Shown: piece by piece, positions 1 through 64,000 of the stretch
How the letters are laid out: each line of letters starts with the position of its first letter
Position numbering within the stretch: position 1 is the first letter of the stretch
Sequence record: MG748547
Direction: 5' to 3' (one strand)
DNA from: Escherichia phage EP75
DNA: 64,000 bases
The notes under the pieces: generated by a model
Seen by the model: the letters and a program-made list of their open reading frames with translations, nothing else
Databases searched by the model: none
Told to the model about the DNA's origin: nothing
Program-made: the position numbers and the translations under genes

Positions 1-17
1 GGGGCACTGTGAGTTCT

Positions 18-440
18 ATGAAGAAATATGTCGTGCTCATCACAGGTTCCCGCTCAATAACCGAGCGGGATAAAATCTTCGCCAAACTGGATGAACTGTT
101 AGATCCCCACGAGATCGAAACTTTTATAGAAGGTGAAGCGGCTGGTGTGGACTTGATATCTCGTGATTGGTGTGAAATCAATTATGTCCATGTTACACCA
201 ATGGAGATCCCTAAGAATTATCACACGATATATGGGAAAGGCGCAGGAAACCAACGTAACAAAGATATGTTAGACAAAGCTACAACCCTGGCCAAACAAA
301 AAGGTCTTGAGGTCTTTGGAATTGCATTATGGGATGGTTCGTCTACTGGGACGCAAGACATGATTACCCGCATGAAAAAAGCAGGAGTCAATGTTAATAT
401 CACTCTCATGGGCAAACCCAAAACCAAACGATTGTTATAA
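18..440 (+). CDS. SLOG/DUF2493-like small protein, function unknown
   Basis: ORF 9..440 (GTG at 9, ATG at 18); VVLITGSRS and GEAAGVD motifs resemble SLOG/DprA-like Rossmann proteins; family assigned from memory only. Confidence 0.35.
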   Translation: MKKYVVLITGSRSITERDKIFAKLDELLDPHEIETFIEGEAAGVDLISRDWCEINYVHVTPMEIPKNYHTIYGKGAGNQRNKDMLDKATTLAKQKGLEVFGIALWDGSSTGTQDMITRMKKAGVNVNITLMGKPKTKRLL

Positions 441-646
441 ATATGTTTGCCTTCACACCCATATGGAGTTAGCTATGCTGCAATTAATTTTGATTCTTTG
501 CGTCGCTTTTACCATGTACTTTCTGGCGCGAATCAGTTATATCACACTAAATGATCTGAAAAATACACCACGCGAACCTAAATTTATATTTCTAAAGAAA
601 TACACCAAAAAGTTCTGCGAGAATTTTATCTATCATCTTCCATGAT

Positions 647-654
647 TATAAATA
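647..654 (+). promoter_or_regulatory. T4-type late promoter box TATAAATA
   Basis: Exact TATAAATA 22 nt upstream of ATG at 676, followed directly by hairpin ACCCCCAAAATTGGGGGT whose 3' arm carries the GGGGG Shine-Dalgarno. Confidence 0.5.
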
Positions 655-675
655 CCCCCAAAATTGGGGGTATTT

Positions 676-1404
676 ATGAACGCACAAATCTACGATGTCC
701 TTTCCTCTGGTAACGCATTTAGCAACCCGCTTCCGTCCCTCTCCGGTCCCTCACAGGATTTAATCACCAGTGGTAGTACCAATATACCATTGATAACTGC
801 CAACGCGACTCCGGAAATGCAGGTGGCTATGTCAGCAGGTGGATTAACACCAGATAAACTTACAGCAGCCACAAACATGTATAGCTCTGCCAACACGGGG
901 TTAACGACACTGAACACATATGGCGACCAGAGCATAAATGAAGCGTATTCAAGAATTGGGACTTCCGTTTCATATAAATCAGGTTTGAAAAGTATATCAC
1001 GGGAACCAAACAATTGTGACCTGATCAACAAAGCATTCGGTGTTGTTCAGGATCTAGGCCGCCAATGGTTAAACGCTATGGAAGGCGCTCTCCAGACTGT
1101 GACTAACAAGATATCGGAATTGTATGACATGATTATGGAAGGTGCCTCAGAAGGTATGGCAAAACTACAGCAATTGGCTGCTGAAGTAACAGGGTATATC
1201 AATGAGGCAATAACCGCCGTCAATGGAGTTATAAATGATATCACCGATGGGATAGCTGCAGAACTTGCTCATATTGAAAGTATGATCAAAGAATGTCTAA
1301 ACTTCTCTTTTGCGAATGTTCTTGGAGAATGGGCCAAAGATCTCTGTGCTGGAGGCGTTATTGATAAAATAGGGACTCCAGAATTAAAAGAGTCCCTGAA
1401 ATAA
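676..1404 (+). CDS. hypothetical late protein, possibly virion structural
   Basis: ORF 664..1404; ATG at 676 preceded by GGGGG SD and late box; Ser/Thr/Gly-rich N-terminus; no family recognised. Confidence 0.5.
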   Translation: MNAQIYDVLSSGNAFSNPLPSLSGPSQDLITSGSTNIPLITANATPEMQVAMSAGGLTPDKLTAATNMYSSANTGLTTLNTYGDQSINEAYSRIGTSVSYKSGLKSISREPNNCDLINKAFGVVQDLGRQWLNAMEGALQTVTNKISELYDMIMEGASEGMAKLQQLAAEVTGYINEAITAVNGVINDITDGIAAELAHIESMIKECLNFSFANVLGEWAKDLCAGGVIDKIGTPELKESLK

Positions 1405-2103
1405 TCAATGTCTAGCGGGGAGAACTCCCACTGGTTCGATACCTTCCATCACCAGGGAGTTCACCCCAACATCACTCATTCGAATCCATACTTTACCGCC
1501 TGGTCTTATTTCATAGATGTTCATTTCATTACCCACAGCAGATCCATTAACGAAAACACCCTGAGTGGCAATTCGGATCGGAGATTTGGTGTTATTAACT
1601 ATCTGAAATGATATTGCAACGTCTCTGGTGATTTCTACGCCCCTTGCTTGAGTATTCCTTCTGAGTTTGTCAAAGAAAGAAGGATTGAAAGTCGCTATGA
1701 TGCTATTATTCTGAGAGTAATAAATACTTGCGGATAGATATGGGATCTTTCCTTCGTCACCTTTCCTCAATAGGGGAATCGTGGTTTTCCAGTATGGTCT
1801 CAGTGAATGGTTGTTATCATCAAAACAACCAACAGCTTGAAGAGTCTGGAAGTTCTGAAAATCAGATACTACTTGATTCAGAATATTTTTATTGCATTTA
1901 TCAATGTCGGCTGAGATGTTAACAGGTATGGTTCTGATTTCAGGATCCCAGAGGTCGGTTACAGAAATGACGGACGTGACAAAGATACGGCAACTTGTGA
2001 GTGCAAGCACCATTATCATCGTCATGATCCATTTTCTGAATCCGCGTGTCAGGAACACTAAAACGTTCTCCACAGCAAAGGTGCTAACATGACAGGTGTA
2101 CAA
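1405..2103 (-). CDS. putative lipoprotein
   Basis: 232-aa ORF; N-terminal region has basic stretch RGFRKW, hydrophobic IMTMIMVLALT and lipobox-like LTSC; true start uncertain (2103 or 2025). Confidence 0.4.
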   Translation of the reverse strand: MYTCHVSTFAVENVLVFLTRGFRKWIMTMIMVLALTSCRIFVTSVISVTDLWDPEIRTIPVNISADIDKCNKNILNQVVSDFQNFQTLQAVGCFDDNNHSLRPYWKTTIPLLRKGDEGKIPYLSASIYYSQNNSIIATFNPSFFDKLRRNTQARGVEITRDVAISFQIVNNTKSPIRIATQGVFVNGSAVGNEMNIYEIRPGGKVWIRMSDVGVNSLVMEGIEPVGVLPARH

Positions 2104-2586
2104 TTCAAAAACGAAAATCCTAATTTCGCGGCTTCCGATAAATGGCGCTTAACTATCGGAGACCTGATATTGCTTACTCGTTCAATACATGACTTCAGTA
2201 TTCCTGGAGTGTATTCTGAAGGTATCGAGGGACCATCCCCTGGTGATGTGCTCAACTCCATACCTTCAGAACGTCTCACGTATGACCCCATCGTATTTAC
2301 GTTCGTTATCGATGAGAGTTGGTACAACTGGGAACAGATTTACAATTGGATTGCGTCTAATGCTGGATCTGATTTAGCTGTTAGCCGCGACATCACCATC
2401 GACCTTCTTGATAACATGAATCGACCTATTGGTCTACAATTGTTGTTGGAAGAAGCCCGTCCCACAGCTTTGGATAACGTATTGGTGGATGTGGATGCTG
2501 CGGTTCCCCAACTGGTCACGACTGTTACGTTCAAATATTTGAAACTGACTCCGACTCGCGTCACCCGCGAAATTGATAAACAATAA
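2089..2586 (+). CDS. hypothetical protein, possible tail-tube-family structural protein
   Basis: 165-aa ORF with AAAGGTG SD; loose resemblance to gp19/gp48/gp54-type tube proteins from memory; sits just upstream of uvsY where T4 has baseplate genes. Confidence 0.35.
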   Translation: MTGVQFKNENPNFAASDKWRLTIGDLILLTRSIHDFSIPGVYSEGIEGPSPGDVLNSIPSERLTYDPIVFTFVIDESWYNWEQIYNWIASNAGSDLAVSRDITIDLLDNMNRPIGLQLLLEEARPTALDNVLVDVDAAVPQLVTTVTFKYLKLTPTRVTREIDKQ

Positions 2587-2624
2587 GTTATAATACAGAG
2601 AGTTGAAACAGCAGGGAATAAATC

Positions 2625-3080
2625 ATGAGCGAAACAAAACTTGAAACGATGAAAACCGAAGATATAATGGCAGAATTGGAACCTCTTATTTCGGTAAATC
2701 CTGAAGACATGAACTTGGACCAAATGTCATTGAAAATTGGTCGTTCGTGGATGACTGTGCAACGCCATTATATTCGTGAAGGAAGATATCTGGAGTATCT
2801 AACTGGCAAATTCCGCCAAATAGATCTCTATTTACGCCGATTTTATGCAGGGGAATTGCCGCCCAACGTTTATGTTGAACGCCCATTAAAAGTTCGACCC
2901 CTGAAATCTGATATAGATGTATGGGTAAAAGCAGATGATGATTATATCGAATTGTCTAGCATGCTTCAAGAGCAGAAAGCCAAAGTCAAGTTCATCGAAA
3001 GTTGCTTAGATCGTTTGAACAAACTCGGATATGAAGTGAAGAATGCTATTGATTGGCGAAAATATTTGGATGGGATGTAA
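2625..3080 (+). CDS. uvsY: UvsY-like recombination mediator
   Basis: 151 aa; C-terminal half aligns by eye with T4 UvsY (DxYLRRFYAGE ... DYIELSSMLQ ... GYEVKNAIDWRKY); AGGGA SD; adjacent to uvsW as in T4. Confidence 0.65.
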   Translation: MSETKLETMKTEDIMAELEPLISVNPEDMNLDQMSLKIGRSWMTVQRHYIREGRYLEYLTGKFRQIDLYLRRFYAGELPPNVYVERPLKVRPLKSDIDVWVKADDDYIELSSMLQEQKAKVKFIESCLDRLNKLGYEVKNAIDWRKYLDGM

Positions 3081-3826
3081 TGGTTTCTCTACAGGCTTTG
3101 CGCAAACTTAATGACTTTGAAAATCGTCATCATACATTTCAGCAATATTCCTTGCCGTTTAAGGAACTGACTTGCGTAACTACTGAAAATGGTCGTCACT
3201 ATGTTTCTCCCACTGGAGTCAAACTGACTTCAGTGACGACCATGTTAGGGCGTACTGGTGACCACACATGGTTAGAAGCCTGGCGGGACAAGTTGGGGCA
3301 TGAAGCTGCTGATATAGAAACACATCGTTGCGCAGACCGTGGGGAAAAACTTCATTTGGCTTGTGAGTTGTATCTCAAAAACAGACCAATGAAAGAAGTT
3401 CTGGAAGCTGCAGGGGAATACGTGTTTATGTTCAAACAGGTTTTCCCCTACCTTAACAAAATGAGCAAGATATATGCACAAGAGATTCCATTATATAGCG
3501 AAGTCCTGGGTCTTGCTGGTCGTGTTGACCTCATCGGGGTTTACGAAGGAATTCCAAGCATAATCGATTTCAAAACATCCAACACCCTAAAAACTCGAAG
3601 CATGATAGAAGATTATAGTATTCAATTGTGTCTATACTCAGTCATGTTTCAACAAATGTTTAATGTCAAGATAGAGCGTTTAATCAATATTATATCCAAC
3701 GAAAATGCCCTTGTTCCCACCATAATCGAATTCGATCGCAAAGACGTTATTTCTAAAATGTTTGACCGTGTCCGTCTGTATCACAAAATGGACAAAGAAC
3801 AGAAAGGAATCTGGGCGGATCGCTAA
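3080..3826 (+). CDS. PD-(D/E)xK family nuclease (RecB/Cas4/YqaJ-like fold)
   Basis: ATG overlaps uvsY stop (TAATG); motifs GRVDLIG, IIDFKTS and QLCLYSV match D / (D/E)xK / QhxxY nuclease signature. Confidence 0.55.
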   Translation: MVSLQALRKLNDFENRHHTFQQYSLPFKELTCVTTENGRHYVSPTGVKLTSVTTMLGRTGDHTWLEAWRDKLGHEAADIETHRCADRGEKLHLACELYLKNRPMKEVLEAAGEYVFMFKQVFPYLNKMSKIYAQEIPLYSEVLGLAGRVDLIGVYEGIPSIIDFKTSNTLKTRSMIEDYSIQLCLYSVMFQQMFNVKIERLINIISNENALVPTIIEFDRKDVISKMFDRVRLYHKMDKEQKGIWADR

Positions 3827-3855
3827 ATACTCCATAATATTGGGGGAAATTAGTG

Positions 3856-5355
3856 ATGTCTGAGATCCAAATAGTCAAAGTGAACGAAGTTAGAATGCGG
3901 ATCCTTGCCGAGGATTATATCCGTGAAGAACTCAACGATTACTTCAAATTTGAAGATCCTAATTTCCAACCGAATCCGTTCAGTAAATGGGACGGCGTAG
4001 TGCGGTTGTTCACAAAGAGTTCTGGGCTTATCGACATCGGCCTGTTATTTGAGGTGTTCAAATTCTGTAAGATGAACGGTTACACCATCAAATTAGATCC
4101 GGCCTTAAAATATATTCAAGATATTCCGGATGAAGAAATTCATGCGTTCATCGATACATTGAATGCGGTGTACCGAGACGAAAACAAACAATATCAAAAA
4201 GCGATTGTCCGCGATTATCAATTTGATTCCGTTACCACAGCAATACGCCAAAGCAGATGTGTCCTCGAAGCTGCCACGAGTGCTGGCAAATCCTTTATTT
4301 TGTACATCATGGCGCGTTACTACAGGCAACGCAGAGATGCCCTCGAAAGTAATCTGAGGACGTTAATCGTTGTACCATCCATTCATTTGGTGACTCAGTT
4401 GTATGACAACTTCGAAGAATATAGCCACGGGACAGAATGGAAACCATTGATGAATGTCCAGACAATATACGAAGGGGCAACGAAAGAGATTTTCAAACCC
4501 ATAGTTATTTCAACTTGGCAAGGTATCCAGAACCAACCCAAAGAGTGGTTCCATCAATTTGGAGATATCGTCATCGACGAAGTACATACATCAAAATCAG
4601 ATAAATTGTCTTACATCTTGAACAACTGTATTAACGCTGATCAACGTTTGGGAGTAACCGGAACCCTGGCGAATACAAAGGTCGCGGGGTTACAAGTCGT
4701 TGCTCACTTTGGCGCATATCATAAAATTATTACAGCGCGCGATTTAATCGATCTAGGATATGCGGCAGACATCAATGTTAATATGATTGAAGTCATACAT
4801 CCTGTGGCAGACTGTATTGAAATGCACGGTGCTGAGTATCAAAAGGAAATAGAATTCCTCATTGCTAACGAACGCCGCAATGAATTGATAGCTCGAATGG
4901 CTCTGTCTTTGAAAGGGAACGTCGCAGTAATGTTCGAACGTATCGATGCACACATGATGTTGGTTTATGAAATGCTATCGGCAGTCAAGAAAAACGTATT
5001 CGTCATCAACGGGGAAGTCAAGACAGAAGTTCGTAAACAGATTCAGGCTGCTATGGAAGAAGGGGAAGATATAACACTGTTGGCATCATATGGTACTATG
5101 CAACAGGGCGTATCTATCAAAAAACTCCATCATCTGATATTGGCCCATCCCAGCAAATCTTATATCCGTGTTATACAGACATTGGGGCGTTTGATGCGCC
5201 AGCATTCCTCTAAGGATGTTGCGCGAATCTGGGACCTGGTAGACAACCTGCGTTACAACGGTTCCTACAACCATGCTCTCAGGCATTCTCATGAGAGATA
5301 TAAATTTTATCTTATGGAGCGCCACCCTGTTAAAATGAAAAAAGTGGCGCTCTAA
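3856..5355 (+). CDS. uvsW: UvsW-like SF2 DNA helicase
   Basis: 500 aa; Walker A AATSAGKS, DEVH box, TWQGIQNQPKEWF segment alignable to T4 UvsW; size matches T4 UvsW. Confidence 0.85.
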   Translation: MSEIQIVKVNEVRMRILAEDYIREELNDYFKFEDPNFQPNPFSKWDGVVRLFTKSSGLIDIGLLFEVFKFCKMNGYTIKLDPALKYIQDIPDEEIHAFIDTLNAVYRDENKQYQKAIVRDYQFDSVTTAIRQSRCVLEAATSAGKSFILYIMARYYRQRRDALESNLRTLIVVPSIHLVTQLYDNFEEYSHGTEWKPLMNVQTIYEGATKEIFKPIVISTWQGIQNQPKEWFHQFGDIVIDEVHTSKSDKLSYILNNCINADQRLGVTGTLANTKVAGLQVVAHFGAYHKIITARDLIDLGYAADINVNMIEVIHPVADCIEMHGAEYQKEIEFLIANERRNELIARMALSLKGNVAVMFERIDAHMMLVYEMLSAVKKNVFVINGEVKTEVRKQIQAAMEEGEDITLLASYGTMQQGVSIKKLHHLILAHPSKSYIRVIQTLGRLMRQHSSKDVARIWDLVDNLRYNGSYNHALRHSHERYKFYLMERHPVKMKKVAL

Positions 5356-5360
5356 CCATT

Positions 5361-5726
5361 TCAAATATCTTGATTCACATAGGCGGGGGTTGCCTCGCCT
5401 TCTTTGTTGGATCCAAATAAACAGTCGATCGTGCCAATACATTGTTGTAGCACTTTCGGCTCAAGAATCTGAGAAAACAATTCTTCATTAGATGCCAGCA
5501 GTGGAACAACTTTCACTTCCCGCGCCTGGCCTTGTTGAATAATGCCAACATACAGACCTTTGTTATTTGGGAGTAATGGTATCACCAACATCGGTGACAC
5601 AATAAACCCCGATGTACAGAAAAGGCTTTGTAAATAAACGCCTTTTAATGACGGACGTTGTTCTGCTATGGAAAGAATTACTTCTTGGTCTTTCCCTACT
5701 GCGTATAAACCAACAAATTGCTTCAT
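5361..5726 (-). CDS. hypothetical protein
   Basis: 121-aa ORF convergent with uvsW; GAGAAA SD-like sequence before ATG; no family recognised. Confidence 0.3.
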   Translation of the reverse strand: MKQFVGLYAVGKDQEVILSIAEQRPSLKGVYLQSLFCTSGFIVSPMLVIPLLPNNKGLYVGIIQQGQAREVKVVPLLASNEELFSQILEPKVLQQCIGTIDCLFGSNKEGEATPAYVNQDI

Positions 5727-5936
5727 ATATTATTTCTCACGTGTTAGCAAACTTGACTACATAATAATGTCATGCTCTGTTTAGACCAAATAAAATATTT
5801 TACTTGTTGAATAAAAATCGCTTTCTTGTTGAACAATCCGTGCGTAATATACGAGTTGTGAGCTTTGCGAGCAACGAGTATTATCACGAGCAAAGCGAGT
5901 AGACTGATAAAGAAAGGTTTTATTAAAACAGAATAT

Positions 5937-5944
5937 TATAAATG
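5937..5944 (+). promoter_or_regulatory. late-promoter-like box TATAAATG upstream of gene 45
   Basis: TATAAATG (1 mismatch to TATAAATA) followed by hairpin AAATGCC-GTCA-GGCATTT; about 120 nt upstream of gp45 ATG, so assignment is weak. Confidence 0.25.
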
Positions 5945-6065
5945 CCGTCAGGCATTTATTTATCGCGCGTAGGGCAATTTATCACTTGTTCTATAACTAC
6001 AAACACGCGATACTAATTTGCGTCAAATATGACTTGAACCCCACTATATTTTGAGGATACAACTA

Positions 6066-6734
6066 ATGCAAGAGATCACTCTTTCCGAACGCACTTTACA
6101 ACTGCTGGCTAACTTTGAAACCATCTGCCCCTCTATCGTTCTGGCACCTGGTAAAAAGTTGCGCACTGTTAACGATTCCAGTACAGTTATCGCTATTGCC
6201 GACATTGACGAAGACTTCCCGTTCGAATTCCCGATTCTGGATCTGACCAAATTGCTGGCAATCCAGCGTCTGCCGAGTTTTAAAGGTGGTAAAATTGAAA
6301 TGTCGGAAGACCACATTTTGCTGAAAGGTGAAAACTCCCAACTGCAATTCTGGCGTTCCGCTAAAGAACTGACTGTCGTTCCGGCAGACAGCATCGATCT
6401 TCCGTCTGTAGAATTTGAAGCAACAGTCACTCCTGAAAAAATGAAAGAGCTGACTCGCGCCTGTTCTACTCTGGGCCACAAAACTGTACGCCTGGTGGCC
6501 AGCGGCGGTAAAACTCGTCTGGTGGGCACGACCACTACTATCGACAATTCCAACGATTACACTGTTGAGTTGGGTGAAACAACTCTGGGTGATTTTGCTA
6601 TGCCTGTTGATGTGGTCAACCTGAAAATGATCGAAGGCAACTATGTGATCCGCGCCTGTGCCGAAATGCAACTGGTTAACTTCCAATCCGCAGATGGCAC
6701 CATCAACTATTACGTCGGCATGCAGCTGGATTAA
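6066..6734 (+). CDS. 45: sliding clamp (gp45-like)
   Basis: 222 aa; N-terminus LSERTLQLLANFETICPSIVL aligns with T4 gp45 N-terminus; size and position before clamp loader genes. Confidence 0.9.
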   Translation: MQEITLSERTLQLLANFETICPSIVLAPGKKLRTVNDSSTVIAIADIDEDFPFEFPILDLTKLLAIQRLPSFKGGKIEMSEDHILLKGENSQLQFWRSAKELTVVPADSIDLPSVEFEATVTPEKMKELTRACSTLGHKTVRLVASGGKTRLVGTTTTIDNSNDYTVELGETTLGDFAMPVDVVNLKMIEGNYVIRACAEMQLVNFQSADGTINYYVGMQLD

Positions 6735-6764
6735 TCAATAACGATTCGGCGCTTTATTATCGGT

Positions 6765-6796
6765 GGCGGGGTTTCCCCGCCCTTTGAAACGTTTTA
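6765..6796 (+). terminator. intrinsic terminator after gene 45
   Basis: GGCGGGG-TTT-CCCCGCC hairpin followed by T-rich tract. Confidence 0.5.
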
Positions 6797-6811
6797 TCTA
6801 AAGAGGCTGCA

Positions 6812-7801
6812 ATGTCTAACATCACTATCGTCACAGATCAATACGCGTGGGAAAACAAATATCGCCCTGACAATCTGGATGAGATCGTCCTCCCTTCAGA
6901 CGTCCGTGCAAAAATCCATGGCTATGTTACATCAGGCAATGGAAACATCCCCTCAATGCTGTTCTATTCCCCTCAGCCTGGTACGGGCAAGACTACTTCT
7001 GCTCTGGCTGTTTGCAACGAAATCGGTTGTATCAAACCGTTGATGATCAATGCGTCACTGGATAACAGCATTGATGTCATCCGTGACCGTGTTATTCAAT
7101 ACGCAACTGGCGTCAGTGTTTTCGGTGGCCGTAAAGTCGTTATCCTTGATGAAGTTGAGCGACTTTCTATGGCGGCACAGGAATCCCTGAAAGGCATCGT
7201 AGAGAAAGTCTCCAAAAACTGCTCCTTCATCCTGACGACTAATGCGAAACAGCGCGTTAACGAACCTCTGCGTTCCCGCTGTCGTGAAATTGATTTTATC
7301 TGGTCTGAAAAGGAAGCAGATGAAGTTAAACTTCAATTCATGCGTCGTTGCGCCACTATCCTGACGGAAGAAGGTATCCCATACGAAGCTGGTGTTATTG
7401 CATCGATTGTCAAATCTTATTTCCCTGACAACCGCAAGATTATGGGAACCCTTCAGGATAATGCCACCACGTTTGGTAAAATCGATGAACGTGCTTTGGC
7501 TCAGGTGAAAGCAGGTGAATTCCAGGCGCTGGTCGATTTCTTAAAGGCCAATGATTGGGCTGGCATGAAGCAATGGGTGACTGACAACCAAAACTATATT
7601 ACAGAGGACTTCTACTCTCGTTTCTTCCATTTCTGTGTCCCACAGAACAAAGAGAAGACTCCTTTGATTCAGAACGAATCTATCCCAGATTTGGTCTGCG
7701 TTTGTGGTCAGTCACAGATTGAACATCGTTCAGTTGGAGACGTCTGGTTACACGGCGTTTACTTCCTGACCAACGTCATGCTCAACATCAAGTGGAAGTG
7801 A
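6812..7801 (+). CDS. 44: clamp loader large subunit (gp44-like AAA+ ATPase)
   Basis: 329 aa; Walker A PQPGTGKTT, DEVE box, SRC motif; directly downstream of gene 45. Confidence 0.9.
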   Translation: MSNITIVTDQYAWENKYRPDNLDEIVLPSDVRAKIHGYVTSGNGNIPSMLFYSPQPGTGKTTSALAVCNEIGCIKPLMINASLDNSIDVIRDRVIQYATGVSVFGGRKVVILDEVERLSMAAQESLKGIVEKVSKNCSFILTTNAKQRVNEPLRSRCREIDFIWSEKEADEVKLQFMRRCATILTEEGIPYEAGVIASIVKSYFPDNRKIMGTLQDNATTFGKIDERALAQVKAGEFQALVDFLKANDWAGMKQWVTDNQNYITEDFYSRFFHFCVPQNKEKTPLIQNESIPDLVCVCGQSQIEHRSVGDVWLHGVYFLTNVMLNIKWK

Positions 7802-7805
7802 TATT

Positions 7806-8228
7806 ATGGCCGCTCCGTCACTGTTCGATTACCTGGGTGCTCTGAACAGCACCAAAGAGAATCTGTTGTTGACCGAAGACCCCGAAATCAGAAAGGCATT
7901 TGATCCTTTCATGACTCGGCGCGGCCTTGCCCAGAGTAAAGACACGTTGGTGGTTGCAGAACGAATGAACCACTTTCATGCCATTACTCCTTGGATGCAA
8001 TGGAACCTTGCGTTTCATAGCATTCCGGCGAAACGCCGTTATGATAAATGGTCTAAGAAAGGAGCCATGGACCCTGATGTAAAATTGATTTCCGAGTATT
8101 ACTACATCAGTCCTGAAAAGGCTTCTGAATATGTTCGATTCCTGCCGAAAGAAGTCCTGGCTGAAATCAAGGCGAAGGTCGAACGTTCTAACAGCAACGA
8201 AAAAGCTAAACCGCGCAAGGCTAAGTAA
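7806..8228 (+). CDS. 62: clamp loader small subunit (gp62-like)
   Basis: 140 aa, basic C-terminus; assigned by conserved position between 44 and regA; shorter than T4 gp62. Confidence 0.6.
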   Translation: MAAPSLFDYLGALNSTKENLLLTEDPEIRKAFDPFMTRRGLAQSKDTLVVAERMNHFHAITPWMQWNLAFHSIPAKRRYDKWSKKGAMDPDVKLISEYYYISPEKASEYVRFLPKEVLAEIKAKVERSNSNEKAKPRKAK

Positions 8229-8257
8229 TTCAAATTATTGTTAAAGGGGTACGAGTC

Positions 8258-8722
8258 ATGGCGCGTAATACGCTGGACATCTTGAAACTTTCAGCCGTTA
8301 ACGATGAGGCCAGCATCGTTGATTGTATGGTTGAAGTTCAATTAAACCAAGATAAACCAGGAATTTTTCTGGGTATCAAGGAAACTCTGAGCCGGATAGG
8401 GGTTAACACTCGTCAAGAGCCGAATACCCTGTATCAAACATGTCATATCCTGCATAAATTTGGCAGATATCACATCGTGCACTTCAAGCATCTTTTCATG
8501 CTGGATGGGCATTACAACGGCTTTACGCGTGAAGATGTCCTGCGTATGAATCGGATTATTCGGCTTTTGGAGCAGTGGAATATGGTTAAAATACTGCATC
8601 CGGAACAGATTACCGAAGTTGCTGATATGTCTCGAATCAAAGTTGTAAAACATGACCAAGTTTCTGATTGGAAACTGGTTCCAAAATATACCATCCGCCC
8701 GAGTCGGGCAAAAAGCGAATAA
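8258..8722 (+). CDS. regA: RegA translational repressor
   Basis: Segment LYQTCHILHKFGRYHIVHFKHLFMLDG ... WKLVPKYTI aligns with T4 RegA; N-terminal extension of about 30 aa relative to T4; strong SD AAAGGGG. Confidence 0.85.
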   Translation: MARNTLDILKLSAVNDEASIVDCMVEVQLNQDKPGIFLGIKETLSRIGVNTRQEPNTLYQTCHILHKFGRYHIVHFKHLFMLDGHYNGFTREDVLRMNRIIRLLEQWNMVKILHPEQITEVADMSRIKVVKHDQVSDWKLVPKYTIRPSRAKSE

Positions 8723-8738
8723 CTGGAGTCGCTATATT

Positions 8739-9602
8739 ATGACAACTACATTTAATAAAAACGTGAGACTGAATCTGGCTTTTGGTAATGCTGCAGGGGA
8801 CGTGACCGCCCCCGACTTTAGCAAAATTCGCAATCAGGCAAAACTCGTTCTGGAAGAAACTAAAGAACTTCTGGAAGCGGCGTTCTTTGATCATCAAGTG
8901 GTTCTAACATTAGAATTGAACCCTTGTGAAAGTGAGATCCCAACCACTATCGAAGACCGCATGAAAGCCATCATGGATGCCCAGGGTGATATCACTACTG
9001 TCAACGACGGCGTGGCGCATATCGCGGGTTTTAATGGTGATGAGTGCTTACAGCGCGTGTTTGCCTCCAACATGAGCAAGTTTATCCGCTCTGAAGATGA
9101 AGTCGGTCCGGCTCTGGACTATTACTATTCTCGCGGTTTCCCTGATGGGCAATTGCGCGTGGAAGGCGAATTCCCTCAGGCGTGCATCAAAGTTAATGAA
9201 ACTGTTGTTTGGAATGGCAAAGAATATCCTAAAGGAAAATTCCTTAAAAACATGGCCGTTTTCCAAGAGCCTGATTTTTCTGACATGCTGACTAAAACTC
9301 CTTCCCGTCAGATCAACGATATCGTTGCCAGCATGGCGATTGAAGAAGGCCAGGTGTTTATCGATGATCTCAATGGTGTGGCGTTGGTATCCCCGAACAC
9401 ATTGGGTGTAATTCTTTCCATGGCTGTTGAAAAAACTTCTCAACCTGTAGAGATCGACGGGCAAATTGAAAGCTATGTGCCCGCGTTCATCGTGGATGAT
9501 ACCAATATGCCTAAGCTGTGTGGGGTGTGGGGTTCTAATGTTCGTGTTTATGCGAGCACTCCAGTGCAGAACACGGTAACACACCTTTCCCGTATTGATT
9601 AA
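8739..9602 (+). CDS. hypothetical protein (287 aa)
   Basis: ATG at 8739 in frame with ORF 8652..9602; EETKELLEA motif weakly reminiscent of all-alpha NTP pyrophosphatases; occupies the slot where T4 carries gene 43. Confidence 0.45.
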   Translation: MTTTFNKNVRLNLAFGNAAGDVTAPDFSKIRNQAKLVLEETKELLEAAFFDHQVVLTLELNPCESEIPTTIEDRMKAIMDAQGDITTVNDGVAHIAGFNGDECLQRVFASNMSKFIRSEDEVGPALDYYYSRGFPDGQLRVEGEFPQACIKVNETVVWNGKEYPKGKFLKNMAVFQEPDFSDMLTKTPSRQINDIVASMAIEEGQVFIDDLNGVALVSPNTLGVILSMAVEKTSQPVEIDGQIESYVPAFIVDDTNMPKLCGVWGSNVRVYASTPVQNTVTHLSRID

Positions 9603-9626
9603 TATAAACCGTTATTCATTAAACAA

Positions 9627-9652
9627 CAGAGGCTATAATGGCCTCTGTTTTT
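9627..9652 (+). terminator. intrinsic terminator
   Basis: CAGAGGC-TATAATG-GCCTCTG hairpin followed by TTTTT. Confidence 0.6.
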
Positions 9653-9671
9653 GTATTCTAGAGAGGATACC

Positions 9672-10898
9672 ATGAAAGATAAACCGTGTGACATTCCTTA
9701 TTGCGGTGTTCGAGAAGCCAAAATTAAATCTGCACATCCCATGTTAAGTCCATTTCATAAACAACTCGCATACGAATGGATGAGTGAGCGCTATAAGATC
9801 CACGTGAGAAAGGACGTACAGCGTCTTCCTGCTCCTTGGACGGATAATCCCATACTACGGCAGGTCAAGTTCTGCAACGTCCGGAGAGAGCACGACAGGC
9901 AGTCTCTTAACCTGATCAACAATATCGTCAAGAACGACGCTCTGAGCATGGCTGACAAGATGTTCAATTGTGTTCTGTTTCGCATGTTCAATCTCTGGGA
10001 CCCGATCAAGGTGGCGCTCGAGGGTGCTATGACGATTTCAGACTTCGCTAAAATCAACCTCGACGAGACCCGCGCCCGTCTTCAGAAGTTTGAATCAGAA
10101 GGTGGTAAGATATTCACCAATGCATTCAACACAGGTGGTCTAAAACAATGCCTGGCGTTCCCTGAACTTGTTGTCAACCACAAGGAGCAGCGCTTTGGTG
10201 GTATGATGGTTAAGGTACACCGTGTTGGTCAGGGTATCGTTGATGAATTGGATTACAAGGTCGCCAAGAAGCTGGTTGAAGAGAATCCTGGGGAGTACAC
10301 GATCGAGGGCTGGGAGCCGTACATGCCGATGCGTGTTATCCGTTCCCTGAAGGCATTTGTCAACAAGTATCCTGATTACTTCAATGATCTTTTACGTCTT
10401 GACTCTCCGATGAAAGTCTACCAGCGCATGTATGAAGACATTGAAGGGCTTGGACCATTCCTGGCTTATCAGATCTGGGTAGACTTCACGTACATCCCTG
10501 AATATCCATTCAGCGAGAACCATTTCACTATCGCTGGCCCAGGTTGTCGCGCGGGTATTGACCTGATGTTCCTGGATAAGGACGGCATGACTCATGAAGA
10601 ATGCATCTTCTGGGTTCGAGATCACCAGTATCAATTGTTTGCCCAGTATGGTTATGTCCAAGAGCAGTTCTGGTCAGCCGAAGCACCGGAAGATCAGTGC
10701 ATGAATGTCATGCAGCTGGAGAATATGTTCTGTGAATTGAGCAAGTACACCCGCTGTGTGCAGGCTGTTGAGAGAGGGGAAAAGCCCCGTGGCAAGGTCG
10801 GTTACGATGGAGGCGGGGAATACAAAAAGCGGTGCGATGAAGTTGTCCTCAATCGCGGATCGGTCAATTTGTTAGATCGTTTGAAGAAACCTGAATAA
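9672..10898 (+). CDS. hypothetical protein (408 aa), no family recognised
   Basis: ATG at 9672 with GAGAGGA SD; conserved-looking stretches FCNVRREHDRQS and GPGCRAGID; C-terminal Cys cluster. Confidence 0.5.
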   Translation: MKDKPCDIPYCGVREAKIKSAHPMLSPFHKQLAYEWMSERYKIHVRKDVQRLPAPWTDNPILRQVKFCNVRREHDRQSLNLINNIVKNDALSMADKMFNCVLFRMFNLWDPIKVALEGAMTISDFAKINLDETRARLQKFESEGGKIFTNAFNTGGLKQCLAFPELVVNHKEQRFGGMMVKVHRVGQGIVDELDYKVAKKLVEENPGEYTIEGWEPYMPMRVIRSLKAFVNKYPDYFNDLLRLDSPMKVYQRMYEDIEGLGPFLAYQIWVDFTYIPEYPFSENHFTIAGPGCRAGIDLMFLDKDGMTHEECIFWVRDHQYQLFAQYGYVQEQFWSAEAPEDQCMNVMQLENMFCELSKYTRCVQAVERGEKPRGKVGYDGGGEYKKRCDEVVLNRGSVNLLDRLKKPE

Positions 10899-11010
10899 AG
10901 AATCGCTTTACTTCATTCTTCAATAACCCCCTTTCAACGTATATTGACCTCACTTTAACGACGCGCCCATTTAGGGCGCTCAATTTGAACTGAAACAGGA
11001 AGACTACACC

Positions 11011-13032
11011 ATGGCAGAATTTAAACCTTTCGCAACGGCTGTTAATGATAACGTGCTGGCGATGTCCGCAACTGGTCTGTTCATGACCAACGTTGATAAA
11101 GATGCTCTGTGGGATTTGTATTTGGCATCCTTCCCAGCTGGTACCAACCCGATGTACCGCGAACGCACTGAACACGACTGCACCTGCTGTAAACAATTCA
11201 TCCGTAATATCGGCGGCGTTGTGACTATCGATGCTGACCTGAACGTTATCTCGATTTGGGACAACATTGAGTTGGGTAACGAATACGACGTGGTCGCTGC
11301 GGCGCTGTCGACCTTCGTTAAACAACACGCAATCGTCGACGTGTATTTTAACGATTCTGCTAAAGTCGGCCTGTCTCATAACCACGAATCTGGTGTAGAC
11401 GGTAAAATCCGCACGTATAACCATTTCCATACCGAACTGCTCGGCAGCTATGTCCTGCGTTCTGATGCTATCGCATCTAAAAAAGGTGAAATCCGTCAGG
11501 CTATCGAATTATTTGAACGCGGTCTGCGTGAAATTACTCTGGAATCAGCAGAAATCGTTCTGGAATTGATTGATCAGAATTCTTTGTATCGCGGTGCTGA
11601 ACATAAAGCTGCGGTGATGGGCTTCGTAGTAGCCAAGACGGCATATGAAGAAATCCCAGAATCTAACCGTTCTCTGTGGGCATGGCGCACTGGTTATCGT
11701 TCAAACAATCATGTTCCACATGGCATTCGCAACACCGTTATCGGTACTCTGTTGACTGATATCAGTGAAGGCGTGGAACTGGAAAAGGCCGTTAAGTCGT
11801 TTGAAACCAAAGTTGCCCCAGCGAACTACAAACGCCCGACGGCTCTGGTCTCCAAGTCCATGATCGAAAACGCTCAGAAAGAAGTGATTGCTCTCGGTCT
11901 GGAAGATTCGCTGGCGCGTCGTTATGCAGTTTATGACGACCTGACGATCAATAACGTTCTGTTTGCAGACCTGGCTGCTCAAAAAGCGATGGATCCATTC
12001 GCTCAACTGGCCGCCGAAGTGAAAACGCCGACCAAGTCGCTGGATAAAGTTGAAGAGATCGGCATTGACGACTTCCTGAGCAATATCCTGCCGAAAGCGC
12101 ATTCAATGGAAGTGCTGGTTGAAAACTCGCATACAGGAAACCTGATGTCTCTGGTCGCTCCGGCTATCGCAGGTGCTCCTAACCTTTTCAAATGGGGCAA
12201 CGGTTTCTCATGGTCATACAACGGCGAAGTGACCGACTCCATCAAAGAGCGTGTGAAAGCGGCTGGTGGTAAAGTCGACGGGTTCCTCCGTGTGTCTTTG
12301 GCTTGGCACAACAACGATGACCTCGACCTGCATATGTTCTTTAACAATATGGAACATGTGTACTTCCGCGATCGTCGTTCAATGACTGGTGCTCATCTCG
12401 ATATCGACATGAACGGTATGGACGGCATCGACCCGAACCGCTCTCCGGTAGAAAACATCATCTTCACTGATGAAAGAAAGTTGCGTGACGGTGAATATCG
12501 TTTTGAGATTCACAACTACAACCAACGTGAAAAGATCGACGAAGGGTTTGAAATTGAAGTTGAATACAAAGGCACTACGCAACGTTTCAGCCACAATGGG
12601 TTAAAAGACCAGGGGCGCATCACTGCCGTCGTTCTGACTGTTAAAGACAAACAAGTCGTTAGCATCAAGTCCGAGCTGGCGAATGTTGATAAATCCAAAG
12701 AAATTTGGGGCATTAAGACAGCGACCTTCCAGAAGGTACAACTGGTCCTGAACTCACCGAACCATTGGGATGGTGAACAAACTGGCAACAAGCACGTCTT
12801 CTTCATCCTGGAAGGTTGTGCAAATCCTGAAGGTACTCGTGGTTTCTACAACGAATATCTGAAGCCGGAACTGGATAAACATCGTAAGGTTTTTGAAATG
12901 CTGGGTAGTAAAATGAAAGTACAGCCCAACGAAAACCAACTGTCTGGTCTGGGGTTCTCAACGACGCAACGCAATCATGTGTTCATCAAAGTGTCCGGTG
13001 CGTTTAACCGTACTGTAAAAGTCATTTTCTAA
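11011..13032 (+). CDS. large hypothetical protein (673 aa)
   Basis: AGGAAG SD; no Walker A and no polymerase motifs; AAGGKVDGF...NDDLDLH stretch loosely resembles G[GS]...DxD nucleotidyltransferase or KxDG ligase motifs. Confidence 0.55.
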   Translation: MAEFKPFATAVNDNVLAMSATGLFMTNVDKDALWDLYLASFPAGTNPMYRERTEHDCTCCKQFIRNIGGVVTIDADLNVISIWDNIELGNEYDVVAAALSTFVKQHAIVDVYFNDSAKVGLSHNHESGVDGKIRTYNHFHTELLGSYVLRSDAIASKKGEIRQAIELFERGLREITLESAEIVLELIDQNSLYRGAEHKAAVMGFVVAKTAYEEIPESNRSLWAWRTGYRSNNHVPHGIRNTVIGTLLTDISEGVELEKAVKSFETKVAPANYKRPTALVSKSMIENAQKEVIALGLEDSLARRYAVYDDLTINNVLFADLAAQKAMDPFAQLAAEVKTPTKSLDKVEEIGIDDFLSNILPKAHSMEVLVENSHTGNLMSLVAPAIAGAPNLFKWGNGFSWSYNGEVTDSIKERVKAAGGKVDGFLRVSLAWHNNDDLDLHMFFNNMEHVYFRDRRSMTGAHLDIDMNGMDGIDPNRSPVENIIFTDERKLRDGEYRFEIHNYNQREKIDEGFEIEVEYKGTTQRFSHNGLKDQGRITAVVLTVKDKQVVSIKSELANVDKSKEIWGIKTATFQKVQLVLNSPNHWDGEQTGNKHVFFILEGCANPEGTRGFYNEYLKPELDKHRKVFEMLGSKMKVQPNENQLSGLGFSTTQRNHVFIKVSGAFNRTVKVIF

Positions 13033-13069
13033 TTGATTTGACAACAACTTCGTAATAAGGAACAAAGAA

Positions 13070-13441
13070 ATGTTTGATCAAGCAACCCGTTTAAAACTGC
13101 GTTTTAACTCTAACAAAGGTCTGCTGTCTGTTGAGCAGGTTTGGGATCTGAATCTGAACGCATTGAATGAGATGGCGAAAGATCTCAGCCGTCAGGTGAA
13201 GGAAGCCGCCAGCGATGAAGAAGATTTCATCGGCGTGAAAAGCGCAGTCGACTCTCAGTTACAACTGCGTTTCGATATCGTGAAAGCGATCATCGGTGTT
13301 AAACTGAAAGAACGTGACGAAAGCGCAACCGCCGCCGAACGTAAAGCGAATAACCAGGCGATCATGGAACTGATCCAGCGTAAGAAACAGCAGGAACTGG
13401 AAGGTCTCTCTGTTGAAGAACTGGAAAAACTCCTGAAATAA
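13070..13441 (+). CDS. hypothetical coiled-coil protein
   Basis: 123 aa, charged helical composition, SD AAGGAA. Confidence 0.45.
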   Translation: MFDQATRLKLRFNSNKGLLSVEQVWDLNLNALNEMAKDLSRQVKEAASDEEDFIGVKSAVDSQLQLRFDIVKAIIGVKLKERDESATAAERKANNQAIMELIQRKKQQELEGLSVEELEKLLK

Positions 13442-13464
13442 TCTGTCGGCTCCGGCCTGAGCAA

Positions 13465-13489
13465 CCCCGCCGTGTGCGGGGTTTCTTTT
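13465..13489 (+). terminator. intrinsic terminator
   Basis: CCCCGC-CGTGT-GCGGGG hairpin followed by TTTCTTTT. Confidence 0.6.
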
Positions 13490-13500
13490 AGGTAAAGAAT

Positions 13501-13875
13501 ATGAAACCTGTCGTCTGTGATTACTGCGGTCAACCTGCTCAATACGTCGGGGGCGATGCTGTATACCCCCACCGCCCAGACCTCCGCAATCTGAAGTTCT
13601 GGGTATGCACTCCATGTGACGCTCGTGTGGGTTGCCATACCCATGGGGATGGAAAGACCCCTCTGGGAAGGATGGCGAATGCCGCTCTCCGTGCTGCTAA
13701 GCAGGAAGCTCATAGGTCGTTTGACCCTATCTGGAAAAGTGGGCAGAGGAGCAGGAGTGATGCTTACAGCTGGCTGGCTCATAATCTGGGGATCAAGAAG
13801 CGCGATTGCCATATCGGCTTGTTCGATATCGTCATGTGCCGTAAAGTAGTGGAGGTCTGTAAACAAATATCATAG
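13501..13875 (+). CDS. Cys-rich zinc-finger protein
   Basis: 124 aa; CDYCG ... CTPCD ... CH motifs typical of small phage zinc-ribbon proteins. Confidence 0.45.
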   Translation: MKPVVCDYCGQPAQYVGGDAVYPHRPDLRNLKFWVCTPCDARVGCHTHGDGKTPLGRMANAALRAAKQEAHRSFDPIWKSGQRSRSDAYSWLAHNLGIKKRDCHIGLFDIVMCRKVVEVCKQIS

Positions 13876-13883
13876 GATAACAC

Positions 13884-14756
13884 ATGACAACTCGTACTGG
13901 CATCAAACTCACTCCTGAAGTCCTGAAGTCACATATCGCTGAGGTGATTTACGAAGACCGCGAAGTCGGCGGTCACCGGGCTATCACTTGTCATTTCAAG
14001 ATGGATAACGGCTTCGTCGTTCACGGCACCAAGCCCAGCACATCCATAGACCCGGCCAACTTCGATGAAGCCCTGGGCAAAGAGATTTCCTACAATAACA
14101 CCTTCGACCAGCTGTGGCAGCTGGAGGCGTACCGGGCGCTTGTTGAACAAGATCTGTTGGCCAAAGCCACGGAAACGGCAGAGATCCGGATCGATCAATA
14201 CGCTGTTGAACGTAGCGCCCTCTGTCCGGCCTATCACCTCGGCTTCAATGTGATGATTCAGGACGTGATGTTCAGAGCGGAAAATGGCGAGCGCTTCTTG
14301 GCGTCTTTCGTTTGTGGGCCGGATGACATGGAACTTGTTGTTGACTCTCACAACGCCAAATCTCGTAAGGCTGTTAGTGATTTCCTGTGCGCCAACTCCA
14401 AACTCGATCTCACTTATTCGCCATTGGTTCTGCGCATCGCCAAGATTTGTCATGAAGCCAACCGCGCATACTGCAAGTCTGTTGGTGACGACTCTCAACT
14501 GCCTTGGGAACAATCTCCGGCCTGGCAGCGTGAGAGCGCTTGCAAAGGTGTTATCTTCCATCTCACTGGTGATCGTAAGCCCAGCGAATCGCATGAGAGC
14601 TGGATGGCGGAGAAGGAGGCTGAGGGATGGGTGTATGGCCCAGTCAAAGACCCTCAGACCAAGCAACACCCTTGCATGGTTCCGTATGGAGAACTCCCGG
14701 TACAACAACGCTCCAAAGATTATATTTTCAAATCCATTGTAGACTCCTTTAAATAA
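13884..14756 (+). CDS. Gp49-like N-terminal domain fused to RyR domain protein
   Basis: N-terminus ITCHFKMDNGFVVHG...NFDEALGKEI...WQLEAY matches phage Gp49/Sf6 gene-66 family pattern; C-terminus WMAEKEAEGWVYGPVKDPQTKQHPCMVPYGELP matches RyR domain signature. Confidence 0.55.
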   Translation: MTTRTGIKLTPEVLKSHIAEVIYEDREVGGHRAITCHFKMDNGFVVHGTKPSTSIDPANFDEALGKEISYNNTFDQLWQLEAYRALVEQDLLAKATETAEIRIDQYAVERSALCPAYHLGFNVMIQDVMFRAENGERFLASFVCGPDDMELVVDSHNAKSRKAVSDFLCANSKLDLTYSPLVLRIAKICHEANRAYCKSVGDDSQLPWEQSPAWQRESACKGVIFHLTGDRKPSESHESWMAEKEAEGWVYGPVKDPQTKQHPCMVPYGELPVQQRSKDYIFKSIVDSFK

Positions 14757-14789
14757 GCTCTGAATAATATTTCAACCTGTCAATAATAT

Positions 14790-14826
14790 AATGCCCGGTT
14801 ATATTCAATCGGGCATTTTATTATAT
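14790..14826 (+). terminator. intrinsic terminator
   Basis: AATGCCCG...CGGGCATT hairpin followed by TTTATTATATT. Confidence 0.5.
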
Positions 14827-14905
14827 TAATTGGCATCAATACCGCCTGTCGTAATATAATAGTCCCATGTTGAAATAGTTGGGAAATATAACTCACGAGA
14901 GCCTG

Positions 14906-15082
14906 ATGACCGACAACAAATTAAAACGCGCCGGACTTGATTGTCTTGACAATTCATTCCGTCCCAGTGATGTTCTGGTCGCCCAAATGGAAAACAACCG
15001 GGATTTCATTGAAACTATGCTGGAGAACGCCGACGCGAACTCCAAACACTCCAAAGCCCAAAAAGGTCAAAACGATGATTGA
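14906..15082 (+). CDS. small hypothetical protein (58 aa)
   Basis: ATG at 14906; stop overlaps the vWA gene start (ATGATTGA), suggesting translational coupling. Confidence 0.3.
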   Translation: MTDNKLKRAGLDCLDNSFRPSDVLVAQMENNRDFIETMLENADANSKHSKAQKGQNDD

Positions 15083-17291
15083 ATCATTAACATTTAAGAA
15101 TGCGGTTGCGACTGTCGCGCCGTCTAACCATGTAATCGTTGTGGATATCTCCGGTTCCATGTATCGTTCACTTCCAGAAGTTCGTAAGCATCTGAAGGAG
15201 AACCTGCCTTCCCTGGTGAAACCGGAAGATACTGTGAGCATCCTTTACTTTTCATCTCGCGGTGATTTCGGAACGGTATTTGCCGGACGTCAGATTAACA
15301 GTGCAACTGATCTCACTGAGATCAATAATCTAATTGACCGCTTCCTGCAACCGTCGGGATGTACGGGATTTGTAGAACCTCTGAAATTGGCTGCTGAAAC
15401 CGCGTTGAGTCTGAACAAACCTGGTTATGTCAATAACCTGGCGTTCATGACCGACGGTTATGACAACTGCTGGCGCTCTAATGAAATTCTGGCAGCAGCT
15501 GAAGTACTGCCCAAAGCGTTTGATAACATTACCTTCATCGAATACGGTTGGTATTGTAATCGCGAACTGCTGGCTCTGATGTCCGAGCGTTCTGGCGCGA
15601 CCCACGTGTTTGCCGAAGGTCAGACTGAATATCAGACCGAACTGGAAAACGTACTGAAATCATCTACGCCGAAAGTGGTTGTTGATGTTCCCCTGGTTTA
15701 CACTCATGCCATCTACGTTGAAAACGGCGTGGCAACTGTGCTAGCCATACAGCCAGATGAAGAACACCCGATTGGCCACGTGAGCATTCCTGAAAGCGTT
15801 TCTCAGCTGTGGGTTGTAAACCCCAACATGATCGACCAGCTGGACAATCTGGCCGACATCCAGGCGGCATACGTGCTGGCATTTTATGGCGTGTATACCA
15901 TGGATGCCGATCTGGTTTGGGCTGCGCTGAAGAAGACAGGCGACGTCCGCTTCATCAAACAATACAGCAACTGTTTCACCAAGCAGGACTATTCCAACAT
16001 CAAAGTCGACCTGACCCAGGCTATCGTGGATGAAACTCTGCGCGGCGTAGATGGTATCGATTACAACATGGTTCCAGCTGAAGATGCGACGACCATTGTT
16101 GATGTCTTGACCTATCTGGCCGAAGCCGACGTCTCTGTTGTCACTAAGCATCCGTTGTTCTCTTACAACAGCATCGGTCGCGGAACTGTGCAGAAAGTTG
16201 ATGACACAGAAGACAAGCTGGCTGAACAAATCGCCGAAGCCAAAACCAAAGCAGAGCGTAAAGCGCTGGCTCTTAAACTGGCCGAGCACGAAGATTGGAC
16301 GCCGGAATTTACTCCGGTTGACGACAAAGGGATTGTCCCAATTAGCAATCTGGTCTACAATTCAGAGCGCCCTAACATCAGCATTCAGACCGTTCAGCAC
16401 GGGACGGTTGTTGTGCCGGAGTTCGTACAGAAGAAATATGAACTTCCTGAAGAACTGGGAACCTGGCGTTATCGTAATTACACCATCGTCAAAGATGGCA
16501 TCATCAACCTGAAGACGATGCCGATTACTGCTGAATCTCCGATTGTCCGAGCTAAGGTTGTCCAAGATTTGACCGCCATGGGCGTTAATGTGTTTGGTGG
16601 TCCGGAAATCTTTATCGTTAATTTAGAAAGCGTTCCAATGGTCAACCGCGCCATGACCAAGAATATCAGTGCTGCCGAATTCTTCGCCGACAACGTTCGT
16701 CGCGAAGCGCTGAAGGCAAAACAGAAAGTTCTGAAATTCTATCGTGATGAACTGGTTGGCAAAGGTAATGCAACAGGCCTGGCGTCTAAATATGGTAAAG
16801 AAGCCGCCGATTTCTTGTCAGCAAATGGCATTCGTGACTACGGGTTCTCACCGAAAACTACTTCTGTGGAATCAACCGACGTCTACATGAGTCGTGAACT
16901 GAACGTGAAAATCAAAGGTGCTTCGTCGCTGCCGAGTATTGCGTCTGTTGTTAAAAAGCAAGCAGACGGTAAAAAACTGAATGTCGCTGATCAGTTGATT
17001 GCTAATGCTCTGGCCGAATACAACGCTTTTGTTAAATCTCCAATGATCACCAGCGTACCTGAAGAGACTCAGAAAAAGCTGATTGAAAGTTGGATTGGCG
17101 ACGCAGCAAAAGCAGCCATCAACGAAGTCCGCGCCCTGAACAAAACGCTGTCTAAAGTAGTTTACGGCATCGTCGCTGGTCATGGTTGGTTCACTGATTT
17201 GGATCTGGAAGAGTCTACGATGGATGTAGAAGTTGATGGGGTGAAATACACCGTCACTGCCGAACTGGCCGAAAAAGAAATCAAGATCTAA
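15075..17291 (+). CDS. von Willebrand factor type A (vWA) domain protein, 739 aa
   Basis: ATG at 15075 (MIESLTF); complete MIDAS motif VVDISGSM plus downstream MTDGYDN; long C-terminal region of unknown function. Confidence 0.7.
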   Translation: MIESLTFKNAVATVAPSNHVIVVDISGSMYRSLPEVRKHLKENLPSLVKPEDTVSILYFSSRGDFGTVFAGRQINSATDLTEINNLIDRFLQPSGCTGFVEPLKLAAETALSLNKPGYVNNLAFMTDGYDNCWRSNEILAAAEVLPKAFDNITFIEYGWYCNRELLALMSERSGATHVFAEGQTEYQTELENVLKSSTPKVVVDVPLVYTHAIYVENGVATVLAIQPDEEHPIGHVSIPESVSQLWVVNPNMIDQLDNLADIQAAYVLAFYGVYTMDADLVWAALKKTGDVRFIKQYSNCFTKQDYSNIKVDLTQAIVDETLRGVDGIDYNMVPAEDATTIVDVLTYLAEADVSVVTKHPLFSYNSIGRGTVQKVDDTEDKLAEQIAEAKTKAERKALALKLAEHEDWTPEFTPVDDKGIVPISNLVYNSERPNISIQTVQHGTVVVPEFVQKKYELPEELGTWRYRNYTIVKDGIINLKTMPITAESPIVRAKVVQDLTAMGVNVFGGPEIFIVNLESVPMVNRAMTKNISAAEFFADNVRREALKAKQKVLKFYRDELVGKGNATGLASKYGKEAADFLSANGIRDYGFSPKTTSVESTDVYMSRELNVKIKGASSLPSIASVVKKQADGKKLNVADQLIANALAEYNAFVKSPMITSVPEETQKKLIESWIGDAAKAAINEVRALNKTLSKVVYGIVAGHGWFTDLDLEESTMDVEVDGVKYTVTAELAEKEIKI

Positions 17292-17299
17292 ATCTAATT

Positions 17300-17323
17300 G
17301 GCGGGGCCAACCCGCCTTACTTT
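17300..17323 (+). terminator. intrinsic terminator
   Basis: GGCGGG-GCCAA-CCCGCC hairpin followed by TTACTTT. Confidence 0.5.
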
Positions 17324-17329
17324 CAGGAA

Positions 17330-17647
17330 ATGAATATGAGCAACAAACCGACTTATGTTGATGTAATGCGCGTTTTGGCCCAATACGCGTGTGACAATCT
17401 AAACATGGAAACTTGGCGCGACGGCGACCATAAAGAAAAGTTCGATAATATCGACGACAACATTGATGCGTTGGCTCCTCTTCGGGCCAAGAGCGATCTC
17501 GGTGGTGATGATCTTGACATGATTGAACTCATCATGGAAGTTGAAGAACAATATGATGTTGAAATCAGCGATGAATGGGTAGGCAAACATGGTGATGACC
17601 CCACGCTCGGCGCATTGGCTGAATTGGTAGTTGCCCTCAGCAAGTAA
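17330..17647 (+). CDS. acyl-carrier-protein-like protein with Asp in place of the phosphopantetheine serine
   Basis: DLGGDDLDMIELIMEVEEQYDVEISDE aligns with ACP core [27 protein letters not shown] but has DDL where ACP has DSL; alternative ATG at 17336. Confidence 0.55.
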   Translation: MNMSNKPTYVDVMRVLAQYACDNLNMETWRDGDHKEKFDNIDDNIDALAPLRAKSDLGGDDLDMIELIMEVEEQYDVEISDEWVGKHGDDPTLGALAELVVALSK

Positions 17648-17654
17648 CCAAAAG

Positions 17655-17690
17655 AATCCCCAATAAAATATTGGGGATTTTTACTTTTAG
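17655..17690 (+). terminator. intrinsic terminator
   Basis: AATCCCCAATA-AAA-TATTGGGGATT hairpin followed by TTTTACTTTT. Confidence 0.6.
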
Positions 17691-17692
17691 GG

Positions 17693-17722
17693 GTTTACTT
17701 CCTCTAAAGAATGTCCTATTAT
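17693..17722 (+). promoter_or_regulatory. T4-type early (sigma70-like) promoter
   Basis: -35 GTTTAC (17693..17698), 18-nt spacer, -10 TATTAT (17717..17722); directly downstream of a terminator. Confidence 0.5.
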
Positions 17723-17768
17723 TCAATAACTGGCTAACGTGGGGTTGGCTAGAAAAAGGAGATACAAA

Positions 17769-18008
17769 ATGAAACTACCAGGTCACATTGAAGTTTATAT
17801 GCGGTTATACAAAGAAGGTAACGCCGCTGCTAAAGAACTACACGAACTGATTTTGTCATACGGCGTTAAGTCTGTTACAGGAGTAAAGAACAAAAAAATA
17901 GACGGCGAATATGTGTCAATCAATGGGCGTGGTCTGAAAACCAACCCAACATATTTTGTGGGTGTCCATTTAGACACAGGGAAAGAAGTCGTGGAGATCG
18001 TGGCATAA
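17769..18008 (+). CDS. hypothetical small protein
   Basis: 79 aa, strong SD AAGGAG, downstream of early promoter. Confidence 0.45.
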   Translation: MKLPGHIEVYMRLYKEGNAAAKELHELILSYGVKSVTGVKNKKIDGEYVSINGRGLKTNPTYFVGVHLDTGKEVVEIVA

Positions 18009-18247
18009 TGTCTAATAAGAAAGTTGAAACGACAGTAGAAATTGATCGTAATTGGGGATTACTCCGCGCTAAAGGTTTTCGTCGCGTTTATATGACCAAG
18101 GAAGTTTATGTTCAGCGGCGCGACGTTATTATCAGCAAGAAAGGTAAAGAATGGGTTGCTGAAGAAGTTGACATTGAAACAGGTGTCGTGGGCAAAGTAA
18201 AAGCGAAGGCGGCTATTTTGTTTGCTCTTCTGAAGCATATCAATTAA
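18008..18247 (+). CDS. hypothetical small protein
   Basis: 79 aa, start overlaps previous stop (TAATG). Confidence 0.4.
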   Translation: MSNKKVETTVEIDRNWGLLRAKGFRRVYMTKEVYVQRRDVIISKKGKEWVAEEVDIETGVVGKVKAKAAILFALLKHIN

Positions 18248-18260
18248 TTCTATAATTTAC

Positions 18261-18290
18261 GGCGGGGTATGATTACCCCGCCTATTTGAA
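18261..18290 (+). terminator. intrinsic terminator
   Basis: GGCGGGGTA-TGAT-TACCCCGCC hairpin followed by T-rich tract. Confidence 0.55.
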
Positions 18291-18293
18291 ATT

Positions 18294-18311
18294 GCAGGAA
18301 CTATATCATGA
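18294..18311 (+). repeat. conserved translation-initiation repeat GCAGGAACTATATCATGA (copy 1 of 3)
   Basis: Near-identical 18-mers at 18294, 33953 and 46646, each containing the start codon of a small early gene and preceded by TTGAA. Confidence 0.6.
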
Positions 18312-18586
18312 CAGATCAAAGAAGTATTGCTCGTTCGGAAATCAAAGATATTATACAGAGCAAGACCAACGAAACTCATGCTCAATCCAGAATGCTATCT
18401 CGATTTGTTGAAATTAAGTTCGACATTGAAGAGAATAACAATCGGAGAGCGCTGGAGGGAATGTTGGCGATTATCTTGGGCCATGTCACCAATTCAGCAT
18501 ATGACATGGATGATTTAACTCGTTTGTTGAACGCCCAGAATAACGTTGGGAATTCTGTTCGTGAATTGCTGTTTAAGTCCGAATGA
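18308..18586 (+). CDS. hypothetical small protein
   Basis: 92 aa; start lies in conserved initiation repeat GCAGGAACTATATCATGA. Confidence 0.4.
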   Translation: MTDQRSIARSEIKDIIQSKTNETHAQSRMLSRFVEIKFDIEENNNRRALEGMLAIILGHVTNSAYDMDDLTRLLNAQNNVGNSVRELLFKSE

Positions 18587-18623
18587 ACTAACTAAGGGAT
18601 AACCCTATATCCCGAGGTGTGAC

Positions 18624-19073
18624 ATGTTCCTTACATCCTTTATTGACTGGATGAATATCATAAATGGCCTGAGGATCCCTGTTGGGAACCTCGGGCTTTC
18701 TCGTTCTTCTATGCCGCAAATAGATGCCGACAAACAAGAAGATTTTCACAAATATCTTGAAGACAACGGTGTGTCCATAGATGCTGCGCAAGTGCCCATC
18801 AAAATGCTTCGTCTTACCCAGAACGAAATCAATAAAATGAAGGTCTGGAAGATCATGAAGCAAATCAGAAATAAGAAACCTATGGGTCGAGTTTGGGTGT
18901 CTTCTGACAATTACGTTGTTGACGGTTCTCACCGATTTGTCGCTGCGTTGAACATGGATGGTAAACAGCGAATGAAGGTCTACAAAGTTGATTTACCCGC
19001 GATGGAATTCGTAAAACTCGCCAAACAATTTCAGGGTGTGCGGTACAGAACGGTCAGTGATACCCGTTTCTGA
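18624..19073 (+). CDS. ParB/Srx-like nuclease domain protein
   Basis: 149 aa; NYVVDGSHRFVAA resembles the ParB-like nuclease VVDGHHR motif. Confidence 0.45.
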   Translation: MFLTSFIDWMNIINGLRIPVGNLGLSRSSMPQIDADKQEDFHKYLEDNGVSIDAAQVPIKMLRLTQNEINKMKVWKIMKQIRNKKPMGRVWVSSDNYVVDGSHRFVAALNMDGKQRMKVYKVDLPAMEFVKLAKQFQGVRYRTVSDTRF

Positions 19074-19152
19074 ATACGATAGTTTATTGAAACCCTTTAC
19101 TCAACATGGTGAGCCGACTATCATTTTATCCAATGAAATAAGGAGAATCACC

Positions 19153-19842
19153 ATGAAACATTTAATCCTCGGGGTTGTGCTGGCAGGTCTGGCATTACCC
19201 GCCGCCGCCAAGCTGAACTCCACAGGTGAGAAACTGTGGTCTGATCTTTCCTACTGTGCTGGGTTCTCCCAGGCGGTCGCTATCGACAAGTCCGGTTCCA
19301 TAGAGAATTTTGCTGAACTTTGGAACACGGGTAACGTCTCCACTGCTGTTGTTAATGCTGGGATTGAGTTCAACCGTTACAAACAGGGAGCCTACAACTT
19401 GAAAGGCTACCTGAATGACGATGAATTTAACCGAGGAGGCATGGAGGCTGGCGATCTCATCATGACTGGCCGTATGGGCACACAAGGCCGTATGACTGTA
19501 AGGCAATGCCGTTCTCTCCCCTCTCCGGCATTACAGAAGGGTGTGCAAATCGGGCGTCGACATCTGGATCTGATCAATGATGGCAACCAATGCATCAAGG
19601 TGTTTGAATATAGTGCCGACCAAGAATCAGATCGACGTTTGAAAAAGGAATGGCGGACACGCGCCCTTGGATTGAGAGCATGGCTCGTAGAAAACGATTA
19701 TTACTACGAGGATCGTGTTCAGAACGGATTGAAAGATCTTTCTACTAATTTGTCTGTCAATCTAGACGACCCAAGGCTTTCGCGTGAACTCAAGCAAACA
19801 CGGATTGACTGCGACAATATGATGAAGGAGAACGAAAGATGA
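19153..19842 (+). CDS. secreted/periplasmic protein, function unknown
   Basis: AAGGAG SD; N-terminal signal peptide MKHLILGVVLAGLALPAAAK; several Cys. Confidence 0.5.
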   Translation: MKHLILGVVLAGLALPAAAKLNSTGEKLWSDLSYCAGFSQAVAIDKSGSIENFAELWNTGNVSTAVVNAGIEFNRYKQGAYNLKGYLNDDEFNRGGMEAGDLIMTGRMGTQGRMTVRQCRSLPSPALQKGVQIGRRHLDLINDGNQCIKVFEYSADQESDRRLKKEWRTRALGLRAWLVENDYYYEDRVQNGLKDLSTNLSVNLDDPRLSRELKQTRIDCDNMMKENER

Positions 19843-20159
19843 GAAACATAATATTCTTGTTATTCTTTTCTATGTTAGCATCATTCCAAGTTATGGCAAC
19901 TCCGGCCAGCAAATTGAATATATGTGCGGCCTGGTTGTCTACTTATCAACAATTTCACCCTGATGATAAAGATACATCCATCCTTTTATCAGATTATGAA
20001 GGTGAGTTGAAACGCCTTGATCTCTACAGCGTGGATCAAATAGAGAATGCTTTAGATTTGCCAATGATGGAGTCCGCTGCCGATAATAGCAAACAGACGA
20101 TCAAAGATCTGACTATGTGTCGGGAAATAGCGACTAATTTCGTTGGAAATCAAAGATAA
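19839..20159 (+). CDS. small secreted/periplasmic protein, function unknown
   Basis: 106 aa; hydrophobic N-terminus MRNIIFLLFFSMLASFQVMA; ATGA overlap with upstream gene. Confidence 0.45.
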   Translation: MRNIIFLLFFSMLASFQVMATPASKLNICAAWLSTYQQFHPDDKDTSILLSDYEGELKRLDLYSVDQIENALDLPMMESAADNSKQTIKDLTMCREIATNFVGNQR

Positions 20160-20206
20160 TTTTCAGGTTAAAATTTAACTTCCATTGAACTGAAAGGAAA
20201 TACTTC

Positions 20207-21016
20207 GTGATGATTATTACTAAAAAGATCGCCGAATCGATCGTTGAAAAGAATAAGATGTTCGCGCCCAACAAAGCAAAGGTCATTCTGATTCACGAAG
20301 ACGGGCGCGTCATCTTCGCTGAGAAGTTTGAGCAGGGTTGTGCTTTCTGGTTCGCAGATACTATGCGCGAAAGCAAGCTGCAGGGCATCATCTATAAATT
20401 AACCCTGGTTGCCAAGCGCAATGATCAGGGTGATTGGGTTACGGTCTGCGATTTCAGCTCTAAGGTAGAAGCTAAACCCAAAACTCGCCAAGAAAGGATT
20501 TTAGAGGCTCAGGAAAAACTTCGGGTTGCTCGCACATCATCCGCGGAGAAGCCGGAAATAAAACCAGCCGTTATTCCTGTCACCAATAATCCGCTCCCAC
20601 CTGTGGGTCAAAAGGCTTTCGAACAATATGTTGAAAAGAGAAAAGAAGAATCTATGAAGACTCCGGTAGAAAATAATGATGAGTCTGAATTTATTTCAAT
20701 ACGACAGTTGTGCCCGCAAGAACAACGTTATTCTTCTCCAAATGATTTATTTGTGTCATTCCGATGCAACGGAAAGATCATATTGTGTAAAACTCTGCGT
20801 GAACAACTACCATGGCCTAACATCAATATGATGGTGAGTCGCAATTTTAAACGATTTGCTATTAGTGAAGGGAACGATTATCCCGTAAACAAGAGCGGAA
20901 CGTATGCCAACAAACATATGTGTGGTAAGTTGTCTTTCCCTAACGATTCCGGAACCATCCGCGTTCGTTTAGAATGGGATGAAACCCTGAACATGTATGT
21001 TGGTGATATAAAATAA
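20207..21016 (+). CDS. hypothetical protein
   Basis: 269-aa ORF, no family recognised. Confidence 0.45.
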   Translation: MMIITKKIAESIVEKNKMFAPNKAKVILIHEDGRVIFAEKFEQGCAFWFADTMRESKLQGIIYKLTLVAKRNDQGDWVTVCDFSSKVEAKPKTRQERILEAQEKLRVARTSSAEKPEIKPAVIPVTNNPLPPVGQKAFEQYVEKRKEESMKTPVENNDESEFISIRQLCPQEQRYSSPNDLFVSFRCNGKIILCKTLREQLPWPNINMMVSRNFKRFAISEGNDYPVNKSGTYANKHMCGKLSFPNDSGTIRVRLEWDETLNMYVGDIK

Positions 21017-21030
21017 TTCAATAACATTAG

Positions 21031-21059
21031 GGCGGTTATTATTAAACCGCCTTTTATTT
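21031..21059 (+). terminator. intrinsic terminator
   Basis: GGCGGTT-ATTATTA-AACCGCC hairpin followed by TTTTATTT. Confidence 0.55.
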
Positions 21060-21073
21060 GAGAGATCTATATT

Positions 21074-21742
21074 ATGAATAAGAAGAGTCGTATCATCATC
21101 GGCGCGGATCAGGGAAATCTGTATTTTGATACAACTGGTGCTATTGCCCACGCCATCCTTCCAACAGGTATTTCTGTTTATTGTGTCGAACATCCAGATC
21201 CAGCGATCAAACGACTTTGTTACATCCATCGTGAAAAGGGATTGATTGTATTACCGGAAGGCGCAATTATGCGCGCTCGTTCTTGGCCGATCGATTTTAA
21301 TTCCATGACCGCCAGAGAGATTGACGCCCGTTTCTTCGCATACAATATGAATCGAACTTTAAGGAACGAAACTCAAAGAGTTGCCCATTTCGATAATGAA
21401 ACATATACCGTGACATTAGAATTTCGCGTTCTTGGTGAAGCTCTTCAGGTAAAGAAAACGAGTTGGGCAACCGAAGGGACGTTTACCAATGATTATGCTC
21501 TTATCGATAGATTGTGTAATCGGTTCCGAATTAGCCTGACTGCGAATGAAGATTTGGGAGAATATGTATCATGGACAGCTCGTTCTCCACATATGAATGG
21601 GATCATGATGGAGAGCGGGACTCGTAATCGTGCTGTTCTTCAGCTGCTGTTGTTAGATGCGTATTCTCGCAATCCTCTGGAATATTTGTCTCGAGAGCAA
21701 ATCGACAACGCTCTTTCCCATTGCAATCGTCTGGAGGTGTAA
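21074..21742 (+). CDS. hypothetical protein
   Basis: 222-aa ORF, no family recognised. Confidence 0.45.
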   Translation: MNKKSRIIIGADQGNLYFDTTGAIAHAILPTGISVYCVEHPDPAIKRLCYIHREKGLIVLPEGAIMRARSWPIDFNSMTAREIDARFFAYNMNRTLRNETQRVAHFDNETYTVTLEFRVLGEALQVKKTSWATEGTFTNDYALIDRLCNRFRISLTANEDLGEYVSWTARSPHMNGIMMESGTRNRAVLQLLLLDAYSRNPLEYLSREQIDNALSHCNRLEV

Positions 21743-21743
21743 T

Positions 21744-22031
21744 ATGTCCGGCGTATGGTGTGATGTATTATTAGTGAGATTTTCAAACGGGATGGATAAC
21801 CAGATTATTTCATTCTTTTATCCTGTTCCCTTTTCTTCTATGGGTCTGACTGTCAAGCGCGTTCTTGACATAGAAGAAAAACTCAACGCCATGCCGTATA
21901 TGGCGCGACCACACGTGCTGGGTTGTGAACTGTTAAACGAAATGATGATCGATGAGAATCTTGTTGAAACAATTATCACGCGTGAACAGATGAAAACCAT
22001 ACTGGCTCAGGGAGAACCCCATGTCGAATAA
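21744..22031 (+). CDS. hypothetical small protein
   Basis: ATG at 21744 with GGAGGTG SD, in frame with ORF 21657..22031. Confidence 0.35.
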   Translation: MSGVWCDVLLVRFSNGMDNQIISFFYPVPFSSMGLTVKRVLDIEEKLNAMPYMARPHVLGCELLNEMMIDENLVETIITREQMKTILAQGEPHVE

Positions 22032-22341
22032 ACCGTTTGAACTTAAATTTCGCGTTTGGCATATTCCCCAGGTTCCTGGGATCGCTTTTCATGTTGAGGT
22101 TCCAACATTTGAAGAAGCGCAGCGCCTGAAGAATGCTCTGGGTGATTATGATTTGTTCCAGTTCAACAACAATATCAAGCCGGATTATTGCAATGCTTCG
22201 GGCATTCAGATTTATCAACATGATCTGACCGATGATGATCTTAATGATATGGGTCTGGATGATCGTTGGGTTGATATGGAAGATGTTGACGAACTCAACG
22301 ATTATTTCGAGCATCTGCGCAGTACAGGGTGGGAAATATGA
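22021..22341 (+). CDS. small acidic protein, function unknown
   Basis: 106 aa; C-terminal half very rich in Asp/Glu. Confidence 0.4.
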   Translation: MSNKPFELKFRVWHIPQVPGIAFHVEVPTFEEAQRLKNALGDYDLFQFNNNIKPDYCNASGIQIYQHDLTDDDLNDMGLDDRWVDMEDVDELNDYFEHLRSTGWEI

Positions 22342-22646
22342 TTTCAAAATATATTGTAAAGCCTGGGGATACTCTGTCCAGCATCGCTCTAAAATTATAT
22401 GGTGATGCCCAACAGTATATCAAATTAGCCAGATTCAACAATATCCAAAACCCAGGCCATATCGCGGTTGGTCAGGTTATTTGTTTACCCACACCTGTCG
22501 AAGACAAAGAACACATTATGATTCCGGTTCAACCGACTCAGAAGTGTTTGGATGCGATAGCTGGTTTATTTCGGCCAGGTTTTTGTGATGGAACTATTGA
22601 ACGTCACATTTATCAAGCAATTGTGGAAAACGCAGGTGTAAAATGA
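22338..22646 (+). CDS. LysM domain protein
   Basis: YIVKPGDTLSSIALKLYGDAQQYIKLARFNNI matches LysM peptidoglycan-binding motif; ATGA overlap upstream. Confidence 0.55.
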   Translation: MISKYIVKPGDTLSSIALKLYGDAQQYIKLARFNNIQNPGHIAVGQVICLPTPVEDKEHIMIPVQPTQKCLDAIAGLFRPGFCDGTIERHIYQAIVENAGVK

Positions 22647-22852
22647 TCGGATTAATTCGTTACCTGTTCATATTCGTAATTTCAACATTCATTTTATTTT
22701 TCTTTTTCAAATACTTGAAAGAGACTAAAATCTACCGAAGTAAACGTTGGCGCAAACGGGTGAGGGCAACTTTCCTGCTGCTGATTTCTTCGGTTACAAT
22801 AACCGCACTCACATTGGGTGCTTATATCTACATTTTTGAAGGGGTACATTGA
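22643..22852 (+). CDS. small integral membrane protein (two predicted TM helices)
   Basis: 69 aa with two hydrophobic segments separated by a basic loop; ATGA overlaps on both sides. Confidence 0.45.
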   Translation: MIGLIRYLFIFVISTFILFFFFKYLKETKIYRSKRWRKRVRATFLLLISSVTITALTLGAYIYIFEGVH

Positions 22853-23643
22853 TGTTCAAGAAACTGGTGTTCGGTGCAATTATGGTTCTGGCTGCAAGTC
22901 TACTTTCTGGTTGTGGTGGCGTTATCGATGAAGGTAACGTCGGCGTTCGTACCCAATGGGGTGAAGTAGACATGAACCCTGTAACGGCGGGGATCTACAC
23001 CAGCTTTGTTTCAAGCGTGGATGTTTACACGACCAAAGAAGCCGTTGTGAGTCTTACTAAAATGACTCCAAAGGCGAAAGACAACCTGACTCTGGAAGAC
23101 TTGGATGTAGATGTTTATTACACACCCAACGTCGCAAAGGTTCCGTGGTTCCATACCAAATTTGCTGGCCAGAGCGCTGAACTCGATGATGGCACGATAG
23201 CGGTGGGTTTCAATCTGGTTAAAACTGCTGCATCATCTTCTTCAATGGACGCCGTTTCTTCTCTTGATTCTATGACAATTCACACCCAACGTGCTGAATT
23301 GGAGAAGATGATTAAAGATCGCACTCAGCAACAATTAGAAACTGCTGCGCCTGGTATGTTCACAATTACACGCGTGTTAGTGAAAAAGGCGCTGACAGAT
23401 CCTTCTATTGAGCAGTCTATCCGTGATAATGTTATGGCGGACAAACGATTGGATACGGCAAGAAAGAACGTTGAAATTCGCGAGCAAGAAGCCCAAGCGA
23501 ACCAAAAACTGACCACCTCGCTGACGCCTGAATATCTACAACATGAATATAACATGGTGTTACAATCATGCGCCAACAGTGGAAAATGTACTCTGATCGT
23601 TGACGGATCCGGCTCAGGTAAAATGCTGAACGTCGGCAAATAA
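22852..23643 (+). CDS. lipoprotein with SPFH (band-7/HflC-like) domain
   Basis: Signal peptide plus lipobox LLSGC; EGNVGVRTQWGEV resembles the SPFH N-terminal motif of HflK/C; coiled-coil C-terminus. Confidence 0.5.
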   Translation: MFKKLVFGAIMVLAASLLSGCGGVIDEGNVGVRTQWGEVDMNPVTAGIYTSFVSSVDVYTTKEAVVSLTKMTPKAKDNLTLEDLDVDVYYTPNVAKVPWFHTKFAGQSAELDDGTIAVGFNLVKTAASSSSMDAVSSLDSMTIHTQRAELEKMIKDRTQQQLETAAPGMFTITRVLVKKALTDPSIEQSIRDNVMADKRLDTARKNVEIREQEAQANQKLTTSLTPEYLQHEYNMVLQSCANSGKCTLIVDGSGSGKMLNVGK

Positions 23644-23726
23644 ACGCTTTATTCAATAATATTTGTTAGGTAAGCTGTAGTCCTCTTGTAGTGAAACATT
23701 GTAAACAACTAACTGGAGTAATCCGA

Positions 23727-24005
23727 ATGAACCGTACTGATTTTATCGCTCACATCGCCCAGACTCAGGGTATGACCAAAGGCGAAGCAGAGAAGATCGT
23801 GGCATCTTTTATCAACGGCGTAAAAACTGCAGTCGCAGCTGGCCAATCTGTCCAATTCGTCGGCTTCGGCGCGTTTGAAGTTAAACATCAGGAAGCGCGC
23901 ACTGGCCGCAACCCGCTGAACGGGCAAGCGATTCAGATCGAAGCGAAAAATGTTGTTAAATTCAAAGTCGGCGAAGGTCTGAAAGCTGCTGCCAACGGCC
24001 AGTAA
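23727..24005 (+). CDS. HU/IHF-family DNA-binding protein
   Basis: 93 aa; VGFGAFEVKHQEARTGRNPLNGQAIQIEAKNVVKFKVGEGLK aligns with bacterial HU; GGAG SD; strong terminator downstream. Confidence 0.8.
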   Translation: MNRTDFIAHIAQTQGMTKGEAEKIVASFINGVKTAVAAGQSVQFVGFGAFEVKHQEARTGRNPLNGQAIQIEAKNVVKFKVGEGLKAAANGQ

Positions 24006-24056
24006 TCACATCCAGAGCGGGCGTGCCTAGCACAGCGTGTTAGGCTAAAAGAGAAA

Positions 24057-24082
24057 GCCGAGGCATTAACCTCGGCTTTTTC
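24057..24082 (+). terminator. intrinsic terminator
   Basis: GCCGAGG-CATTAAC-CTCGGC hairpin followed by TTTTT. Confidence 0.65.
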
Positions 24083-24130
24083 GTTGCTGGAATTCGGGTA
24101 AACTATAACAGAACCCAAAGGAGGAACAAC

Positions 24131-25852
24131 GTGACAGCATTTAATCAATACCGAAAGGCGATTGACGCCATAGGCCGTAAGGTTCCTATAGAAGAAATAG
24201 AAAGCCTTGCCAAAAACGAATTTCCATATGACAAGGCGAACCCAGGCCAGATGGAATGTATCGTTGAAGCTGTTGATGCACTGGTCAACAAAAAGGTCAA
24301 ACATGTGATCATCGAAGCCCCAACTGGCGTGGGGAAATCTTTGATCGGAACAACGATTCATAAAGTTATTCGCCATTTGGTTTTACATGCCGATCCTTAT
24401 GGGCAATTCCGCACGTCTATCAGTACACCCACCAAAGGTCTACAAGACCAATATGCTGCTGAAAAGGCGGTGGCGATAGACATCCTGAAAGGCAAGAAGA
24501 ACTATCGTTGCCACGTACACCCAGATGTGTATTATAACGCTGTGCAATGCCGTATAGCATGCCGAGACGGGCATTGTAGTAAACGCCGTTGTCCATATGT
24601 ACAAGCACGTAATTTGTGGACGGACATTTCATCATTGCGTTGCACTAATGCAGCTATGATGATTGAGATGTGCACCACCATATGTATGAAGCCTGAAAAC
24701 CGCTCCGACATGCTGATCTTAGACGAGTGCCATAAGATGCCCTCCACGCTCCTAGAGCACACGATAATGGAATACAATACAAAGGCTGTGGATGGGCTGC
24801 GAACTATCCCCGAAGGGAAGGAGATAGTCTCCATCATTGCCGATATTGTAGACCGCACTAAAGACTATGTCTTGGGCAAATTGTATTCTTTGTCTGGTGA
24901 AATGCATTCGATGTTCGAAGACCTCCATCTTAAAGTGGAGTCTTTGTTGGAAGTTCTTGAAGAATTGGTTGAAGATGACCGCCTGAGTGAAAGCCAGGTG
25001 ATGAAACTCGCTGACATTATAGATGTGCTACACAATCTGAGTGATTATTGTGGTATTATGTCTCAGACAAAGGCCAGCACCTTTATCGTACAGGAAAAGG
25101 GAGATGACTTTATCCGGTTCAAACCCGTCATGCCTTCTGATGTAAGTGAATTTGGTTTGTTCAGGAAAGCCGATTACCATGTTCATATGTCGGCAACAAT
25201 CTGTGGGATCGATTCATATGCCCGTTCCTTGGGTATCCGCCAGGGGGATTATCATTCAATACAGATTGGAAATCCAATCCCAATTGAAAATCGTAAAGTC
25301 AACTATATGCCCATTGTTAAGATGACCAACAACATGGGCGATTATGAAATGAAAAGGCTGACGGAATACATCGATGAAATAATCGCGTTTCATCCAGGGC
25401 AATCTGGTATTATACACACGGTGAGTTATGATCGTGCATTGGCGATACAAAAATTCAGCAAATACCAGAATTTTATCCATGTGCCCCGCACTCGAAAGGC
25501 GTTGATGGATATTATGGAAAATGCATTCAGGACAAAGACGCCTTGTGTCATTGCCAGTCCGGCTATGGAAGAAGGATATGACTTCAAAGGTGATTACAGC
25601 CGATTCCAGATACTGATCAAAGTTCCTTACGATTATCTGGGTGATCCTCTAATTGCACATATCAACTCAGTAGATCCGTCAGCGTACTTCCGCAATGCGG
25701 TACTGAGGATTGTACAAATGTGCGGACGCTCGGTCAGGGGTGTCGATGACTGGGCTGCAACATACATAATTGATTCTTCCTTTGAATCTCTTATGATGCG
25801 CAACCCAGAGTTCTTCCCAACCTGGTTCACCGATGCAGTATTTGAAGTTTAA
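24131..25852 (+). CDS. DinG/XPD-like Fe-S helicase
   Basis: GTG start with AGGAGG SD; Walker A APTGVGKS, DECH box, four-Cys cluster CRIACRDGHCSKRRCPYV typical of an Fe-S domain. Confidence 0.65.
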   Translation: MTAFNQYRKAIDAIGRKVPIEEIESLAKNEFPYDKANPGQMECIVEAVDALVNKKVKHVIIEAPTGVGKSLIGTTIHKVIRHLVLHADPYGQFRTSISTPTKGLQDQYAAEKAVAIDILKGKKNYRCHVHPDVYYNAVQCRIACRDGHCSKRRCPYVQARNLWTDISSLRCTNAAMMIEMCTTICMKPENRSDMLILDECHKMPSTLLEHTIMEYNTKAVDGLRTIPEGKEIVSIIADIVDRTKDYVLGKLYSLSGEMHSMFEDLHLKVESLLEVLEELVEDDRLSESQVMKLADIIDVLHNLSDYCGIMSQTKASTFIVQEKGDDFIRFKPVMPSDVSEFGLFRKADYHVHMSATICGIDSYARSLGIRQGDYHSIQIGNPIPIENRKVNYMPIVKMTNNMGDYEMKRLTEYIDEIIAFHPGQSGIIHTVSYDRALAIQKFSKYQNFIHVPRTRKALMDIMENAFRTKTPCVIASPAMEEGYDFKGDYSRFQILIKVPYDYLGDPLIAHINSVDPSAYFRNAVLRIVQMCGRSVRGVDDWAATYIIDSSFESLMMRNPEFFPTWFTDAVFEV

Positions 25853-26616
25853 TAACCTGCAATAAACGATAAATGGCACTTGATATTTGGTTCAAGTGTC
25901 GTTATCGTGATGATCATATTATCCACATCTTGGCTGAAAGATATATTTGCAATCGGTTTGGTTTGCACATGATTATACAGACTGTAAATCAAATCTTCAC
26001 CGCGATAACCTACTTTGCCATCAGTGTCTTGCCAATGGCCTAACGTGGATTCATGAGCATGTACTCGGAATTCTATCATATGGAACAATGCTTTTGGGAT
26101 TGTTTTCAGTATGCTGGTTCCGACAACAGGGATATCAATAGCAGAGTCGTTGGAATTGCCCTCATATACTGACGCCCAACCAAAAGTTGGATCTCCTCCC
26201 GCTACTGGAGTTCTCTTCCAATATTGGAATTCCGGATTTCCAGCAGCATTCTTTTGAAGAAGGATTACTTCACCGCCTTCAAAATTGGATGTGTCTATGT
26301 CATCACGTGCTAATAAATCAGCTGGAGAACCAATAAATTTCCAGGTTTCGCGATCTAAAATAGACTTATAATAATCGGTGAATACGTTGCTGTCGTTAGC
26401 TGCATTGATTGCGTCTTTAAGACCTTCACCTGTGACCATCTCATTGAGTTTTAGCCACATGTTTTTGACAGCTGACGCAGCTGCGACCTGACCTTCAGTC
26501 CCACCCGCCGTGTAGTCATATACGATGTCCAGCTTTTGGATGGAGTCGTTTATGGACAAGAGCAAACGCTCAATTTCTGGGGCGGTCAGACTGAAACGAT
26601 ATGCGCGTTCTGACAT
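25849..26616 (-). CDS. hypothetical protein, possibly late/structural
   Basis: 255 aa on - strand with GAGGAA SD; late-like box TATAAGTA upstream on - strand; no family recognised. Confidence 0.45.
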   Translation of the reverse strand: MSERAYRFSLTAPEIERLLLSINDSIQKLDIVYDYTAGGTEGQVAAASAVKNMWLKLNEMVTGEGLKDAINAANDSNVFTDYYKSILDRETWKFIGSPADLLARDDIDTSNFEGGEVILLQKNAAGNPEFQYWKRTPVAGGDPTFGWASVYEGNSNDSAIDIPVVGTSILKTIPKALFHMIEFRVHAHESTLGHWQDTDGKVGYRGEDLIYSLYNHVQTKPIANISFSQDVDNMIITITTLEPNIKCHLSFIAGY

Positions 26617-26658
26617 GATTCGTTCCTCATCGATAAAACCAGTTTGGGATACTTATAC

Positions 26659-27186
26659 ATGATTGAAATATACACTGACGGGGCATCATCCCCTCAGAAG
26701 ACAAGAGCTGCTGGTTGGGCATTTGCCATCAGTCCAATCACTGGAGAGCAATGGAAAGTGTTTTATGGGTATTTACCCCCGCCGTCAACGAACAATATAG
26801 CTGAGTTACTCGGGGTTATAAACGCGATGAAGATCCTATGGAAATTCTCTAATTGTGGTGAACGCTGCATTCCCCCAGCCCGCATTATATCCGACAGCCA
26901 ATATGTTATCAATAGTGTTTTGGAGTGGCGTAGAAAATGGGAATATGAAGGGATGCCGCCTAAGAACACAGAACTTCTGCTCGAGTTGTTCGATTATTAT
27001 GACAAAGTTTGTTCAATTTGTGAACTTGAATTAAAATGGGTGAAAGGTCATGCAGGAACGATGGGCAACGAAATTGCGGATCAGTGGAGCGTTAGAGCCA
27101 AAGAAGATAGTTCAATGGTTCTTGAAAATAACCGTTTCTCGGTCAAGAAAGTCGTTGGTTCTTTCAATGAATTCATTGGTATTTGA
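26659..27186 (+). CDS. RNase HI (cellular type)
   Basis: IYTDGAS ... NNIAELLGVINAMK ... ISDSQYVIN ... WVKGHAGTMGNEIADQ match RNase H catalytic motifs. Confidence 0.8.
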   Translation: MIEIYTDGASSPQKTRAAGWAFAISPITGEQWKVFYGYLPPPSTNNIAELLGVINAMKILWKFSNCGERCIPPARIISDSQYVINSVLEWRRKWEYEGMPPKNTELLLELFDYYDKVCSICELELKWVKGHAGTMGNEIADQWSVRAKEDSSMVLENNRFSVKKVVGSFNEFIGI

Positions 27187-27197
27187 GGATTATCACG

Positions 27198-27968
27198 ATG
27201 GGTATGAATTTTATAGACAGGGGTGATAACGTCACCAAATATTTCACAGACGAAGATAATGACCGTGTTGTTGGAATATTGAGAGATTGGATTCCGGCTC
27301 GCAAAAAGGCTTTGGCCGAAGGAACACCCCTACCAAGAATCCCCAATTATGTGGCCATGAATGTTCAGATGATTATTAAGAACATGAGTATGCGCTACAA
27401 CTATCGTGATTATCCATACCGCGAAGACATGGTCAGTGAGGCCGTTGTCAACATCCTTCGTTACCTCCATACATTTGATGTCAGTCATATCGGCAAGAAA
27501 GGAAAAATCAATTTTTTCTCTTGGGTAACGATGTGCGCCGACCGTTCATTCGCCAAGAAACTCACCAGTGAAGAAGAACACAATTATATCAAGTTGCGTT
27601 CATTTGAAGAAGCAGGTGGGTTCGCTGCATTATCGGATGACCCAGACTTCCAACAACAAACCTTCGTTGATAGCACTGGGATAACGATGGACTTCCGTGA
27701 GCGTATCGGAAATTTTGAAACTAAGAAAGAAGCCCAGCGCGAAAAGGAACGCCAAAAGCAAATCGCCATCAAAGAAGAGGAAAAGAATAAGAAAATTCCT
27801 CGCGGTATACTTCAATGTCTTACGAAGAGTGAAAATACCATTACCGCTGACGCCGAAGATAATTCAGATAATGACTTCGGCTCTACTCAATTTAGTCTTG
27901 AAGATATAATGGACAGCCCCACATTGTTAGCCGAATCAGTTGGAGAAAAGAATAATGGCGATTGCTAA
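27198..27968 (+). CDS. 55: late sigma factor (gp55-like)
   Basis: Region RYNYRDYPYREDMVSEAVVNILRYLHTFD aligns with T4 gp55; followed by 47 and 46 as in T4; acidic C-terminal extension; alternative ATG at 27183. Confidence 0.7.
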   Translation: MGMNFIDRGDNVTKYFTDEDNDRVVGILRDWIPARKKALAEGTPLPRIPNYVAMNVQMIIKNMSMRYNYRDYPYREDMVSEAVVNILRYLHTFDVSHIGKKGKINFFSWVTMCADRSFAKKLTSEEEHNYIKLRSFEEAGGFAALSDDPDFQQQTFVDSTGITMDFRERIGNFETKKEAQREKERQKQIAIKEEEKNKKIPRGILQCLTKSENTITADAEDNSDNDFGSTQFSLEDIMDSPTLLAESVGEKNNGDC

Positions 27969-29070
27969 AATTGGCGATTTACACATCGGGAGCCGCAATG
28001 GTTCCCGTTACGTTCGTGAATTCATAAAGAATTATCTCATCAACTATTTTATTCCCGAATTGGTAGATGCAGACATTAAAGAAGTTTGGCAATTTGGTGA
28101 TACGTTTGATGTTCGCAAATTCATGTATGGGCGCGATAAAGATTGGTTGAAAGATGAATTAACGCCAGCCCTGAGAAAGGCGGGTATCAAATGGAATGGC
28201 ATCGTTGGAAACCATGATATCACCTTAGAAGAATCTAACCGTATCAACTGGCCATCCTATCTGAATGAATTAGCGCCAGACGTCTATCATTATTACAGTG
28301 AACCCACTGAAGTATTGATTGAAGGTGTCAAGACTCTCCTACTGCCGTGGATCAATAAAGAGAATTATGATGCATCTGTTAAAGCGATACAAGATACAGA
28401 CGCCAAGTACTGTTTTGCGCATCTGGAGTTGGCAGGGTTCAAAATGTACCAGTCCTCTGTATGTGATAAAGGTCAGATCGACGTGGCGCTCCTTTCCAAG
28501 TTCGAGCGCGTGGATACCGGACATTTCCATACCCGTTCGATGGAAGGTAACATTCAGTATATTGGGACTCCTTATCACCTTACCTGGGAAGACCATAAAG
28601 ACGGGACGAACCGAGGATTCTATGTAGACGACATGAATGGCGGGGAATTGTTTATCCCCAACAACGAACAACAAACGTTGTTCCGATTCATAGAATACGA
28701 CTACACCCAAATGTCTTCCGACATCGAAGGAAACTGGATTGACCCAGATTGGCTAAACAATGGTTTGGGTATTGAAGGGCAAATCGTTAAGGTGATTGTA
28801 CAGAACCGCGATAATGCCAAGCATTATGAAAAGTTCTGCGACGCATTGAAGCGCTGTAAATGCATCGATTACAACTTCATCGATCGGACGATTACTGTTG
28901 CTTCCGAGAAGGTAGAAGTCACTGAAGAGATGGTGGCTACTGATGCGGTGGAAGTCTTGAAGAAAGATATCCGCGCCGCCAATAATATCCAGCGCCCTGA
29001 AAATGTTTGCAAATTAGCAGAACAATTCTATAATGCTGCCCAACAACGCCTGAACACATTGGATGCATAA
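27955..29070 (+). CDS. 47: Mre11/SbcD-like recombination nuclease (gp47-like)
   Basis: Metallophosphatase motifs GDLH, GDTFD, GNHD; GGAG SD; start MAIAKIGDLH. Confidence 0.85.
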   Translation: MAIAKIGDLHIGSRNGSRYVREFIKNYLINYFIPELVDADIKEVWQFGDTFDVRKFMYGRDKDWLKDELTPALRKAGIKWNGIVGNHDITLEESNRINWPSYLNELAPDVYHYYSEPTEVLIEGVKTLLLPWINKENYDASVKAIQDTDAKYCFAHLELAGFKMYQSSVCDKGQIDVALLSKFERVDTGHFHTRSMEGNIQYIGTPYHLTWEDHKDGTNRGFYVDDMNGGELFIPNNEQQTLFRFIEYDYTQMSSDIEGNWIDPDWLNNGLGIEGQIVKVIVQNRDNAKHYEKFCDALKRCKCIDYNFIDRTITVASEKVEVTEEMVATDAVEVLKKDIRAANNIQRPENVCKLAEQFYNAAQQRLNTLDA

Positions 29071-29072
29071 TA

Positions 29073-31406
29073 ATGAGCAATGTAGACCTATTATCAAAAT
29101 TTGGTTCGCTGTTGAAAGAAGCGGACACTCCTGTTTCTGTTGAAGTACCATTTGAAATTCGTGGGGAAATTACCCACAAACTGACTTTCCATCGCGGTCG
29201 CGCTAAAAACTTCCGTTCTATCGGTAATGAATTCATGGAAATTGATTACCAACGCAATTCGGCAACCTTGGTTACATCCGATGACAATGGCGCTGGTAAA
29301 TCCACCATGCTTGTCTGGCTGCTGTTCTTCGTTCTGTACAACGACACGTACAGCAAGAAAGAGAAGAAAGCCGGATTGGTTAACTCTCAAAACAAAAAAG
29401 AATGCGTGGGTGAAGTTGAGTTCTCAACTCGCGGTAGTGAATGGAAAGTCCGTCGCGGTATCAAACCAGATTTTGTAGAAGTTTATCAGATGGTGGAAGG
29501 AGAGTGGAAGCAAGTCGTGAACGATGCGGCCAAAGCTGATATGAACAAGTACATCGTGAATCTCATCGGCGTGGACCAGAAGATGTTTGAGAACTCCCTG
29601 GTTCTAGGCAAAGAGAAGTTCATCCCATTCACGGAAATGTACACTGCCGACCGTCGCGCTATGGTAGAGACAATCTGGGATTTGGGGTTCTTCAGTCTGA
29701 TGAATGAAGATGTAAAAGCATCTATCAAGACAGTAACAAATGAACTCACGACGGTCACCAATGATTACGCCTTTCATGATGTAAATTTAAAAGGCCAGCA
29801 AGCGCAGTTGGAACAGATCAATAATTCCAATGCGATGATCCAGCAACAATCTGCTGATATCCTTGTCCAAGAGAAGGAACGTCTGAATAGTTTGAATTCA
29901 GATATCGGCGCAGTGCAGGAACAACTGACAGAGTCCCGTGCTCAAGACTCTAAATTGGAATCAGAATTATCAGAAGTCCGTAATCGCCTGAATGCCGAAA
30001 TGAAAGGGGATATCGATGCCATCAATGAAGAGTATGCGGCCAAAATCCAAGCAGTTCAGGATGAAGCCGATACCAAGGCTGAAGATTATGAACGCATAGA
30101 AGTATCCGACGGCGAAAGGTCGTTACAAGAAATCCGCGAAAGAATGGCGGTGGTCGCAGAACGCAAAAACGATCTGGTCAGCCAACGGAATGCTAATCTC
30201 GACGAACTGAATAAAGCGTTGGCGCGGCGTCAACAGGGAGAGAACTTCCGTTTCAAATTCGTCACAGAAATGGAAGGCCATGAATCTGCCATCAAACGTT
30301 TCCACGATATGGGCACTTGCCCTACGTGTACGCAATTAGTGTCGGACGATACCAAATCACGCATTGAAAGTCAATATTATCCACAAATCAGTGAACTGAC
30401 TGACAAGATTCTTCAGGTTGATACAGCCCTAGAAGAAGTGAATTCCCTGATTGAGAATTACAATGTCAGAGATTCAGAATTATCTTCTCAGATTTCGGTT
30501 ATTGACAAAGAACTGGATGCTTTGCGCAATGAAATCCGAGAAGCGGAATCAGCGATCGCGGCTTTAAAGCGCGATATCCAGGGGTTCTACGAGGTTGCGG
30601 CGGTTGAGAAAGCATCTTTACAGCGAGAACAACAATCTAAAGTTAATGATATCCTCAGAGCAGTAGATGTCCGTTATGAAGATATCACAACTTCTATTCG
30701 CCAAGCCCGTGATCAGCTCTCTAAGAGCATCAATGACACTGCTGATAAACTCACGAGCATGAAATCGCGTCGTGCTCCTCTGGAGGCATCTATTGCCGAT
30801 TTAGAACGTAAATTGGCTGTTAAGCCGACGCCTACCGATGCTCTCGAAGAAGAGATCACCCGCATCACGGAGTTAATGGATGGCTTGAACACAAGACGTG
30901 TGGAATTGGATGAAAAATTGCAAGATCTGAACCATCTGTTGTTCTTCCTGAAAGATGACCAGACCAAAGCGCGCATTATCAGTCTGTACTTGCCTTTCCT
31001 CAATAGCAAGATAAACGAGTATCTTGAAGCACTCAATATGTTCTTGGATATTGCGGTTGATGATACATTTGAAATCACTATGAGCGCTGCTGGTCGTAAA
31101 GGGCAAAGCATATTCTCCCTGTCTACAGGACAACGCAGCCGACTCAATCTGGCGGTGACATTAGCCCTGCGGGACGTCGCTAACCTGAAGGCGTCTGTAC
31201 AATGTAACCTCTTCGTGTTAGATGAGATACTCGAAAACATGAGTGAGCGTGGGGTTCAAGAATCCGTCGAGATGTTGAAACATAAATTTGGTGGGAACAA
31301 TCTGTTTGTCATCAGTCAGCGTGAACAGGAGTTCCAAGAATATTTCCAACATAACATTCGTTATGGTCTGCGTAATGGCATGACCGAAGTGATTAAGAAG
31401 GATTGA
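29073..31406 (+). CDS. 46: Rad50/SbcC-like recombination ATPase (gp46-like)
   Basis: 777 aa; Walker A DDNGAGKST, long central coiled coil with CPTC zinc hook, C-terminal signature and D-loop (FVLDE). Confidence 0.85.
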   Translation: MSNVDLLSKFGSLLKEADTPVSVEVPFEIRGEITHKLTFHRGRAKNFRSIGNEFMEIDYQRNSATLVTSDDNGAGKSTMLVWLLFFVLYNDTYSKKEKKAGLVNSQNKKECVGEVEFSTRGSEWKVRRGIKPDFVEVYQMVEGEWKQVVNDAAKADMNKYIVNLIGVDQKMFENSLVLGKEKFIPFTEMYTADRRAMVETIWDLGFFSLMNEDVKASIKTVTNELTTVTNDYAFHDVNLKGQQAQLEQINNSNAMIQQQSADILVQEKERLNSLNSDIGAVQEQLTESRAQDSKLESELSEVRNRLNAEMKGDIDAINEEYAAKIQAVQDEADTKAEDYERIEVSDGERSLQEIRERMAVVAERKNDLVSQRNANLDELNKALARRQQGENFRFKFVTEMEGHESAIKRFHDMGTCPTCTQLVSDDTKSRIESQYYPQISELTDKILQVDTALEEVNSLIENYNVRDSELSSQISVIDKELDALRNEIREAESAIAALKRDIQGFYEVAAVEKASLQREQQSKVNDILRAVDVRYEDITTSIRQARDQLSKSINDTADKLTSMKSRRAPLEASIADLERKLAVKPTPTDALEEEITRITELMDGLNTRRVELDEKLQDLNHLLFFLKDDQTKARIISLYLPFLNSKINEYLEALNMFLDIAVDDTFEITMSAAGRKGQSIFSLSTGQRSRLNLAVTLALRDVANLKASVQCNLFVLDEILENMSERGVQESVEMLKHKFGGNNLFVISQREQEFQEYFQHNIRYGLRNGMTEVIKKD

Positions 31407-31408
31407 TC

Positions 31409-31570
31409 ATGACTAATGTTCTGATTGCCACCGTTTTTCTAATTGCTTCTATAACCACGTTCATCTTAGGTTACAGGCGTGTATTTCAGGCTGATATTAT
31501 CACTGGCCTGATGTATATCGCGCTGGGTTCATTTCTGGCGTTCGGCTTCTCTGGGTTTACGTTAGAATGA
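31409..31570 (+). CDS. small hydrophobic membrane protein
   Basis: 53-aa ORF not in supplied track; MTNVLIATVFLIASITTFILG; ATGA coupling on both sides. Confidence 0.3.
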   Translation: MTNVLIATVFLIASITTFILGYRRVFQADIITGLMYIALGSFLAFGFSGFTLE

Positions 31571-31902
31571 AAGTTGTCCACTTCAAGAAGGAGCCATACG
31601 ACGTCTACATTGGTCGCCCTGGTAAATGGGGAAACCCGTTCGAGGTCAAAGACCACGGGCGGGGAAACTGTATTGAGTTGTTTGAAGACGACTTGTATGT
31701 GCGCCTGATTGAAGGGGATATCGCCGAAGATGAACTCCTTGAATTAGATGGAAAGACCTTGGGATGCTGGTGTAAGCCGCGCCCATGTCATGGAGATGTT
31801 TATGTCAAAGTGATCGGTCGTATTAAACTATTCCGTAAGTTGGGTAAATCTTTTACTGAATATTTGAGACAAACATATGCGAAAAGTTCTTGTAAAACTT
31901 GA
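31567..31902 (+). CDS. DUF4326-like protein
   Basis: YIGRPGKWGNPF ... GCWCKPRPCHGDV matches the conserved pattern of the phage DUF4326 family. Confidence 0.5.
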   Translation: MKVVHFKKEPYDVYIGRPGKWGNPFEVKDHGRGNCIELFEDDLYVRLIEGDIAEDELLELDGKTLGCWCKPRPCHGDVYVKVIGRIKLFRKLGKSFTEYLRQTYAKSSCKT

Positions 31903-32245
31903 TTGCCATCCATATTTCCCAGACATTTGGTTCACTAACAGTCGCATACTCTTTTTACAACAATTATCTAAAATAAGGGATGAAGGTATCATACATGATT
32001 TAGAAGATACTATCGGTATGGTTAGTTCCGATGAAAGTCGTGGAAAGATGGTGGTCGGAGTATTCATTTCAGATTCAGGTGTGTTGGTACATGAACTGAG
32101 CCATGCGGTAATAAACATATTTGAAGCCGTCAATATGGTAGCTAACACTCACACCACGGAAGCATTTGCCTACCTGTTAGAGAGTCTGTATAACCAATGT
32201 AATCACCATCTGAACTTATGGAGTTCTTTTGATGAGCCGAGATGA
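31877..32245 (+). CDS. hypothetical protein with HExxH motif
   Basis: VLVHELSHAV zinc-metallopeptidase-like motif; start overlaps previous gene by 26 nt, start uncertain. Confidence 0.3.
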   Translation: MRKVLVKLDCHPYFPDIWFTNSRILFLQQLSKIRDEGIIHDLEDTIGMVSSDESRGKMVVGVFISDSGVLVHELSHAVINIFEAVNMVANTHTTEAFAYLLESLYNQCNHHLNLWSSFDEPR

Positions 32246-32510
32246 AATTCAGATTGCTTGCGATATCGCTGTCGAGTTATGGAATCAGCGAAACAAACAT
32301 TATCAGGTGACGTTGACACCAAAACGTTACCTAGAGCAAGGTGGGTTGATCGTTGTTGACGCCGTCTTGGGTTTCAACAAGTACACAGATATGCAAATCC
32401 TCCAAGGGGATTTCATAGTGGCATCAAAATCAGCTTGGGATGATCCTATGGAATTTGTCTACGGTTGGTTGGAATGCATCGAGGAATCATACCATCTGAT
32501 CTACGAATAA
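32229..32510 (+). CDS. hypothetical small protein
   Basis: 93-aa ORF. Confidence 0.35.
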   Translation: MMSRDEIQIACDIAVELWNQRNKHYQVTLTPKRYLEQGGLIVVDAVLGFNKYTDMQILQGDFIVASKSAWDDPMEFVYGWLECIEESYHLIYE

Positions 32511-32514
32511 GGTG

Positions 32515-32548
32515 AAGGGCACTAAATATCACGTGCCCTTTATCTTTT
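32515..32548 (+). terminator. intrinsic terminator
   Basis: AAGGGCAC...GTGCCCTT hairpin followed by TATCTTTT. Confidence 0.55.
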
Positions 32549-32606
32549 AACCCTGTCAGGAGGCTCCAGCGAGCTGCAAGTCGACAAACACATAAGGAAC
32601 GCCATC

Positions 32607-33224
32607 ATGACGATGACAACGTTGAAGGCCATGGCCTTGTCCGTGACCTTTACCATTGCCAGCGGGAGTGTGCACGCTTCCCAAAGTACCACCCAATGTG
32701 ATTATGAGTTTTCTGATCAACAACTTTCAACCATGGCCACAGCCTATCACGTGGGCAAACAACAAGACCTTGGTTTCACCCTCGCCGCAATATCATGGAG
32801 GGAAAGCCGCGCCGGAGAAGATGTTGTATCCATGCGGAATAACCTGAAATCGGCTAATATGGGGGCATTTCAAAATCGCGTCCAAACCGTCGGGAAACGG
32901 GAGGGATGCAAAACACAGAAGTGTTACGCCAATGTTGCGATCAAATTACTGGTCAATCAAGAATATGCTGCCAATGCTGCCCTTGATGAAATGAATTTCT
33001 GGCTAGAATATCATAACCAAAACATCCGCAAATCCCTTTCCTCTTACAATGCTGGGTTCAATCGTAACCAGAAATCCAATTCTTATGCAGCCGACGTCGT
33101 GAAGAAGGCTAAATATCTTCAACGATGTGTGTCTTTCAAAGGCATGGCAATAAACCCAAAGGTCGACCCAGGAGTGATCGCCATGAATAAGCGCACGATT
33201 GAGAAACTCAAGAGGACCAGATAA
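32607..33224 (+). CDS. secreted lytic-transglycosylase-like (SLT) protein
   Basis: Signal peptide; ISWRESRAGEDV (catalytic Glu-Ser), GAFQ and SYNAG resemble SLT-domain ES / GLMQ / AYNAG motifs. Confidence 0.45.
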   Translation: MTMTTLKAMALSVTFTIASGSVHASQSTTQCDYEFSDQQLSTMATAYHVGKQQDLGFTLAAISWRESRAGEDVVSMRNNLKSANMGAFQNRVQTVGKREGCKTQKCYANVAIKLLVNQEYAANAALDEMNFWLEYHNQNIRKSLSSYNAGFNRNQKSNSYAADVVKKAKYLQRCVSFKGMAINPKVDPGVIAMNKRTIEKLKRTR

Positions 33225-33862
33225 TGAATATCACTCCATCTCAGACCGGATATGAACACATAATGGTATTTCTGGCTATTCAGGGCGCGAAGGAAGGGAT
33301 CATTACTTCAGAATATTCCGGTACAATGCGCCTTGCGGATTATGTCGCGCCTGAAGCATTCATCAAGAAATGCATTGACGCTTGGTGCCTTTATGCGCTC
33401 GGCACGTATCCATCACCTCCTGCTGGTGAGTTATTGTTTGCCATACCGACTCCGGCAACTGGTGACACAGACGCGATATTCGCTGATATGCTGTCAAAGG
33501 GTTATCTGACATATGACAGTGCTCACGGCGTGTATGATTTTTCTGCGCTGAATCGTATCTTCGGATTCACCATAACTTCTGAAGCCAATATTCCTGATTA
33601 TGGAATACTAGCATGGGGCGTCGACGGTTTGGGGGCAACATATGCATCTTCGGATGTCGGTCCTGTGTTGATAGACCCAGGGGTGACGATGGAGCAATAC
33701 ATGTCACAATTCCCTCAACATAATGTAACCGGAAGCGATATCATTATTGTCTATCCTGGTTCTAACGCGTTGTCCCGCCTGGTGGACGGCTGGAAGCCTC
33801 AGCTGAAGGACATTGTCTCTGGAATCAGGTTCCATATTCCCGTTGTCAATCCAACACCTTAA
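33224..33862 (+). CDS. hypothetical protein
   Basis: 212-aa ORF, TAATG overlap with upstream gene. Confidence 0.45.
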   Translation: MNITPSQTGYEHIMVFLAIQGAKEGIITSEYSGTMRLADYVAPEAFIKKCIDAWCLYALGTYPSPPAGELLFAIPTPATGDTDAIFADMLSKGYLTYDSAHGVYDFSALNRIFGFTITSEANIPDYGILAWGVDGLGATYASSDVGPVLIDPGVTMEQYMSQFPQHNVTGSDIIIVYPGSNALSRLVDGWKPQLKDIVSGIRFHIPVVNPTP

Positions 33863-33874
33863 AATATTCAATAA

Positions 33875-33897
33875 AAGGGGCAAAAGCCCCTTTACTT
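33875..33897 (+). terminator. intrinsic terminator
   Basis: GGGGC-AAAA-GCCCC hairpin followed by TTTACTTCTT. Confidence 0.55.
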
Positions 33898-33918
33898 CTT
33901 CAATAACCCACGTATAAT
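33891..33918 (+). promoter_or_regulatory. T4-type early (sigma70-like) promoter
   Basis: -35 TTTACT (33891..33896), 16-nt spacer, -10 TATAAT (33913..33918); -35 overlaps the terminator U-tract. Confidence 0.6.
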
Positions 33919-33952
33919 TCTAAACATAAGCAGTACGACACCAACTTGAAAA

Positions 33953-33970
33953 GCAGGAACTACATTATGA
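33953..33970 (+). repeat. conserved translation-initiation repeat (copy 2 of 3)
   Basis: GCAGGAACTACATTATGA, 2 mismatches to copies 1 and 3. Confidence 0.6.
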
Positions 33971-34242
33971 AAATCATCCTCGACGCATATATCCGTTACG
34001 GCAGCAAATGGTTGATGGCCAAAGTTTACGACGGTGAAGAATTAGTCCACGCCCAAACCGCCCCTTCTGAACAATTGCGTGAAATTATGAAACGCGATTT
34101 TCCTACTGTTGAAATGATTGAACCTGCCAACCAAACCGAAGTTGACAAAGAATGGGAACGCGAATGGAGTCCGGCGGCGTTGGCACAATTTGATAAGAAT
34201 TACAACAATCGCCAAAACGCGTCTCGCCCGTTCCGTCGTTAA
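33967..34242 (+). CDS. hypothetical small early protein
   Basis: 91 aa; start within conserved initiation repeat GCAGGAACTACATTATGA. Confidence 0.4.
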   Translation: MKIILDAYIRYGSKWLMAKVYDGEELVHAQTAPSEQLREIMKRDFPTVEMIEPANQTEVDKEWEREWSPAALAQFDKNYNNRQNASRPFRR

Positions 34243-34320
34243 GAATAAAGGGGTGTTAGCATCCCTTTCTTTTCGCTAATTAAGGGAAACCGCACCGATT
34301 TTATAATCAGGAGAATTACA

Positions 34321-36708
34321 ATGGCCATCCCATCTTTCTTGAACTTTCTTGAAGAGTCTAAACAATTAGACGAAGCGTTTAACTCATCCCCGTATGAATT
34401 GACATTCGGTAAGAAGAACGCTGGTGACATTTTCTTCACATTTGTTGATGAAGACGAAAAAGAATTCCGCATCCAATTTTATACCCCGCAGGGGCTGGGC
34501 AAGAACGTTCGTCAGGTCTTCATAGGCCAGAAACGTGGTTCGACCTATCCAGACGCAATCGGTCGTTTCAAAAACCCAATGCGTGTCATCGCATCCATGA
34601 TCGAAGCAACAAAGCAATTCATGGCGACGCCTTTGGGGAAAACCATTGACGGCTTTGCAATTAACTTCTCCAAGAAAGCATTGGAACGTGGTGTTACCCT
34701 CCTGCCGAAGATCATCCGTCAGTCCGGCCTGAAGCAGAAGCTCAATGTCATGGACCTGACGTATACCCCTATCCCTGATCGTGCATTCGTATGGGTTGTG
34801 CGTAAAGGTAAGGATCCTGCTCAGGTATTCGATGGTCCGAAAATGAAAGGCGTGACTTGGGACGACCCAGACAAAGTCGGCGACGTTCCTGACCAGGCTG
34901 CTCGTGACGCCGCACTACAAGGTGACATAGATGATTTGAGCCAAGCCATAAATGCCGATTCTCGCTGGATTCTGACCAAGGCTGATCATACTCAGCCTAT
35001 GCTGGTCTGGTCTGGTAAAGAACGTGGGCGGACTATTACCGCCAATATCGCACCTCACGCGAATGAACCTGGTGTGTATGCTGGTAGTATCATGAACGAG
35101 AAACGGATCCGCGCTCAATCCCCAGACGCTATTGTACGCCAACTGGGATTACCGCAGATCCCTGTGAATATTCTGAATGATTTCACCAAGCAGTCGTCCA
35201 TCTTCTGGAAAGAGATGACGGGAGATTCTGGAAAAATAGACATGCAGACTTTGCCAAAAACAGGATCTGTGGATGACTTACGAAATCAGGGTTATATTGC
35301 TCGCCTTCTGGGGATTGTAGACACATATGCTCCACAACAGGTCGGTATGTATGCAGGTGAAAAACTAACACGAATCGGCGCGGGCAAATATCGTACTTCG
35401 GGTGGTCTGGACATTCAGGTTTATTTCTGGGGAATTGTCAACGGAAAACTTTCTGTAGAAGTAGTATCAGATTTGTCTGGTCATTACCAACTTATGCTGG
35501 AAGGAGACGTGAAAAACGCCGCTTATGAAATAGTGGGCGCAATCTCCCGTGCAGCCGATTCTCAATTTGCGGGAGAAGTAGAATGCCGTGTGGTTCCTAT
35601 CAATGGTGCCCCATATCCGATTCAAAAAATTTCCCGTTCTCAGGGATATTCTTACGTTGATTGTGGTTCTTTCACATTGAAGATCGCTGACGCTCTGCTG
35701 AATCGGTTTACCTTGGGCAAGGCGGTCAAACTTGATCTGATGAAAGAGTTTCCTCGTACAACATTCAAAGTCCGCTATGATTGGCGTGGAAAAGATACTC
35801 TGTTGGTTCAATCTTCCGACGAGCGTACTATCTTTGGTGAAATCAACACCAATTCCAGTGAAAATGCAGTGATCACTGCAAACATCAAAGTACCAAGCAA
35901 CGCTAAATTTTTTGGTGAAACCGTTCATGGCTTCTCTGTAGCGTGGGATTTCCAGTTCCCTGCTGGTAGCAAGTTGCAAGCCGCAAGATTCGTTACCAAC
36001 GTAACTTACGATTTTGATCGAAATAAAGCCAACATCACCACCATGTTGACTGAAAATGGTCGAAATGTGGTAGACAGCAATGGATATGATATTTCGTTGT
36101 CTGTCAAATCAGTGCAAGATGCATTGGATGAGATTTCTCGACGCCTGAAAGACGCGGCTTCGCAACTGAGCCATCTCAGTTCATCAAACTATAACCCTAA
36201 CAATCTGTTCCTGAATGACATCACTGTCAGTAAATTTGGCGCGATTATGTTCCAAGACAAAGATTTGGCACAGTCCAGGAACCGCACGGCAGTCATTGAT
36301 GCTTTGGCTCGGGCTAAAGATCAGGCTGCTGGAGGTAAGAATGCAGGTGATCTGGCCACCTATGCCGAATCCATTCGTGACAGCGCTCCTAATGGACGAG
36401 ATCTGGATTGGCAGGTATACACAGCCAGTAATGGTACAGTTCTGAATGTTGCTTGGGATATCACTTTCCGTCGCAATACGACCGAAGGAGCATATCGTGA
36501 ATTCAAGGATCAGATCAACCGTGCCAACCAATACCTGCAAACGGTATACAACGACGCGAAATCTAAAGGCTATAATCCTACCGAGCCAAATCTCATGACT
36601 CTTGAACGCGCTCGCCAATCCGACGAATGGGCTATGAGTAATGGTGATAGTGCATACAGTGAATATGAACAATCGCTGGGTGGTAATCTTCAGATTAGTC
36701 TGAAATAA
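34321..36708 (+). CDS. large internal-head-protein-like protein (795 aa)
   Basis: N-terminus MAIPSFLNFLEESKQLDEA resembles a T4 capsid-targeting sequence with LxE cleavage motif; first of three consecutive genes with such N-termini. Confidence 0.45.
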   Translation: MAIPSFLNFLEESKQLDEAFNSSPYELTFGKKNAGDIFFTFVDEDEKEFRIQFYTPQGLGKNVRQVFIGQKRGSTYPDAIGRFKNPMRVIASMIEATKQFMATPLGKTIDGFAINFSKKALERGVTLLPKIIRQSGLKQKLNVMDLTYTPIPDRAFVWVVRKGKDPAQVFDGPKMKGVTWDDPDKVGDVPDQAARDAALQGDIDDLSQAINADSRWILTKADHTQPMLVWSGKERGRTITANIAPHANEPGVYAGSIMNEKRIRAQSPDAIVRQLGLPQIPVNILNDFTKQSSIFWKEMTGDSGKIDMQTLPKTGSVDDLRNQGYIARLLGIVDTYAPQQVGMYAGEKLTRIGAGKYRTSGGLDIQVYFWGIVNGKLSVEVVSDLSGHYQLMLEGDVKNAAYEIVGAISRAADSQFAGEVECRVVPINGAPYPIQKISRSQGYSYVDCGSFTLKIADALLNRFTLGKAVKLDLMKEFPRTTFKVRYDWRGKDTLLVQSSDERTIFGEINTNSSENAVITANIKVPSNAKFFGETVHGFSVAWDFQFPAGSKLQAARFVTNVTYDFDRNKANITTMLTENGRNVVDSNGYDISLSVKSVQDALDEISRRLKDAASQLSHLSSSNYNPNNLFLNDITVSKFGAIMFQDKDLAQSRNRTAVIDALARAKDQAAGGKNAGDLATYAESIRDSAPNGRDLDWQVYTASNGTVLNVAWDITFRRNTTEGAYREFKDQINRANQYLQTVYNDAKSKGYNPTEPNLMTLERARQSDEWAMSNGDSAYSEYEQSLGGNLQISLK

Positions 36709-36759
36709 GTCATAGCCCCTTCGGGGGCTAAATACATCAAAATCCTTAGGAGATCCACG

Positions 36760-37329
36760 ATGAAACCGTTTATAGAATATTTTAAAGAACAAGCTCAACA
36801 ACCGCAAACTCATGGCGGCATACAAGGCAAAAGTGTAACCATCACCAAACAGGCCGACGGAACCCAATGGTGTACTGGTGCCACCGTGACCCAGATCACT
36901 CCAGATAATCAGGCCGACATCTATAATCTGGAATTGACTAACGGCAACACCACCAAAGTAAAACTCACACCGGACCAGGTTCATGCAGTTTCTGTCGGTA
37001 AAGATGTGGTTGCCGTTCATGACGGTTTTGAGTTCTTCTTTGGGAAAGATGCCAGCAAAGGTCAGGTCACAGAATCCTATGCCCAAGAATTGGCGAACAT
37101 GGATAAGATGATCGGTAAAGCGCTGGGCGTTGGCAAATCTCGTAAAAGCGGTCGTACAGAGTTTGAATATTCCGGTATTCCTGGTATTGGAAAACCTGTC
37201 GCAATCGACTTCGGCGGAGAAGACGATCCATATGTAATTGTCACAGTCGCTGGCAAACAGCATGACATCAGTAAGGGAAAAACCCTAGCTGCGGACATTG
37301 CCAAATATATCGGCGTTAAACCTGTCTAA
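36760..37329 (+). CDS. internal-protein-like protein
   Basis: N-terminus MKPFIEYFKEQAQQ resembles the T4 IP capsid-targeting sequence (MKTYQEFIAEA). Confidence 0.45.
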   Translation: MKPFIEYFKEQAQQPQTHGGIQGKSVTITKQADGTQWCTGATVTQITPDNQADIYNLELTNGNTTKVKLTPDQVHAVSVGKDVVAVHDGFEFFFGKDASKGQVTESYAQELANMDKMIGKALGVGKSRKSGRTEFEYSGIPGIGKPVAIDFGGEDDPYVIVTVAGKQHDISKGKTLAADIAKYIGVKPV

Positions 37330-37338
37330 GGAGGTTGT

Positions 37339-37581
37339 ATGAAAGGATTCCAGGACTTCCTCTTGAAGGAAGCAAAGGTTGACCATCGCCGTCTTGGACA
37401 GCAGGGCATGTATGACATCACCGACGTTGGCCGCCCTAACAAAGGCGATCTGATTGATTACTATGATCGCAACGGGGATAAACATCAGGGGAAAGTGAAG
37501 TCTGTGAACGCACAGAACATTATGACCCTGACGAACACCAGCACGGGTGAAACCGTCAAGCTGACTTTGATCAAGCCTTGA
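37339..37581 (+). CDS. internal-protein-like small protein
   Basis: N-terminus MKGFQDFLLKEAK resembles the T4 IP capsid-targeting sequence; basic 80-aa protein. Confidence 0.45.
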   Translation: MKGFQDFLLKEAKVDHRRLGQQGMYDITDVGRPNKGDLIDYYDRNGDKHQGKVKSVNAQNIMTLTNTSTGETVKLTLIKP

Positions 37582-37585
37582 TGAC

Positions 37586-37617
37586 AATCCCCCTAAATAC
37601 AGGGGGATTTCTTTTTC
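37586..37617 (+). terminator. intrinsic terminator
   Basis: ATCCCCC-TAAATAC-AGGGGGAT hairpin followed by TTCTTTTTCT. Confidence 0.6.
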
Positions 37618-37630
37618 TGAGGAAACAATC

Positions 37631-37984
37631 ATGGTTAACGCGAGTATATTCATCAACCGTGGACTGCTTGCTATAGCCCACTCTCATGCCCTCCACTTCG
37701 TTACAACGTCCTATGCCAAGCACAAGGCACTCGGGGAGTTCTACGGGAAACTGGAGGACTTGCTGGACACCTTTACGGAAGCGTATATTGGTGCGGGTGG
37801 TATATACATTCCAGGATTCGAGAACATCAAATTATACAATCCTGAACCGATATCGTATATCAACAGCGTGGTCATCGACGTTAATGGGATCTACAATCAG
37901 TGTGATAGCCATTTACAAAACACGCTTGACGAAATCAAAACTTTGTGCTATCAAACGATTTACAAACTGAAGCAATTGTCCTAA
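37631..37984 (+). CDS. hypothetical protein
   Basis: 117-aa ORF. Confidence 0.4.
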   Translation: MVNASIFINRGLLAIAHSHALHFVTTSYAKHKALGEFYGKLEDLLDTFTEAYIGAGGIYIPGFENIKLYNPEPISYINSVVIDVNGIYNQCDSHLQNTLDEIKTLCYQTIYKLKQLS

Positions 37985-38047
37985 CTCAATAGGATCATCA
38001 TCAGGTTATAATTTTGCCCATTCGTCATCAATAGGATACAGATAACA

Positions 38048-38665
38048 ATGGGCAAAATCTTTATACCTTCTCACTCAGAAGGTTGTCAAATCGCTGCAAA
38101 ATTTCTACACAAACAAATGAATTGTGGTGCTGTGTTCGTAGAACCAAATTCATTCGATAATCGTGAATCCCCTGACGCCATCGGGTTCAGACCTGGAGGT
38201 TGTTCTATATTAATGGAAGTTAAAGTCTCCCGCGCCGACTTCCTGACAGACAAAAAGAAACCTCATCGCATGAATCCTTCCATAGGCATGGGAGCATATC
38301 GTTTCTATGTTTGCCCAGCAGATGTTATTAAAATTGAAGACCTCCCTCCCAAGTGGGGTTTGTTGTACTTCACCCCTAGAAAATCTTTGAAGCCCGTTCA
38401 CGTTCCAAATATGCAATATTCCTCTTTGTCTTCACCGGAACATTATGCATCATATTTGTCTAAATCTTTGGACAAAAGAAGACCTACAGATATCCCTCCT
38501 TATCTATTAGGGTACAAACAGATGCTGGAAGAATTCGCCCACTTTGAACGCAATCAGGTTGCGGAACAAAATATTCTGTATGGGGCTTGGCGACAGCTTT
38601 GCATAGCTCAAAGTCGCGGGGTGGATTATAATGTGACAGAAGTGTTCCAGAGGCCAAATATCTAA
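38048..38665 (+). CDS. hypothetical protein, possible PD-(D/E)xK-like nuclease
   Basis: 205 aa; ESPDAIGF ... ILMEVKVS suggests D / ExK nuclease motifs; weak. Confidence 0.35.
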   Translation: MGKIFIPSHSEGCQIAAKFLHKQMNCGAVFVEPNSFDNRESPDAIGFRPGGCSILMEVKVSRADFLTDKKKPHRMNPSIGMGAYRFYVCPADVIKIEDLPPKWGLLYFTPRKSLKPVHVPNMQYSSLSSPEHYASYLSKSLDKRRPTDIPPYLLGYKQMLEEFAHFERNQVAEQNILYGAWRQLCIAQSRGVDYNVTEVFQRPNI

Positions 38666-39729
38666 TGAAATTCTTGGACGAACAATACATCAATTTTCTC
38701 GCCCCCCGACTTGATAAATTCAGTTGGGAACGTGTTGGCGCTGTCGCCAAATTTCGTTGCCCATTATGTGGGGATTCTAAGAAGAGTGCCAACAAGCGTC
38801 GTGGTCACTTCTTTTATGATCGTGATGACGATGTGTTTCGTTTCAAGTGCCACAACTGTAATGAAATGAGCGGTTGGGCGTTTGAATTCTGGTTGAAGAA
38901 GTTTGACGAGCGTCTGTATAATGAATACAACCTTGAAAAATTCAGGATCATGGGGGATACCAGTTCCCGCCCGTTACAAAAACTCAAACCATTACAGCGC
39001 CTGACCCAGACAGCACGTATCGGTTCTCAGGTCGCCAAACGGGATGAAGAGCACCTTGGGAATATGATACGCCTTGATCTTCTTGACCGTGATCATATCG
39101 CCCGTCGTTACGTTGAAGGCAGGGGAATGCCGGAGAGCGCGTTATCTCTTTTGTATTACAGCAAGAACTTCCGCGAGGATCTTTTGAATTTTGAAACAGA
39201 CGTTGAAAAACAGAAGAAGATCCCTGAAGATGAACGGTTGGTTATCCCATTCTGGACTCAAGACGGTCGCATGAAGATCGTTCAGGGGCGCGCATTCGGT
39301 GATAACCTTCCTGATAATGTGTTGCGGTACGCCACTGTCAAACCCAAAAACGAGGATACTAAAATCTATGGGGAAGAGCGCATCATATGGAATAAGACCA
39401 AATTGGTCGTTGAAGGTCCAATTGATAGCCTGTTCCTCCCGAATTGTTTAGCAACTGCGGATGCCGACCTTCTGAGCGCCAAGGGGGATATCTATATCCC
39501 TGACAACCAATATCGAAACAAACAAGTTTGTGATGGTATACAGAAAATGATAGACAGCGGAGTCAAAGTCGTTCTGTTCCCACCAGAAATTCCATGGAAG
39601 GATATCAACGATATGGTCCATCCGGATAAGGGGAACATCCCTATTCGTGATTTGCTTCAGATCATAGCCAAGAACGTGTATCAGGGGTTGGCAGCGTCCC
39701 TGAGGTTTTCAGATTTGAGGAAGATATAA
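38665..39729 (+). CDS. 61: DNA primase (gp61-like)
   Basis: N-terminal zinc ribbon CPLCGDS ... CHNCN and TOPRIM-like region LVVEGPIDSLFLP align with T4 gp61. Confidence 0.85.
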   Translation: MKFLDEQYINFLAPRLDKFSWERVGAVAKFRCPLCGDSKKSANKRRGHFFYDRDDDVFRFKCHNCNEMSGWAFEFWLKKFDERLYNEYNLEKFRIMGDTSSRPLQKLKPLQRLTQTARIGSQVAKRDEEHLGNMIRLDLLDRDHIARRYVEGRGMPESALSLLYYSKNFREDLLNFETDVEKQKKIPEDERLVIPFWTQDGRMKIVQGRAFGDNLPDNVLRYATVKPKNEDTKIYGEERIIWNKTKLVVEGPIDSLFLPNCLATADADLLSAKGDIYIPDNQYRNKQVCDGIQKMIDSGVKVVLFPPEIPWKDINDMVHPDKGNIPIRDLLQIIAKNVYQGLAASLRFSDLRKI

Positions 39730-39769
39730 GAACTGACCTAAAACTTTTTAACTCAAAATATTTCCCTCC

Positions 39770-39795
39770 AGGCCTCGTTCTATGAGGCCTCTTAA
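39770..39795 (+). terminator. hairpin, weak terminator candidate
   Basis: AGGCCTC-GTTCTAT-GAGGCCT followed by CTTAAAATA; weak U-tract. Confidence 0.35.
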
Positions 39796-39834
39796 AATAC
39801 TTCAAAAATATTTTAAAAATTTATTGAAAAAGAC

Positions 39835-39863
39835 TTTACTCTTCAATAATGACGCACTATTAT
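39835..39863 (+). promoter_or_regulatory. T4-type early (sigma70-like) promoter
   Basis: -35 TTTACT (39835..39840), 17-nt spacer, -10 TATTAT (39858..39863). Confidence 0.55.
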
Positions 39864-39940
39864 AGTTCACATAGGGCGGTACACAACACCCCGCCGAATG
39901 AAAAGTGAAACGAACCAACTACATTATGAGGAATTACATC

Positions 39941-40429
39941 ATGGCTACTACCAAAACTCTGATCACCAACGGCACCATCTCTTTTGAACTGAACACTGAA
40001 GTTGCAAAAGTTGAAATGTTCCGCATCGCTCAGGCAGCTGGCTTCACTGGTGGCAAAACTTCCTTCATGAACCTGCTGAACGGCAAAGTCAAAGCGACCA
40101 ACGGCTTCACCCTGGTTGAGCAGGTTGTGGTTGACAAAGCAGTCGTCGCAAAAACCGCTGACAAAGTTGGCATGCTGAAAGGCCTGGGGCACGACATCCA
40201 CGTTGTTGAAGCTACGACCGAAACTTACGGCACCATCACTGTCGGAAAGGGGCGCATCCAGCTGAACCCGCTGAATAACGGAACCTTCTCTGTGATGGTA
40301 TTCCCGAAAAAAGGTTACGACAACAGCGATATCGTGAAAGCCGCTGGCGGTGAAGCAAAATCCCAATATGTCAAAATGGGTAAACTGAGCGCCGACGCCG
40401 TTGAAACTCTGGTAAGCAAACTGGCATAA
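39941..40429 (+). CDS. hypothetical protein, probably abundant early protein
   Basis: ATG at 39941 with GAGGA SD; strongly biased codon usage; flanked by early promoter and strong terminator. Confidence 0.5.
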   Translation: MATTKTLITNGTISFELNTEVAKVEMFRIAQAAGFTGGKTSFMNLLNGKVKATNGFTLVEQVVVDKAVVAKTADKVGMLKGLGHDIHVVEATTETYGTITVGKGRIQLNPLNNGTFSVMVFPKKGYDNSDIVKAAGGEAKSQYVKMGKLSADAVETLVSKLA

Positions 40430-40436
40430 GTCACAA

Positions 40437-40460
40437 GGGGAGGCAACTCCCCTCCTTATT
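40437..40460 (+). terminator. intrinsic terminator
   Basis: GGGGAGG-CAACT-CCCCTCC hairpin followed by TTATTC. Confidence 0.5.
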
Positions 40461-40483
40461 CAGAATTTTGGTAGGAGATTATC

Positions 40484-40672
40484 ATGGGACGTCCGATTAT
40501 CCACGTTTCAGAAGGCGCGATTTGGGTTATGACCCGCATCCCTAATGTTCATTTTCCTCAGTTCCAAGAGGAAATCGAGCAAGCAATGCTAACGATCCTG
40601 GAAAAATACGGGTACGACACTGAAGTCCGTGAATCCTTCAACGAAATTATGCCTGTGGTGGTTGCGCGATGA
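40484..40672 (+). CDS. hypothetical small protein
   Basis: 62-aa ORF with AGGAG SD. Confidence 0.35.
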   Translation: MGRPIIHVSEGAIWVMTRIPNVHFPQFQEEIEQAMLTILEKYGYDTEVRESFNEIMPVVVAR

Positions 40673-40974
40673 CCCTGACCCTCGAACAAATCGGCGAAGC
40701 AACCTGTCACCTCCTGAAGGAAAAGACAGGCAAGCAGTGGAAGCATCAGTTGTACAAAGATCACCCTGATGGCGTAGGGGCGATCATGATTGATAGCGAA
40801 GAGTCAACAGCCGTCCTCTTCTATTGGCAAGACACTGGCCGCTGGTCGGCTCAGACTTATGGTGGGAATAAGCAATCTAACTCCGTGCCTTCACCAGTGG
40901 AGGCATATGAAAGTCTGAAGAGAGGCATTCAAATGCAGATCGCTAATCTAAACACTCTCTTGTCAACTATCTAA
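40669..40974 (+). CDS. hypothetical small protein
   Basis: 101-aa ORF, ATGA overlap. Confidence 0.35.
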   Translation: MTLTLEQIGEATCHLLKEKTGKQWKHQLYKDHPDGVGAIMIDSEESTAVLFYWQDTGRWSAQTYGGNKQSNSVPSPVEAYESLKRGIQMQIANLNTLLSTI

Positions 40975-41006
40975 CATAGCAGTTCCTCAAGTCAGTTCAC
41001 TTTCAC

Positions 41007-41036
41007 TTTAAATACCTCTGCAATCACTGCGGAGGT
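41007..41036 (+). promoter_or_regulatory. late-like box TTTAAATA abutting an SD-sequestering hairpin upstream of the endolysin gene
   Basis: TTTAAATA (41007..41014) immediately followed by hairpin ACCTCTGC-AATCACT-GCGGAGGT whose 3' arm contains the GGAGG SD; ATG at 41045. Confidence 0.4.
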
Positions 41037-41044
41037 ATTTTCTT

Positions 41045-41839
41045 ATGGCCATTCTAAAACTTGGCAACCGAGGTTCTGAAGTCAAATCACTTCAGCAAAG
41101 CCTCAATAAAATCGGGTTCTCTCTTATAGCTGATGGCATATTTGGTAAGGCGACCGAGAATGCTGTCAAATCCGTTCAGGCAGGTGCCGGACTGGTGATT
41201 GATGGTATTGCAGGTCCAAAAACCTTCTATGCTATCCGTAATGCCGGAGACGCTCATCAGGAACATCTTACCGAAGCCGACTTAGTTGACGCAGCGCGTG
41301 AACTTGGTGTCGAACTGGCCAGCATGAAAGCTGTTAACCAGGTCGAATCTCGGGGTACTGGTTTCACCAAAACAGGTAAGATCAAAACTCTGTTCGAGCG
41401 CCACATCATGTATAAGAAAGTGGCGGCTAAATTCGGACAAGCAAGAGCCAATGCTCTGTACCAACTTTACCCAACATTGGTTAACCCCAATTCTGGTGGC
41501 TATATCGGCGGAGACGCGGAGTTGGAACGCCTTCAGGGTGCAATCGCCCTTGATGAGGACTGCGCGTACGAGAGTGCGTCCTACGGCTTATTCCAGATCA
41601 TGGGGTTCAATTGCCAGATATGTGGTTATCCGAACGCCAAAGAAATGTTCACAGATTTTCTGACTGGTGAACGTGCACATCTTCTGGCATTTGTGAAATT
41701 CATCAAAGCTGACGCCAATATGTGGAAAGCATTGAAGAACAAAAATTGGGCTGAGTTCGCCCGTCGGTACAATGGTCCAGCATATGCCAAGAACCAGTAT
41801 GACACCAAACTAGCGGCGGCATACAAGAGTTTCTGTTAA
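41045..41839 (+). CDS. endolysin: peptidoglycan-binding domain plus N-acetylmuramidase-like catalytic domain
   Basis: N-terminal PG_binding-like repeat (LKLGNRGSEVKSLQQSLNKIGF ... IDGIAGPKTF); C-terminal domain with FQIMGFN and YNGPAYAKNQYD resembling phage muramidases. Confidence 0.75.
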   Translation: MAILKLGNRGSEVKSLQQSLNKIGFSLIADGIFGKATENAVKSVQAGAGLVIDGIAGPKTFYAIRNAGDAHQEHLTEADLVDAARELGVELASMKAVNQVESRGTGFTKTGKIKTLFERHIMYKKVAAKFGQARANALYQLYPTLVNPNSGGYIGGDAELERLQGAIALDEDCAYESASYGLFQIMGFNCQICGYPNAKEMFTDFLTGERAHLLAFVKFIKADANMWKALKNKNWAEFARRYNGPAYAKNQYDTKLAAAYKSFC

Positions 41840-41842
41840 CAA

Positions 41843-41868
41843 AAGGCCGGAAACGGCCTTTTTCTTTA
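41843..41868 (+). terminator. intrinsic terminator
   Basis: AAGGCCG-GAAA-CGGCCTT hairpin followed by TTTCTTT. Confidence 0.65.
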
Positions 41869-41944
41869 TCTAACATACAGGTATGCTGGGCACGTCGCTT
41901 AATTAAAGGTGTCGACAACCCCTGTAGATATAGGAAGGTTCAAC

Positions 41945-42784
41945 ATGCAATCTGCGTCTAAAGTTGTATCCATGAAGCCAGCGAAGACAAAATCTGCTCG
42001 TAAGAAAGACACCATCCAGAAGGAAGAAGACTGGATGAAGTTTTCCAAAGGCGATTTCAAAATTGCTCCGTTCAATGGCCTCTCAGAAAATCAGAACCTC
42101 GCATATCAATCCGCACTCAATGAACATCTCACTATCGCTATCGGTCCGGCAGGTACAGGCAAATCCTATTGTGGTGCGTCCGCTGCTGCCAAGCATCTGA
42201 TTGACAAAACCATCAACAAGATTATCATCACGCGTTCTCCTTTACCGACTGGAACCACAGCGGGGTTCCGGCCTGGTGACACATATGAAAAGCTGATGCC
42301 TTATTTGATGCCGCTCATACAGACATTCAAAAAGGTTCTCAAAACAGATACGGGTTCCGACGGTTTCTTCAACTATCTGTGGGAGAAACGCATCATAGAA
42401 ATTCAAGACCTTGAAACTGTGAAGGGGATGACTTTCGATGATTGTTTCCTGATTATCGAAGAGGCGCAGGAATGCGATATGGAGCAACTGAAAAACTTAT
42501 TGACTCGTGCTTCAGATTCTTCGTACATCTTCGTGAATGGAGATATCAAACAGTCTAACAAGCGACTGCGTGATAGTGCGTTACAGACGTATGTGGATTC
42601 CTTTAAAGACTTCAACAACAAGCTGGAAACAGGTTCTTTGCAAATTGACGGTGTAGAAATCGGAGATGAATATCCTGAGTGGGTTCAGCCATTCAGCATC
42701 ATCGAATTCGATAAGTCTGATCGTAATGGTCGCGGTAACTTCACCCGCCTGATGTTAGAAATTAACGACCTGTACAACATTTAA
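41945..42784 (+). CDS. phoH: PhoH-like ATPase
   Basis: Walker A GPAGTGKSY and downstream PhoH-type motifs (ITRSP, FLIIEEAQ); GGAAGG SD; alternative GTG at 41909. Confidence 0.8.
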   Translation: MQSASKVVSMKPAKTKSARKKDTIQKEEDWMKFSKGDFKIAPFNGLSENQNLAYQSALNEHLTIAIGPAGTGKSYCGASAAAKHLIDKTINKIIITRSPLPTGTTAGFRPGDTYEKLMPYLMPLIQTFKKVLKTDTGSDGFFNYLWEKRIIEIQDLETVKGMTFDDCFLIIEEAQECDMEQLKNLLTRASDSSYIFVNGDIKQSNKRLRDSALQTYVDSFKDFNNKLETGSLQIDGVEIGDEYPEWVQPFSIIEFDKSDRNGRGNFTRLMLEINDLYNI

Positions 42785-42868
42785 ATACCACACGAACTTC
42801 CCCGTCGCCTTCAATCCATGGAGGCGACGTATAATAACAGCCTGCATTAACACAAACCGAGGATCGCT

Positions 42869-45145
42869 ATGATTAACATCATAAAGCGGGACGGATCTTC
42901 TGTCCCCTTTGACATTGAAAAACTCCACACTGTTCTTGAACGTGCCTGTGAAGGATTAGAAGGAGTTTCGGTGTCTGAGGTGGAAGCAGCATCGAAGATT
43001 CAGTTCACAGACAATATGAAAACCGAACGCATTCAGGATATTATCATCCAAGCGGCGGCTACATTGATTTCTGTAGAAAAACCCAACTACCAATATGTTG
43101 CTGCCCGCCTGAAATCGTATGACCTGCGCAAAGTCGTCTATGGGCGATACAAGCCACCTCACTTGCTTGATATATTCGCTAAAAACATCAAGCAGGGCGT
43201 TTATGATCGTGAATTCCTCGAACTCTATACGAAAGAAGAATTTGAAGAACTGAACACGGTCATCAATCACAAACGCGACAAGAATTTTACTTGGGCGGCT
43301 ATGGGCCAGCTCACGCAAAAATATCTTTTGCGCGATCGCTCAGCAGACAGCAAAGTATATTACGAAACGCCTCAAGTCATGTATATGGCGATCGCGATGG
43401 CTCTGTTCTCTGCATGGGATAAAGAAACTCGCCTGACGATGGTGAAGAAATTTTATGAATACGCCAGTACAGGTAAATTCAGTCTTCCAACACCCATCAT
43501 GTCCGGCGTTCGTACCCCAACCCGCCAATTCAGTTCTTGTGTTCTTATCAAAACCGGTGACACTTTGGACTCAATCAATGCTACAGCCAAAAGTATTGTT
43601 GATTATGTATCCAAACGCGCTGGGATCGGATTTGATGTCGGAGCAATTCGTGGCATCGGTAGCCCTATCCGAAAAGGTGAAATGGTGCACACAGGTCTGG
43701 TTCCTTTCATAAAATATCTGACTGGGGCATTAAAGTCTTGCTCTCAAGGCGGTATTCGTGGCGGATCAGCAACTTGCTATATCCCTATCTGGCATTATCA
43801 ATTTGATGATGTTGTGGTCCTGAAGAACAACCGTGGTCTTGAAGAGAACCGTGAACGCCGTATCGACTATGGTATTCAGATCAACCGCGTCATGTTCGAA
43901 CGTCTGGTGAACAAACAACCCCTGTATTTGTTCGATCCGAAAGACAACCGCGATATGTACGAAGCGTTTTTCGCAGATGTCGATAAGTTCCGTACCCTGT
44001 ACGACAACATGGTCAAAGCTGCTGATGCTGGTTTGGTTCGTGCCAAGAAGATGAATGCGGAAGAAGTATTCCAGATGTTGTTGGATCAGCGTTCAGATAC
44101 AGGCCGCATCTACATCGCGTTTGTCGACCACATGAACCAGTACAGTCCATTCAATCTAGACACAATCTATAGTTCTAATCTGTGTCTGGAGATTGCGCTT
44201 CCTACTCGTGAGTTCCAACAGTATGATGATGAAGATGGTCGCATTGCCCTGTGTACACTCGCATCATTTAACCTGACGGCGTTTGAAGATCCAACAGAAA
44301 TGGAAGATGTTGCTTTCGTTCTGGTTTCAGCTTTGGATATGTTGTTGGAATATCAGGACTACCCAGCTCGCCAAGCCCGTTTGGCTGTAGAAGAATATCG
44401 TCCTCTGGGTATCGGTATCGTCAACGTCGCGCATTTCCTGGCCAAGAACTTCACGGGTTATGGATCGCCTGTCGGATTAGAACTTCTAGACAAGTGGATG
44501 GCACATCTTCATTTCTACTTGGTCAAAGCGTCCAACCGTCTGGCCATGCGTTTCGGATCTTGTAAGAAGTCAACTATCCATGATTCTGGATTTGTGACAG
44601 CAGACCTTCAGCCTCTCCCGCTAGACATCCTACCCAATGGCAAAAAGCCTGTTGGGCAAGCCTATGGTCTTGACTGGGAAGGTCTGAAGCAGAACCTATC
44701 CGAGTATGGGATCCGTAACGCCACGTTGTTAGCCGTAGCACCAACTGAAAGCTCCTCTCAGGTGCTGAACGCAACGAACGGTATAGAACCACCAAAAGGT
44801 CTCATCAGCATCAAAGGCAGCAAGGACGGCGTCTATAAACAGATCGTTCCGGATGTAGAAACCCTTGGTCCTCTATATGACCTGAAATGGAATTTGGATT
44901 GTATTGAATACCTGAAGACGGCTGCGGTCATACAACGTTGGGTAGATCAATCTATCAGCACCAACACATGGTATGACCCAGAGAAATATCCAGAAGGCAA
45001 GATCCCGCGCTCTCTTATGATGCAGGATATTCTGTCTTTCTACATGTGGGGTGGTAAAACTCTGTATTACAACACCAACAAAGACTCCAAGGAAGACGAG
45101 GAGTTGTCTCAGGCTGTTGTTGAATGTGACACCTGTGTTGTTTGA
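42869..45145 (+). CDS. nrdA: ribonucleotide reductase large subunit, class Ia (NrdA)
   Basis: 758 aa; ATP-cone N-terminus (IIKRDGSSVPFDIEKL), catalytic NLCLEI, C-terminal CDTC redox pair. Confidence 0.9.
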   Translation: MINIIKRDGSSVPFDIEKLHTVLERACEGLEGVSVSEVEAASKIQFTDNMKTERIQDIIIQAAATLISVEKPNYQYVAARLKSYDLRKVVYGRYKPPHLLDIFAKNIKQGVYDREFLELYTKEEFEELNTVINHKRDKNFTWAAMGQLTQKYLLRDRSADSKVYYETPQVMYMAIAMALFSAWDKETRLTMVKKFYEYASTGKFSLPTPIMSGVRTPTRQFSSCVLIKTGDTLDSINATAKSIVDYVSKRAGIGFDVGAIRGIGSPIRKGEMVHTGLVPFIKYLTGALKSCSQGGIRGGSATCYIPIWHYQFDDVVVLKNNRGLEENRERRIDYGIQINRVMFERLVNKQPLYLFDPKDNRDMYEAFFADVDKFRTLYDNMVKAADAGLVRAKKMNAEEVFQMLLDQRSDTGRIYIAFVDHMNQYSPFNLDTIYSSNLCLEIALPTREFQQYDDEDGRIALCTLASFNLTAFEDPTEMEDVAFVLVSALDMLLEYQDYPARQARLAVEEYRPLGIGIVNVAHFLAKNFTGYGSPVGLELLDKWMAHLHFYLVKASNRLAMRFGSCKKSTIHDSGFVTADLQPLPLDILPNGKKPVGQAYGLDWEGLKQNLSEYGIRNATLLAVAPTESSSQVLNATNGIEPPKGLISIKGSKDGVYKQIVPDVETLGPLYDLKWNLDCIEYLKTAAVIQRWVDQSISTNTWYDPEKYPEGKIPRSLMMQDILSFYMWGGKTLYYNTNKDSKEDEELSQAVVECDTCVV

Positions 45146-45215
45146 TTAGGTCTATACAACACAAACGTTTAATATCAGGGGTGATTCGTCACCCCTTATT
45201 CATCAGGAAAGAAAT

Positions 45216-46319
45216 ATGAACGAACAAAAGCAATTTTCAGTATTTGACCCATCTTCAGATAATACAGGTTTACCGTTCTTTGGCGACCCTGTGAGCATCC
45301 AACGTTATGACAAAGTCGCATGGCCTTTTGTGCAGAAATGGTATGAAAAAGGTCTTAGTCAATTCTGGCGTCCGGAAGAAGTAGACGTGACTAAAGACAA
45401 AGCCGACTTTGCCACACTCTCCGCAGCAGAACAACACATTTACTTCAGCAATCTGAAACGGCAGACCATGCTGGATTCTATTCAGGGTGCCGCCCCTGAC
45501 GAGGCGTTCAAGGTGTGGACTTCAACGCCTGAAATGCAGTTCGCTGTACAGGAATGGTGTCGTCAGGAATCTATTCACTCCCTGTCGTACACGCACATCC
45601 TGCGCAATACGGTGAACGACCCTGGCATCGTGTTTGACCACCTCCTGGACGATGCCGAAATCGTAGACTGTGCCAAGCAGATCAGCACCTACTACGACGA
45701 TATGGTGCGTTATAGCGGAATGCGCATGGCGGGACGTTTGTTTACCCGTGATGATATCATGAACGCCAAGCGTGCATTCTGGCGTGCTCTATTTGCCGCC
45801 AACTCCCTCGAAGGCGTCCGTTTCTATGTTTCATTTGCGTGTTCTTGGGCTTTCATGCAATTCCTCAACAAAATGGAAGGCAACGCTAAAATCATCCGTC
45901 AGATTGCTCGTGATGAGCAAGACCATTTGATCCTCACCCAAACACTGCTGAACCGTCTACCACTGATGGACCCTGATTTTGCCATTATCAGAGAAGAACT
46001 GCGTGGCGAAATGACCCAGATGTATGTGGATGTGGTCAACCAAGAGAAAGAGTGGGCGAACTATCTGTTCAAAGACGGATCCATGCTGGGTCTGAACGCA
46101 AATATCTTACACCAAATGGTTGATTGGCTAGCAACACATCGTATGGGCGCGATTGGCCACCCGTACCCTGGGCAAGCCCGTAAAGACAATCCGGTTCCAT
46201 GGATAAATGAGTGGCTAGATAATAAAACAATGCAATACGCATTACAGGAAGCGGAAGCCCCTGATTATCTGACTGGTGTCCTTACTGGATCAGTCTCCGA
46301 CGGTCTGAAATTTGTTTAA
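45216..46319 (+). CDS. nrdB: ribonucleotide reductase small subunit (NrdB)
   Basis: 367 aa; di-iron ligand motifs (ESIHS, EGVRFY, DEQDHL) and radical tyrosine region. Confidence 0.9.
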   Translation: MNEQKQFSVFDPSSDNTGLPFFGDPVSIQRYDKVAWPFVQKWYEKGLSQFWRPEEVDVTKDKADFATLSAAEQHIYFSNLKRQTMLDSIQGAAPDEAFKVWTSTPEMQFAVQEWCRQESIHSLSYTHILRNTVNDPGIVFDHLLDDAEIVDCAKQISTYYDDMVRYSGMRMAGRLFTRDDIMNAKRAFWRALFAANSLEGVRFYVSFACSWAFMQFLNKMEGNAKIIRQIARDEQDHLILTQTLLNRLPLMDPDFAIIREELRGEMTQMYVDVVNQEKEWANYLFKDGSMLGLNANILHQMVDWLATHRMGAIGHPYPGQARKDNPVPWINEWLDNKTMQYALQEAEAPDYLTGVLTGSVSDGLKFV

Positions 46320-46328
46320 AGGTGAGAA

Positions 46329-46553
46329 ATGATTACGATCTATTCCAAACAAGGTTGTGCGCAGTGTTTACAAGCCGAAAACATCTGCCGCATTCGCGGT
46401 ATTGAACACAAGATTCTGAAACTTGATAAAGATTACAAGCTGGAAGAATTACAGAAAATCACTGGTAAACAGCGCATGTCTATGCCCGTGATTGTCCTGG
46501 CTGATCAAACCGTGACCGATGTTACTGGACTCGCCGCAAGTTTAAAACGTTGA
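46329..46553 (+). CDS. nrdC: glutaredoxin/thioredoxin-like protein (NrdC-type)
   Basis: 74 aa with CAQC active-site motif directly downstream of nrdAB. Confidence 0.7.
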   Translation: MITIYSKQGCAQCLQAENICRIRGIEHKILKLDKDYKLEELQKITGKQRMSMPVIVLADQTVTDVTGLAASLKR

Positions 46554-46560
46554 TATTTCA

Positions 46561-46590
46561 AAGCCCCTGATCCAGGGGCTTTACTTTTGA
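46561..46590 (+). terminator. intrinsic terminator
   Basis: AAGCCCCTG-ATC-CAGGGGCTT hairpin followed by TACTTTTG. Confidence 0.65.
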
Positions 46591-46608
46591 AACCTTCCCG
46601 CCTATACT
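46580..46608 (+). promoter_or_regulatory. T4-type early (sigma70-like) promoter
   Basis: -35 TTTACT (46580..46585) overlapping the terminator 3' end, 17-nt spacer, -10 TATACT (46603..46608). Confidence 0.5.
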
Positions 46609-46645
46609 TCCCAGTAATTCATTGGCAAACGCCACAAATTGAACA

Positions 46646-46663
46646 GCAGGAACTATATCATGA
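46646..46663 (+). repeat. conserved translation-initiation repeat (copy 3 of 3)
   Basis: GCAGGAACTATATCATGA, identical to copy 1. Confidence 0.6.
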
Positions 46664-46893
46664 CCAATTCTGAAATATATCATGCTTCTATGCATTATCA
46701 TGACCTACGCGCCCGTCCAGGACACGCCAAACAAAAAGCATTCTGGGTAGCAGAACTCAGATTACGCCGTGCTGTCGTTAACCACCAAATAATCATGAAT
46801 CGGAAAAACGACAAATCACCGTTGTTGGCAGATTCTTATCTTGAACTCCGCACAGCCTATGAACAAGCCAAACAGCACGTAATAGGAGCATAA
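46660..46893 (+). CDS. hypothetical small early protein
   Basis: 78 aa; start within conserved initiation repeat GCAGGAACTATATCATGA. Confidence 0.4.
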   Translation: MTNSEIYHASMHYHDLRARPGHAKQKAFWVAELRLRRAVVNHQIIMNRKNDKSPLLADSYLELRTAYEQAKQHVIGA

Positions 46894-46894
46894 T

Positions 46895-47356
46895 ATGTCC
46901 AACAAATTACTCACCAACCCCCGCCACAACTTTGGTTATATCCAATTACCAGAAGTGATAGACACGTTGTTTGCTGAAGACAAGGAAGAAGTTTGTTGGG
47001 CACCAACGACTCTTATTGAACGTGAAATTTTCAAATCTGAAGTGGATGTGATGTTCCGCATCGGTTCATTCGGAGACCTTCATTATTTGGGAAAAGTGAC
47101 TGAGTTAAAGACCTGTCACGCTCAAAGATTTTTGCGCATTGACACCACTCAATGTGAAGACATTTCATTCAGCATTCTGCGTGAATATGTTCAGGTCAAT
47201 CGCCCTGTGTACCAGCACCGCCCTTACCTGACGTCTATGCATATAGACAATTATATTTCTGACATTCATTTACGTGCATCAACTATCCATGAAGAAGATT
47301 CTGGTATCGCGGTTGATACAGTACTCAATATGATCGTCATTACTTTGGTGCCGTGA
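46895..47356 (+). CDS. hypothetical protein
   Basis: 153-aa ORF, tightly packed after previous gene. Confidence 0.4.
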   Translation: MSNKLLTNPRHNFGYIQLPEVIDTLFAEDKEEVCWAPTTLIEREIFKSEVDVMFRIGSFGDLHYLGKVTELKTCHAQRFLRIDTTQCEDISFSILREYVQVNRPVYQHRPYLTSMHIDNYISDIHLRASTIHEEDSGIAVDTVLNMIVITLVP

Positions 47357-47357
47357 T

Positions 47358-47696
47358 ATGTACAAATTCCCGATATTAGAAACGGTGTACTCTGTTCACA
47401 AAAAGGAAGGTCCATTATTTGAAAATTTGGATATTCTGTTAAAGGAAAATGTCCGTATCCCTCTGGTTCTAAAGGGAAAGCAAATAGGATATAGCCATGA
47501 CTGCCAAATAATGCGTTCTGAAGGCATCGACGTCTTACGCATCCGTCTAACATTTGTGTTGACAGGTGATCTGGACGGTATGGTGGTTAATCTGAAACCA
47601 ACCACCATAGTCCACAGAACGGGTGGGAAAATATTATATCGTTTATTAACTCATTTTGAGATAGTGACAAAATGTTCTGCCACCGACGTTCTTTGA
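47358..47696 (+). CDS. hypothetical protein
   Basis: 112-aa ORF. Confidence 0.4.
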   Translation: MYKFPILETVYSVHKKEGPLFENLDILLKENVRIPLVLKGKQIGYSHDCQIMRSEGIDVLRIRLTFVLTGDLDGMVVNLKPTTIVHRTGGKILYRLLTHFEIVTKCSATDVL

Positions 47697-48077
47697 TCAA
47701 TTTGTCCGTTTCAACCATATGGTATCTGTTATCGGCTCTGGGTTGTTAACCACATAAAAAGTTATGGTTACGCCCAGAGAATGATAATCGTCAGACAATG
47801 ACACATCAACTGATTGTATCTCCGCTCTCGGTTCAAATAAAGCAATCGCGTCTTCAACTTTGTTTTTAACGTCAACCTGAATTGTGGGGTTTGTATTTTC
47901 CCCCAGCATGGTATACAGCCCAGCTCCGATACTTGGGTATGTCGGCCAATCCCCAACAGTCGACATCACGATATTCCGCACGGATTGCAACACGGCATAA
48001 ACACCTGTTTTCTTAGTGACATCTTTGGTGACCGGATGCATGCCAAACTTCAGGTCAATGTCCTTGTACTCTTTCAT
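47697..48077 (-). CDS. 25: baseplate wedge protein (gp25/GPW family)
   Basis: Start at 48077 (MKEYKDIDL) with AAAGGGG SD; YKDIDLKF ... FEPRAEIQSVDVS ... LGVTITFYVVNNPEPI align with T4 gp25. Confidence 0.75.
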   Translation of the reverse strand: MKEYKDIDLKFGMHPVTKDVTKKTGVYAVLQSVRNIVMSTVGDWPTYPSIGAGLYTMLGENTNPTIQVDVKNKVEDAIALFEPRAEIQSVDVSLSDDYHSLGVTITFYVVNNPEPITDTIWLKRTN

Positions 48078-48091
48078 GTTAAACCCCTTTG

Positions 48092-48124
48092 GATATTGCC
48101 TCTCCGGCACGAGAGGGCAATATC
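48092..48124 (-). promoter_or_regulatory. near-perfect inverted repeat (13-14 bp stem) between the gp5-like and gp25-like genes
   Basis: GATATTGCCTCTC-CGGCAC-GAGAGGGCAATATC; no U-tract after it on the coding (-) strand, so more likely an mRNA structural or processing element than a terminator. Confidence 0.4.
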
Positions 48125-48141
48125 TGCCCTCGCCAGTGTAA

Positions 48142-49767
48142 TCATGCGTCTTTACCACCAAAGTTGCCGCCATTATCCTCTAGTTCCGGTTTTATATCAA
48201 TTGGACCAGGACCAGAAGTAGATACTGGAGTTGCCCCAGCGCGTGATGCAGCACGACCAGCACCTTCAGCATATTTGATGTTGCCTTCAATAGTCTGCGC
48301 CACCGACAACTTATCACAAACTATTTCACTAGCCAGTATTTTAGGCACTTTCAAAGTATTGGAAACTTCCAACATCTCGCAGATGATACGCATCACGTTT
48401 TGCGCTTGAATTTCGGCCAGCTGTGAAAATTTCAACAGCGCCGTGCCAGCAACCACATTGGAATAGTTCGATGAATGTAGATGATAGACCTCACCTGTCT
48501 TGCGCTGAACTTCAGTCCCACCAATGGTCAGGTTGTGATCACGACCAACATAGTAACGTTTGTCAAACATCGTCAGATCATAGTGATCTTTAACTGATTT
48601 ATTGACCACGTCCCCGTCAGGAAGCATCTGCTTATAAGACCCCGAGGAGTGCATCCAATGGAGACGTTCCCCGCCTGGTGTGTCATCAACCTCCATAATA
48701 TGTCCCGAACGAGATGCCATGACATTGTTGTAAGGATAACGAGACCCGCCAGCAGAAGGAACCGACACCTCTCCTGTGTTATCAATATCTTGAACACGCC
48801 CAGAAGGAGGCGGAGTTTCCTGAACTTTTGGTGTACGATCAGGGATTGGCTCAGACCATTTACCATTTTGTTGTGTAGGAGCCGCCGATGCTGTCGTAGC
48901 AGGACCAGGCCAACGATAACCCAACACAGATGAGCGGCTGAAGCGACTCACCTTCACAGAATCTGATTGGTTGCCTCCAATACACCAAACATAATTGGCA
49001 TCGAATTTCTGCACGAACGCAACGTGTCCGAATGTTGGGTTGTTGCCACGCCGGAATACAACAACAGCGCCGTAGCGGGGTTCCGACAAAGGGGAACCCC
49101 ATTGCAAATATGAACGAGCCAAAGCCGAGCGCGTTGAAGTGTATCCTGCTTGGATCAACACCCATCCCACAAATGATGCACACCAGCTGACTTCATCTTC
49201 CGAAGCGCCCAAAGATGTTGTCTTGTGATATTCCAAAATCCTTGGGTTATTATTGAATTTACCAGAATATTCTTTGACACCTAATTCACCACGAGCCACT
49301 GTCATCCATTTCTCAGGATCATAACCGTCCACAGGAGGTTGAGGTTCTGGTTGAGGTTCGTCTTCAATCTTGACAGGAACATTTTCAACGGCGTTATATT
49401 TCTGCCTTTCTATAGATTGAACGACCTGGCCCAGCGCCAACGGGTTTGTGTCTGAACCATCTGTTGGTGTCGCCGCTGGCCAAACCCAGGCGATACGAAT
49501 ATTTTGGTATGCTTCATCCAAAGCAAAACCCATAACATCCGACCCGACTGTAATACCCGTTGGAGACCAGCCTAAACCTGCCGAGGAGGCGTTAGATGCT
49601 GGCATGAGCATTTTACCCCAAGGCAATAATTCGGTAGGTAAGAGAGTGGTATCTTCCGTGTGTACACCATAGATGCGCACAGCGACGCGCCCGTTCTGGT
49701 CGGGATCATTCACGTCTTCAACGCGCCCGTAAAACCAACGCAAGTTGTCTAACATATTGAAACCCAT
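48142..49767 (-). CDS. 5: baseplate central spike (gp5-like) with CHAP/NlpC-P60-like hydrolase domain
   Basis: N-terminus LRWFYGRVEDVNDPDQNGRVAVRIYGVHT aligns with T4 gp5 OB domain; central WCASFVGWV ... GHVAFV resembles a Cys-His peptidase rather than T4 lysozyme; Gly/Ser-rich C-terminus. Confidence 0.75.
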   Translation of the reverse strand: MGFNMLDNLRWFYGRVEDVNDPDQNGRVAVRIYGVHTEDTTLLPTELLPWGKMLMPASNASSAGLGWSPTGITVGSDVMGFALDEAYQNIRIAWVWPAATPTDGSDTNPLALGQVVQSIERQKYNAVENVPVKIEDEPQPEPQPPVDGYDPEKWMTVARGELGVKEYSGKFNNNPRILEYHKTTSLGASEDEVSWCASFVGWVLIQAGYTSTRSALARSYLQWGSPLSEPRYGAVVVFRRGNNPTFGHVAFVQKFDANYVWCIGGNQSDSVKVSRFSRSSVLGYRWPGPATTASAAPTQQNGKWSEPIPDRTPKVQETPPPSGRVQDIDNTGEVSVPSAGGSRYPYNNVMASRSGHIMEVDDTPGGERLHWMHSSGSYKQMLPDGDVVNKSVKDHYDLTMFDKRYYVGRDHNLTIGGTEVQRKTGEVYHLHSSNYSNVVAGTALLKFSQLAEIQAQNVMRIICEMLEVSNTLKVPKILASEIVCDKLSVAQTIEGNIKYAEGAGRAASRAGATPVSTSGPGPIDIKPELEDNGGNFGGKDA

Positions 49768-49788
49768 TAGTCAATTAGAATCATGGGT

Positions 49789-49796
49789 TATTTATG
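49789..49796 (-). promoter_or_regulatory. late-like promoter box (CATAAATA on - strand)
   Basis: Plus-strand TATTTATG; 22 nt upstream of the gp5-like start codon on the - strand. Confidence 0.35.
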
Positions 49797-50090
49797 GCGG
49801 GGATTTGAAATCTGTCGAATAGTAATATTATAGGAAGCTCTGCTTCCGTTCAACTTTATTCTTTTCATTTCTACTCGCTGAAGCTCGTAACACCGCCTTG
49901 ACAGGCAGTCCCATTCCAATGCCATGGAGGCATAAAGGCGAGGAAAATACTGTACACCTCAGAACATGCGTAGAAAAGGATTATTTTTGCTTCAAAACAA
50001 ATTCAAACCCCAATTTACACAACACTTACTTCAGCAACAACGGTTTTATAGCAATTTAAGGTTAAACGTTCCTGTCTTAACCTATAAAAC

Positions 50091-50125
50091 AGTTAAGCAA
50101 AGAAAACCCCACATTACGTGGGGTT
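50091..50125 (-). terminator. intrinsic terminator (- strand)
   Basis: AACCCCAC...GTGGGGTT hairpin; on the - strand it is followed by TTTTCTTTGCTT; downstream of the - strand gene 50275..51078. Confidence 0.55.
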
Positions 50126-50274
50126 GGAAGATTTCTTAGACAATCGGATCTTCAGTGTCTCTGTTAGCAAATCAAGATGCCAAGGCATCGACTCGCTTAT
50201 TTCAAATATGCTATAGCCATGTGCCTTTAATTCGTCACACATCACAAAGTAGGAGAGTAAATCAATTTCAAAAA

Positions 50275-51078
50275 TTAAATGAAAATTTCAGTGACACTGT
50301 TAAATTTGACTTCGTGTTCTTTCCCACACGAAGGACATTTAATTTTCGTCGCGTAACGGATACGAGGAATCTTTTTAAAGAAATCGTCGGATATATCTTG
50401 AACAATCTCAGATTCAATATTTTCCCCCACCCATTTAATGAATTCATCCTTGACACGTTGACGTTCTTTAGCAACATCGGGAGATATGCCAGGCTCTGCT
50501 GGATTCTCTACTTTCCAAACCTGACCATCATCGTCATACAAACAATCAATAAAGGTCGCGATCATTTGCTCCACAGATGATGCTTCGTTGAGCACTGAGG
50601 CGTCCGAGAAGGACGGTTGACGCATCTTGATGTGATAGCCACCAGGGAGGTCAAATGTTTCCCTGAAGCCTTCTGGGGACACGCATTTCACTTGGTTGAG
50701 GGGGATCGGTAAAACAAGTTCTTGACCGCATTCTTTAAGGCCAGAAACTGGTTCTTCGCCTTCATCTGTGGCAGCTGGAACTTTGTTGTTGCATTTGTAA
50801 CGTATCTTCATGATCTCACCGATAGATATACAGCGCATCTTTAAAAATACTTCTTCAGTAACACCGATCGGCAGTTTACTAAAGGGAACCCCAGCGTCAA
50901 CACAACTATCAAATAGTTGCTCCAGCGTCGCCACACGTTCACTCATAGGAGTGTTCGGATCAGCAACCTGAAGTAACATGGTCTGTTGCCCTGCTGTGAA
51001 GGCGCGGTATTTGATCACAGTCGGCCAGAAATCACTTTTATGTGTTCTCTCAGTTTTGGGCAATGATGGTAAATTCAT
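50275..51078 (-). CDS. hypothetical late protein, probably virion/baseplate-associated
   Basis: 267 aa on - strand immediately upstream of gp5-like gene; C-terminal CPSCG zinc-ribbon-like motif; exact late box upstream. Confidence 0.5.
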   Translation of the reverse strand: MNLPSLPKTERTHKSDFWPTVIKYRAFTAGQQTMLLQVADPNTPMSERVATLEQLFDSCVDAGVPFSKLPIGVTEEVFLKMRCISIGEIMKIRYKCNNKVPAATDEGEEPVSGLKECGQELVLPIPLNQVKCVSPEGFRETFDLPGGYHIKMRQPSFSDASVLNEASSVEQMIATFIDCLYDDDGQVWKVENPAEPGISPDVAKERQRVKDEFIKWVGENIESEIVQDISDDFFKKIPRIRYATKIKCPSCGKEHEVKFNSVTEIFI

Positions 51079-51106
51079 AATGTATCTCCACGGTATATTG
51101 TAATTG

Positions 51107-51114
51107 TATTTATA
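51107..51114 (-). promoter_or_regulatory. T4-type late promoter box TATAAATA (- strand)
   Basis: Plus-strand TATTTATA; 29 nt upstream of the start of gene 50275..51078 on the - strand; divergent from + gene starting at 51128. Confidence 0.5.
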
Positions 51115-51127
51115 ACGAGGACTGAAA

Positions 51128-51652
51128 ATGCACGCGTTCTGTTTCAGTAAAGTGGGGGAGCAACTCGCAATTAATTATCCGGATGCAAACACGGACTTTT
51201 TTGTATTACTCACAGATTTTGCAAATAAATTGGGGATAAAGAATGTCGCCATGACCGTGTCCGATATGAAATTCGGGTGGCTGGGAGTTAAAGATTTATT
51301 GAATTATGGTTTCAATGTGATTATCGTTGATCCAACGTACAGCCCAATTGAAGAGGATGATGTTATTCCGGTTTGGGTGCAACGAGATATTAACACCCTG
51401 GACAAACACTATCCGGATTGTATCATCATCGGTGAATTAATACCGTATTTTCATAAACGTCGTCGGCTTGAATCAATTAAAAGTTATTTTCAAGATAGCG
51501 ATGACGGATATAAAATGGATGTCCTTACGAGCGGTTGGGTTGTGAAGAATACCACAGGCAACGCCGACCGAATTACTTCTCGTCTTTATGAATATGTTAA
51601 AGAACGGGATTATGAACTGGAGAACAATAATGCCAAACGTAGAACGCGCTGA
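51128..51652 (+). CDS. hypothetical protein
   Basis: 174-aa ORF with GAGGA SD. Confidence 0.45.
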   Translation: MHAFCFSKVGEQLAINYPDANTDFFVLLTDFANKLGIKNVAMTVSDMKFGWLGVKDLLNYGFNVIIVDPTYSPIEEDDVIPVWVQRDINTLDKHYPDCIIIGELIPYFHKRRRLESIKSYFQDSDDGYKMDVLTSGWVVKNTTGNADRITSRLYEYVKERDYELENNNAKRRTR

Positions 51653-52115
51653 TATCCAGCAAGTACAAAAAGTTATCCTTCAACGCCTCCGTGCTGTTAT
51701 CACAAATGAAAAGGGAGAAATTGCGCCAGGGTTTGAAGGCGCATTCGACGGTTTCGTTGCCGATGATCAGGGGAACCCCGTTGTACAAACGATCGCTGGC
51801 ATGATTATGCTGAATAGCGAATTTATGGCTGATGGTAAAATCCATTATTCTCCCAATCTCAGTGTTGACGGAGAATCTTTGGCTTCCGAAGTGGTTGATT
51901 TAACGGTTGCCGTTGGTGAGTTGGGTTATGTTTTGATGGTTTGCACCGCGCATTATGTGGACGCCAACGGCCATGTGTCGTATGGTGATGAGGCGCGAGG
52001 GATCAAACGTCATGTGGACACTTCTGCATTACTGCAACAGATACGTCAGATGCAAGAAGAAATGGACTCCAAACCTCGCCTGATTTTACCGGAAAGCAAA
52101 ATCGTCACCAGATAA
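51630..52115 (+). CDS. hypothetical protein
   Basis: ATG at 51630 with GGAG SD; overlaps previous gene by 23 nt. Confidence 0.4.
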   Translation: MPNVERADIQQVQKVILQRLRAVITNEKGEIAPGFEGAFDGFVADDQGNPVVQTIAGMIMLNSEFMADGKIHYSPNLSVDGESLASEVVDLTVAVGELGYVLMVCTAHYVDANGHVSYGDEARGIKRHVDTSALLQQIRQMQEEMDSKPRLILPESKIVTR

Positions 52116-52127
52116 TCCGGTCTAAAT

Positions 52128-52164
52128 ACCCATAACACAATGAAACTTCGTTATGGGTATTTTT
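52128..52164 (+). terminator. intrinsic terminator
   Basis: ACCCATAAC...GTTATGGGT hairpin followed by ATTTTT, ending immediately before the ATG at 52165. Confidence 0.5.
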
Positions 52165-52764
52165 ATGAAATTTTGCGGAATCGACTATTCTTACGGCTGT
52201 CCAGCCATGTGCTTCTGGGACGACAAAGATCCTCTGGATTTTGATCATCTTCATTTCTATGCACATCATACCGTTGAGAAGCACTGTCGTCAAGTGCGAC
52301 ACAATATTCTTATTTTACGTCAACCCAAATATGAATCCCCCGAAGAACGGTTTTATAACATTTCCAAATGGGCTGAAGCCGTACTTCTTACAGAGAAGCC
52401 GGATTTCATCACCCTAGAAGGCTATGCTATGGGGAATTCAAAAAACTCCAACAACATATGCCAAACCGCCGAGAACACATCTCTATTGAAACAAGCGATG
52501 CGCCGTAACAATATGGAATTTCAGATTGTTACCCCGTCTTTTGTTAAGAAACATTTTTGTGGTAAAGGAAATGCCGACAAATTGGTCATGATAGATCACT
52601 TTGAGAAGCTGTTCAACGTTAAGATGCGTGGTATAATGGACATGTTGGACGTGAAGGATCCAAAGCCTATCGATGATCTTGTAGACTCATTCGCAAACAT
52701 GGTGTCTGGACCTTACTTCATAGAAAATTATCCCGATTTCAATAGAGGTGTAAGAAATGATTAA
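52165..52764 (+). CDS. hypothetical protein, possible RuvC-like/RNase H-fold nuclease
   Basis: 200 aa; FCGIDYSYG ... ITLEGYAMG pattern weakly resembles the RuvC/A22 resolvase fold; low confidence. Confidence 0.35.
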   Translation: MKFCGIDYSYGCPAMCFWDDKDPLDFDHLHFYAHHTVEKHCRQVRHNILILRQPKYESPEERFYNISKWAEAVLLTEKPDFITLEGYAMGNSKNSNNICQTAENTSLLKQAMRRNNMEFQIVTPSFVKKHFCGKGNADKLVMIDHFEKLFNVKMRGIMDMLDVKDPKPIDDLVDSFANMVSGPYFIENYPDFNRGVRND

Positions 52765-53053
52765 TTACTGGCTGTTGGCAGACATACTGCTTTTCGCCTT
52801 GCTGTTGATAACGGCATTTATTTGGGTTAAGGGATTCTTGACATTCCTTCATTCATTAAGTGCCATGGTATCTTTCTATGCGGTTTCGCCACATAGTGAC
52901 GTCAATGTAAGAGCTGCAAATCAATCTGATATGTTGGCCGAATATGTTTTGCTGCGTGACAAAGCAATCAGGATTGTCCTGTTTTCTACGCTGGTGGGAG
53001 CAGTTATTATATTTCTGCGACACGTATTGGAGGCGATTCATGCCGTTTTATGA
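52757..53053 (+). CDS. small integral membrane protein
   Basis: 98 aa with three hydrophobic segments. Confidence 0.4.
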   Translation: MINYWLLADILLFALLLITAFIWVKGFLTFLHSLSAMVSFYAVSPHSDVNVRAANQSDMLAEYVLLRDKAIRIVLFSTLVGAVIIFLRHVLEAIHAVL

Positions 53054-53285
53054 TTATGCCTGTACAGGTTGTGGAAATTCGTTTAGTGCTCGAAAATCTT
53101 GTGCTGAACGTCATACACCTGAATTAGAGCCATGTTCTGAATGTGGCGGTGAAATAAAAATGATTATTGGAGCACCAAAGATCGTATCTGGTGTTCGTGG
53201 TCCTCAGTCCGCGCCTGATGGCTTCAAAGACGTTTTGCGTCATATTAAGAAGCAATCAGGGAAGGGGAATACAATCGATGTCTGA
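53040..53285 (+). CDS. FmdB-like zinc-ribbon protein
   Basis: MPFYDYACTGCG ... CSECGG two CxxC pairs typical of the FmdB zinc-ribbon family. Confidence 0.4.
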   Translation: MPFYDYACTGCGNSFSARKSCAERHTPELEPCSECGGEIKMIIGAPKIVSGVRGPQSAPDGFKDVLRHIKKQSGKGNTIDV

Positions 53286-53520
53286 TCAACAAATAGCACA
53301 AGTGCTCACACCAGATTCTTTTTCCGAATTGGTGTTGATGAGAGCAAGCCAACGCAAGGAATCAATCCTTGAAACGATGGCCAGTGTTTGTGAAGAGTAT
53401 GACATCGAAGAAGCAAAGGTCAAAAAATTGATCACGCCTCCTCTTCTGTCAAGGCTAACAGCTGAATGTTCTGATGCTCGGTTGTTGAAGGGTGAATTGA
53501 AATCTAAAAAACTCATTTAA
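53278..53520 (+). CDS. hypothetical small protein
   Basis: 80 aa; ATG at 53278 overlapping previous stop. Confidence 0.35.
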   Translation: MSDQQIAQVLTPDSFSELVLMRASQRKESILETMASVCEEYDIEEAKVKKLITPPLLSRLTAECSDARLLKGELKSKKLI

Positions 53521-53529
53521 GGTTGTAAC

Positions 53530-53769
53530 ATGAGCAAAGAGCAAATCTATAAAATGTTGAAGGCGCAAGAGTATCTGCCAGGTTCTATCCGCTGGCGGCA
53601 CGGTAGCCTCAATGAACATGCTGATGATATGGATCGTGTACGTTACACGACGCCGGAAGGTAAATCCTATGTCATCGAATACCATACATTCTTGGAAGGG
53701 CACAAAACCTTCTCAGATGTGTACGATATTATTGAAATAGACCCAGCAAAACAAATGATTGCGGGTTAA
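53530..53769 (+). CDS. hypothetical small protein
   Basis: 79-aa ORF. Confidence 0.35.
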   Translation: MSKEQIYKMLKAQEYLPGSIRWRHGSLNEHADDMDRVRYTTPEGKSYVIEYHTFLEGHKTFSDVYDIIEIDPAKQMIAG

Positions 53770-53793
53770 CTCAATAGCAAAACGCAGTATAAT
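53766..53793 (+). promoter_or_regulatory. sigma70-like promoter upstream of gene 32
   Basis: -35 TTAACT, 16-nt spacer, -10 TATAAT; followed by GCCC-GAAG-GGGC hairpin in the leader. Confidence 0.35.
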
Positions 53794-53865
53794 TACACCG
53801 TCGGAATAATTGACAAATACATTTACAGAATAGCCCGAAGGGGCGGATTATAGAGGAATATTAAA

Positions 53866-54897
53866 ATGGGTAATTTATTTGATCGTCTTAAACAATCTCG
53901 TGGCCAACAAGCCGAAGCTATGCAACAGCGACTCGCTCAGCAAGGCCAGCGTGTTGGTGGCGGTCGTGACCCACGCATCTGGAAGTGGACCTGGAATGAC
54001 AAGGGTACTTCTGAAAACATCATTCGTTTCCTGCCGATCCCTTTGGTGGACATGAAGGCTCAAGAAGAAGGCACCATCCCTGAAGATGCTGTGTTAACTC
54101 CGTGTGCCATGATCATGAAACACGCATTCCAGGGCGCTGGTGGTTGGTATATCGAAAACTCTCCACAGACTTTCGGTAACGATGATCCTGTTCGTGACCA
54201 TGACCGTCCTCTGTGGGCACAACAGAAAGAAACGAATGATGAAAAGCTGAAAACAGTTCTCAAAAAACGTCTGCCGGACACCAAATACTACGCCAACATC
54301 CTGGTGATCAAAGATGGCAACAATCCGGAAAACAACGGCAAGGTCTTCTTGCTTGAGTTCGGTAATGCCGTCAAGAAAATCCTGGATTCGGCTCAGAATC
54401 CTAAGTTCTCAACTGACCCTAAATTCGACCCGTTCGATATGTGGGAAGGCGCGAACCTGATTCTGAACCTCTTTGGCGAAGAGAAAGAGTTCGGCAACTG
54501 GAAAGGTCTGGTGGCCAACTTCACCAATGTGAAGTGGGATACTCCGGCACCTTTGGGGACAGACGAATACATTGAAGAGATCTGGGAAAAAGAGCACAGC
54601 TTGTTTGAGTTCTTTAATCCGGCCAACTTCAAATCGTACGAAGATCTGGAAAAACGTTTGCGCAAAGTTCTGGCCATCCCTGATAATCAGCCTCTGGTTG
54701 AAGGTGGTGCTTCTACTATGGCGCATGCGCCTACCCAGTCTCAGGAACCCCAGCGCCCAACAGCGCAGGAAAGTCTGAACCAACAACAATCTCAGCCTTC
54801 TAATGCACAGCAATCTGTTCCAGCCAATAATGGTGGTGCCGATGCGAAACAGACGGCTTCCATTGATGAGTTCGAGCAGTTCCTGAAGCAAGACTAA
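53866..54897 (+). CDS. 32: single-stranded DNA-binding protein (gp32-like)
   Basis: NIIRFLPIP, YYANILVIKDGNNPENNGKVFLLEFG and MWEGANLILNL align with T4 gp32; acidic Gln-rich C-terminal tail. Confidence 0.9.
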   Translation: MGNLFDRLKQSRGQQAEAMQQRLAQQGQRVGGGRDPRIWKWTWNDKGTSENIIRFLPIPLVDMKAQEEGTIPEDAVLTPCAMIMKHAFQGAGGWYIENSPQTFGNDDPVRDHDRPLWAQQKETNDEKLKTVLKKRLPDTKYYANILVIKDGNNPENNGKVFLLEFGNAVKKILDSAQNPKFSTDPKFDPFDMWEGANLILNLFGEEKEFGNWKGLVANFTNVKWDTPAPLGTDEYIEEIWEKEHSLFEFFNPANFKSYEDLEKRLRKVLAIPDNQPLVEGGASTMAHAPTQSQEPQRPTAQESLNQQQSQPSNAQQSVPANNGGADAKQTASIDEFEQFLKQD

Positions 54898-54904
54898 TTT
54901 CGCT

Positions 54905-54933
54905 AAAGCCCCTTCGGGGGCTTTTTAGTTTTT
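54905..54933. terminator. bidirectional intrinsic terminator between convergent genes
   Basis: AAAGCCCC-TTCG-GGGGCTTT with T-tract on + strand and A-tract upstream, serving both gene 32 and the - strand gene. Confidence 0.65.
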
Positions 54934-55869
54934 GACAACATCCTGCAACAATCCGAGTAAACTACTCTTCTCAGACGCCGTCAGGTTATCATTGCCTAAT
55001 ATATCCCTCTGGATGCCGATAGAGATCCTTTCGAAATCAGCCAGGCTGATACCAGCCAGATTGTTTACAAGCTGATCGAGTTGCTTATAAGCCAGCAGGG
55101 CTTCACCTGTGAAGTTTCCTTCTTTGATCTTTTTATACAGCTGTCCGGCTTTTGACGCAGCGGTTTCCCAGTCTCCGGAAGCAAGAGCATCAGTAATACC
55201 CAAAGGAAGAAAATCGCTGGCGAGGCTGCGCGTTTCATATTCAGTCTCCGATAATACTTTGTTATAAGAAAAGGAAATGTTGTACTGATTAAATTGATCG
55301 GCGGCGCTTTTATCCAGGTCTATAGAACTGAAGTTGATGGGGTGAGCCTCAGTCACATAAACGCGATGAACAACCTGATCTTCTGTATCCATTTGTTCTA
55401 TACAAATATCGGTCACGAAATCTTCATAATAACCCATCTTGGTTGTGTATGGGTCGAATATCAGATTCTTCCATTTGTCCATGACCGACTTTTCATAATA
55501 ATCGTTGGCGAGGAGGAACGACAACTCCAGATCAATGTTCGTCTTGTTGTTCGGCATTTTAATGTGGTTGCCGTTGTTGGTCATGGGAGTAGTGTCAATC
55601 CCTGTACCAGGTAAAGATGCGACCATACACATCATTTGCAGGGAACGAGATGTTTGGTTTGTCCCTCCAAAGAATGCGTTTACAATACGGGCGCTTTGTT
55701 TGAACAGATCCCCAAATGATGAAGATGAAGGATACGCGTTCCCATCATTTGCTAGTGTTGCATTGGAATCAAATATCCCAGGCGGCAACGGAATTGTAAC
55801 ACGAAATCTGTTCTTGCGGGAAATACCCCGTTGAAGCAGTTGCGTTAGAAAATTGCGATAGTCTTCCAC
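54925..55869 (-). CDS. hypothetical late protein
   Basis: Long - strand ORF; proposed GTG start at 55869 preceded by GGAG SD and exact late box; upstream in-frame part of ORF overlaps the promoter and the divergent + gene. Confidence 0.4.
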   Translation of the reverse strand: MEDYRNFLTQLLQRGISRKNRFRVTIPLPPGIFDSNATLANDGNAYPSSSSFGDLFKQSARIVNAFFGGTNQTSRSLQMMCMVASLPGTGIDTTPMTNNGNHIKMPNNKTNIDLELSFLLANDYYEKSVMDKWKNLIFDPYTTKMGYYEDFVTDICIEQMDTEDQVVHRVYVTEAHPINFSSIDLDKSAADQFNQYNISFSYNKVLSETEYETRSLASDFLPLGITDALASGDWETAASKAGQLYKKIKEGNFTGEALLAYKQLDQLVNNLAGISLADFERISIGIQRDILGNDNLTASEKSSLLGLLQDVVKN

Positions 55870-55893
55870 GATGAGGACTCCATTTAAATAATA

Positions 55894-55901
55894 TATCTGT
55901 T
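55894..55901 (-). promoter_or_regulatory. T4-type late promoter box TATAAATA (- strand)
   Basis: Plus-strand TATTTATA; 25 nt upstream of proposed GTG start at 55869. Confidence 0.45.
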
Positions 55902-55923
55902 GATATTTATAAGGAGTTGACAA

Positions 55924-56628
55924 ATGGCTAAGAACGCTATGGGTGAAGAAGACCCGTTGTTGCTTCCCGCCGAGATGGACGCCCCAGAACTGGTCAAGCG
56001 TTACATCCGCAAATATCGTCAACATTTTGGGCCGGAAGCGAAGCGTAATATCCGTCGTTCTCATGTGTGGTTTATGGAGCGCGTGTCGAAAGATGCTAAC
56101 TTATCTCCGAATCACATGATGAAAGCATTCGCTGAAAATAAACGTCCTGTTCAGGGTGTGCGTTATATTGTTGGTCGCATGTATTATTTCAAATATGATG
56201 CGCTGACTAAAGATGAACTCCCGTATTGGGATATGTATCCTCTGGTGTTCTTCTTCAATTTTGTGAAGGGGGATGGAGTGAAATTCGGTGAACGTGGTGT
56301 AACCTATCTTTATGGCCTAAACCTCCATTATTTACCGCCTAAACTCAGATTGTTGGTATTTGAAGATCTCATTAAATTGAGAAATGAACGGGCATATCGT
56401 TCTAAAACACGTTTGAGACTTACCTGGGATGCGCTAAAGCGGTTTGCGAATCACCCTTTGTACAATCATTGTGTCAAATTATACCGCGCAGATCAATTTC
56501 GTTCACAACTTTATGAAATTGAACCGCAATATTGGGAGGTCGTTTTGTTTATGCGTACTGCTCGATTCCAGAAACAGAGTCAGATGTCTGTTTGGAAGGA
56601 CGCACGTCGTAAACACAAAAATGGTTAG
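55924..56628 (+). CDS. hypothetical protein
   Basis: 234 aa, strong SD AAGGAG, basic C-terminus; no family recognised. Confidence 0.5.
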   Translation: MAKNAMGEEDPLLLPAEMDAPELVKRYIRKYRQHFGPEAKRNIRRSHVWFMERVSKDANLSPNHMMKAFAENKRPVQGVRYIVGRMYYFKYDALTKDELPYWDMYPLVFFFNFVKGDGVKFGERGVTYLYGLNLHYLPPKLRLLVFEDLIKLRNERAYRSKTRLRLTWDALKRFANHPLYNHCVKLYRADQFRSQLYEIEPQYWEVVLFMRTARFQKQSQMSVWKDARRKHKNG

Positions 56629-56633
56629 TTCTA

Positions 56634-56670
56634 AAAGCCGTTCTACGTGATAATTCGCGAACGGCTTTCT
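56634..56670 (+). terminator. hairpin, terminator candidate
   Basis: AAAGCCGTTC...GAACGGCTTT 10-bp stem with 15-nt loop, followed by a short T-tract. Confidence 0.4.
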
Positions 56671-56689
56671 ATAAACATGAGGTTATGAT

Positions 56690-57436
56690 ATGTCACAGCT
56701 ACATCGTATTTTTGGTATTGAATTCAGTTCTAATTGCGTTCGATATGATCGCACCCATAAAGATTCGGGTGGTAAAACCGGATATGAACTCGGTAGCCAG
56801 TTGGGATATTCCAAGGAACAATTGTTTAATCAGCACAGGCTGAATGAAACGGATCTTCTTAAGGTTATGGGTATTGAACTTGATTCCGAAGCCAGCTTGG
56901 ATCTGGGCGACGAAATTCGTTTTGGCAAACCAGAAGCATTGGAATTCATTGAAGACTTCGTTTCTGGTTATACCCAAGCCGCTACGAACCGCCGCGCTGC
57001 TAATGATGCAGTGGGTAAATTCTACTTTGCGGCGAAATATCTTGCCGACAAACGTATACAGATGGAAGCGGAATTCAGTAAAGAAAATCTGAAAGCGGTT
57101 TTCGGCGAAGAAGGCGATTTCCGTTTAATGCCAGAATCTGGCACTGATTCAGCTCGTGATTTCTTTGAAAAACCATTTGTGGTCAAAGGCTGTAAAATTC
57201 TTACCGACGAAGACCACGCTTTCGCAATCCATACTGAAGTCGTTTACAATGAAGAGAATTGCCTTGTTATTTCCAGATTGTTCAACAGTCTGTCATATAC
57301 AGCGTATTCTTTGATTGAACGTTGTATGGAAGAAGAGCATCGTCAGGTAGTGGTGAATAAAATTCGCTTACACGTTGAGCAGAATTTTAACGGGTTTGGT
57401 TGTGAATCCGGCGAAATCCCTAATTTCTATCTGTAG
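56690..57436 (+). CDS. hypothetical protein
   Basis: 248-aa ORF with GAGG SD. Confidence 0.45.
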   Translation: MSQLHRIFGIEFSSNCVRYDRTHKDSGGKTGYELGSQLGYSKEQLFNQHRLNETDLLKVMGIELDSEASLDLGDEIRFGKPEALEFIEDFVSGYTQAATNRRAANDAVGKFYFAAKYLADKRIQMEAEFSKENLKAVFGEEGDFRLMPESGTDSARDFFEKPFVVKGCKILTDEDHAFAIHTEVVYNEENCLVISRLFNSLSYTAYSLIERCMEEEHRQVVVNKIRLHVEQNFNGFGCESGEIPNFYL

Positions 57437-57453
57437 CACAAGCAGGGGGCTGT

Positions 57454-57741
57454 ATGAAGAAATATGTTCGCCTGAACACGGTACTGGAATCTGTAATCGA
57501 ATATTTCATAATGCAGCACCTGAGAGCAGAAAATGAACACGTGAGCGACGCTCTGACTTATGATCACCGGATAGTGGTTCATTCCGTCGAAATAGTGGAT
57601 GACGAAATGTTGATTGCCAATGTTGAGCATGCCCTCTGGGATGAAGTGTTGGATCAGTATGTTCAACCGAAGTTCACACAGATCGAGTTATCTGCCATGT
57701 GGCCACCTGAAACAGTTTTCAATATTGATATACAAAGTTAA
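57454..57741 (+). CDS. hypothetical small protein
   Basis: 95-aa ORF. Confidence 0.4.
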   Translation: MKKYVRLNTVLESVIEYFIMQHLRAENEHVSDALTYDHRIVVHSVEIVDDEMLIANVEHALWDEVLDQYVQPKFTQIELSAMWPPETVFNIDIQS

Positions 57742-57818
57742 TATTCACGTCAGTCCGCGCTATTCCAGCGTTCCGTTGTCTAACACAGAAGTGTTAACCA
57801 ACTTTTCAATAAAAAGTG

Positions 57819-57847
57819 GTTTACATCTTCTAAAAAGGCAGTATATT
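57819..57847 (+). promoter_or_regulatory. T4-type early (sigma70-like) promoter
   Basis: -35 GTTTAC (57819..57824), 17-nt spacer, -10 TATATT (57842..57847). Confidence 0.55.
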
Positions 57848-57916
57848 AATGTTCCAGACGCACAGTTGAACATTAAAAACTGCCAAAGAAGGTTACTACA
57901 CAAAAGGGTTTTTATT

Positions 57917-58876
57917 ATGTCCTATATTCTTCATATCGAGTCCGGCCTGAAATTTGAAATTGATGGTAAAACCGCTGCTGATCTTCAAGCAGAAATCAAA
58001 GGTGCAGACCTTATCATCGGCAACGTCACGTTGCGTCGCATGATGGAAGGCGTCCTCCAGTCAGCCAACGGCTTTGAACTCATTGAAGGTCTGAGCCAGG
58101 AAGAGAAAGAAGAGACTCTCGAAGCTCTTGACCGCGCTGAAGCCGAAAAAGTTAAACCGACCGAAGATGCGGGGGTTAAACAGGGCGACGGTGAATCAAA
58201 TCCGGTGATTGACGCCGAAGAAACGGTTGAGCAACCTGTCGGTGATCAAAATTCCCAGACCGTTGAAGACGGTTCTCTTGAAGTCAACAAAGACGGCTCC
58301 ATTTCCCTGGTAGTTGAAGGCGAAGAAGTTCTTGACGAAGAAGCGCAAGCCCGTGCTGAAGAAGTTCGCCGTCGTATGCTGGGCACAACCGTTGCTGAAG
58401 CAATCGCCGACGTTGAAAATCCGAAGGATGATCAGGCTTTAGCGAACGCGAAGGCGGTTCTGGCCAAGAAATCTTCTGAAATGCGTCCTGCGTCTTCTAC
58501 TGAAGAACGCAAGCGTCGTCATAACAAACGTGAAGAAATGGTTGACGCTGCTCGTGCTTCTAACTATGGTCCAATCCTGGCGGCGGTTGAAGCAGGGGTT
58601 ACTCCTGGAGTATATTTGAGTTATGTGAACCCTGATATGCGCTGGTTCCAGTTCCCTGTTACAGAACTGGCGGATGAAGCCAATCCGCATGCCCGCACCA
58701 ATACGTATGTTGATCTGGCACCTATCGTTTCCGGCGGCTGGGGATTCAGCCTGTATGTGAACGGTAAGTCATTCACCAAGCGTCAGAAAATCAAAGAAAC
58801 TGACGCTGAGTCTCTGGTGAAGGCAATCAACGAATGGTTGCCTCAGGCGTTGGCTGAAGCGAAAGATGCTGCGTAA
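57917..58876 (+). CDS. hypothetical acidic protein
   Basis: ATG at 57917 with AAAGGG SD (ORF track 57614 start lies in intergenic promoter region); 319 aa, acidic middle region. Confidence 0.5.
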   Translation: MSYILHIESGLKFEIDGKTAADLQAEIKGADLIIGNVTLRRMMEGVLQSANGFELIEGLSQEEKEETLEALDRAEAEKVKPTEDAGVKQGDGESNPVIDAEETVEQPVGDQNSQTVEDGSLEVNKDGSISLVVEGEEVLDEEAQARAEEVRRRMLGTTVAEAIADVENPKDDQALANAKAVLAKKSSEMRPASSTEERKRRHNKREEMVDAARASNYGPILAAVEAGVTPGVYLSYVNPDMRWFQFPVTELADEANPHARTNTYVDLAPIVSGGWGFSLYVNGKSFTKRQKIKETDAESLVKAINEWLPQALAEAKDAA

Positions 58877-58896
58877 TTTAACTCAGAAGCATTCAA

Positions 58897-58928
58897 TAGA
58901 TGAAGGGGCTGCTATAATAGCAGCTCCT
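58897..58928 (+). terminator. hairpin, terminator candidate
   Basis: GCTGCTA-TAA-TAGCAGC hairpin followed by TCCTTTTGTTTATT. Confidence 0.4.
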
Positions 58929-58948
58929 TTTGTTTATTGGAGCACACC

Positions 58949-59620
58949 ATGTCGTATTCGCTCAAAGGGTTGTTGAAGCGCCCTGTTCATCTGTTTGTAA
59001 AACCACCCGCTGTTGAAGGGGAATATCCGGCACGAGGAGAGTTGTATTACGTTAAAGGCTCCAACGGTAGCGGCAAGTCCACTGTCCCTTCCTATCTGGC
59101 GGAGAATGATCCTCAGGCATATGTCGTGGCCCGCGATAGCAAGATCATGCTCACGGTTTGCCCTTCTTATAACATTATCTGTATCGGTAAATATGACAAG
59201 TCTAAGTCTAAAGGTGTTGATTCCCTGAAAGACACCGAGCAGATGTTGTTCGCCTTGTCCATTGCGGACCAACCAGAATATCTGAAATACGACGTGATAT
59301 TTGAAGGCATCATCCCTTCAACTCTTCTCAGTTCATGGATTCCCCGCCTGACGCGCCCACCACGAGAATTGGTCGTCCTCTTCATGGATACCCCTCTTGA
59401 AACATGTATTGCCCGTGTGAAATCACGCAATGGCGGCGCAGAGTTCAATGAAAGCCTGGTGGTCGAAAAGTGGGAGAGAGTTCATGACCACCGCCAACGG
59501 CATAAAGGCTTGTTCCCTACCGTTCCCGCAGGTATGATGAAGTCTCACGGTCTAACAGTAGACCAAGCTGTAATGGCATTCCTCTGTCGTGATTTTGGGA
59601 GTATTGATTGTGGAAATTAA
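58949..59620 (+). CDS. P-loop kinase, polynucleotide-kinase-like
   Basis: YVKGSNGSGKSTVPSYLAENDPQAYVVARD parallels T4 Pnk kinase N-terminus (GCPGSGKST ... NP..Y ... RD); no phosphatase domain; second P-loop kinase next to a gene-1-type dNMP kinase. Confidence 0.55.
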   Translation: MSYSLKGLLKRPVHLFVKPPAVEGEYPARGELYYVKGSNGSGKSTVPSYLAENDPQAYVVARDSKIMLTVCPSYNIICIGKYDKSKSKGVDSLKDTEQMLFALSIADQPEYLKYDVIFEGIIPSTLLSSWIPRLTRPPRELVVLFMDTPLETCIARVKSRNGGAEFNESLVVEKWERVHDHRQRHKGLFPTVPAGMMKSHGLTVDQAVMAFLCRDFGSIDCGN

Positions 59621-60656
59621 AGCAATAAACAACAACGACATGCTGAAACAGGCTGTCTTGGCTATCCGTGAGCACGGGATTGAATCTGATCCAGGTAACG
59701 CGGAGATCAACACCGACGGCACCCGCTTCCTCGATGGTGTGACTATTACCGTCAGTGATATTCGCGACCGCTGGCTTTCCGTTGAAGGTCGCAACTCATC
59801 AGCAATAGCAGCCATCGGCGAAACCTTCTGGGTGCTGTCGGGGCGCGATGATGTTCGCTTCCTTTCTCGTGTGTTACCCCGCGCCGCTAACTTCTCCGAT
59901 AATGGCCACACGTGGCGAGCCGCCTATGGACCACGCCTGTATGCCCATGGCCAGCTGGATAGCGTCATCAACCGCCTGCGCAAGAATCCTAACACGCGCC
60001 AGGCATACCTCACCATCTATGATCCGGCTCTAGACTCAGATTTTGGTCTGGCGAAGTTCAGCCTGAGTGGTGAAGCGAAGACCAAAGACATGGTATGCAA
60101 CCTGGCCCTGCTATTCGCTATCGTTGAAGGTCGCTTGAACCTGACAGTCATCAACCGATCGCAGGATGTTCTCTGGGGTATGAGTTCAATCAACTTCATT
60201 GAGTTCTCTATCCTTCAGGAAGTGATTGCTCAGGTGCTGGATGTTGACGTCGGCCAGTACAAGCTCTTCTCTAACAATCTTCATTACTACAACAATGAAA
60301 TGAGCCAGAAGCAGCTCGGTAAGATCACGAAGGAAACCAAAGTGGAAGCCGGGTTCATCAACTCGTTGATCTACTTCAAGAACGTGACCAACCAGAACCA
60401 TATCCGTGATCTATTCACTGGTGTTCTTCATCACTGTGATATTGGTAGCCCGTGGGAAACTGTCGTCGCCCATCTTAAGAAATACGACGCTGATCGCGGC
60501 CTGATACCACAGATGGCATACTGCTTGTACTGCAAACTGAACGACTACAAGATCAACATGGACATGATCCAAGACCACGGGTTGAACGCAGCACTGCAAC
60601 ATTCACCTGTTGACCGCAAGATCATTGACCCCAAGTTCCTGGAAGGTGTGGTATGA
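59610..60656 (+). CDS. 42: thymidylate-synthase-family pyrimidine hydroxymethylase (gene-42-like)
   Basis: NTRQAYLTIYDP, DMVCNLA (candidate catalytic Cys) and INRSQDVLWGMSSINFIEF align with T4 dCMP hydroxymethylase/TS core; about 100-aa C-terminal extension; GTG 59610 (GGGAG SD) or ATG 59640. Confidence 0.75.
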   Translation: MEIKAINNNDMLKQAVLAIREHGIESDPGNAEINTDGTRFLDGVTITVSDIRDRWLSVEGRNSSAIAAIGETFWVLSGRDDVRFLSRVLPRAANFSDNGHTWRAAYGPRLYAHGQLDSVINRLRKNPNTRQAYLTIYDPALDSDFGLAKFSLSGEAKTKDMVCNLALLFAIVEGRLNLTVINRSQDVLWGMSSINFIEFSILQEVIAQVLDVDVGQYKLFSNNLHYYNNEMSQKQLGKITKETKVEAGFINSLIYFKNVTNQNHIRDLFTGVLHHCDIGSPWETVVAHLKKYDADRGLIPQMAYCLYCKLNDYKINMDMIQDHGLNAALQHSPVDRKIIDPKFLEGVV

Positions 60657-61222
60657 TGTACCCGAACCTTGAATTCTTCACGGGGCGCAAGCGCTCCGGT
60701 AAGGACTTCTGTTTGGAGTCCCTGATCAGTTTTCATCATATTCAGGGTGATATGGATATTCGTCGTCTGTCTTTCTCGGATGAACTACGACGTGTCGCTA
60801 ATTTCATCTATCCATGGCTACCAGCGGAGGTGGAGGATGCTGTGAAGGACGTTCCCTTCGTACACCCTGATAACCCCAAGGGCTTATCCCCGCGCCAAAT
60901 CTGGCTTCATCTGGGCAGCGATACGGGCTTGCGTTATGTACAGCCAGACCTGTTCCTGTCATTCTTTAAACGATATCAACTTCCTTTGGTTGAACAGAAC
61001 CCCAATGTTCATTATATCGTGAGTGATTTGCGTACTCCTCAGGAATATGAATGGGCGCTGAGCACTAAATGTCCTATCACCCGCATTTCAAAGGCGGATC
61101 GTGGTGGTATCATAGAGGATGACATAGAGGCTTTCATTGATAAGATGGAAGTTGATTATGAATTTGTCAATCCGTTTGAAGGTTGGCAACCGTTCGTCAA
61201 ATTTTATAGGGATCGGAAATGA
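60653..61222 (+). CDS. 1: dNMP kinase (gene-1-like)
   Basis: FFTGRKRSGKDF parallels T4 gp1 FLSGVKRSGKDT; ATGA overlap with hydroxymethylase. Confidence 0.7.
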   Translation: MMYPNLEFFTGRKRSGKDFCLESLISFHHIQGDMDIRRLSFSDELRRVANFIYPWLPAEVEDAVKDVPFVHPDNPKGLSPRQIWLHLGSDTGLRYVQPDLFLSFFKRYQLPLVEQNPNVHYIVSDLRTPQEYEWALSTKCPITRISKADRGGIIEDDIEAFIDKMEVDYEFVNPFEGWQPFVKFYRDRK

Positions 61223-61773
61223 TCACAGCAGAGCATATTAAAAGTCTGCTCGAACTTCAAAAGGCCACCAACGTGGCCTACTTTGGGGAAGAGTGGAAGA
61301 ATGTATGGAGTCATAACGCCGTCGTCAACTCCATATATCGTGAGTGGGCAGAGTTTCTTGATGAAACGACTGCTGACTGGAAGGTTTATGGAAACGACAT
61401 CGGGTTTAACCATGCGAACGCAGTCTATGAACTGGTGGACGTGGTTCACTTCATGCTGTGCTTCGTCCTGTTGGACCGTACCAAAGGCGAGATCGAAGAA
61501 GAATTCGAAATCCTCAGTGGTCGCGAATTCACCTTATTTGCTTCGATTGCTGTCGGACATCGAGGTGTGACGTATCGCCTTGGGCAATTCATGAACGATC
61601 CTTGCGTCGAGACTCTCATGTTCTTCCTGTCGGATGCTTGCTTTTACATGGAGATTGACATTGAGACCTACATGCTGGCACACAAACGCAAAAATGATCG
61701 CAATCGGCTGCGTGCTGCTGGTGGCGCGAACTACGATAAGTCCGCAGAAACCCCTCTGACCCTGGAGTTCTAA
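61219..61773 (+). CDS. all-alpha NTP pyrophosphatase (gene-56 dCTPase/MazG-like)
   Basis: AVYELVDVVHFMLCF resembles the T4 gp56/MazG helix; ATGA overlap; substrate cannot be inferred. Confidence 0.55.
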   Translation: MITAEHIKSLLELQKATNVAYFGEEWKNVWSHNAVVNSIYREWAEFLDETTADWKVYGNDIGFNHANAVYELVDVVHFMLCFVLLDRTKGEIEEEFEILSGREFTLFASIAVGHRGVTYRLGQFMNDPCVETLMFFLSDACFYMEIDIETYMLAHKRKNDRNRLRAAGGANYDKSAETPLTLEF

Positions 61774-62303
61774 TGTTTACAGTTGTCGTATCATATTATG
61801 CGGAACATGCCCCGCACATGGCAGAGAACTTCGCTGAGTTTATTAAACCAGGCGGTCATGTCGTTATTGCGACCAATTTCAAGAAAGAGCCAGATGGTGC
61901 GGCTACTGTAACACAACACATTACAACCAAAGAGCCGGAAACACTTTTTAAACGCATTGAGGATTTTGCTTTTGGCGGGGAAGAAATTCCAGAGTCATTA
62001 CAGCATATCTATTTTGAAGATGCGATATATTATATTCATGCTATACCAAAGGATGTTACGACCGAACAACTAATGTATGTTTTGAATATTGCGTTAAATT
62101 TATCGTGCGTCAACAGGGCACAGCATAATCGTTTGCGCAATATGTATTTAACAGAACGCGGGGGTTCCGAAATTAACGATGAAAAACTCCCGTCAATAAT
62201 GGCGATTCACGAAGCAATCAATATATTGTCCAAGAAAGTCTTGGGCACCGATTTATTAATTACGATCAACAAGCAAGAGGAAACGAAATGGCCGATTCAT
62301 TGA
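61773..62303 (+). CDS. hypothetical protein
   Basis: 176 aa, in the position where T4 carries the beta-glucosyltransferase gene; no glycosyltransferase motifs recognised. Confidence 0.45.
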   Translation: MFTVVVSYYAEHAPHMAENFAEFIKPGGHVVIATNFKKEPDGAATVTQHITTKEPETLFKRIEDFAFGGEEIPESLQHIYFEDAIYYIHAIPKDVTTEQLMYVLNIALNLSCVNRAQHNRLRNMYLTERGGSEINDEKLPSIMAIHEAINILSKKVLGTDLLITINKQEETKWPIH

Positions 62304-63373
62304 TGGCTCGCATGCTCAAGACAGCAAAGAAACTGGACCCGAATGCCGAAGTGCTGTCAAAGACCGATGCGCTGAAGCCTGACATTATTTGCAGTACGGG
62401 TATTCCTATTCTGAATTTGGCCTGGTCCGGTCGTATTGATGGTGGTCTGATATCAGGCATCAAACAGTTGGTGGGGGATTCTCGTACATTCAAAACCATG
62501 TTTGGGCTGGTGGATGTTAAGGCTTACATGGATAAGTTTCCTGATGCAATTTGTATCTTCGCGGATTCAGAAGGCGGTGCGAATGAAAACTACTGGACAT
62601 CTATGGGTATTGACATGGACCGTGTCTTGTATCTGCCGATTGAAAACGTTGAAAAGACGAAGATCAAGCTGACACAGCTTCTGAACGATGCACAGAAAGG
62701 TGACAAGATCATCGTATTCATTGACTCAATCAGCCAGTTGCCGTCTACCAAAGAAGTTGATGATGCCATCGCGGGCAAAGACACACAAGATATGACCCGC
62801 GCTCGCGCTCTCAATAGTTTTTGGCGTGTTATCACCCCGTTGGTCACTGAAAAGAAATTCGTTTTGGTATGGATCAACTCGTACTATGATGAAATCGGGA
62901 ACCAATACGCCGAGCCGAACATCAAAGGCGGTAAACAGGGGTTCCTGTCTTCTAACCAATTGTGGTTCATCACGCGTGCTCAAGTTAAAGAAGACAAAGA
63001 CCTTTTGGGATGGCAGTTTACAGTCAACATTATGAAAGGCCGCTTTGTCCGTGAAAAAGCCAAGTTCCCTGTCACTGTGTTGTATGAAGGCGGTATTGAC
63101 CGTTGGTCCGGTATGTTAGAAATTGCGCGCATGCTGGGGTATGTGGATTTGGTGAGTGGTTCTTGGTATCAACGCACTGCCAAAGGCGGGTTTGATCCAG
63201 AAAAAGAAAAGAAATATCGTAAGGCAGAGCTGGGGGATGACTTCTGGTATCCGCTGCTGGAAAACCCAGACTTTGTTGACGATGTGAACAACATGTTCGG
63301 TATCTCTCAGAGTTCGGTTATGCCTGCAGATATGCTGGAGCGCCTCGATAATGTCATCAAAACAACCGAGTAA
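62288..63373 (+). CDS. uvsX: UvsX RecA-like recombinase
   Basis: PILNLAWSGRIDGG, DAICIFADSEG, KIIVFIDSI and DMTRARALNSFWRVITP align with T4 UvsX. Confidence 0.9.
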   Translation: MADSLMARMLKTAKKLDPNAEVLSKTDALKPDIICSTGIPILNLAWSGRIDGGLISGIKQLVGDSRTFKTMFGLVDVKAYMDKFPDAICIFADSEGGANENYWTSMGIDMDRVLYLPIENVEKTKIKLTQLLNDAQKGDKIIVFIDSISQLPSTKEVDDAIAGKDTQDMTRARALNSFWRVITPLVTEKKFVLVWINSYYDEIGNQYAEPNIKGGKQGFLSSNQLWFITRAQVKEDKDLLGWQFTVNIMKGRFVREKAKFPVTVLYEGGIDRWSGMLEIARMLGYVDLVSGSWYQRTAKGGFDPEKEKKYRKAELGDDFWYPLLENPDFVDDVNNMFGISQSSVMPADMLERLDNVIKTTE

Positions 63374-63680
63374 TATTGCAGGGGGAGGAGACTCCCCCGT
63401 TAATTACAAAATCATCGACCCTGGTTCTGATCAGTTAGCAATAATCGAAATAACGGAAGGCAAATTCCGTGGCGTTCAATTTCGTATAGGGAAAGTGGGT
63501 GTCCATTTAGATAATGGAGAGCCTCGGTTATCCTTTACAACAGATATATTGAAGAAACCATGGCGTTTGTTATTTGTTAATTTGAAAGAAAATGACTTGT
63601 TCACTGTGGTGTCTGGGGATATCTTAGTTGATCTGATACAGCAAAATGCTCAGGATTACAACAAAATTTTGGTGGGGTAG
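63351..63680 (+). CDS. hypothetical protein in gene-40 position
   Basis: 109 aa between uvsX and 41 as T4 gene 40; overlaps uvsX 3' end by 23 nt; no sequence-level support. Confidence 0.4.
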   Translation: MSSKQPSNIAGGGDSPVNYKIIDPGSDQLAIIEITEGKFRGVQFRIGKVGVHLDNGEPRLSFTTDILKKPWRLLFVNLKENDLFTVVSGDILVDLIQQNAQDYNKILVG

Positions 63681-63686
63681 TTGCCA

Positions 63687-64000
63687 ATGTTACTCGAATC
63701 TGTCGTGCTTTCCCAATTAATCTATAACGAAGAATATCAAAGAAAGATCCAGCCGTATTTGAAAGCCGATTATTTCGATAACGAAGGCGAGAAAATTATA
63801 TTCGGTCTCATTGACCATTACACTTGCGAATATAATGCTCGTCCTTCGGTTGAAGCGTTGTCTATTATGCTGGAAAAGACTTCGCTCAACGAACACGTAT
63901 TTGAACAAGCTATTTCTGCTCTTGAGAATATCAATGACAACACATTCCATCAGGAATGGCTTGTAAAAGAAACAGAAAGTTGGGCGCGGCAGAAAGCTGT
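63687..64000 (+). CDS. 41: replicative DNA helicase (gp41-like), 5' partial, continues beyond window
   Basis: MLLESVVLSQLIYNEEYQRKIQPYLKADYF ... HQEWLVKETESWARQKA aligns with T4 gp41 N-terminus; ORF open to end of window. Confidence 0.85.
   Translation, partial: MLLESVVLSQLIYNEEYQRKIQPYLKADYFDNEGEKIIFGLIDHYTCEYNARPSVEALSIMLEKTSLNEHVFEQAISALENINDNTFHQEWLVKETESWARQKA

Follow-up and report, generated by a model that had tools for sequence, protein, structure and literature searches.

The window analysed here is a stretch of 64,000 nucleotides from Escherichia phage EP75 (MG748547), a Vi01/CBA120-like phage whose genome is placed in Kuttervirus (Ackermannviridae). Three consecutive open reading frames (ORFs) lie on its + strand, spaced by 51 nt and then by 9 nt, and the genes and nearby signals are as follows:

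34321-36708, + strand: gene of a 795-aa virion protein, ORF with N-terminus MAIPSFLNFLEESKQLDEAFNS; phrog_3867, no Pfam match
36760-37329, + strand: gene of a 189-aa virion protein, ORF with N-terminus MKPFIEYFKEQ; phrog_4048
37339-37581, + strand: gene of an 80-aa basic virion protein, ORF with N-terminus MKGFQDFLLKEA; phrog_5709
34247-34273, + strand: terminator-like hairpin with a T-run, between the upstream 98-aa ORF and the 795-aa gene, as read from the sequence
36714-36734, + strand: GC hairpin GCCCC-TTCG-GGGGC upstream of the 189-aa gene, overlapping CTAAATA
36728-36734, + strand: Kuttervirus late-promoter motif CTAAATA upstream of the 189-aa gene; the corresponding site in the SPTD1 record is labelled "Kuttervirus late gene promoter"

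All three ATG codons are preceded by a strong Shine-Dalgarno sequence (AGGAG for the 795-aa, TAGGAG for the 189-aa, and TAAGGAGG for the 80-aa protein), and therefore the N-termini of the ORFs are credible; the three consecutive genes with T4-style N-termini that a preliminary description had pointed out are real. The CTAAATA motif precedes the 189-aa gene as well as virion-protein genes nearby. Its total count was 7, which is not above chance, and four of the copies are located just upstream of virion-protein genes; no exact copy was present upstream of the 795-aa gene. The T4 late promoter TATAAATA was also considered and discarded, since it was not enriched and had no copy near the three genes.

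The 189-aa and 80-aa proteins begin with a common form, MKxFx[ED][FY][LF]x(x)E, from which two candidate capsid-targeting sequences were delimited:

36760-36789, + strand: capsid-targeting sequence of the IP type, residues 1-10 of the 189-aa protein, MKPFIEYFKE|Q
37339-37371, + strand: capsid-targeting sequence of the IP type, residues 1-11 of the 80-aa protein, MKGFQDFLLKE|A

The corresponding tags of T4 (NC_000866) are MKTYQEFIAE|A in ipII and ipIII, MKTFKEFTSTTTPVSTITE|A in ipI, and MLKEQLIAE|A in gp22. Relatives of the 80-aa protein have a 10-residue form of the tag, MKGFPDFLKE|A. The T4 consensus is a propeptide of 10-19 residues that is aromatic at positions 4 and 7, hydrophobic at position 8, and Glu at position 10. 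By mutagenesis of T4 IPIII, positions 4 and 7 have been assigned to targeting and positions 8 and 10 to processing (PMC9026906), and all four are kept in the tags described here (F4, F/Y7, L/F8, and E10, the last being E11 in the 80-aa protein). We translated the 157-kb relative 4HA11 in all six frames, scanned it with the pattern MK.[FY].[DE][FY][LIFVM].{1,2}E, and obtained 3 matches, all of them at annotated start codons and two of them being the 189- and 80-aa genes of the window; codon-shuffled genomes, taken as the null, gave a mean of 0.005 matches, a significance that is somewhat inflated because the pattern was composed after both sets of sequences had been viewed. When applied to 50 kb of T4, this pattern recovered ipII and ipIII only. 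The resemblance of the N-termini to the T4 internal-protein targeting sequence, proposed in the preliminary description, was borne out by this count and by the four mapped positions.

The N-terminal motifs of the 795- and 189-aa proteins are kept in Kuttervirus, Taipeivirus, Limestonevirus, and Agtrevirus. That of the 80-aa protein is kept in the annotations of Kuttervirus, Limestonevirus, and Agtrevirus; it is missing from those of Taipeivirus, and an unannotated copy, 85% identical, was found in the Taipeivirus phage 0507-KN2-1. Within the phage collection searched, the 189-aa protein was restricted to Ackermannviridae. The likeness to T4 IPI, IPII, and IPIII includes the layout of the tag (MK-x-[FY]-x-[ED]-[FY]-[LIF]-x-E, then A or Q), the sizes (80 aa versus 95-100 aa in T4, and 189 aa versus 193 aa), late genes, presence in the virion, and mature sequences that are mutually unrelated. 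There are also differences: T4 belongs to Straboviridae, no similarity to a T4 internal protein was detectable in the mature parts of the 189- and 80-aa proteins, and their processing and injection are predicted. The predicted mature 80-aa form has 7.7 kDa and a pI of 9.4, while that of the 189-aa protein (19 kDa, pI 6.5) is not basic and its putative cut site, FKE, has F at P3, which is neither L nor I.

The N-terminus of the 795-aa protein is of another kind, and three regions were distinguished in this protein:

34321-34374, + strand: predicted propeptide, residues 1-18, MAIPSFLNFLEESKQLDE, with two [LI]xE sites
34375-34890, + strand: Alt-N domain, residues 19-190, with a putative GNAT-like alpha/beta fold, almost invariant within Ackermannviridae
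34891-36705, + strand: variable mosaic C-terminal region, residues 191-795, made of alpha/beta modules with breakpoints near residues 192, 300, and 653

The homology that gives the second region its name was undetected by BLASTP and HMMER, and profile-profile comparison alone was significant. With hhalign, the N-domain of the 795-aa protein and that of T4 Alt were aligned over 162 collinear columns (Prob 96.2, E 2.4e-9), and with the junction motif trimmed the E value was 7.5e-7, while the controls gave 0.45 (reversed) and 0.18 (unrelated profile). With a single Alt sequence the signal was weak (E 0.13 and 0.014). By profile comparison, then, residues 19-190 are homologous to the N-terminal domain of T4 Alt.

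In the same profile-profile alignment the cleavage site of T4 Alt, LITE|L (LITE|LFDE), coincides with QLDE|AFNS of the 795-aa protein; the annotation X15811 states for T4 Alt "6 amino acids cleaved off", and the aligned site has the form [LI]-x-E in 9/9 Straboviridae Alt homologues. Within the leader of the 795-aa protein the first site, LEE, has E12 as its last residue (nt 34356), and the second, LDE, has E18 (nt 34374). Across 27 homologues no variation was seen at F6, F9, Q15, D17, and E18 and very little at L7 and E12, and among 62 diverse family members E18 was the sole invariant residue besides M1. When the junction was scored automatically as [LIFV]-x-E|[AS], P1 was E in 70/81 family sequences. 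In the AlphaFold2 model of the 795-aa protein, residues 6-19 form a helix. Some family members have leaders of just 5-7 residues, too short for a separate targeting peptide, and therefore the [LI]xE-AFNS junction could be structural and not a cleavage site.

Alt of T4 is a head-packaged and injected ADP-ribosyltransferase, with PF03496 at residues 374-614. In the 795-aa protein PF03496 is absent, as is any other Pfam match, and the C-terminal 600 residues did not match any known enzyme fold. The preliminary description had suggested an Alt-like enzymatic effector; the relation to Alt holds for the N-domain (E 2.4e-9), whereas the enzymatic part found no counterpart in either of these two respects. 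The N-domain query, alone or as an alignment, gave 5-7 short proteins, so that an exhaustive representative search was used instead. In the family, which comprises 92 clusters, PF03496 was present in 6/59 diverse members, five individually identified ones exceeding the Pfam threshold, and T4 Alt matches the ADP-ribosyltransferase domains of those members. In the relatives this N-domain is retained and joined to C-termini that vary, an Alt-type ADP-ribosyltransferase domain in some cases. One PF03496-bearing member adjoins homologues of gp23, gp22, gp21, and gp20 and a second paralogue devoid of the enzyme domain. The 795-aa protein also resembles Alt in its short leader ending in [LI]-x-E at the position aligned with the cleavage site of Alt, in its large size and abundance in the virion, and in the tandem paralogues seen in relatives; it differs in the C-terminal 600 residues, which are unrelated mosaic alpha/beta modules. 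The T4 Alt gene adjoins DNA ligase; the 795-aa gene does not, although its homologue in Aeromonas phage TSW001 does. The label "RegB", found in related records, had no homology support.

[quoted passage not shown] In published LC-MS/MS of CsCl-purified Sajous1 virions, orthologues of all three were detected: gp214, the 795-aa orthologue, was among the five best-represented proteins with 196 spectra, and gp215 (189 aa) and gp216 (80 aa) had 32 and 20 spectra, respectively. Mass spectrometry of virions does not distinguish head from tail. Since the three orthologues are contained in purified virions, the absence that the preliminary description had named as refuting its proposal of packaged proteins does not occur. 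The proteomics of LIMEstone1 defined a structural-protein cluster from ORF78 to ORF85, in which ORF80, an "unknown structural protein" of 20.28 kDa, agrees with the 189-aa protein in its size and its annotation label. The same label is given to the 189-aa orthologue in the "barely" record, and "phage associated protein" is the name of the homologue in Vi01. No proteomics by which the proteins could be assigned to head or tail were found in the S117 tailocin paper (PMC10670071). As for the machinery, 4HA11, which is 98.8% identical, encodes a T4 gp21-type (S77) prohead protease (PF03420, E 2.6e-28) and a gp22-type scaffold (T4_CASP, PF25623, E 2.8e-45); this head module is located outside the window and was seen only in that relative.

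Taking these results together, it is quite likely that the three late genes encode head-internal proteins which are loaded and processed in the manner of T4, like its internal proteins and Alt. Packaging into the head, as the preliminary description held, is supported by four independent lines: the retained tag residues, the gp21- and gp22-type genes in 4HA11, the virion LC-MS/MS, and the Alt-N homology. For core binding, cleavage positions, location in the head interior, ejection, and function of the three proteins, we infer the following course. During prohead assembly the N-terminal tag would bind the gp22-type scaffolding core; the 189- and 80-aa proteins have a tag of the IP type (MKxFx[ED][FY][LF]xE), and the 795-aa protein has an Alt-type leader with the Alt-N domain behind it. 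The gp21-type (S77) prohead protease would then cut behind the glutamate of [LIF]-x-E, with predicted cuts past E10 (189 aa), E11 (80 aa), and E12 and/or E18 (795 aa), and the cleavage would release within the head the mature forms, of roughly 19, 7.7, and 86 kDa, of the 189-, 80-, and 795-aa precursors. Semi-tryptic peptides diagnostic of cleavage would be QAQQPQTHGG and AFNSAPYELTFGK, with SDAPGSVNSTVGK as the counterpart from the capsid protein. The mature proteins would remain in the virion and be most likely ejected with the DNA. According to this scheme the 795-aa protein would be a relative of Alt in which the ADP-ribosyltransferase domain has been replaced by a fast-evolving mosaic of about 600 residues, and this region probably works on host defence or takeover, as an effector that is novel or non-enzymatic.

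A different location was considered for the 795-aa protein, namely an external structural part (tail completion, neck, fibre, or capsid decoration) anchored by its N-terminus with the C-terminus outward, the small proteins being minor structural ones. Its abundance in virions and the combination of a conserved N-terminus with a mosaic C-terminus, typical of receptor-binding proteins, agree with that arrangement, as do the records in which homologues are named "putative tail completion protein" or "tail fiber protein". We rejected the "tail completion protein" label, because there is no Pfam match, phrog_3867 has no assigned function, and the N-domain is homologous to that of the head-internal Alt; an external part is considered unlikely. 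A little less probable still is that the likeness of the tags is convergent or coincidental and that these virion proteins are neither targeted to the scaffold nor cut by the protease, binding for example DNA or the portal directly. The motifs span only 10-12 residues, the sequences were already known when the pattern was drawn up, the 189-aa site has F at P3, and no measurement of cleavage in any Ackermannviridae phage was found in the searchable literature. However, coincidence is hard to reconcile with a pattern occurring at gene starts only when 0.005 matches are expected, with tags conserved across genera and at the four functionally mapped positions, with a cognate protease and scaffold encoded in 4HA11, and with the exact alignment of the Alt cleavage site.

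One more alternative is that the Alt-N domain would itself be the actual effector, as a GNAT-type acyltransferase that has diverged, with the C-terminal region in an accessory role. We regard it as the least probable of the three. The N-domain of the 795-aa protein had no GNAT Pfam match, and its element reads GQKRGST in place of the canonical Q/RxxGxG/A acetyl-CoA loop, with about 10 further residues forming an extra loop behind it; Q70 is not conserved among Alt homologues.

Other systems that load proteins into heads offer a comparison for the preferred reading of T4-style head-internal proteins. In phiKZ and SPN3US many head-internal ejection proteins are cut past a glutamate by a T4-related prohead protease (PMC9026906); according to that review, their sites have little in common beyond the P1 glutamate, whereas the three proteins described here show the classical [LI]-x-E of T4, and no sequence relationship between the two groups was found. 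MuF-fused effectors and polyvalent proteins, as presented in the term-matched passages of Iyer et al. (2017, PMC5512222; 2022, PMC9503650), likewise combine a head-associated carrier with interchangeable effectors, often ADP-ribosyltransferases, delivered with the DNA. The carrier here is the Alt-N domain and neither MuF nor portal, and those passages do not describe the N-terminal domain of Alt as a carrier.

Alt-N lineages were seen in Straboviridae, Ackermannviridae, Vibrio and Aeromonas myoviruses, and many metagenomic relatives. It is conceivable, and we propose it tentatively, that Alt-N is a dedicated and widely shared carrier, formed by a GNAT-like fold and a cleaved leader, which loads interchangeable effectors into the heads of the T4 superfamily for delivery with the DNA; the mosaic 600 residues would then be a new class of injected effector, probably shaped by an arms race with the defences of the host, and the IP tags portable packaging signals that could be put to use in engineered protein delivery by Kuttervirus phages. 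By analogy, and with the same reserve, such a carrier might be the head-packaged counterpart of polymorphic toxin or MuF systems.

Phages of Ackermannviridae are widely used in biocontrol and diagnostics of Salmonella, E. coli O157, and Dickeya. Internal or injected proteins of these phages are unmentioned in the 2024 review of the family and in the searchable literature. If the proposed reading is true, T4 capsid targeting and loading with prohead-protease processing reach Ackermannviridae, and a cluster of abundant virion proteins that the proteomics papers left unexplained gains a concrete role. The N-terminal domain of T4 Alt, unannotated in Pfam, would be defined as a conserved module with varied C-termini and would give a simple handle for finding candidate injected effectors in metagenomes, and the 10-residue tags may serve for packaging foreign proteins into Kuttervirus heads.

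By nucleotide identity of the region 34321-37581 to Escherichia phage vB_EcoA_4HA11 (98.8%) and to many Salmonella Kuttervirus genomes (90-98%), the window is a Kuttervirus genome (Ackermannviridae, Vi01/CBA120-like), and it corresponds to ~32.1-96.1 kb of 4HA11, reverse-complemented. The 25 nt at the end of the window (~63976-64000) are found at two places in 4HA11, 31951 and 32268, 317 bp apart, which points to a small duplicated stretch within the 4HA11 primase-helicase region. The three consecutive genes with T4-style N-termini reported in the preliminary description were recovered exactly as described, and four late-promoter motifs were located as well:

34321-36708, + strand, 795-aa open reading frame, N-terminus MAIPSFLNFLEESKQLDEAFNS
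36760-37329, + strand, 189-aa open reading frame, N-terminus MKPFIEYFKEQ
37339-37581, + strand, 80-aa open reading frame, N-terminus MKGFQDFLLKEA
32522, 33109, 36728 and 37593, CTAAATA motifs, by sequence match to the late promoter annotated in the record of phage SPTD1

Each frame is preceded by a strong Shine-Dalgarno sequence. In SPTD1 the Kuttervirus late promoters are annotated 5′ of the 189-aa gene and of 3 neighbouring virion-protein genes; no CTAAATA motif was found in the window 5′ of the 795-aa gene. None of the three proteins had a Pfam domain (0/3), and each falls in a PHROG without assigned function. Related records label the genes "hypothetical", "putative structural protein" or "putative tail completion protein", the last without support. 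A record named "Enterococcus phage Efm 3-10" (OR844944.1, 38.5 kb) contains the Kuttervirus 80-aa gene (100% identical protein) together with a match to the 795-aa gene at 66% identity, and is probably mislabelled or contaminated.

The N-termini were compared with the T4 tags taken from NC_000866 (slash, cut or candidate cut), which are MKTYQEFIAE/A in ipII and ipIII, MKTFKEFTSTTTPVSTITE/A in ipI and MLKEQLIAE/A in gp22. According to a review (PMC9026906), mutagenesis of the IPIII tag mapped targeting to residues 4 and 7 and processing to residues 8 and 10; all four positions are kept in the Kuttervirus 189- and 80-aa proteins. The tag is MKPF[IL][EQ][YF]F[KNT]E/QA in the 189-aa family (MKTFLEFFTE in Klebsiella phage 0507-KN2-1) and MKGF[QPK]DFL(L)[KA]E/A in the 80-aa family, and both forms are kept at the loci compared from Kuttervirus, Taipeivirus, Limestonevirus and Agtrevirus, the 80-aa gene being compared without a Taipeivirus copy. 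In contrast to the T4 internal proteins, the candidate cut site of the 189-aa protein has F at P3 and its predicted mature form is not basic. The pattern MK.[FY].[DE][FY][LIFVM].{1,2}E, generalised from T4 and drawn up after the data were seen, gave 3 matches in six frames of 4HA11 (157 kb), all at annotated start codons, against a mean of 0.005 in codon-shuffled genomes, a margin that is large despite the post hoc pattern; in 50 kb of T4 it matched ipII and ipIII only. The third match in 4HA11, outside the window, is a 65-aa gene between tRNA genes (MKTFGEFLTE, stretch L006, 37549-37746), and a near-match, also outside the window, is a 76-aa gene (MKGFQDFLED, stretch L004, 6219-6449) directly 3′ of a putative tail protein gene, whose product may be Hoc-like, judging by LIMEstone1 proteomics. 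With these two, the count of tagged genes reaches five or more in each genome.

Among 27 homologues, residues 1-192 of the 795-aa protein are almost invariant and the rest is a mosaic, which breaks near residues 192, 300 and 653 and has inserted modules of ~100 aa. Residues 1-205, used as the query of an exhaustive HMMER search, retrieved 92 representative clusters, all with this domain (Alt-N) at the extreme N-terminus, in proteins nearly all of 300-1681 aa. The leaders before the domain are 5-54 residues long, and in almost all members [LIFVM]-x-E immediately precedes the domain start [AS][FL][ND][ST]xPY; when 62 diverse members are aligned, Met1 and E18 are the only invariant residues. Since some leaders are very short, the sequences suggest that the junction may have a structural role too. 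PF03496 (ADP-ribosyltransferase exoenzyme) was found in 6 of 59 diverse members, above the curated threshold in all five identified individually. Single members in the Pfam scan of the family alignment matched an anthrax lethal factor domain (ATLF, E 3.3e-5) and DinI (E 2.6e-4), which hints at C-terminal domains besides ADP-ribosyltransferases.

In hhalign, the family N-domain profile aligned with a profile built from nine Alt N-termini of Straboviridae (T4 and L016-L023) at Prob 96.2 and E 2.4e-9, with 162 columns collinear (E 7.5e-7 without leader and junction motif; controls: reversed E 0.45, unrelated E 0.18). In record X15811, Alt is annotated with "6 amino acids cleaved off", MELITE/LFDE; this site aligns with QLDE/AFNS of the 795-aa protein, and [LI]-x-E occupies the aligned site in 9/9 Alt homologues. 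Some of these have a two-site leader, for example MLDMLTESQLNE/AFES, closely similar to FLEESKQLDE/AFNS of the 795-aa protein. T4 Alt, which has PF03496 at residues 374-614, directly matches the ADP-ribosyltransferase domains of Alt-N family members. A homologue in Aeromonas phage TSW001 adjoins DNA ligase, as does alt in T4, and on contig SRR30568138_25046 of an uncultured T4-like phage (616-3968) a 580-aa member with the ADP-ribosyltransferase domain and its 516-aa tandem paralogue without an enzyme domain adjoin gp23, gp22, gp21 and gp20 homologues. By its sequence, the 795-aa protein belongs to the Alt-N family. Domain searches found in it no ADP-ribosyltransferase domain like that of T4 Alt, and the C-terminal region of the 795-aa protein is different; of the Alt-like enzymatic effector suggested previously, the kinship with Alt stands for the N-domain, and the transferase domain was not found.

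Published LC-MS/MS of CsCl-purified virions of the related phage Sajous1, a method that does not tell head from tail, detected the orthologues of all three proteins, and thus answers the check on virion presence that had been proposed: gp214 (795-aa orthologue) with 196 spectra, which puts it in the five best represented, gp215 with 32 and gp216 with 20, the gene numbers agreeing with the Sajous1 record. In LIMEstone1 proteomics, structural proteins without known function cluster between ORF78 and ORF85; ORF81 probably corresponds to the 795-aa protein, judging by the order of the genes and by how related records label them. The 4HA11 genome has genes for a protease of the T4 gp21 type (PF03420, E 2.6e-28) and for a scaffold of the gp22 type (PF25623, E 2.8e-45), whose N-terminus is MKPELQKLFE/G.

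Other genes flank the three on the + strand. That at 32607-33224, with a late-promoter motif on its 5′ side (32522), encodes a 205-aa protein whose N-terminus resembles a signal peptide and whose match to SLT lytic transglycosylase is borderline (21.6 bits, threshold 21.3); purified Sajous1 virions yielded 31 spectra of its orthologue gp211, and the "RegB" label on relatives is without support. The gene at 33224-33862, with a motif (33109) inside the gene upstream, encodes an acidic 212-aa DUF7270 protein (pI 4.5), labelled in the "barely" record after a LIMEstone "unknown structural protein". Directly 3′ of the three genes, 37631-37984 has its own motif (37593) and encodes a 117-aa DUF5856 protein without a targeting tag (PHROG "starvation-inducible transcriptional regulator", Dps/ferritin-like); Sajous1 gp217, its orthologue, is part of the virion, and from the label "unknown structural protein" in "barely" a LIMEstone1 counterpart is implied. 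For the 205-aa product of 38048-38665, the "putative adenylosuccinate synthase" of phage Guerrero looks unsupported, because the protein's only matches are to PHROGs without assigned function and, weakly, to one labelled "DNA repair protein".

Sequence features, homology, the presence of the machinery and virion presence in relatives are the basis of the following mechanism, in which we infer core binding, cut positions, place in the head and ejection from T4. The three genes would be expressed late, the tags would bind the core of the scaffold, cuts by the S77 protease would fall after the predicted sites E10, E11 and E12/E18, and the mature proteins would be kept in the DNA-filled head and ejected on infection. 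No paper in the searchable literature links capsid targeting to Ackermannviridae, and a 2024 review of the family says nothing of proteins that are internal, ejected or injected. The accessible parts of comparative papers on packaged effectors treat MuF and polyvalent carriers and the Alt enzyme domain, the Alt N-terminal domain being absent. The present case would be one of T4-type internal proteins in another phage family, joined by a relative of Alt whose C-terminal region differs. In the 795-aa protein this region is mosaic and changes fast, and across its family the C-termini vary; both are in keeping with a role at the interface of phage and host, like that of the T4 internal proteins.

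Follow-up and report, generated by a model that had tools for sequence, protein, structure and literature searches.

A putative late-promoter and hairpin cassette of the T4 gene e/gene 49 type over the endolysin ribosome-binding site of a Vi01-like Kuttervirus

The endolysin gene of the phage analyzed here, which is a Vi01-like Kuttervirus (Ackermannviridae), is preceded by a segment (41007–41044) that, as judged from its sequence, is probably a composite regulatory cassette operating by the mechanism of T4 gene e and gene 49. In the proposed mechanism, a gp55-dependent late promoter box, TTTAAATA, would also form the base of the 5′ arm of a hairpin, and the CCTCT that separates the box from the predicted start, at −5 to −1, would pair as an anti-Shine–Dalgarno sequence (anti-SD) with the GGAGG of the endolysin gene. 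Transcripts entering from the upstream same-strand genes would hold both arms of the hairpin; part of them would probably terminate at the hairpin and its U-tract, and in those reading through, the ribosome-binding site would be locked. Late transcripts starting at ∼41020 would be devoid of the anti-SD and hence translatable, and endolysin synthesis would thus be tied to late transcription. The whole analysis was carried out in silico on a window of 64,000 nucleotides (Escherichia phage EP75, record MG748547), with Salmonella phage SeF3a (record ON809763.1; 97.9% identical) as the annotated reference for genome-wide counts. The endolysin region was found to be 97–98% identical to that of the Salmonella phages SeF3a, Vi01, and Marshall and of many other Kuttervirus members.

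A lock of the T4 gene e/gene 49 type requires transcription by gp55, gp33, and the sliding clamp, and the gene content of the phage provides for it. Genes for a gp55-type late sigma factor and a gp33-type co-activator were identified in the window (Table 1), and a clamp (gp45) homolog is annotated in SeF3a. Homologs of gp55, gp33, and the clamp have been published for genomes of the Vi01-like family (PMC3121705, PMC3184105). In the SeF3a annotation, a long series of plus-strand genes serves replication and nucleotide metabolism (primase, PhoH, and NrdA/B among them), with a few structural genes in between. Earlier transcripts may read into the endolysin gene, as indirect signs of which there are same-strand genes at 39905–40974 and a sigma-70-like site at 39835–39863. 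A strong hairpin, AAGGGGAGG-CAACT-CCCCTCCTT, is located at 40436–40458 (+) between a gene end at 40429 and the small ORFs at 40484–40974; it is labeled as a terminator in one relative and may be leaky, and no promoter-like motif was seen in the stretch from this hairpin to 40484. The sequence-only reading had spoken of an unrelated muramidase-type endolysin, and the domains detected (PG_binding_1 and Muramidase, PF11860) agree with this, indicating that the enzyme is unrelated to the T4-type lysozyme. Owing to the hairpins on both of its sides, the endolysin gene looks like a one-gene late unit in an earlier-expressed region.

Table 1. Features of the endolysin leader, the related cassettes, and the late-transcription genes in the window.
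Feature	Position	Strand	Remarks
DUF7217 cassette	646–679	+	perfect TATAAATA at 647–654; 15-bp near-palindromic hairpin
Weaker cassette, gene starting near 3855	3816–3862	+	CTAAATA with CTCCA/TGGGG inside a larger stem
gp55-type late sigma factor	27183–27968	+	phrog_234, E 2.8e-53
Tandem TTCACT-TTCACT	40996–41007	+	directly 5′ of the endolysin box, overlapping it
Late-promoter-type box TTTAAATA	41007–41014	+	counterpart of T4 TATAAATA and of the family motif (N)CTAAATA
Hairpin, 13 bp	41010–41040	+	dG −18 to −19 kcal/mol, z = −4.95
Hairpin 5′ arm AAATACCTCTGCA	41010–41022	+	
Anti-SD CCTCT	41015–41019	+	core of 5′ arm; pairs with GGAGG in the fold; predicted −5 to −1
Predicted late start	41020–41021	+	6–7 nt past the box; inferred from T4 box position −13 to −6
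Hairpin loop ATCAC	41023–41027	+	
Hairpin 3′ arm TGCGGAGGTATTT	41028–41040	+	
Shine–Dalgarno (SD) GGAGG of endolysin	41031–41035	+	inside 3′ arm; endolysin ATG 41045
U-rich spacer TATTTTCTT	41036–41044	+	SD–ATG spacing and possible terminator U-tract
Endolysin ORF, 264 aa	41045–41839	+	PG_binding_1 and N-acetylmuramidase PF11860; PHROG endolysin family matches
Intrinsic-terminator-like hairpin and T-run	41841–41862	+	directly after endolysin stop; found by terminator scan
Weaker cassette, gp5 baseplate hub/lysozyme gene	49796–49753	−	ATAAATA with ACCCAT/ATGGGT
RuvC-like resolvase cassette	52118–52167	+	CTAAATA box (TAAATA 52123–52128); 13-bp hairpin 52124–52162 over SD; ATG 52165
gp33-type late transcription co-activator	53167–53520	+	phrog_254, E 1.4e-22

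The stretch from 41007 to 41047 reads TTTAAATACCTCTGCAATCACTGCGGAGGTATTTTCTTATG. It had been described, from the sequence alone, as a late-like box abutting a hairpin whose 3′ arm carries the GGAGG of the endolysin gene. The box, the hairpin, and the location of the SD within the 3′ arm were all recovered; the box and the hairpin do not abut, however, as the box ends in five bases (AAATA) that form the base of the 5′ arm. None of 200 dinucleotide shuffles folded as well as the hairpin. A covariance-model search against Rfam 15 assigned it to no family, the only two matches being chance ones below the gathering scores (21.3 bits where 42 was required, and 15.1 where 40 was). The TTCACT tandem overlapping the box is invariant across four genera, has no second copy in the window, and is absent from Serratia phage Kevin (Miltonvirus). 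T4 late promoters are devoid of a conserved upstream element. A scan for a sigma-70 promoter within the endolysin cassette returned none; the arrangement TTCACT-17-TGCAAT appeared weak by eye, and a start from it would fall inside the SD.

The abundance of the box in the window is not informative, the octamer TTTAAATA occurring four times against 2.96 expected (chance level) and the exact T4 consensus TATAAATA four times against 1.9, which is uninformative alone. The T4 consensus was also discarded as a search motif, its exact form being rare and a search with ≤1 mismatch missing most structural genes. Hence, the family motif was read from the upstream regions of the structural genes themselves. 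In SeF3a, (A/C)CTAAATA(C/T) was found to recur before the sheath, scaffold, tail, tail-spike, head-completion, and tube-cap genes, and NTAAATA was also present 5′ of baseplate genes. The core TAAATA has 63 copies in SeF3a, 22 of which lie in the intergenic DNA that makes up 6.2% of the genome (binomial 1e-11), and nearly all of these intergenic copies are placed 9–40 nt 5′ of a same-strand gene. The intergenic enrichment, the positions before structural genes, and the presence of gp55 and gp33 genes all uphold the designation of the box as late-like, with promoter activity as a prediction. A late promoter of ViI-like phages was stated to be not identified by Kutter et al. (2011); late promoters of Ackermannviridae may provisionally be defined as NTAAATA with a start ∼6 nt downstream.

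The endolysin box carries T at position −12, where the consensus has C or A, C being the family form. This position is C in most boxes and A, T, or G in others, and orthologous boxes differ exactly there: the DUF7217 gene box is TATAAATA in the window and TTAAATA in SeF3a, and the resolvase box is CTAAATA, GTAAATA, or ATAAATA depending on the genus. Hence, TTTAAATA falls within the natural range of boxes. It is invariant in the Kuttervirus, Agtrevirus, Limestonevirus, and Taipeivirus relatives, and in Serratia phage Kevin, the endolysin box at the same place is the T4-type variant AATAAATA. The commonest variant among T4 late promoters is A at −13, and the late consensus of phage Aeh1 has a/gC at −13/−12 (T4 late-transcription review, PMC2988020).

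Several other genes were found to be preceded by the same arrangement. A strict cassette was defined as a box, a stem of ≥5 bp starting 0–1 nt later, an SD-like 3′ arm, and a start codon 4–17 nt further on; the scan found 10 such cassettes in SeF3a against 0.21 ± 0.45 (maximum 2) in 100 dinucleotide shuffles. The DUF7217 hairpin masks both the SD GGGGG and the ATG (676), and opening the SD costs 20.2 kcal/mol when the leader is long but 2.9 kcal/mol when it is short. Tail-spike genes within late clusters have the cassette as well, and for them timing alone makes a weak rationale; the early-versus-late distinction may, therefore, be one use of a more general device. In SeF3a, the annotated tail-fiber start at 145025 lies inside the 3′ arm tttATGgggtat of a cassette at ∼144998–145045, and the ATG ∼16 nt downstream, past the SD, is the more likely start.

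Two further overlaps of promoters with hairpins were observed. Strong hairpins of terminator type, each with a T-run after it, carry the late-type box CTAAATA in their loops on the plus strand at 32509–32546 and 37587–37609 (AAGGGCAC-TAAATATCAC-GTGCCCTT and AATCCCCC-TAAATACA-GGGGGATT), which is a different terminator/late-promoter overlap in which the SD is not involved. At 42810–42835 (+), 5′ of nrdA (ATG 42869), the exact early-promoter motif of the family, TTCAAT-N14-TATAAT, is present with an 11-bp hairpin (∼42803–42829) carrying the −35 element in its loop. Allowing ≤2 mismatches, the window has 24 copies of this motif where 10.5 would be expected, and similar promoter-in-hairpin arrangements precede the ligase gene and other genes in SeF3a.

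The hairpin at the endolysin gene could instead be a plain terminator or insulator of the upstream operon (40484–40974), with TTTAAATA as its A-tract, the SD overlap as a by-product of packing, and the endolysin mRNA starting elsewhere. Consistent with this, the GC-rich stem is followed by TATTTTCT, AAATA pairs with TATTT, the GenBank records of phages Marshall and AKM_ssTn list the hairpin as a terminator, and the other late-type boxes mentioned above lie in terminator loops. The core stem ACCTCTGCA/TGCGGAGGT with ATTTTCTT after it is terminator-like, but the hairpin was not listed by the terminator scan, the likely reason being that some of the T-run is taken up in the maximal stem. Many sister cassettes (GGGGTATCTATG, GAGGGTAAAGTCATG, and GAGGATATAAATCATG among them), moreover, retain the box, the anti-SD, and the SD layout without a U-tract, suggesting that SD masking rather than termination is the common feature. 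The box is sequence specific and is the same as that before structural genes that have no hairpin, and the distance from the hairpin to the ATG is too short to hold a second promoter. A terminator alone is, thus, an unlikely account of the segment. Termination and a lock are compatible with each other, and at the endolysin locus, termination and SD masking probably act together.

The geometry and the energetics of the leader are in agreement with masking of the SD in a manner that depends on the origin of the transcript. The T4 late box comprises 8 bp and spans −13 to −6 (PMC2988020); with this geometry, the predicted +1 of the endolysin transcript is at ∼41020, just past CCTCT, the box ending at 41014. 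The folding energies of both leaders, proposed earlier as a check, were computed, and the SD opening cost was 14.9 kcal/mol in the long leader against 1.4–2.1 kcal/mol in a leader beginning at the predicted late start. Treated identically, the control, T4 gene e, gave 12.9–14.8 kcal/mol for the long leader and 0.4–2.9 kcal/mol for the late start, and the endolysin gene of Serratia phage Kevin gave 14.4 and 3.2–3.4 kcal/mol, respectively. The sequence-only reading had proposed that upstream-derived transcripts would occlude the SD, that a late start inside the 5′ arm would free it, and that the control is of the T4 gene e type; the opening costs, the stability of the hairpin, and the layout and SD opening contrast shared with T4 gene e support all three in silico. 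When the SD opening cost was ranked in the −70 to +20 leaders of the 216 annotated SeF3a genes, the endolysin SD was the most sequestered (17.5 kcal/mol), and the six most sequestered SDs all had TAAATA 23–37 nt before the ATG (hypergeometric 1e-6).

Comparison among relatives showed that the endolysin leader (40997–41044) is near-invariant in Kuttervirus, Agtrevirus, Limestonevirus, and Taipeivirus. Its conservation is 0.90, against 0.75 for codon third positions, and sets in abruptly near 40997, the sequence 5′ of which is unrelated. The bases of the hairpin loop vary. The arm variants (CCTCT, CCTTC, and CCTTA; GCGG or GTGG) retain pairing through G–U, with one mismatch in one lineage (L016), and 93% of alignment cells in the stem are paired against 46–52% in slid registers. 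Double-sided covariation was not detected in the stem among the aligned orthologs, and the formal scores did not exceed those of shuffles, as the sequences are too conserved. The Miltonvirus hairpin is misaligned by MAFFT in this alignment; in Serratia phage Kevin, a different stem, CCCTCTG/CAGAGGG, is present in the same architecture behind AATAAATA. The resolvase cassette showed three compensatory changes across genera (A–T to T–A, an inserted G:C pair, and A–T to G–C), and a two-pair extension of its stem co-varied with the −12 base of the box. These changes were read from per-sequence folds since MAFFT misplaces the inserted G:C pair. In view of the absence of formal covariation, the support for the endolysin stem comes from its conservation, the G–U-preserving changes, the Miltonvirus stem, and the sister cassette.

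It could also be argued that the box is not a promoter here and that the endolysin is translated from read-through mRNA, with the hairpin acting as a constitutive damper that does not respond to the origin of the transcript; the output would be kept low, or the hairpin would be opened by a helicase, RNase processing, or temperature. The departure of the box from the consensus at −12, its chance-level count, and the lack of covariation in the endolysin stem are in line with this, as is the literature search, in which no start-site data for Ackermannviridae were found. However, an SD lock of 15 kcal/mol, the strongest in the genome, would nearly abolish translation, and the equivalent structure in the T4 gene e leader lowers lysozyme synthesis ∼100-fold (PMC3014915). 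That all six of the strongest locks lie behind a box, and that the Miltonvirus ortholog has a T4-type variant at the same place, also speaks against a mere damper, which is considered quite unlikely. A late start at or 5′ of the box, with the hairpin as a 5′-terminal stabilizer of the late mRNA against 5′-end-dependent decay, is highly improbable: 5′ stem-loops do stabilize bacterial and phage mRNAs and the hairpin is highly conserved, but the SD would be left locked in the sole abundant mRNA of the endolysin and tail-spike genes, an upstream promoter element, none of which was seen at the sister cassettes, would be required, and the −13 to −6 geometry of gp55-type boxes would be contradicted.

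The T4 gene e/gene 49-type cassette preferred here bears on a motif published for Ackermannviridae/Viunalikevirus, CTAAATAcCcc (Adriaenssens et al., 2012, as quoted in PMC7283392), which the quoting text gives as a regulatory motif only. The endolysin box together with the anti-SD, TTTAAATACCTC, matches this motif at 9 of 11 positions, with T for C at positions 1 and 10, and exact matches were found at sister cassettes. As a point against the cassette reading, the bases 3′ of the box are C-rich here, whereas those of T4 late promoters are A/T-rich (PMC2988020). The reading of cCcc as an anti-SD, and of the start as lying after cCcc, comes from the present analysis. There is an about even chance that cCcc is an anti-SD built into positions −5 to −1 of the late promoter, so that, in each genome, ∼10–12 genes would have their own late transcript as the only translatable RNA, with read-through RNA giving no product. 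The set may include the genes for the endolysin, the Holliday-junction resolvase, the tail spikes, and an ADP-ribosyltransferase as well as the DUF7217 gene.

If true, the mechanism would explain how a potent muramidase remains silent in Vi01-like phages despite the location of its gene in a region of early/middle transcription; these phages are in widespread use in the biocontrol of Salmonella and E. coli O157. It would also show what the so far unexplained C-rich half of the Ackermannviridae signature motif is for and point to a genome-wide strategy in which translation depends on the position of the transcript start. As for annotation, such hairpins are now labeled as terminators only, and at least one start codon has apparently been called inside a hairpin (145025 in SeF3a). 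In the searchable literature, no earlier description of such a lock outside T4-type phages was found, nor any paper on Ackermannviridae transcript 5′ or 3′ ends, start sites, or transcriptomes. The mechanism as such is known from T4; what is new is the phage family, the unrelated enzyme, the box variant, the likely added terminator, and the wider use in the genome.

Translational control of T4 gene e by a leader hairpin with internal late promoters was reportedly described by McPheeters et al. in 1986. Late promoters inside the hairpin free the ribosome-binding site of T4 genes e, soc, and 49 and of the intron homing endonucleases I-TevI/II (PMC3014915). In a comparison covering 52.5 kb of the T4 genome, the gene e leader was located as TATAAATACCTTCTATAAATACTTAGGAGGTATTATG, with the elements TATAAATACCTTC...GGAGGTATTATG (also as TATAAATACCTTC..TAGGAGGTATTATG). 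The endolysin cassette resembles it in having a late box followed directly by a C/T-rich anti-SD, a 3′ arm GGAGGTAT with a short spacer and the ATG, a location among earlier genes on the same strand, and a nearly equal computed contrast in SD opening cost. It differs in that the endolysin is a PG_binding_1 and PF11860 muramidase and the T4 enzyme a T4-type lysozyme, in the single box TTTAAATA against two TATAAATA in T4, and in a loop of 5 nt without a second promoter. The U-tract is also stronger at the endolysin, where termination likely adds to the lock, and the start site is, unlike that of T4 gene e, a prediction from sequence.

A similar correspondence was observed for the T4 gene 49 leader (AATAAATACCCTTA...TAAGGGTTTATTATG), the layout of which is the same as that of the RuvC-like resolvase leader (CTAAATACCCATAAC...GTTATGGGTATTTTTATG). 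Both enzymes resolve Holliday junctions; the one here is RuvC-like, whereas that of T4 is endonuclease VII, of an unrelated fold. The same logic may have been retained, or have evolved anew, on enzymes that replace T4 lysozyme and T4 endonuclease VII without being their orthologs; if so, the logic of T4 genes e and 49 would belong to the gp55-type late system and not to particular genes, non-homologous enzymes in the same roles being controlled alike. T4-type promoter-stem-loop cassettes reportedly carry sigma-70-type early promoters (Arbiol et al. in 2010 are said to have described them). The endolysin cassette has in common with these a stem-loop and U-run overlapping a promoter element, and it is named a terminator in the GenBank records of relatives. 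In contrast to the e/49/soc set of T4, the device is also placed here before tail, tail-spike, and other genes, amounting to about 10–12 per genome.

Follow-up and report, generated by a model that had tools for sequence, protein, structure and literature searches.

Many sequence records, and some papers, give the product of the central baseplate spike gene of Escherichia phage EP75 and its relatives as a tail lysozyme, which raises the question of whether this homologue of T4 gp5 carries a lysozyme at all and, if not, what its enzyme may do when the phage enters the cell. We analyzed a stretch of 64,000 nucleotides from sequence record MG748547 (hereafter, the window), in which one ORF on the minus strand, 541 codons long, encodes the spike (48142..49767; all parts of the gene described below lie on the same strand). 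There are two candidate start codons, Met1, which gives a protein of 541 aa, and Met5 (49753-49755), which gives one of 537 aa, and deposited records are split over the length (541 aa in PhiSH19; 537 aa in CBA120 and Marshall). As DNA and as protein, the gene shares 98-99% identity with its counterparts in the Salmonella phages Marshall, Maynard, 38 and Vi01 and in the E. coli phages ECML-4, CBA6 and Sa157lw, and by sequence the window belongs to Kuttervirus (Ackermannviridae; Vi01-like or ViI-like phages). The gene is also widespread, with 253 phage-collection records matching it in DNA, 248 of them over at least 80% of the gene.

The presence of an OB domain, homology to gp5C and a position among baseplate genes support, at the level of sequence, the assignment of this protein to the T4 gp5 type of spike. 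The N-terminal gp5-type OB-fold domain occupies residues about 5-98 (49474..49755). Pfam Gp5_OB matches residues 39-98 (E 5.4e-10; 40.1 bits, cutoff 25), residues 1-98 align to residues 4-106 of the T4-like spike 9F4A when a profile built from 25 orthologues is used, and phmmer against the PDB aligns residues 4-87 to gp5-type residues 6-91, with beta-strands placed at residues 10-96 in a full-length model. An earlier note on this DNA had read the N-terminus as a gp5-like OB domain, and the above-threshold family match and T4-like gp5 alignments bear this out. Toward the other end, a gp5C-like region (residues 338-460; 48388..48756) is homologous to the start of the beta-helical needle of T4 gp5. 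The profile of 25 orthologues aligns this region to T4 gp5 residues 385-507 (whole-sequence E 6e-40) and phmmer aligns residues 341-434 to T4 gp5 384-475, while the EP75 spike itself matches neither Gp5_C nor Gp5_trimer_C in Pfam. These are the only two stretches of the spike that phmmer matches to T4 gp5 in the PDB, and nothing is matched between residues 4-87 and 339-434.

The remaining parts of the scaffold are less ordered in the models. A linker rich in Pro, Glu and Val, including the sequence EDEPQPEPQPP, spans residues 99-153 (49309..49473), and a second, rich in Pro and Thr, spans residues 287-337 (48757..48909); pLDDT falls below 50 at residues 98-145 and 290-345, respectively, and neither linker matches any family. 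In T4 gp5, the linker equivalent in position to this second one bears the maturation cleavage site. The C-terminal 81 residues (461-541; 48145..48387) are also modeled with low pLDDT, the last 40 or so being rich in Gly, Ala and Pro, and they have no match outside the family in Pfam or the PDB. The full-length AlphaFold monomer, built with 25 orthologues, is poor (mean pLDDT 51.4) and indicates rough domain boundaries only, and a sequence search of the PDB found no baseplate or spike protein from Ackermannviridae.

The flanking genes fit the same picture. Upstream lies a gp26-like baseplate hub gene (50275..51078, minus strand; Pfam T4_baseplate, E 1.7e-51; phrog_150, "baseplate hub"), and downstream a gp25-like baseplate wedge gene (47697..48077, minus strand; Pfam GPW_gp25, E 2.8e-08), which encodes 126 aa when read from an internal Met. 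The longest ORF for the latter reaches 48173. The gene most likely starts at the internal Met, in which case the 32-nt overlap with the spike gene in the ORF list is not real; the corresponding genes measure 381 nt in Marshall and 126 aa in PhiSH19, and AAGGGG precedes the internal ATG. The order gp5 then gp25 is also found at two further loci (L029 and L031).

Between the two linkers, residues 154-286 (48910..49308) form the central enzymatic domain, which Pfam, NCBIfam and a fold model place with TIGR02594 and CHAP. The NCBIfam model TIGR02594 matches exactly these residues over positions 2-132 of its 132, scoring 132.9 bits (cutoff 70.55; E 8e-39), and residues 191-266 match Pfam CHAP with 40.7 bits (cutoff 26; E 3.5e-10), scores far above what chance would give; endolysin families also match this central part. 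An AlphaFold model of residues 145-295, aligned with 39 homologues, is confident (mean pLDDT 93.2; pTM 0.89), and its fold neighbors are all papain-like peptidases, the nearest of them gamma-D-Glu-mDAP (DL) endopeptidases. They include CHAP endolysins (LysGH15, 10.7), type VI effectors (Tae3, 10.5; Tse1, 8.7) and hub or spike hydrolases (diffocin CD1368, 12.7; phage Andhra gp10, 8.5; the phi812 hub protein, 7.8).

The likely active site can be mapped onto this model. Because a direct sequence search of the PDB with the central domain gave marginal matches (E 0.14-0.18), catalytic motifs were aligned by profile search, which lays the family motifs WCSSF and GHVGF onto DCSSF/DCSGL and HVGIY of CwlO and CD630_03720, the motifs in which NlpC/P60 enzymes carry their catalytic Cys and His. 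In EP75 the predicted nucleophile is Cys196 (codon TGT, 49180..49182; motif SWCASFVGWV), at the N-terminus of helix 195-206 in the domain model, and the predicted general base is His248 (codon CAC, 49024..49026; motif FGHVAFV), on a beta-strand, a layout that is papain-like as modeled. Asn266 and Gln267 of a GGNQ motif (codons 48967..48972) are candidates for the third residue of the triad by conservation and spacing, as they lie 18-19 residues past His248, directly after the next strand. All four residues are the same in every one of 25 spike orthologues, the most distant of which has 36% overall identity, and among 40 TIGR02594 proteins the Cys is at least 90% conserved and the His, Asn and Gln are invariant. 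Sequence and model together support a papain-like cysteine peptidase as the central domain, one that falls within the CHAP/NlpC-P60 superfamily in its TIGR02594 branch. The earlier note had proposed an enzyme of CHAP/NlpC-P60 type in place of the T4 lysozyme, pointing to the motifs WCASFVGWV and GHVAFV; both occur in the ORF, at Cys196 and His248, and profiles, model fold, catalytic alignment and invariance among the 25 orthologues all agree with the proposal.

The inherited product name would instead make the central domain a lysozyme. That name, in records and in the usage of some papers, is all that speaks for this reading, which we regard as practically out of the question and as already refuted at the level of sequence and fold. 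Profile assignment to lysozyme had been named beforehand as the result that would overturn the peptidase reading, and it proved negative, as no lysozyme family of Pfam matches the spike at E<=1. Moreover, the lysozyme region of T4 gp5 has no counterpart in the alignments, TIGR02594 takes up the whole domain, and there is no lysozyme among the Foldseek neighbors in the PDB and viral models, where only papain-like peptidases are found.

Which bond the enzyme would cleave is a finer question. The CHAP/NlpC-P60 superfamily comprises gamma-D-Glu-mDAP endopeptidases, mDAP-D-Ala endopeptidases (MepS, Tae3) and, among some CHAP enzymes, MurNAc-L-Ala amidases. Since the superfamily has these other bond specificities, the earlier suggestion of peptide cross-link cleavage was narrower than the evidence allows, while the peptidase class that went with it holds. 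The hints as to the bond differ, with fold similarity pointing to DL-endopeptidases and the best Pfam family, CHAP, including amidases. Given that the nearest folds are DL endopeptidases, gamma-D-Glu-mDAP is the most likely target as judged from the model, and MurNAc-L-Ala or mDAP-D-Ala are less likely. In the searchable literature we found no enzymatic assay of the spike protein or of close TIGR02594 relatives, and no genetic test of the spike's CHAP-type domain. Tse4 of A. baumannii was considered as a biochemical anchor for TIGR02594 and set aside, as its peptidase domain has been modeled on zinc M23 enzymes (ShyA, LytM) and is not a cysteine peptidase.

By analogy with T4, we consider it likely that the spike is a cell-puncturing gp5 scaffold with an active TIGR02594-type peptidase that opens the peptidoglycan during entry. 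The OB domain would dock on the gp27 hub, as in T4, and the C-terminal region would form a trimeric needle, the trimer being taken from T4 gp5. On contraction of the sheath, again as in T4, the needle would pierce the outer membrane, and the enzyme, held between flexible proline-rich linkers, would reach the periplasm in three copies. There the enzyme, with Cys196, His248 and Asn266 or Gln267 as its predicted catalytic residues, would hydrolyze amide bonds in the peptide stems of peptidoglycan, leaving a local hole through which the tail tube would pass. The module itself comes from the pool that also supplies phage endolysins and type VI secretion effectors.

Two other accounts accept the fold of the domain and part with this reading over its function. 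The CHAP-like domain may have been kept as a structural or peptidoglycan-binding module, with the needle alone breaching the wall and no need for catalysis. This is conceivable, given that gp5-like spikes free of any enzyme exist (P0152, with OB and Gp5_trimer_C only) and that the lysozyme activity of T4 gp5 is reportedly dispensable under some laboratory conditions. A 2025 cryo-EM study also describes, in its abstract, a contractile phage without penetration enzyme domains (PMC11948020). Nevertheless, the Cys, the His and GGNQ are invariant though elsewhere the orthologues diverge at as many as 64% of positions, the pattern expected of a working active site, and we regard a purely structural role as unlikely.

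We give still less credence to an active enzyme whose main role is in late lysis or tail assembly rather than entry. The same module is a putative endolysin in other phages, and for CBA120 the lysis enzyme had not yet been identified in 2011 (Kutter et al., 2011; PMC3184105). Against such a role, the EP75 window holds a conventional endolysin candidate (41045..41839) with PG_binding_1 and N-acetylmuramidase (Muramidase) domains (E 4e-58), and the CHAP domain is covalently linked to the spike domains on either side of it, with neither a signal sequence nor a holin partner. Furthermore, literature on orthologues places the spike protein in the virion: the "tail associated lysozyme" of Sajous1 was recovered by mass spectrometry from CsCl-purified virions (PMC10892097), and the ViI orthologue appears in Pickard's virion proteomics, as cited by Kutter et al. 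(PMC3184105).

The likeness of the spike to T4 gp5 (PDB 1K28, 1WTH and 5IV5) extends from the homologous OB domain and beta-helix start to the insertion of an enzyme between these same two parts, the location of the gene in a baseplate cluster and the expected trimeric puncturing role. The two differ in their centers, that of T4 being a GH24 lysozyme that cuts glycan strands and that of EP75 a predicted papain-like cysteine peptidase with a different fold and chemistry, and in the last 81 residues of the EP75 spike, which have no counterpart in T4 gp5. They differ also in how entry relates to exit. In T4 the spike lysozyme is paralogous to the phage's endolysin, whereas in the EP75 window the spike enzyme and the muramidase endolysin are, by sequence, unrelated.

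The CHAP-type enzyme of this spike was already described in print in 2011. Kutter et al. (2011; Virology Journal 8:430; PMC3184105) reported, in a section headed "Baseplate Lysozyme," that the CBA120 orthologue has no lysozyme and carries CHAP/TIGR02594 at residues 150-282 between gp5-like flanks at 3-109 and 334-437. Also in 2011, a table in the genome paper on PhiSH19 gave a protein of 541 aa as "Gp5 OB family & CHAP domain." The gp5 homologues of CBA120, Vi01 and PhiSH19 are the same protein as that of EP75, at 98-99% identity and with no difference of substance. Later papers and most GenBank records have kept the tail lysozyme name without remark, and a 2024 review of the family Ackermannviridae does not discuss the spike enzyme. 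What the present analysis adds to the descriptions of 2011 is a confident fold model, a mapping of the catalytic residues, conservation across genera and a comparison of the enzymes that occupy this slot.

Having placed the domain in TIGR02594, we compared it with relatives that work in other settings. Its closest relatives share 45-58% identity with it across the full catalytic domain; they are either small TIGR02594 proteins that stand alone or fusions with PG_binding_1, SH3 or LysM, forms usual among endolysins and secreted wall hydrolases. Among TIGR02594 proteins are a putative endolysin of Pseudomonas phage ZC01 and, as a C-terminal domain, part of the type VI effector Tae5 of Stenotrophomonas rhizophila. 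The closest stand-alone relatives (P0002 and P0018) lie in phage-like contexts with an integrase, an HTH repressor and a terminase-like protein; no holin or spanin was recognizable in these contexts, and the endolysin role is putative. The putative endolysins of ZC01 and Vibrio phage ICP1, and Tae5, share the conserved Cys, His and GGNQ with the EP75 domain, and peptidoglycan is the supposed target of all of them. These relatives, however, are soluble lysis enzymes or secreted toxins with wall-binding modules, whereas the EP75 domain sits in a virion spike and has no binding module.

The hub or spike hydrolases of diffocin (CD1368; 8V3W), Staphylococcus phage phi812 (9EUF/9EUM) and phage Andhra (gp10; 8EJ5) are built on scaffolds other than gp5 OB plus gp5C and are directed at thick-walled Gram-positive targets, and beyond the fold no sequence relationship to the EP75 spike is detectable. 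The type VI effectors Tae1/Tse1, Tae2, Tae3 and Tae4 are separate killing cargo, delivered by VgrG and paired with immunity proteins, in contrast to the EP75 enzyme, which is fused into the spike and would serve genome delivery.

We also surveyed Gp5_OB-containing proteins retrieved with the full-length spike as query, and the enzymes in the central position proved diverse. The classical T4 type is represented by P0170, with OB, Phage_lysozyme and Gp5_C. Elsewhere the OB domain is joined to Peptidase_M15_4 (P0148), to Peptidase_M15_3 (P0164), to Peptidase_M15_3 and Phage_lysozyme2 together (P0168) or to SLT and CHAP followed by Gp5_trimer_C (P0145), and P0152, as noted above, carries no enzyme. 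P0145 and P0148 are genuine spikes, as a gp25-like gene directly follows each of them, as in the EP75 window. A shorter form of 288 aa in Rhizobium phage RL38J1 has OB and CHAP and no needle. Given that M15, SLT plus CHAP and enzyme-free spikes of gp5 type exist, a central GH24 lysozyme is a mark of T4 gp5 itself and not of the wider spike family.

The M15 and SLT plus CHAP spikes, in the same gene order, show that the gp5 enzyme slot is modular, which bears on spike engineering and on exclusion systems aimed at the entry enzyme. A broader generalization is possible, and we offer it tentatively: the central slot of gp5 may be a freely exchangeable cassette, filled from the pool of endolysins and type VI effectors with a lysozyme, SLT, M15 peptidases, TIGR02594 or two enzymes together, and the Ackermannviridae version may be a working entry enzyme that cleaves peptide bonds. 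If so, such phages would be blind to exclusion proteins directed at lysozyme, such as Spackle of T4. The site at which Spackle binds the T4 gp5 lysozyme is a basic patch that surrounds the sugar-binding cleft, and the T4 endolysin, though related, is not appreciably inhibited by Spackle (PMC7677548). Because Spackle targets a lysozyme-fold surface and spares even the T4 endolysin, a spike of the EP75 type can reasonably be expected to be insensitive to it. The earlier note had raised such exclusion together with possible consequences for host range, and for the latter our analysis gave no support.

The importance of these observations is modest, as the central fact was published in 2011 and is apparent in Pfam and NCBIfam annotations. 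Still, "tail lysozyme" misstates the chemistry of a protein encoded in more than 250 deposited genomes of Ackermannviridae, phages that are widely used in biocontrol and diagnostics. The misnomer has passed to unrelated proteins as well, as the "Gp5" of ICP1 consists of PG_binding_1 and CHAP and has no spike domain. According to a 2017 review of virion-associated enzymes, P5 of phi6 was the only virion lysin from a phage of Gram-negative hosts with demonstrated endopeptidase activity, and an assay of the Ackermannviridae spike enzyme would therefore be informative. If demonstrated, peptidase activity would add a second chemistry to the entry toolkit of myoviruses.

The region upstream of the spike gene deserves brief mention. 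A CATAAATA box (49793..49802, minus strand) precedes the start codon by about 25 nt. It differs at one position from TATAAATA, the consensus of T4 late promoters, and such a box is found here in each of the three genera aligned, suggesting that it is a late promoter. Apart from this, the 507-bp gap upstream of the spike gene (49768-50274), which contains an ORF of 43 codons, is conserved. The gap has no match in Rfam and no second copy within the 64,000-nt window, and the stability of its predicted fold is unremarkable (z = -1.24); the alignment comprises three sequences, too few for judging covariation. The core motif of the gap occurs once in each genome.

The 507-bp gap (window 49768..50274) between the gp26-like hub gene and the spike gene appears to hold both coding and non-coding conserved features. 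Directly after the gp26-like gene lies a conserved short ORF, some 43 codons long (50114..50245, minus strand), which starts MCDELKAHGYSIFEISESMPWHLDLLTETLK. Across the three Ackermannviridae genera compared, substitutions within it fall mostly at third codon positions (e.g., GAC/GAT, TTA/TTG, and CAT/CAC), and for this reason we consider it probably a real gene, judging from the sequence comparison. Dickeya phage JA15 carries an annotated hypothetical protein of 49 aa in this part of the gap, and the ORF has no annotation in Marshall, ECML-4, and 0507-KN2-1. At the end of the ORF, on the same strand, we found a hairpin resembling an intrinsic terminator, AACCCCACGTAATGTGGGGTT followed by a T-run (50105..50125), whose stem shows compensatory changes in the other two genera (CCCCAC/GTGGGG, CCCGC/GCGGG, and CCCCGC/GCGGGG). 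Such a terminator-like hairpin implies that transcription of the spike gene would be driven by its own promoter. Upstream of the hub gene, by about 30 nt, there is an exact T4-type late-promoter box, TATAAATA (51107..51114, minus strand); the window contains four such exact boxes against 1.9 expected by chance, a count that is not significant alone.

Closer to the spike gene, the gap contains a strongly conserved non-coding block (about 49810..49975, minus strand), with motifs in the order …TCTGAGGTGTACAGT…CCTCGC…TTATGCCTCCATGGCATTGGAATGG…CTGCCTG…. After the block comes a hairpin, CGGAAGCAGAGCTTCC, in which Klebsiella phage 0507-KN2-1 has a compensatory change; TATAATAT follows the hairpin. 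Across 19 viral contigs, we found a single copy of the block's core motif per genome. An Rfam search with the block returned no match, and its fold z-score was only -1.24. This block may act as a leader or regulatory element; alternatively, it may encode a small RNA.

At the other end of the spike gene, if the longest ORF is taken for the gp25-like wedge protein (47697..48173, minus strand; 158 aa), it shares 32 nt with the spike gene. This overlap is probably an artefact of choosing the longest ORF, because in relatives the annotated gp25-like product has 126 aa and begins at an internal Met (48077), with AAGGGG before it.

Other enzyme loads were found in gp5-like spikes on two metagenomic contigs (L029:5498-7432 and L031:5001-7277), each with a gp25-like gene next after it. 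One of these spikes combines OB, SLT transglycosylase, CHAP, and Gp5_trimer_C domains, thus carrying two enzymes in a single spike, and the other consists of OB and Peptidase_M15_4. A retrieved Gp5_OB protein, P0168, likewise has OB, Peptidase_M15_3, and Phage_lysozyme2 in one protein.

Elsewhere in the window, just upstream of the phoH-like gene, a plus-strand gene (41045..41839) encodes PG_binding_1 (E 3.6e-15) and the N-acetylmuramidase domain PF11860 (E 4.1e-58). Its product is the probable endolysin of the phage and is not related to the spike enzyme. The protein named Gp5 in Vibrio phage ICP1_2004_A (ADX89615.1; L002:2752-3468), encoded between ribonucleotide reductase genes and phoH, also looks like an endolysin-type enzyme; its name was probably taken over from the Vi01-like spike via the common TIGR02594 domain.

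In the phage collection, some records that carry Enterococcus or Pseudomonas phage labels also match this Enterobacteriaceae-phage spike gene or the gap upstream of it; in Enterococcus phage Efm 3-10, for instance, the match is a piece of 49 nt with 94% identity. These matches could reflect mislabelling, contamination, or chimeric assembly.

Follow-up and report, generated by a model that had tools for sequence, protein, structure and literature searches.

Which functions are encoded in the tract immediately upstream of the gp5-like gene of Escherichia phage EP75, and on which strand are they read? The window analysed here, a stretch of 64,000 nucleotides of sequence record MG748547, is a segment of a Kuttervirus genome (Vi01-like, Ackermannviridae). 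Members of this family (Vi01, CBA120 and the Kuttervirus relatives) are in wide use as biocontrol and therapy phages. The original prediction described the tract as a 507-bp non-coding region with nested hairpins and named a small RNA, a replication origin or a regulatory leader as candidates. The hairpins and sequence features that it listed are indeed present at their positions. All signals of the tract are carried by the minus strand, and the tract is best read as a composite late-gene control region on that strand. It yields an overlooked mini-gene, a pseudoknotted RNA motif and a tandem-G.A hairpin that reaches Vibrio phages.

The tract is conserved, with matches in 281 phage records; between genera, the intergenic DNA is ~74% identical, compared with 67-71% for the neighbouring hub protein. 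Folded as a whole, it modestly beats shuffled sequences (z = -2.1; 3 of 100 shuffles were equally good). Scans for known RNA classes were negative: the Rfam 15 covariance models returned nothing at gathering thresholds over the whole window, the best match within the tract (E-value 1.3) being merely the terminator, and ARAGORN found no tRNA or tmRNA genes in the window. Literature searches for transcriptomes, transcript maps or small RNAs of Ackermannviridae found none.

A conserved mini-gene follows the hub gene

The description of the tract as 507 bp of non-coding DNA does not hold, as 162 nt of it belong to a conserved ORF of 53 codons on the minus strand (50275..50114). Given this mini-gene and a gp5 start at 49755, only 49756-50113 (~358 nt) is truly non-coding. 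The tract had also been called the longest intergenic one. This stands by the annotation of phage Maynard, which leaves a 519-nt gap in the region equivalent to that of the window, but the truly non-coding part is similar in size to a 339-nt tract at 5727-6065.

The mini-gene begins with an AUU codon, the A of which is the last base of the UAA stop of the hub gene; the program-made ORF listing gives it only from an internal GTG at 50245. A tblastn search with its peptide matched 342 phage records, in all of which the ORF opens on the final base of the stop of the hub gene, while the first codon differs by lineage: ATG in Aglimvirinae and Vibrio phages, ATT in Kuttervirus and Taipeivirus, ATC in Miltonvirus and ATA in Bue1. 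The third-position bias also extends over the 10 codons that precede the internal ATG, with 46, 66 and 124 differences at positions 1, 2 and 3. Most of the Kuttervirus records examined do not annotate the gene or start it at an internal codon, apparently because an AUU, AUC or AUA start overlaps a stop codon. The one-base overlap is the arrangement expected for translational coupling, and the mini-gene would lend itself well, as a natural test case, to the study of non-AUG re-initiation. T4 gene 26 reportedly contains an internal AUU start. The rare AUU start and the gene neighbourhood are shared with that case, whereas the AUU described here would open a separate overlapping ORF and the one in T4 is internal and in-frame.

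The hub gene upstream belongs to PF12322, and the position of the mini-gene directly after this gp26-like gene matches the synteny of gene 51, likewise a likeness to T4. The product matches PHROG 9633 (function unknown) with an E-value of 5.6e-37 and, weakly, PHROG 634, "baseplate hub assembly catalyst" (E 1.6e-3), a second likeness to gp51; it has no Pfam match, and its 53 aa contrast with the 249 aa of T4 gp51. We call the mini-gene gp51-like; its homology to gp51 is marginal.

A plus-strand ORF (50155..50580) had been suspected of being spurious, and we agree: it overlaps two conserved minus-strand genes, lacks independent support, is broken in phage CRW-SP2 and appears to be an antisense shadow of the hub and gp51-like frames. 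Among the relatives, this plus-strand frame is still open in several genera, with the interruption found in CRW-SP2.

Terminator T1 and the post-terminator segment

The mini-gene is followed by an intrinsic terminator, T1, on the minus strand (stem 50125..50105, U-rich tail to 50093). It has the form AACCCCAC-GTAAT-GTGGGGTT, with 9 pairs of which 5 are G-C, followed by the tail TTCTTTGCTT, and combines the G+C-rich stem-loop, the U-tract and the location downstream of an ORF that characterize intrinsic terminators. The stop codon of the mini-gene lies within its loop. A terminator scan returned two terminator-like sites against 0.6 expected; the records of Maynard and Magnus annotate T1 as a terminator, and in Mooltan, Magnus and Menlow the match covers an annotated terminator. 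Between genera, the stems vary by compensatory changes (AACCCCAC/GTGGGGTT, AACCCCGC/GCGGGGTT, AATCCCGC/GCGGGATT). The terminator predicted for the upstream minus-strand gene is thus real, but it follows the mini-gene and not the hub gene directly.

The segment beyond T1 (50043..50098, minus strand) contains the nested palindrome of the original prediction, whose 13-nt arms (50039-50051 and 50082-50094) are 92% complementary. While the palindrome is present in the sequence, its outer stem is not conserved outside Kuttervirus (57% of cells paired in 13 sequences); the inner stem is paired in 84.5% of cells. The alignments indicate that the palindrome is genus-specific. Conserved in all genera are two sets of boxes, GCTTA..TGT..AGGT and ACC..AAATT..TATAA(A/C/T). 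The segment, which includes a TATAAA at 50050..50045 (minus strand), could be a candidate extended -10 promoter.

A promoter-like site precedes a pseudoknotted RNA

Further along the minus strand lies a promoter-like site (49988..49949) that is conserved in paralogs and genera. It consists of an A-tract (49988..49984), a T-rich, -35-like TTTTCT (49977..49972) and, after a 17-nt spacer, a -10-like TACAGT (49954..49949), from which an RNA start near 49942 is predicted. The same architecture, with a spacer of exactly 17 nt, recurs in all three paralogous cassettes (see below) and in all six genera sampled. Positions T1, A2 and T6 of the -10 element are invariant and positions 3-5 vary freely, the element of Bue1 being a perfect TATAAT. 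The composite motif is confined to the three cassettes in ~155 kb (a whole genome); in the window, it gave 4 overlapping matches at 2 sites, compared with 0.3 matches in shuffles. The TTTTCT element matches TTGACA at just 2-3 of 6 positions, and a simple consensus scan did not call the site. A sigma-70-type promoter with such a poor -35 may need an activator. A reading of the site as a MotA box fits a single genus and was discarded.

Directly downstream of this site, lies a structured RNA core of ~72-75 nt (49943..49869, minus strand), supported by covariation and a covariance model. Hairpin P2 is formed by 49933-49929 and 49923-49919 and closes a UCCAU loop, of which CCAU (49927-49924) pairs with AUGG (49914-49911) in an H-type pseudoknot. 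Hairpin P3 (49909-49892) and hairpin B (49888-49873; ACGAGC-UUCA-GCGAGU), the latter with tandem G.A/A.G pairs, complete the core, which has a G+C content of 54%.

We assessed this fold in an alignment of 18 distinct sequences, representing two paralogs and three lineage groups (Kuttervirus; Taipeivirus; Aglimvirinae with CRW-SP2). All 342 pair cells (100%) hold standard pairs, compared with 25-51% in slid controls; six pairs of the core show compensatory change, and the covariation score was reached by none of 500 shuffles, the covariation as a whole drawing on few independent lineages. P2 changes from AU/UA to CG/AU between paralogs, and the pseudoknot, which rests on one covarying pair, changes from AU to CG in 7 sequences. 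The flanking pairs of hairpin B covary as well (C-G to U-A in Aglimvirinae; G-C to A-U in Bue1), while its G.A/A.G pairs never change. Two G.U pairs of P3 (columns 32/51 and 34/49) would be A.C mismatches if read on the opposite strand; the fold therefore belongs to a minus-strand RNA.

Helices maintained by compensatory changes beyond both shuffled and slid controls identify the core, on comparative grounds, as a structured non-coding RNA, and as a pseudoknotted motif it is absent from Rfam. The prediction of a small RNA or regulatory leader fits these helices, with the strand-specific G.U pairs and with the conserved promoter-like site directly upstream. The predicted pairing of CGCCTT with AAGGCG, on the other hand, was not borne out. 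Both strings are present, but AAGGCG pairs with CUGCCU in P3, where compensatory changes occur; the CGCCUU partner does not match the compensatory change in Taipeivirus and is missing from the paralogous copy. A further helix proposed by RNAalifold, P1 (UCGC/GCGA), was dropped, as it competes with hairpin B and has no counterpart in the paralogs. A hammerhead ribozyme was also considered and rejected: hairpin B of Aglimvirinae reads UUGAUGAGCGAAGCGAAU, the core bases differ in Kuttervirus (GUUACGAGC..GCGAGU), and there is no Rfam match.

The linker, stem-loop T2 and the late promoter of gp5

The core is followed by an unstructured, A/purine-rich linker (49872..49848, minus strand; AGAAAUGAAAAGAAUAAAGUUGAAC), which is A-rich in every genus and copy while its sequence is not conserved. 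Next comes stem-loop T2 (49847..49833, minus strand), GGAAGC-AGA-GCTTCC, with a TATAAT directly after it (49832..49827). This is the GGAAGC hairpin of the original prediction, and it is supported by covariation: the stem is 100% paired with two covarying pairs, and the variants GGAAGC, GGATGC, GGCTGC and GGCGGC each have a matching partner. The gp5 copy of T2 does not have the U-tract of an intrinsic terminator, and the simple scan did not call it a terminator because its U-tract is interrupted. We read T2 as a weak terminator or attenuator, to which a second sigma-70-type -10 may be joined.

Closer to gp5, CATAAATA (49796..49789, minus strand) lies 34 nt before the ATG at 49755. Its ATAAATA does not vary among the 13 sequences compared, which represent 6 genera, TATAAATA is also found upstream of the hub gene and the gp2-like gene, and the Maynard annotation includes a gp55-like sigma factor and a clamp. 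By its sequence, CATAAATA is a T4-type late promoter for gp5. Late promoters upstream of gp5 and gp6 have already been predicted in phage AG3, and the sequences flanking the late promoters of gp2, gp5 and gp6 are alike over a longer stretch (PMC3121705). The conserved gp5 start is the ATG at 49755..49753 (minus strand; MLDNLRWFYG...), in agreement with the alignments and the Maynard annotation, whereas an ATG at 49767 is specific to Kuttervirus. A hairpin over the gp5 start region (AACCCAU/AUGGGUU) was rejected, being specific to a Kuttervirus subtype and not conserved.

The cassette recurs upstream of the gp6-like and clamp genes

A complete paralog of the core RNA precedes the gp6-like wedge gene: a covariance model built for the core (R1) scored 82 bits at the gp5 copy and 77 bits at the gp6 copy. 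A reduced paralog, supported by R1, the promoter motif and conservation, lies on the plus strand (5813..5966) upstream of the sliding-clamp gene (ATG 6066). It comprises a promoter-like site (5813-5850), two tandem-G.A hairpins (~5855-5875 and ~5886-5900), an A-rich linker and a further hairpin at 5938-5959. P2, pseudoknot and P3 are missing from it; R1 matches its hairpin-B part (15.5 bits), and it is conserved in Kuttervirus and Taipeivirus. BLAST found no repeats inside the window; the gp6 copy was located via a full related genome and the clamp copy via a motif search.

In every genome, all cassettes point toward the next gene in the same orientation, and the tandem-G.A hairpin is the sole module common to all Ackermannviridae copies. 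Vibrio phages carry the G.A hairpin in the gp5 5' UTR, ~30 nt before the ATG and right after a TATAAT. A relaxed structural search for G.A hairpins gave largely background, and in the first 100 kb of Vibrio phage D506 the site upstream of gp5 alone was convincing.

A metagenome scan with a hub-protein profile retrieved just very distant phages (22-28% identity), of no use for RNA covariation. The matches from a genome-collection scan with the core pattern were judged to be chance, as they fell in diverse, mostly G+C-rich genomes unrelated to phage hosts. Six viral contigs outside Ackermannviridae that matched the pattern are also ascribed to chance, since four scored at most 18.7 bits with R1 and two had no match at E-values up to 1.

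A possible cis-acting leader and its alternatives

What, then, might the RNA do? We put at about even the chance that the core is a cis-acting 5' leader of a pre-late gp5 transcript. Host RNA polymerase would start at the promoter-like site before late transcription, so that the folded domain would form the 5' end of a long gp5 transcript reading through a leaky T2. The tandem-G.A hairpin would be the recognition site for a protein or the ribosome, and this recognition would set the stability or translation of the long transcript, with P2, pseudoknot and P3 as lineage-specific elaborations. Late transcripts would begin downstream of the RNA element and escape its control. The same cassette would serve the gp6-like wedge gene and, in its reduced form, the clamp gene. 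If the RNA does control baseplate or clamp expression, it would add a new level at which T4-like development is timed; even if it has no such role, the annotation of hundreds of genomes is corrected.

Late transcription in T4-type phages itself requires the clamp, so the clamp gene needs pre-late expression, which we count in favour of the leader along with the uniform orientation of the cassettes, the hairpin in the Vibrio gp5 5' UTR and the T2 of the gp5 copy with no proper U-tract. Against it, the promoter is a prediction with a poor -35 region, and better terminator-like hairpins come after the copies at gp6 and the clamp gene, an arrangement equally compatible with a stand-alone small RNA. 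Baseplate genes are classically late-only in T4, making a pre-late promoter before gp5 and gp6 unexpected. No conserved alternative pairing of the core with T2 or the gp5 ribosome-binding site was found in the alignments. An anti-Shine-Dalgarno pairing between CUCCAU of the P2 loop and AUGGAG of gp6 was discarded: it forms 6 bp in Kuttervirus and Aglimvirinae and is uncompensated in Taipeivirus.

Stand-alone small RNA genes, a reading we consider possible though rather unlikely, would each give rise to a non-coding RNA of 105-160 nt. Terminated at the stem-loop, this RNA would work in trans, base-pairing via the exposed CCUCC loop or titrating a protein, and its position would be incidental. 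Every cassette does have the anatomy of such a gene (promoter-like site, folded body, stem-loop), and each genome carries three paralogs. The gp6 and clamp copies are followed by hairpins with U- or A-rich sequence on their flanks, as in intrinsic terminators, and the P2 loop contains an invariant anti-Shine-Dalgarno CCUCC. The strict orientation to the next gene in every genome argues against this reading, however, as do the T2 of the gp5 copy, with no U-tract, and the hairpin shared with Vibrio phages, where it is simply part of the 5' UTR and gp5 is not preceded by a terminator; no target complementarity was found to covary. There is also an outside chance that the P2-pseudoknot-P3 unit and the tandem-G.A hairpin form a new class of sensor RNA that binds a ligand or a phage protein and defines a small post-transcriptional regulon, in which the baseplate proteins gp5 and gp6 are coordinated with the clamp. 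The clamp being the activator of late transcription, tail assembly in Ackermannviridae would through such a regulon be tied to the status of DNA replication. A riboswitch-like or protein-sensing attenuator, in which the pseudoknotted aptamer would act on T2 as expression platform and choose between termination and read-through into gp5 or gp6, would account for the high conservation of single-stranded bases (UCCAU, GGAAUGGGA), for a pseudoknot accompanied by a peripheral stem of variable length (2 bp versus 8 bp in hairpin B) and for the two copies found in each genome, both placed ahead of a gene and followed by a hairpin. We regard it as very unlikely: the alignments hold no conserved terminator/antiterminator alternative pairing, the late promoter downstream bypasses the switch, Rfam has no match, and the genes concerned are structural, with no obvious metabolite link.

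T4 has several replication origins, two of which adjoin baseplate genes. An origin of the T4 oriF/oriG or ColE1 type, with a primer RNA whose purine-rich stretch (49872..49848) would stay in a persistent RNA-DNA hybrid, is suggested here by a promoter with a non-coding transcript, by the purine/A-rich tract of 18-42 nt that follows and by the three copies per genome. It is nonetheless highly improbable, and the original prediction of an origin found no positive evidence: the conserved, covarying feature is an intramolecular RNA fold rather than an element for unwinding, the A-rich stretch is short and comes after a folded domain of 54% G+C, GC skew shifts only with gene orientation (at 51.1 kb) and not at the tract, and neither iterons nor DnaA boxes were found. 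An element acting only as DNA, be it a repeated terminator/promoter cassette of the PeSL kind or a regulator binding site, we think scarcely probable. T2 with its TATAAT does resemble a stem-loop/promoter cassette, the post-terminator boxes are conserved without conserved structure, and the flanks of the gp2, gp5 and gp6 late promoters are similar over an extended length (PMC3121705), but a fold without function is hard to reconcile with four helices kept by compensatory changes, strand-specific G.U pairs included, or with a hairpin-B motif that is no DNA palindrome and whose G.A/A.G pairs have never turned into Watson-Crick pairs. A micro-protein within the core, either the sense frame MPPWHWNG... 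from ATG 49933 or a 45-aa ORF (49925..49788), has a negligible chance of being real. In the gp5 copy, all four genera examined keep the frame from ATG 49933 open for ~20 codons, yet the gp6 copy lacks an ATG there although the bases are conserved, indels of 1 and 2 nt shift conserved bases into different frames between genera, a Shine-Dalgarno sequence is absent, and Taipeivirus, which has CCCTGG, no longer carries the ATG of the 45-aa ORF. Because of the frame-breaking indels and the ATG missing from the paralog, we rejected coding potential of the core on either strand.

Comparison with known phage systems

The cis-acting leader proposed above has close counterparts in T4. The dual-promoter late genes of T4 (e, soc, 49) produce long pre-late transcripts with a translation-controlling leader, while their late transcripts start downstream. 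An upstream sigma-70-type promoter-like site and a proximal TATAAATA-type late promoter likewise precede one structural gene here, and the structured leader would be present in the long transcript only. The T4 leader sequesters the ribosome-binding site, however, whereas no conserved pairing of the gp5 or gp6 start region was found here, and the present leader would be an autonomous pseudoknotted domain with paralogs.

The leader pseudoknot of T4 gene 32 mRNA is an autoregulatory operator. The two RNAs have in common that an H-type pseudoknot, a presumed protein nucleation site, stands at the 5' end and that unstructured A/U-rich sequence comes after it. They differ in that there is no sequence similarity, extra hairpins are present here (P3 and the tandem-G.A hairpin), and the genes downstream are baseplate and clamp genes instead of one for an ssDNA-binding protein.

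Promoter-proximal structured RNA upstream of terminators is also a feature of lambda nut and HK022 put sites, from which the present element differs in having a late promoter downstream. The string CGCTCTTA, the lambda boxA core, occurs in copy 1 of Aglimvirinae only, with CGCCTTTA in Kuttervirus and CGAGAAGC in the gp6 copy; a lambda-type nut site was rejected, as the string is not conserved in other genera or the gp6 copy. We know of no N-like or Nun-like homologue.

The PeSL (promoter-early stem-loop) cassettes are said to be regulatory elements of T4-type phages. The cassettes described here resemble them as repeated intergenic units in which a stem-loop terminator is joined to a sigma-70-like promoter, but differ in having just three copies, conserved positions before core genes and a long covarying RNA domain.

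Conservation and boundaries of the tract

The 507-bp tract upstream of the gp5-like gene (49768-50274) lies in a genome closely related to those of Escherichia phage ECML-4 and Salmonella phages Marshall and Maynard (98.8% identity to the window), all belonging to Kuttervirus (Vi01-like, Ackermannviridae). It sits in a minus-strand island of three genes, encoding a gp26-like baseplate hub protein (50275..51078, -; PF12322, E 1.7e-51), a gp5-like hub/lysozyme protein (48142..49767 as listed, -; CHAP and Gp5_OB domains) and a gp25-like protein, and the relevant features are therefore all read on the minus strand. The Maynard annotation, with a gap of 519 nt, agrees that this is the longest intergenic tract of the region. 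Conservation, proposed earlier as a check, is strong: the tract was matched in 281 phage records and is ~74% identical over ~450 nt between genera (Taipeivirus, Limestonevirus, Agtrevirus), between which the neighboring hub protein shows 67-71% identity. Folding of the whole tract barely exceeds that of shuffled sequences (z = -2.1), so the signal lies in conservation rather than in raw stability.

The original prediction was partly confirmed as an observation and partly supported in its interpretation. The terminator, nested palindrome, GGAAGC/GCTTCC hairpin and CGCCTT/AAGGCG strings that it listed were each found. The terminator (50125..50105, -) is of the intrinsic type and carries compensatory substitutions between genera in its stem. 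The nested palindrome is genus-specific, its outer stem being only 57% paired across genera. All genera keep the boxes GCTTA..TGT..AGGT and ACC..AAATT..TATAA (50043-50098, -), although not the palindrome that arises from them in Kuttervirus; the boxes might serve as an operator or as an extended -10 promoter. The plus-strand ORF 50155..50580, rightly suspected to be spurious, is an antisense shadow whose frame is broken in CRW-SP2.

At the other end of the tract, no genus departs from the late-promoter motif ATAAATA (49795..49789, -). Perfect T4-type late promoters (TATAAATA) also precede the hub gene (51106-51113, -) and the gp2-like gene (55904-55911, -); the true start of the listed ORF 54925..56064 is probably further downstream, past the latter promoter. 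Late promoters with an extended shared consensus were predicted before gp2, gp5 and gp6 in the AG3 genome paper (PMC3121705). Neither the terminator nor the late promoter is unusual, predictions of both existing for related phages. The gp5 start common to all genera is ATG 49755 (MLDNLRWFYG), not ATG 49767, where the listed ORF begins; public records differ in this start (Maynard versus Sajous1). Between the end of the late-promoter box and a GGG shortly before the gp5 start we noted a 7-bp hairpin, AACCCAU/AUGGGUU (49761-49789, -), which recalls the T4 lysozyme-gene leader in that the late transcript would start within its 5' arm. It was set aside because it is broken in a second Kuttervirus subtype.

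A gp51-like mini-gene follows the hub gene

A six-genera alignment revealed codon-like conservation directly 3' of the hub stop codon. Using tblastn with the 53-aa translation of this stretch (50275..50114, -), we matched 342 phage records. In all five distant records examined (Vibrio phages D506 and K469, Bue1, Serratia phage 3M and EspM4VN), the first matching base is exactly the final base of the hub stop codon, and frame reconstruction gave the same start in the remaining genera. Aglimvirinae and Vibrio phages, for which an ORF of 49-60 aa is annotated, have ATG as the first codon; Kuttervirus and Taipeivirus have ATT there, Miltonvirus ATC and Erwinia phage Bue1 ATA. ORF finders use an internal GTG or ATG, upstream of which ten codons are conserved as protein (xFExDLLSYFxM) with 46/66/124 differences at codon positions 1/2/3; such conservation and third-position bias imply that these codons must be translated. 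Judged by this comparison, the stretch, previously described as non-coding, is coding, and its stop codon lies in the loop of the terminator.

The encoded protein falls in PHROG 9633 (E 5.6e-37) and has a weak match to PHROG 634, 'baseplate hub assembly catalyst' (E 1.6e-3). This match fits the gene order of T4, where gene 51 occupies the same place after gene 26. Translation appears to be coupled, with re-initiation at UAAUU from a near-cognate start; production as a -1 frameshift fusion with the hub protein is a possible alternative. Within the record annotations inspected and the literature searched, an AUU-start gp51-like mini-gene is undescribed.

A conserved pseudoknotted RNA between terminator and late promoter

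Between the terminator and the late promoter, a core (~49943..49869, -) is near-invariant in Kuttervirus, Taipeivirus and Aglimvirinae. One- and two-nucleotide indels rule it out as coding sequence. Forty-nine nucleotides of it recur at 94% identity 120-165 nt upstream of the Maynard gp6-like wedge gene, as a paralogous copy in sense orientation that is kept in all genera sampled. Comparison of the two paralogs and of the genera yielded four helices. P2 changes from AUGCC/GGCAU in the gp5 copy to CAGCC/GGCUG in the gp6 copy, and its loop CCAU forms an H-type pseudoknot with AUGG four bases downstream (CCCU/AGGG in both Taipeivirus copies and CRW-SP2). P3 (ACUGCCU/AGGCGGU) shows a C-G to U-A change and a U-A to U.G to C-G series; its G.U pairs tie the fold to RNA of the minus strand. 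Finally, hairpin B (ACGAGC-loop-GCGAGU) comprises the pairs A-U, C-G, G.A, A.G, G-C and C-G, with C-G covarying to U-A; in the gp6 copy, an 8-bp extension takes the place of its loop of 3-4 nt.

Across 18 distinct sequences, standard pairs occupied 342 of 342 pair cells and six pairs underwent compensatory change, a covariation score reached by none of 500 shuffles; sliding one strand lowered pairing to 25-51%. A covariance model of the full domain found two per genome (82 bits at 49940..49869 in the window, 77 bits at the Maynard gp6 copy) and none outside Ackermannviridae among the loci tested. The Rfam and tRNA checks proposed earlier were negative (Rfam, ARAGORN). As far as we searched (Rfam 15, inspected record annotations, literature), this RNA cassette family is undescribed.

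Promoter-like site and further copies

Directly upstream of every copy lie an A-tract and, after it, a T-rich hexamer (TTTTCT, TTTTCA or TTTCTT), which exactly 17 variable bases separate from TAnnnT. In this last element the middle positions vary freely (Bue1 has a perfect TATAAT) while T, A and T stay fixed, the conservation pattern of a sigma-70 -10 element rather than of a helix in RNA. Across the whole Maynard genome and the window, the composite motif is confined to three cassettes. As the predicted RNA start lies near 49942, the folded domain would be the RNA 5' end. Downstream of the domain follow an A-rich linker, the stem-loop T2 (49847..49833, -; 100% paired, two covarying pairs, U-tract absent in the gp5 copy) and TATAAT.

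The third cassette, a reduced copy found by motif search (5813-5966, +), lies upstream of the sliding-clamp gene (ATG 6066) within a 339-nt intergenic tract (5727-6065, +). Kept in Kuttervirus and Taipeivirus, it has the same promoter-like site, two tandem-G.A hairpins without P2 or P3, and a terminator-like hairpin (5938-5959) with TATAAATG within its 5' arm. P2 and P3 likewise give way to a second G.A hairpin in Miltonvirus (both copies) and in the gp5 copy of Bue1 that was examined. Vibrio phages have just one G.A hairpin, GGGGU-GAGCGAAGCGA-ACCCC, located directly after TATAAT and ~30 nt ahead of the gp5 ATG. Watson-Crick pairs never take the place of G.A/A.G while neighboring pairs covary, which suggests that this RNA motif is a specific one and probably serves for recognition.

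Possible function

That the element functions as RNA at all is, on a rough estimate, probable. A purely DNA-level cassette is less likely, as the strand-specific covariation argues against it. The replication origin suggested originally, considered here as an R-loop origin, is also less likely, since GC skew tracks gene orientation only. So is a riboswitch-like sensor, for which no alternative pairing was found.

The sequences establish the mini-gene, the terminator, the conserved late-promoter motif, the RNA fold, the paralogy of its copies and the promoter-like architecture; the mechanism is reasoned from these. In the model we favor, the promoter-like site would fire before late transcription, a long transcript of gp5 (or of gp6, or of the clamp gene) would carry the folded domain as its 5' leader, and the G.A hairpin would control that transcript as a recognition site for a protein or the ribosome. 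We reason towards such a cis-acting leader because the copies are strictly oriented towards the next gene, the hairpin of Vibrio phages simply lies in a 5' UTR, T2 of the gp5 copy looks leaky, and expression of the clamp gene has to precede late transcription; we put the odds of this model at about even. The main rival is a stand-alone small RNA, because the hairpins that close the gp6 and clamp copies look more like terminators.

Related sequences elsewhere

Within ORF 32607..33224, a stretch of 17 nt (GGCTAAATATCTTCAAC; 33107-33123, +) is identical to the late-promoter flank of the gp6 copy and could serve the next gene as an internal late promoter. Upstream of the clamp gene of Vibrio phage D506 (16040-16100, +), adjacent hairpins GAUUGCGAAGCAAUC and GAGCGGAGCGU have the caps GC-GAA-GC and GC-GGA-GC without the tandem G.A pairs; together they could be a degenerate relative of the cassette with two hairpins. 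In Maynard (KF669654.1), ~2 kb without annotated CDS (21457-23457), outside the window, adjoin the tRNA cluster, and a G.A-hairpin-like string (UGUGAACGAAAGUGAAUA; 20279-20296, -) lies between two tRNA genes.
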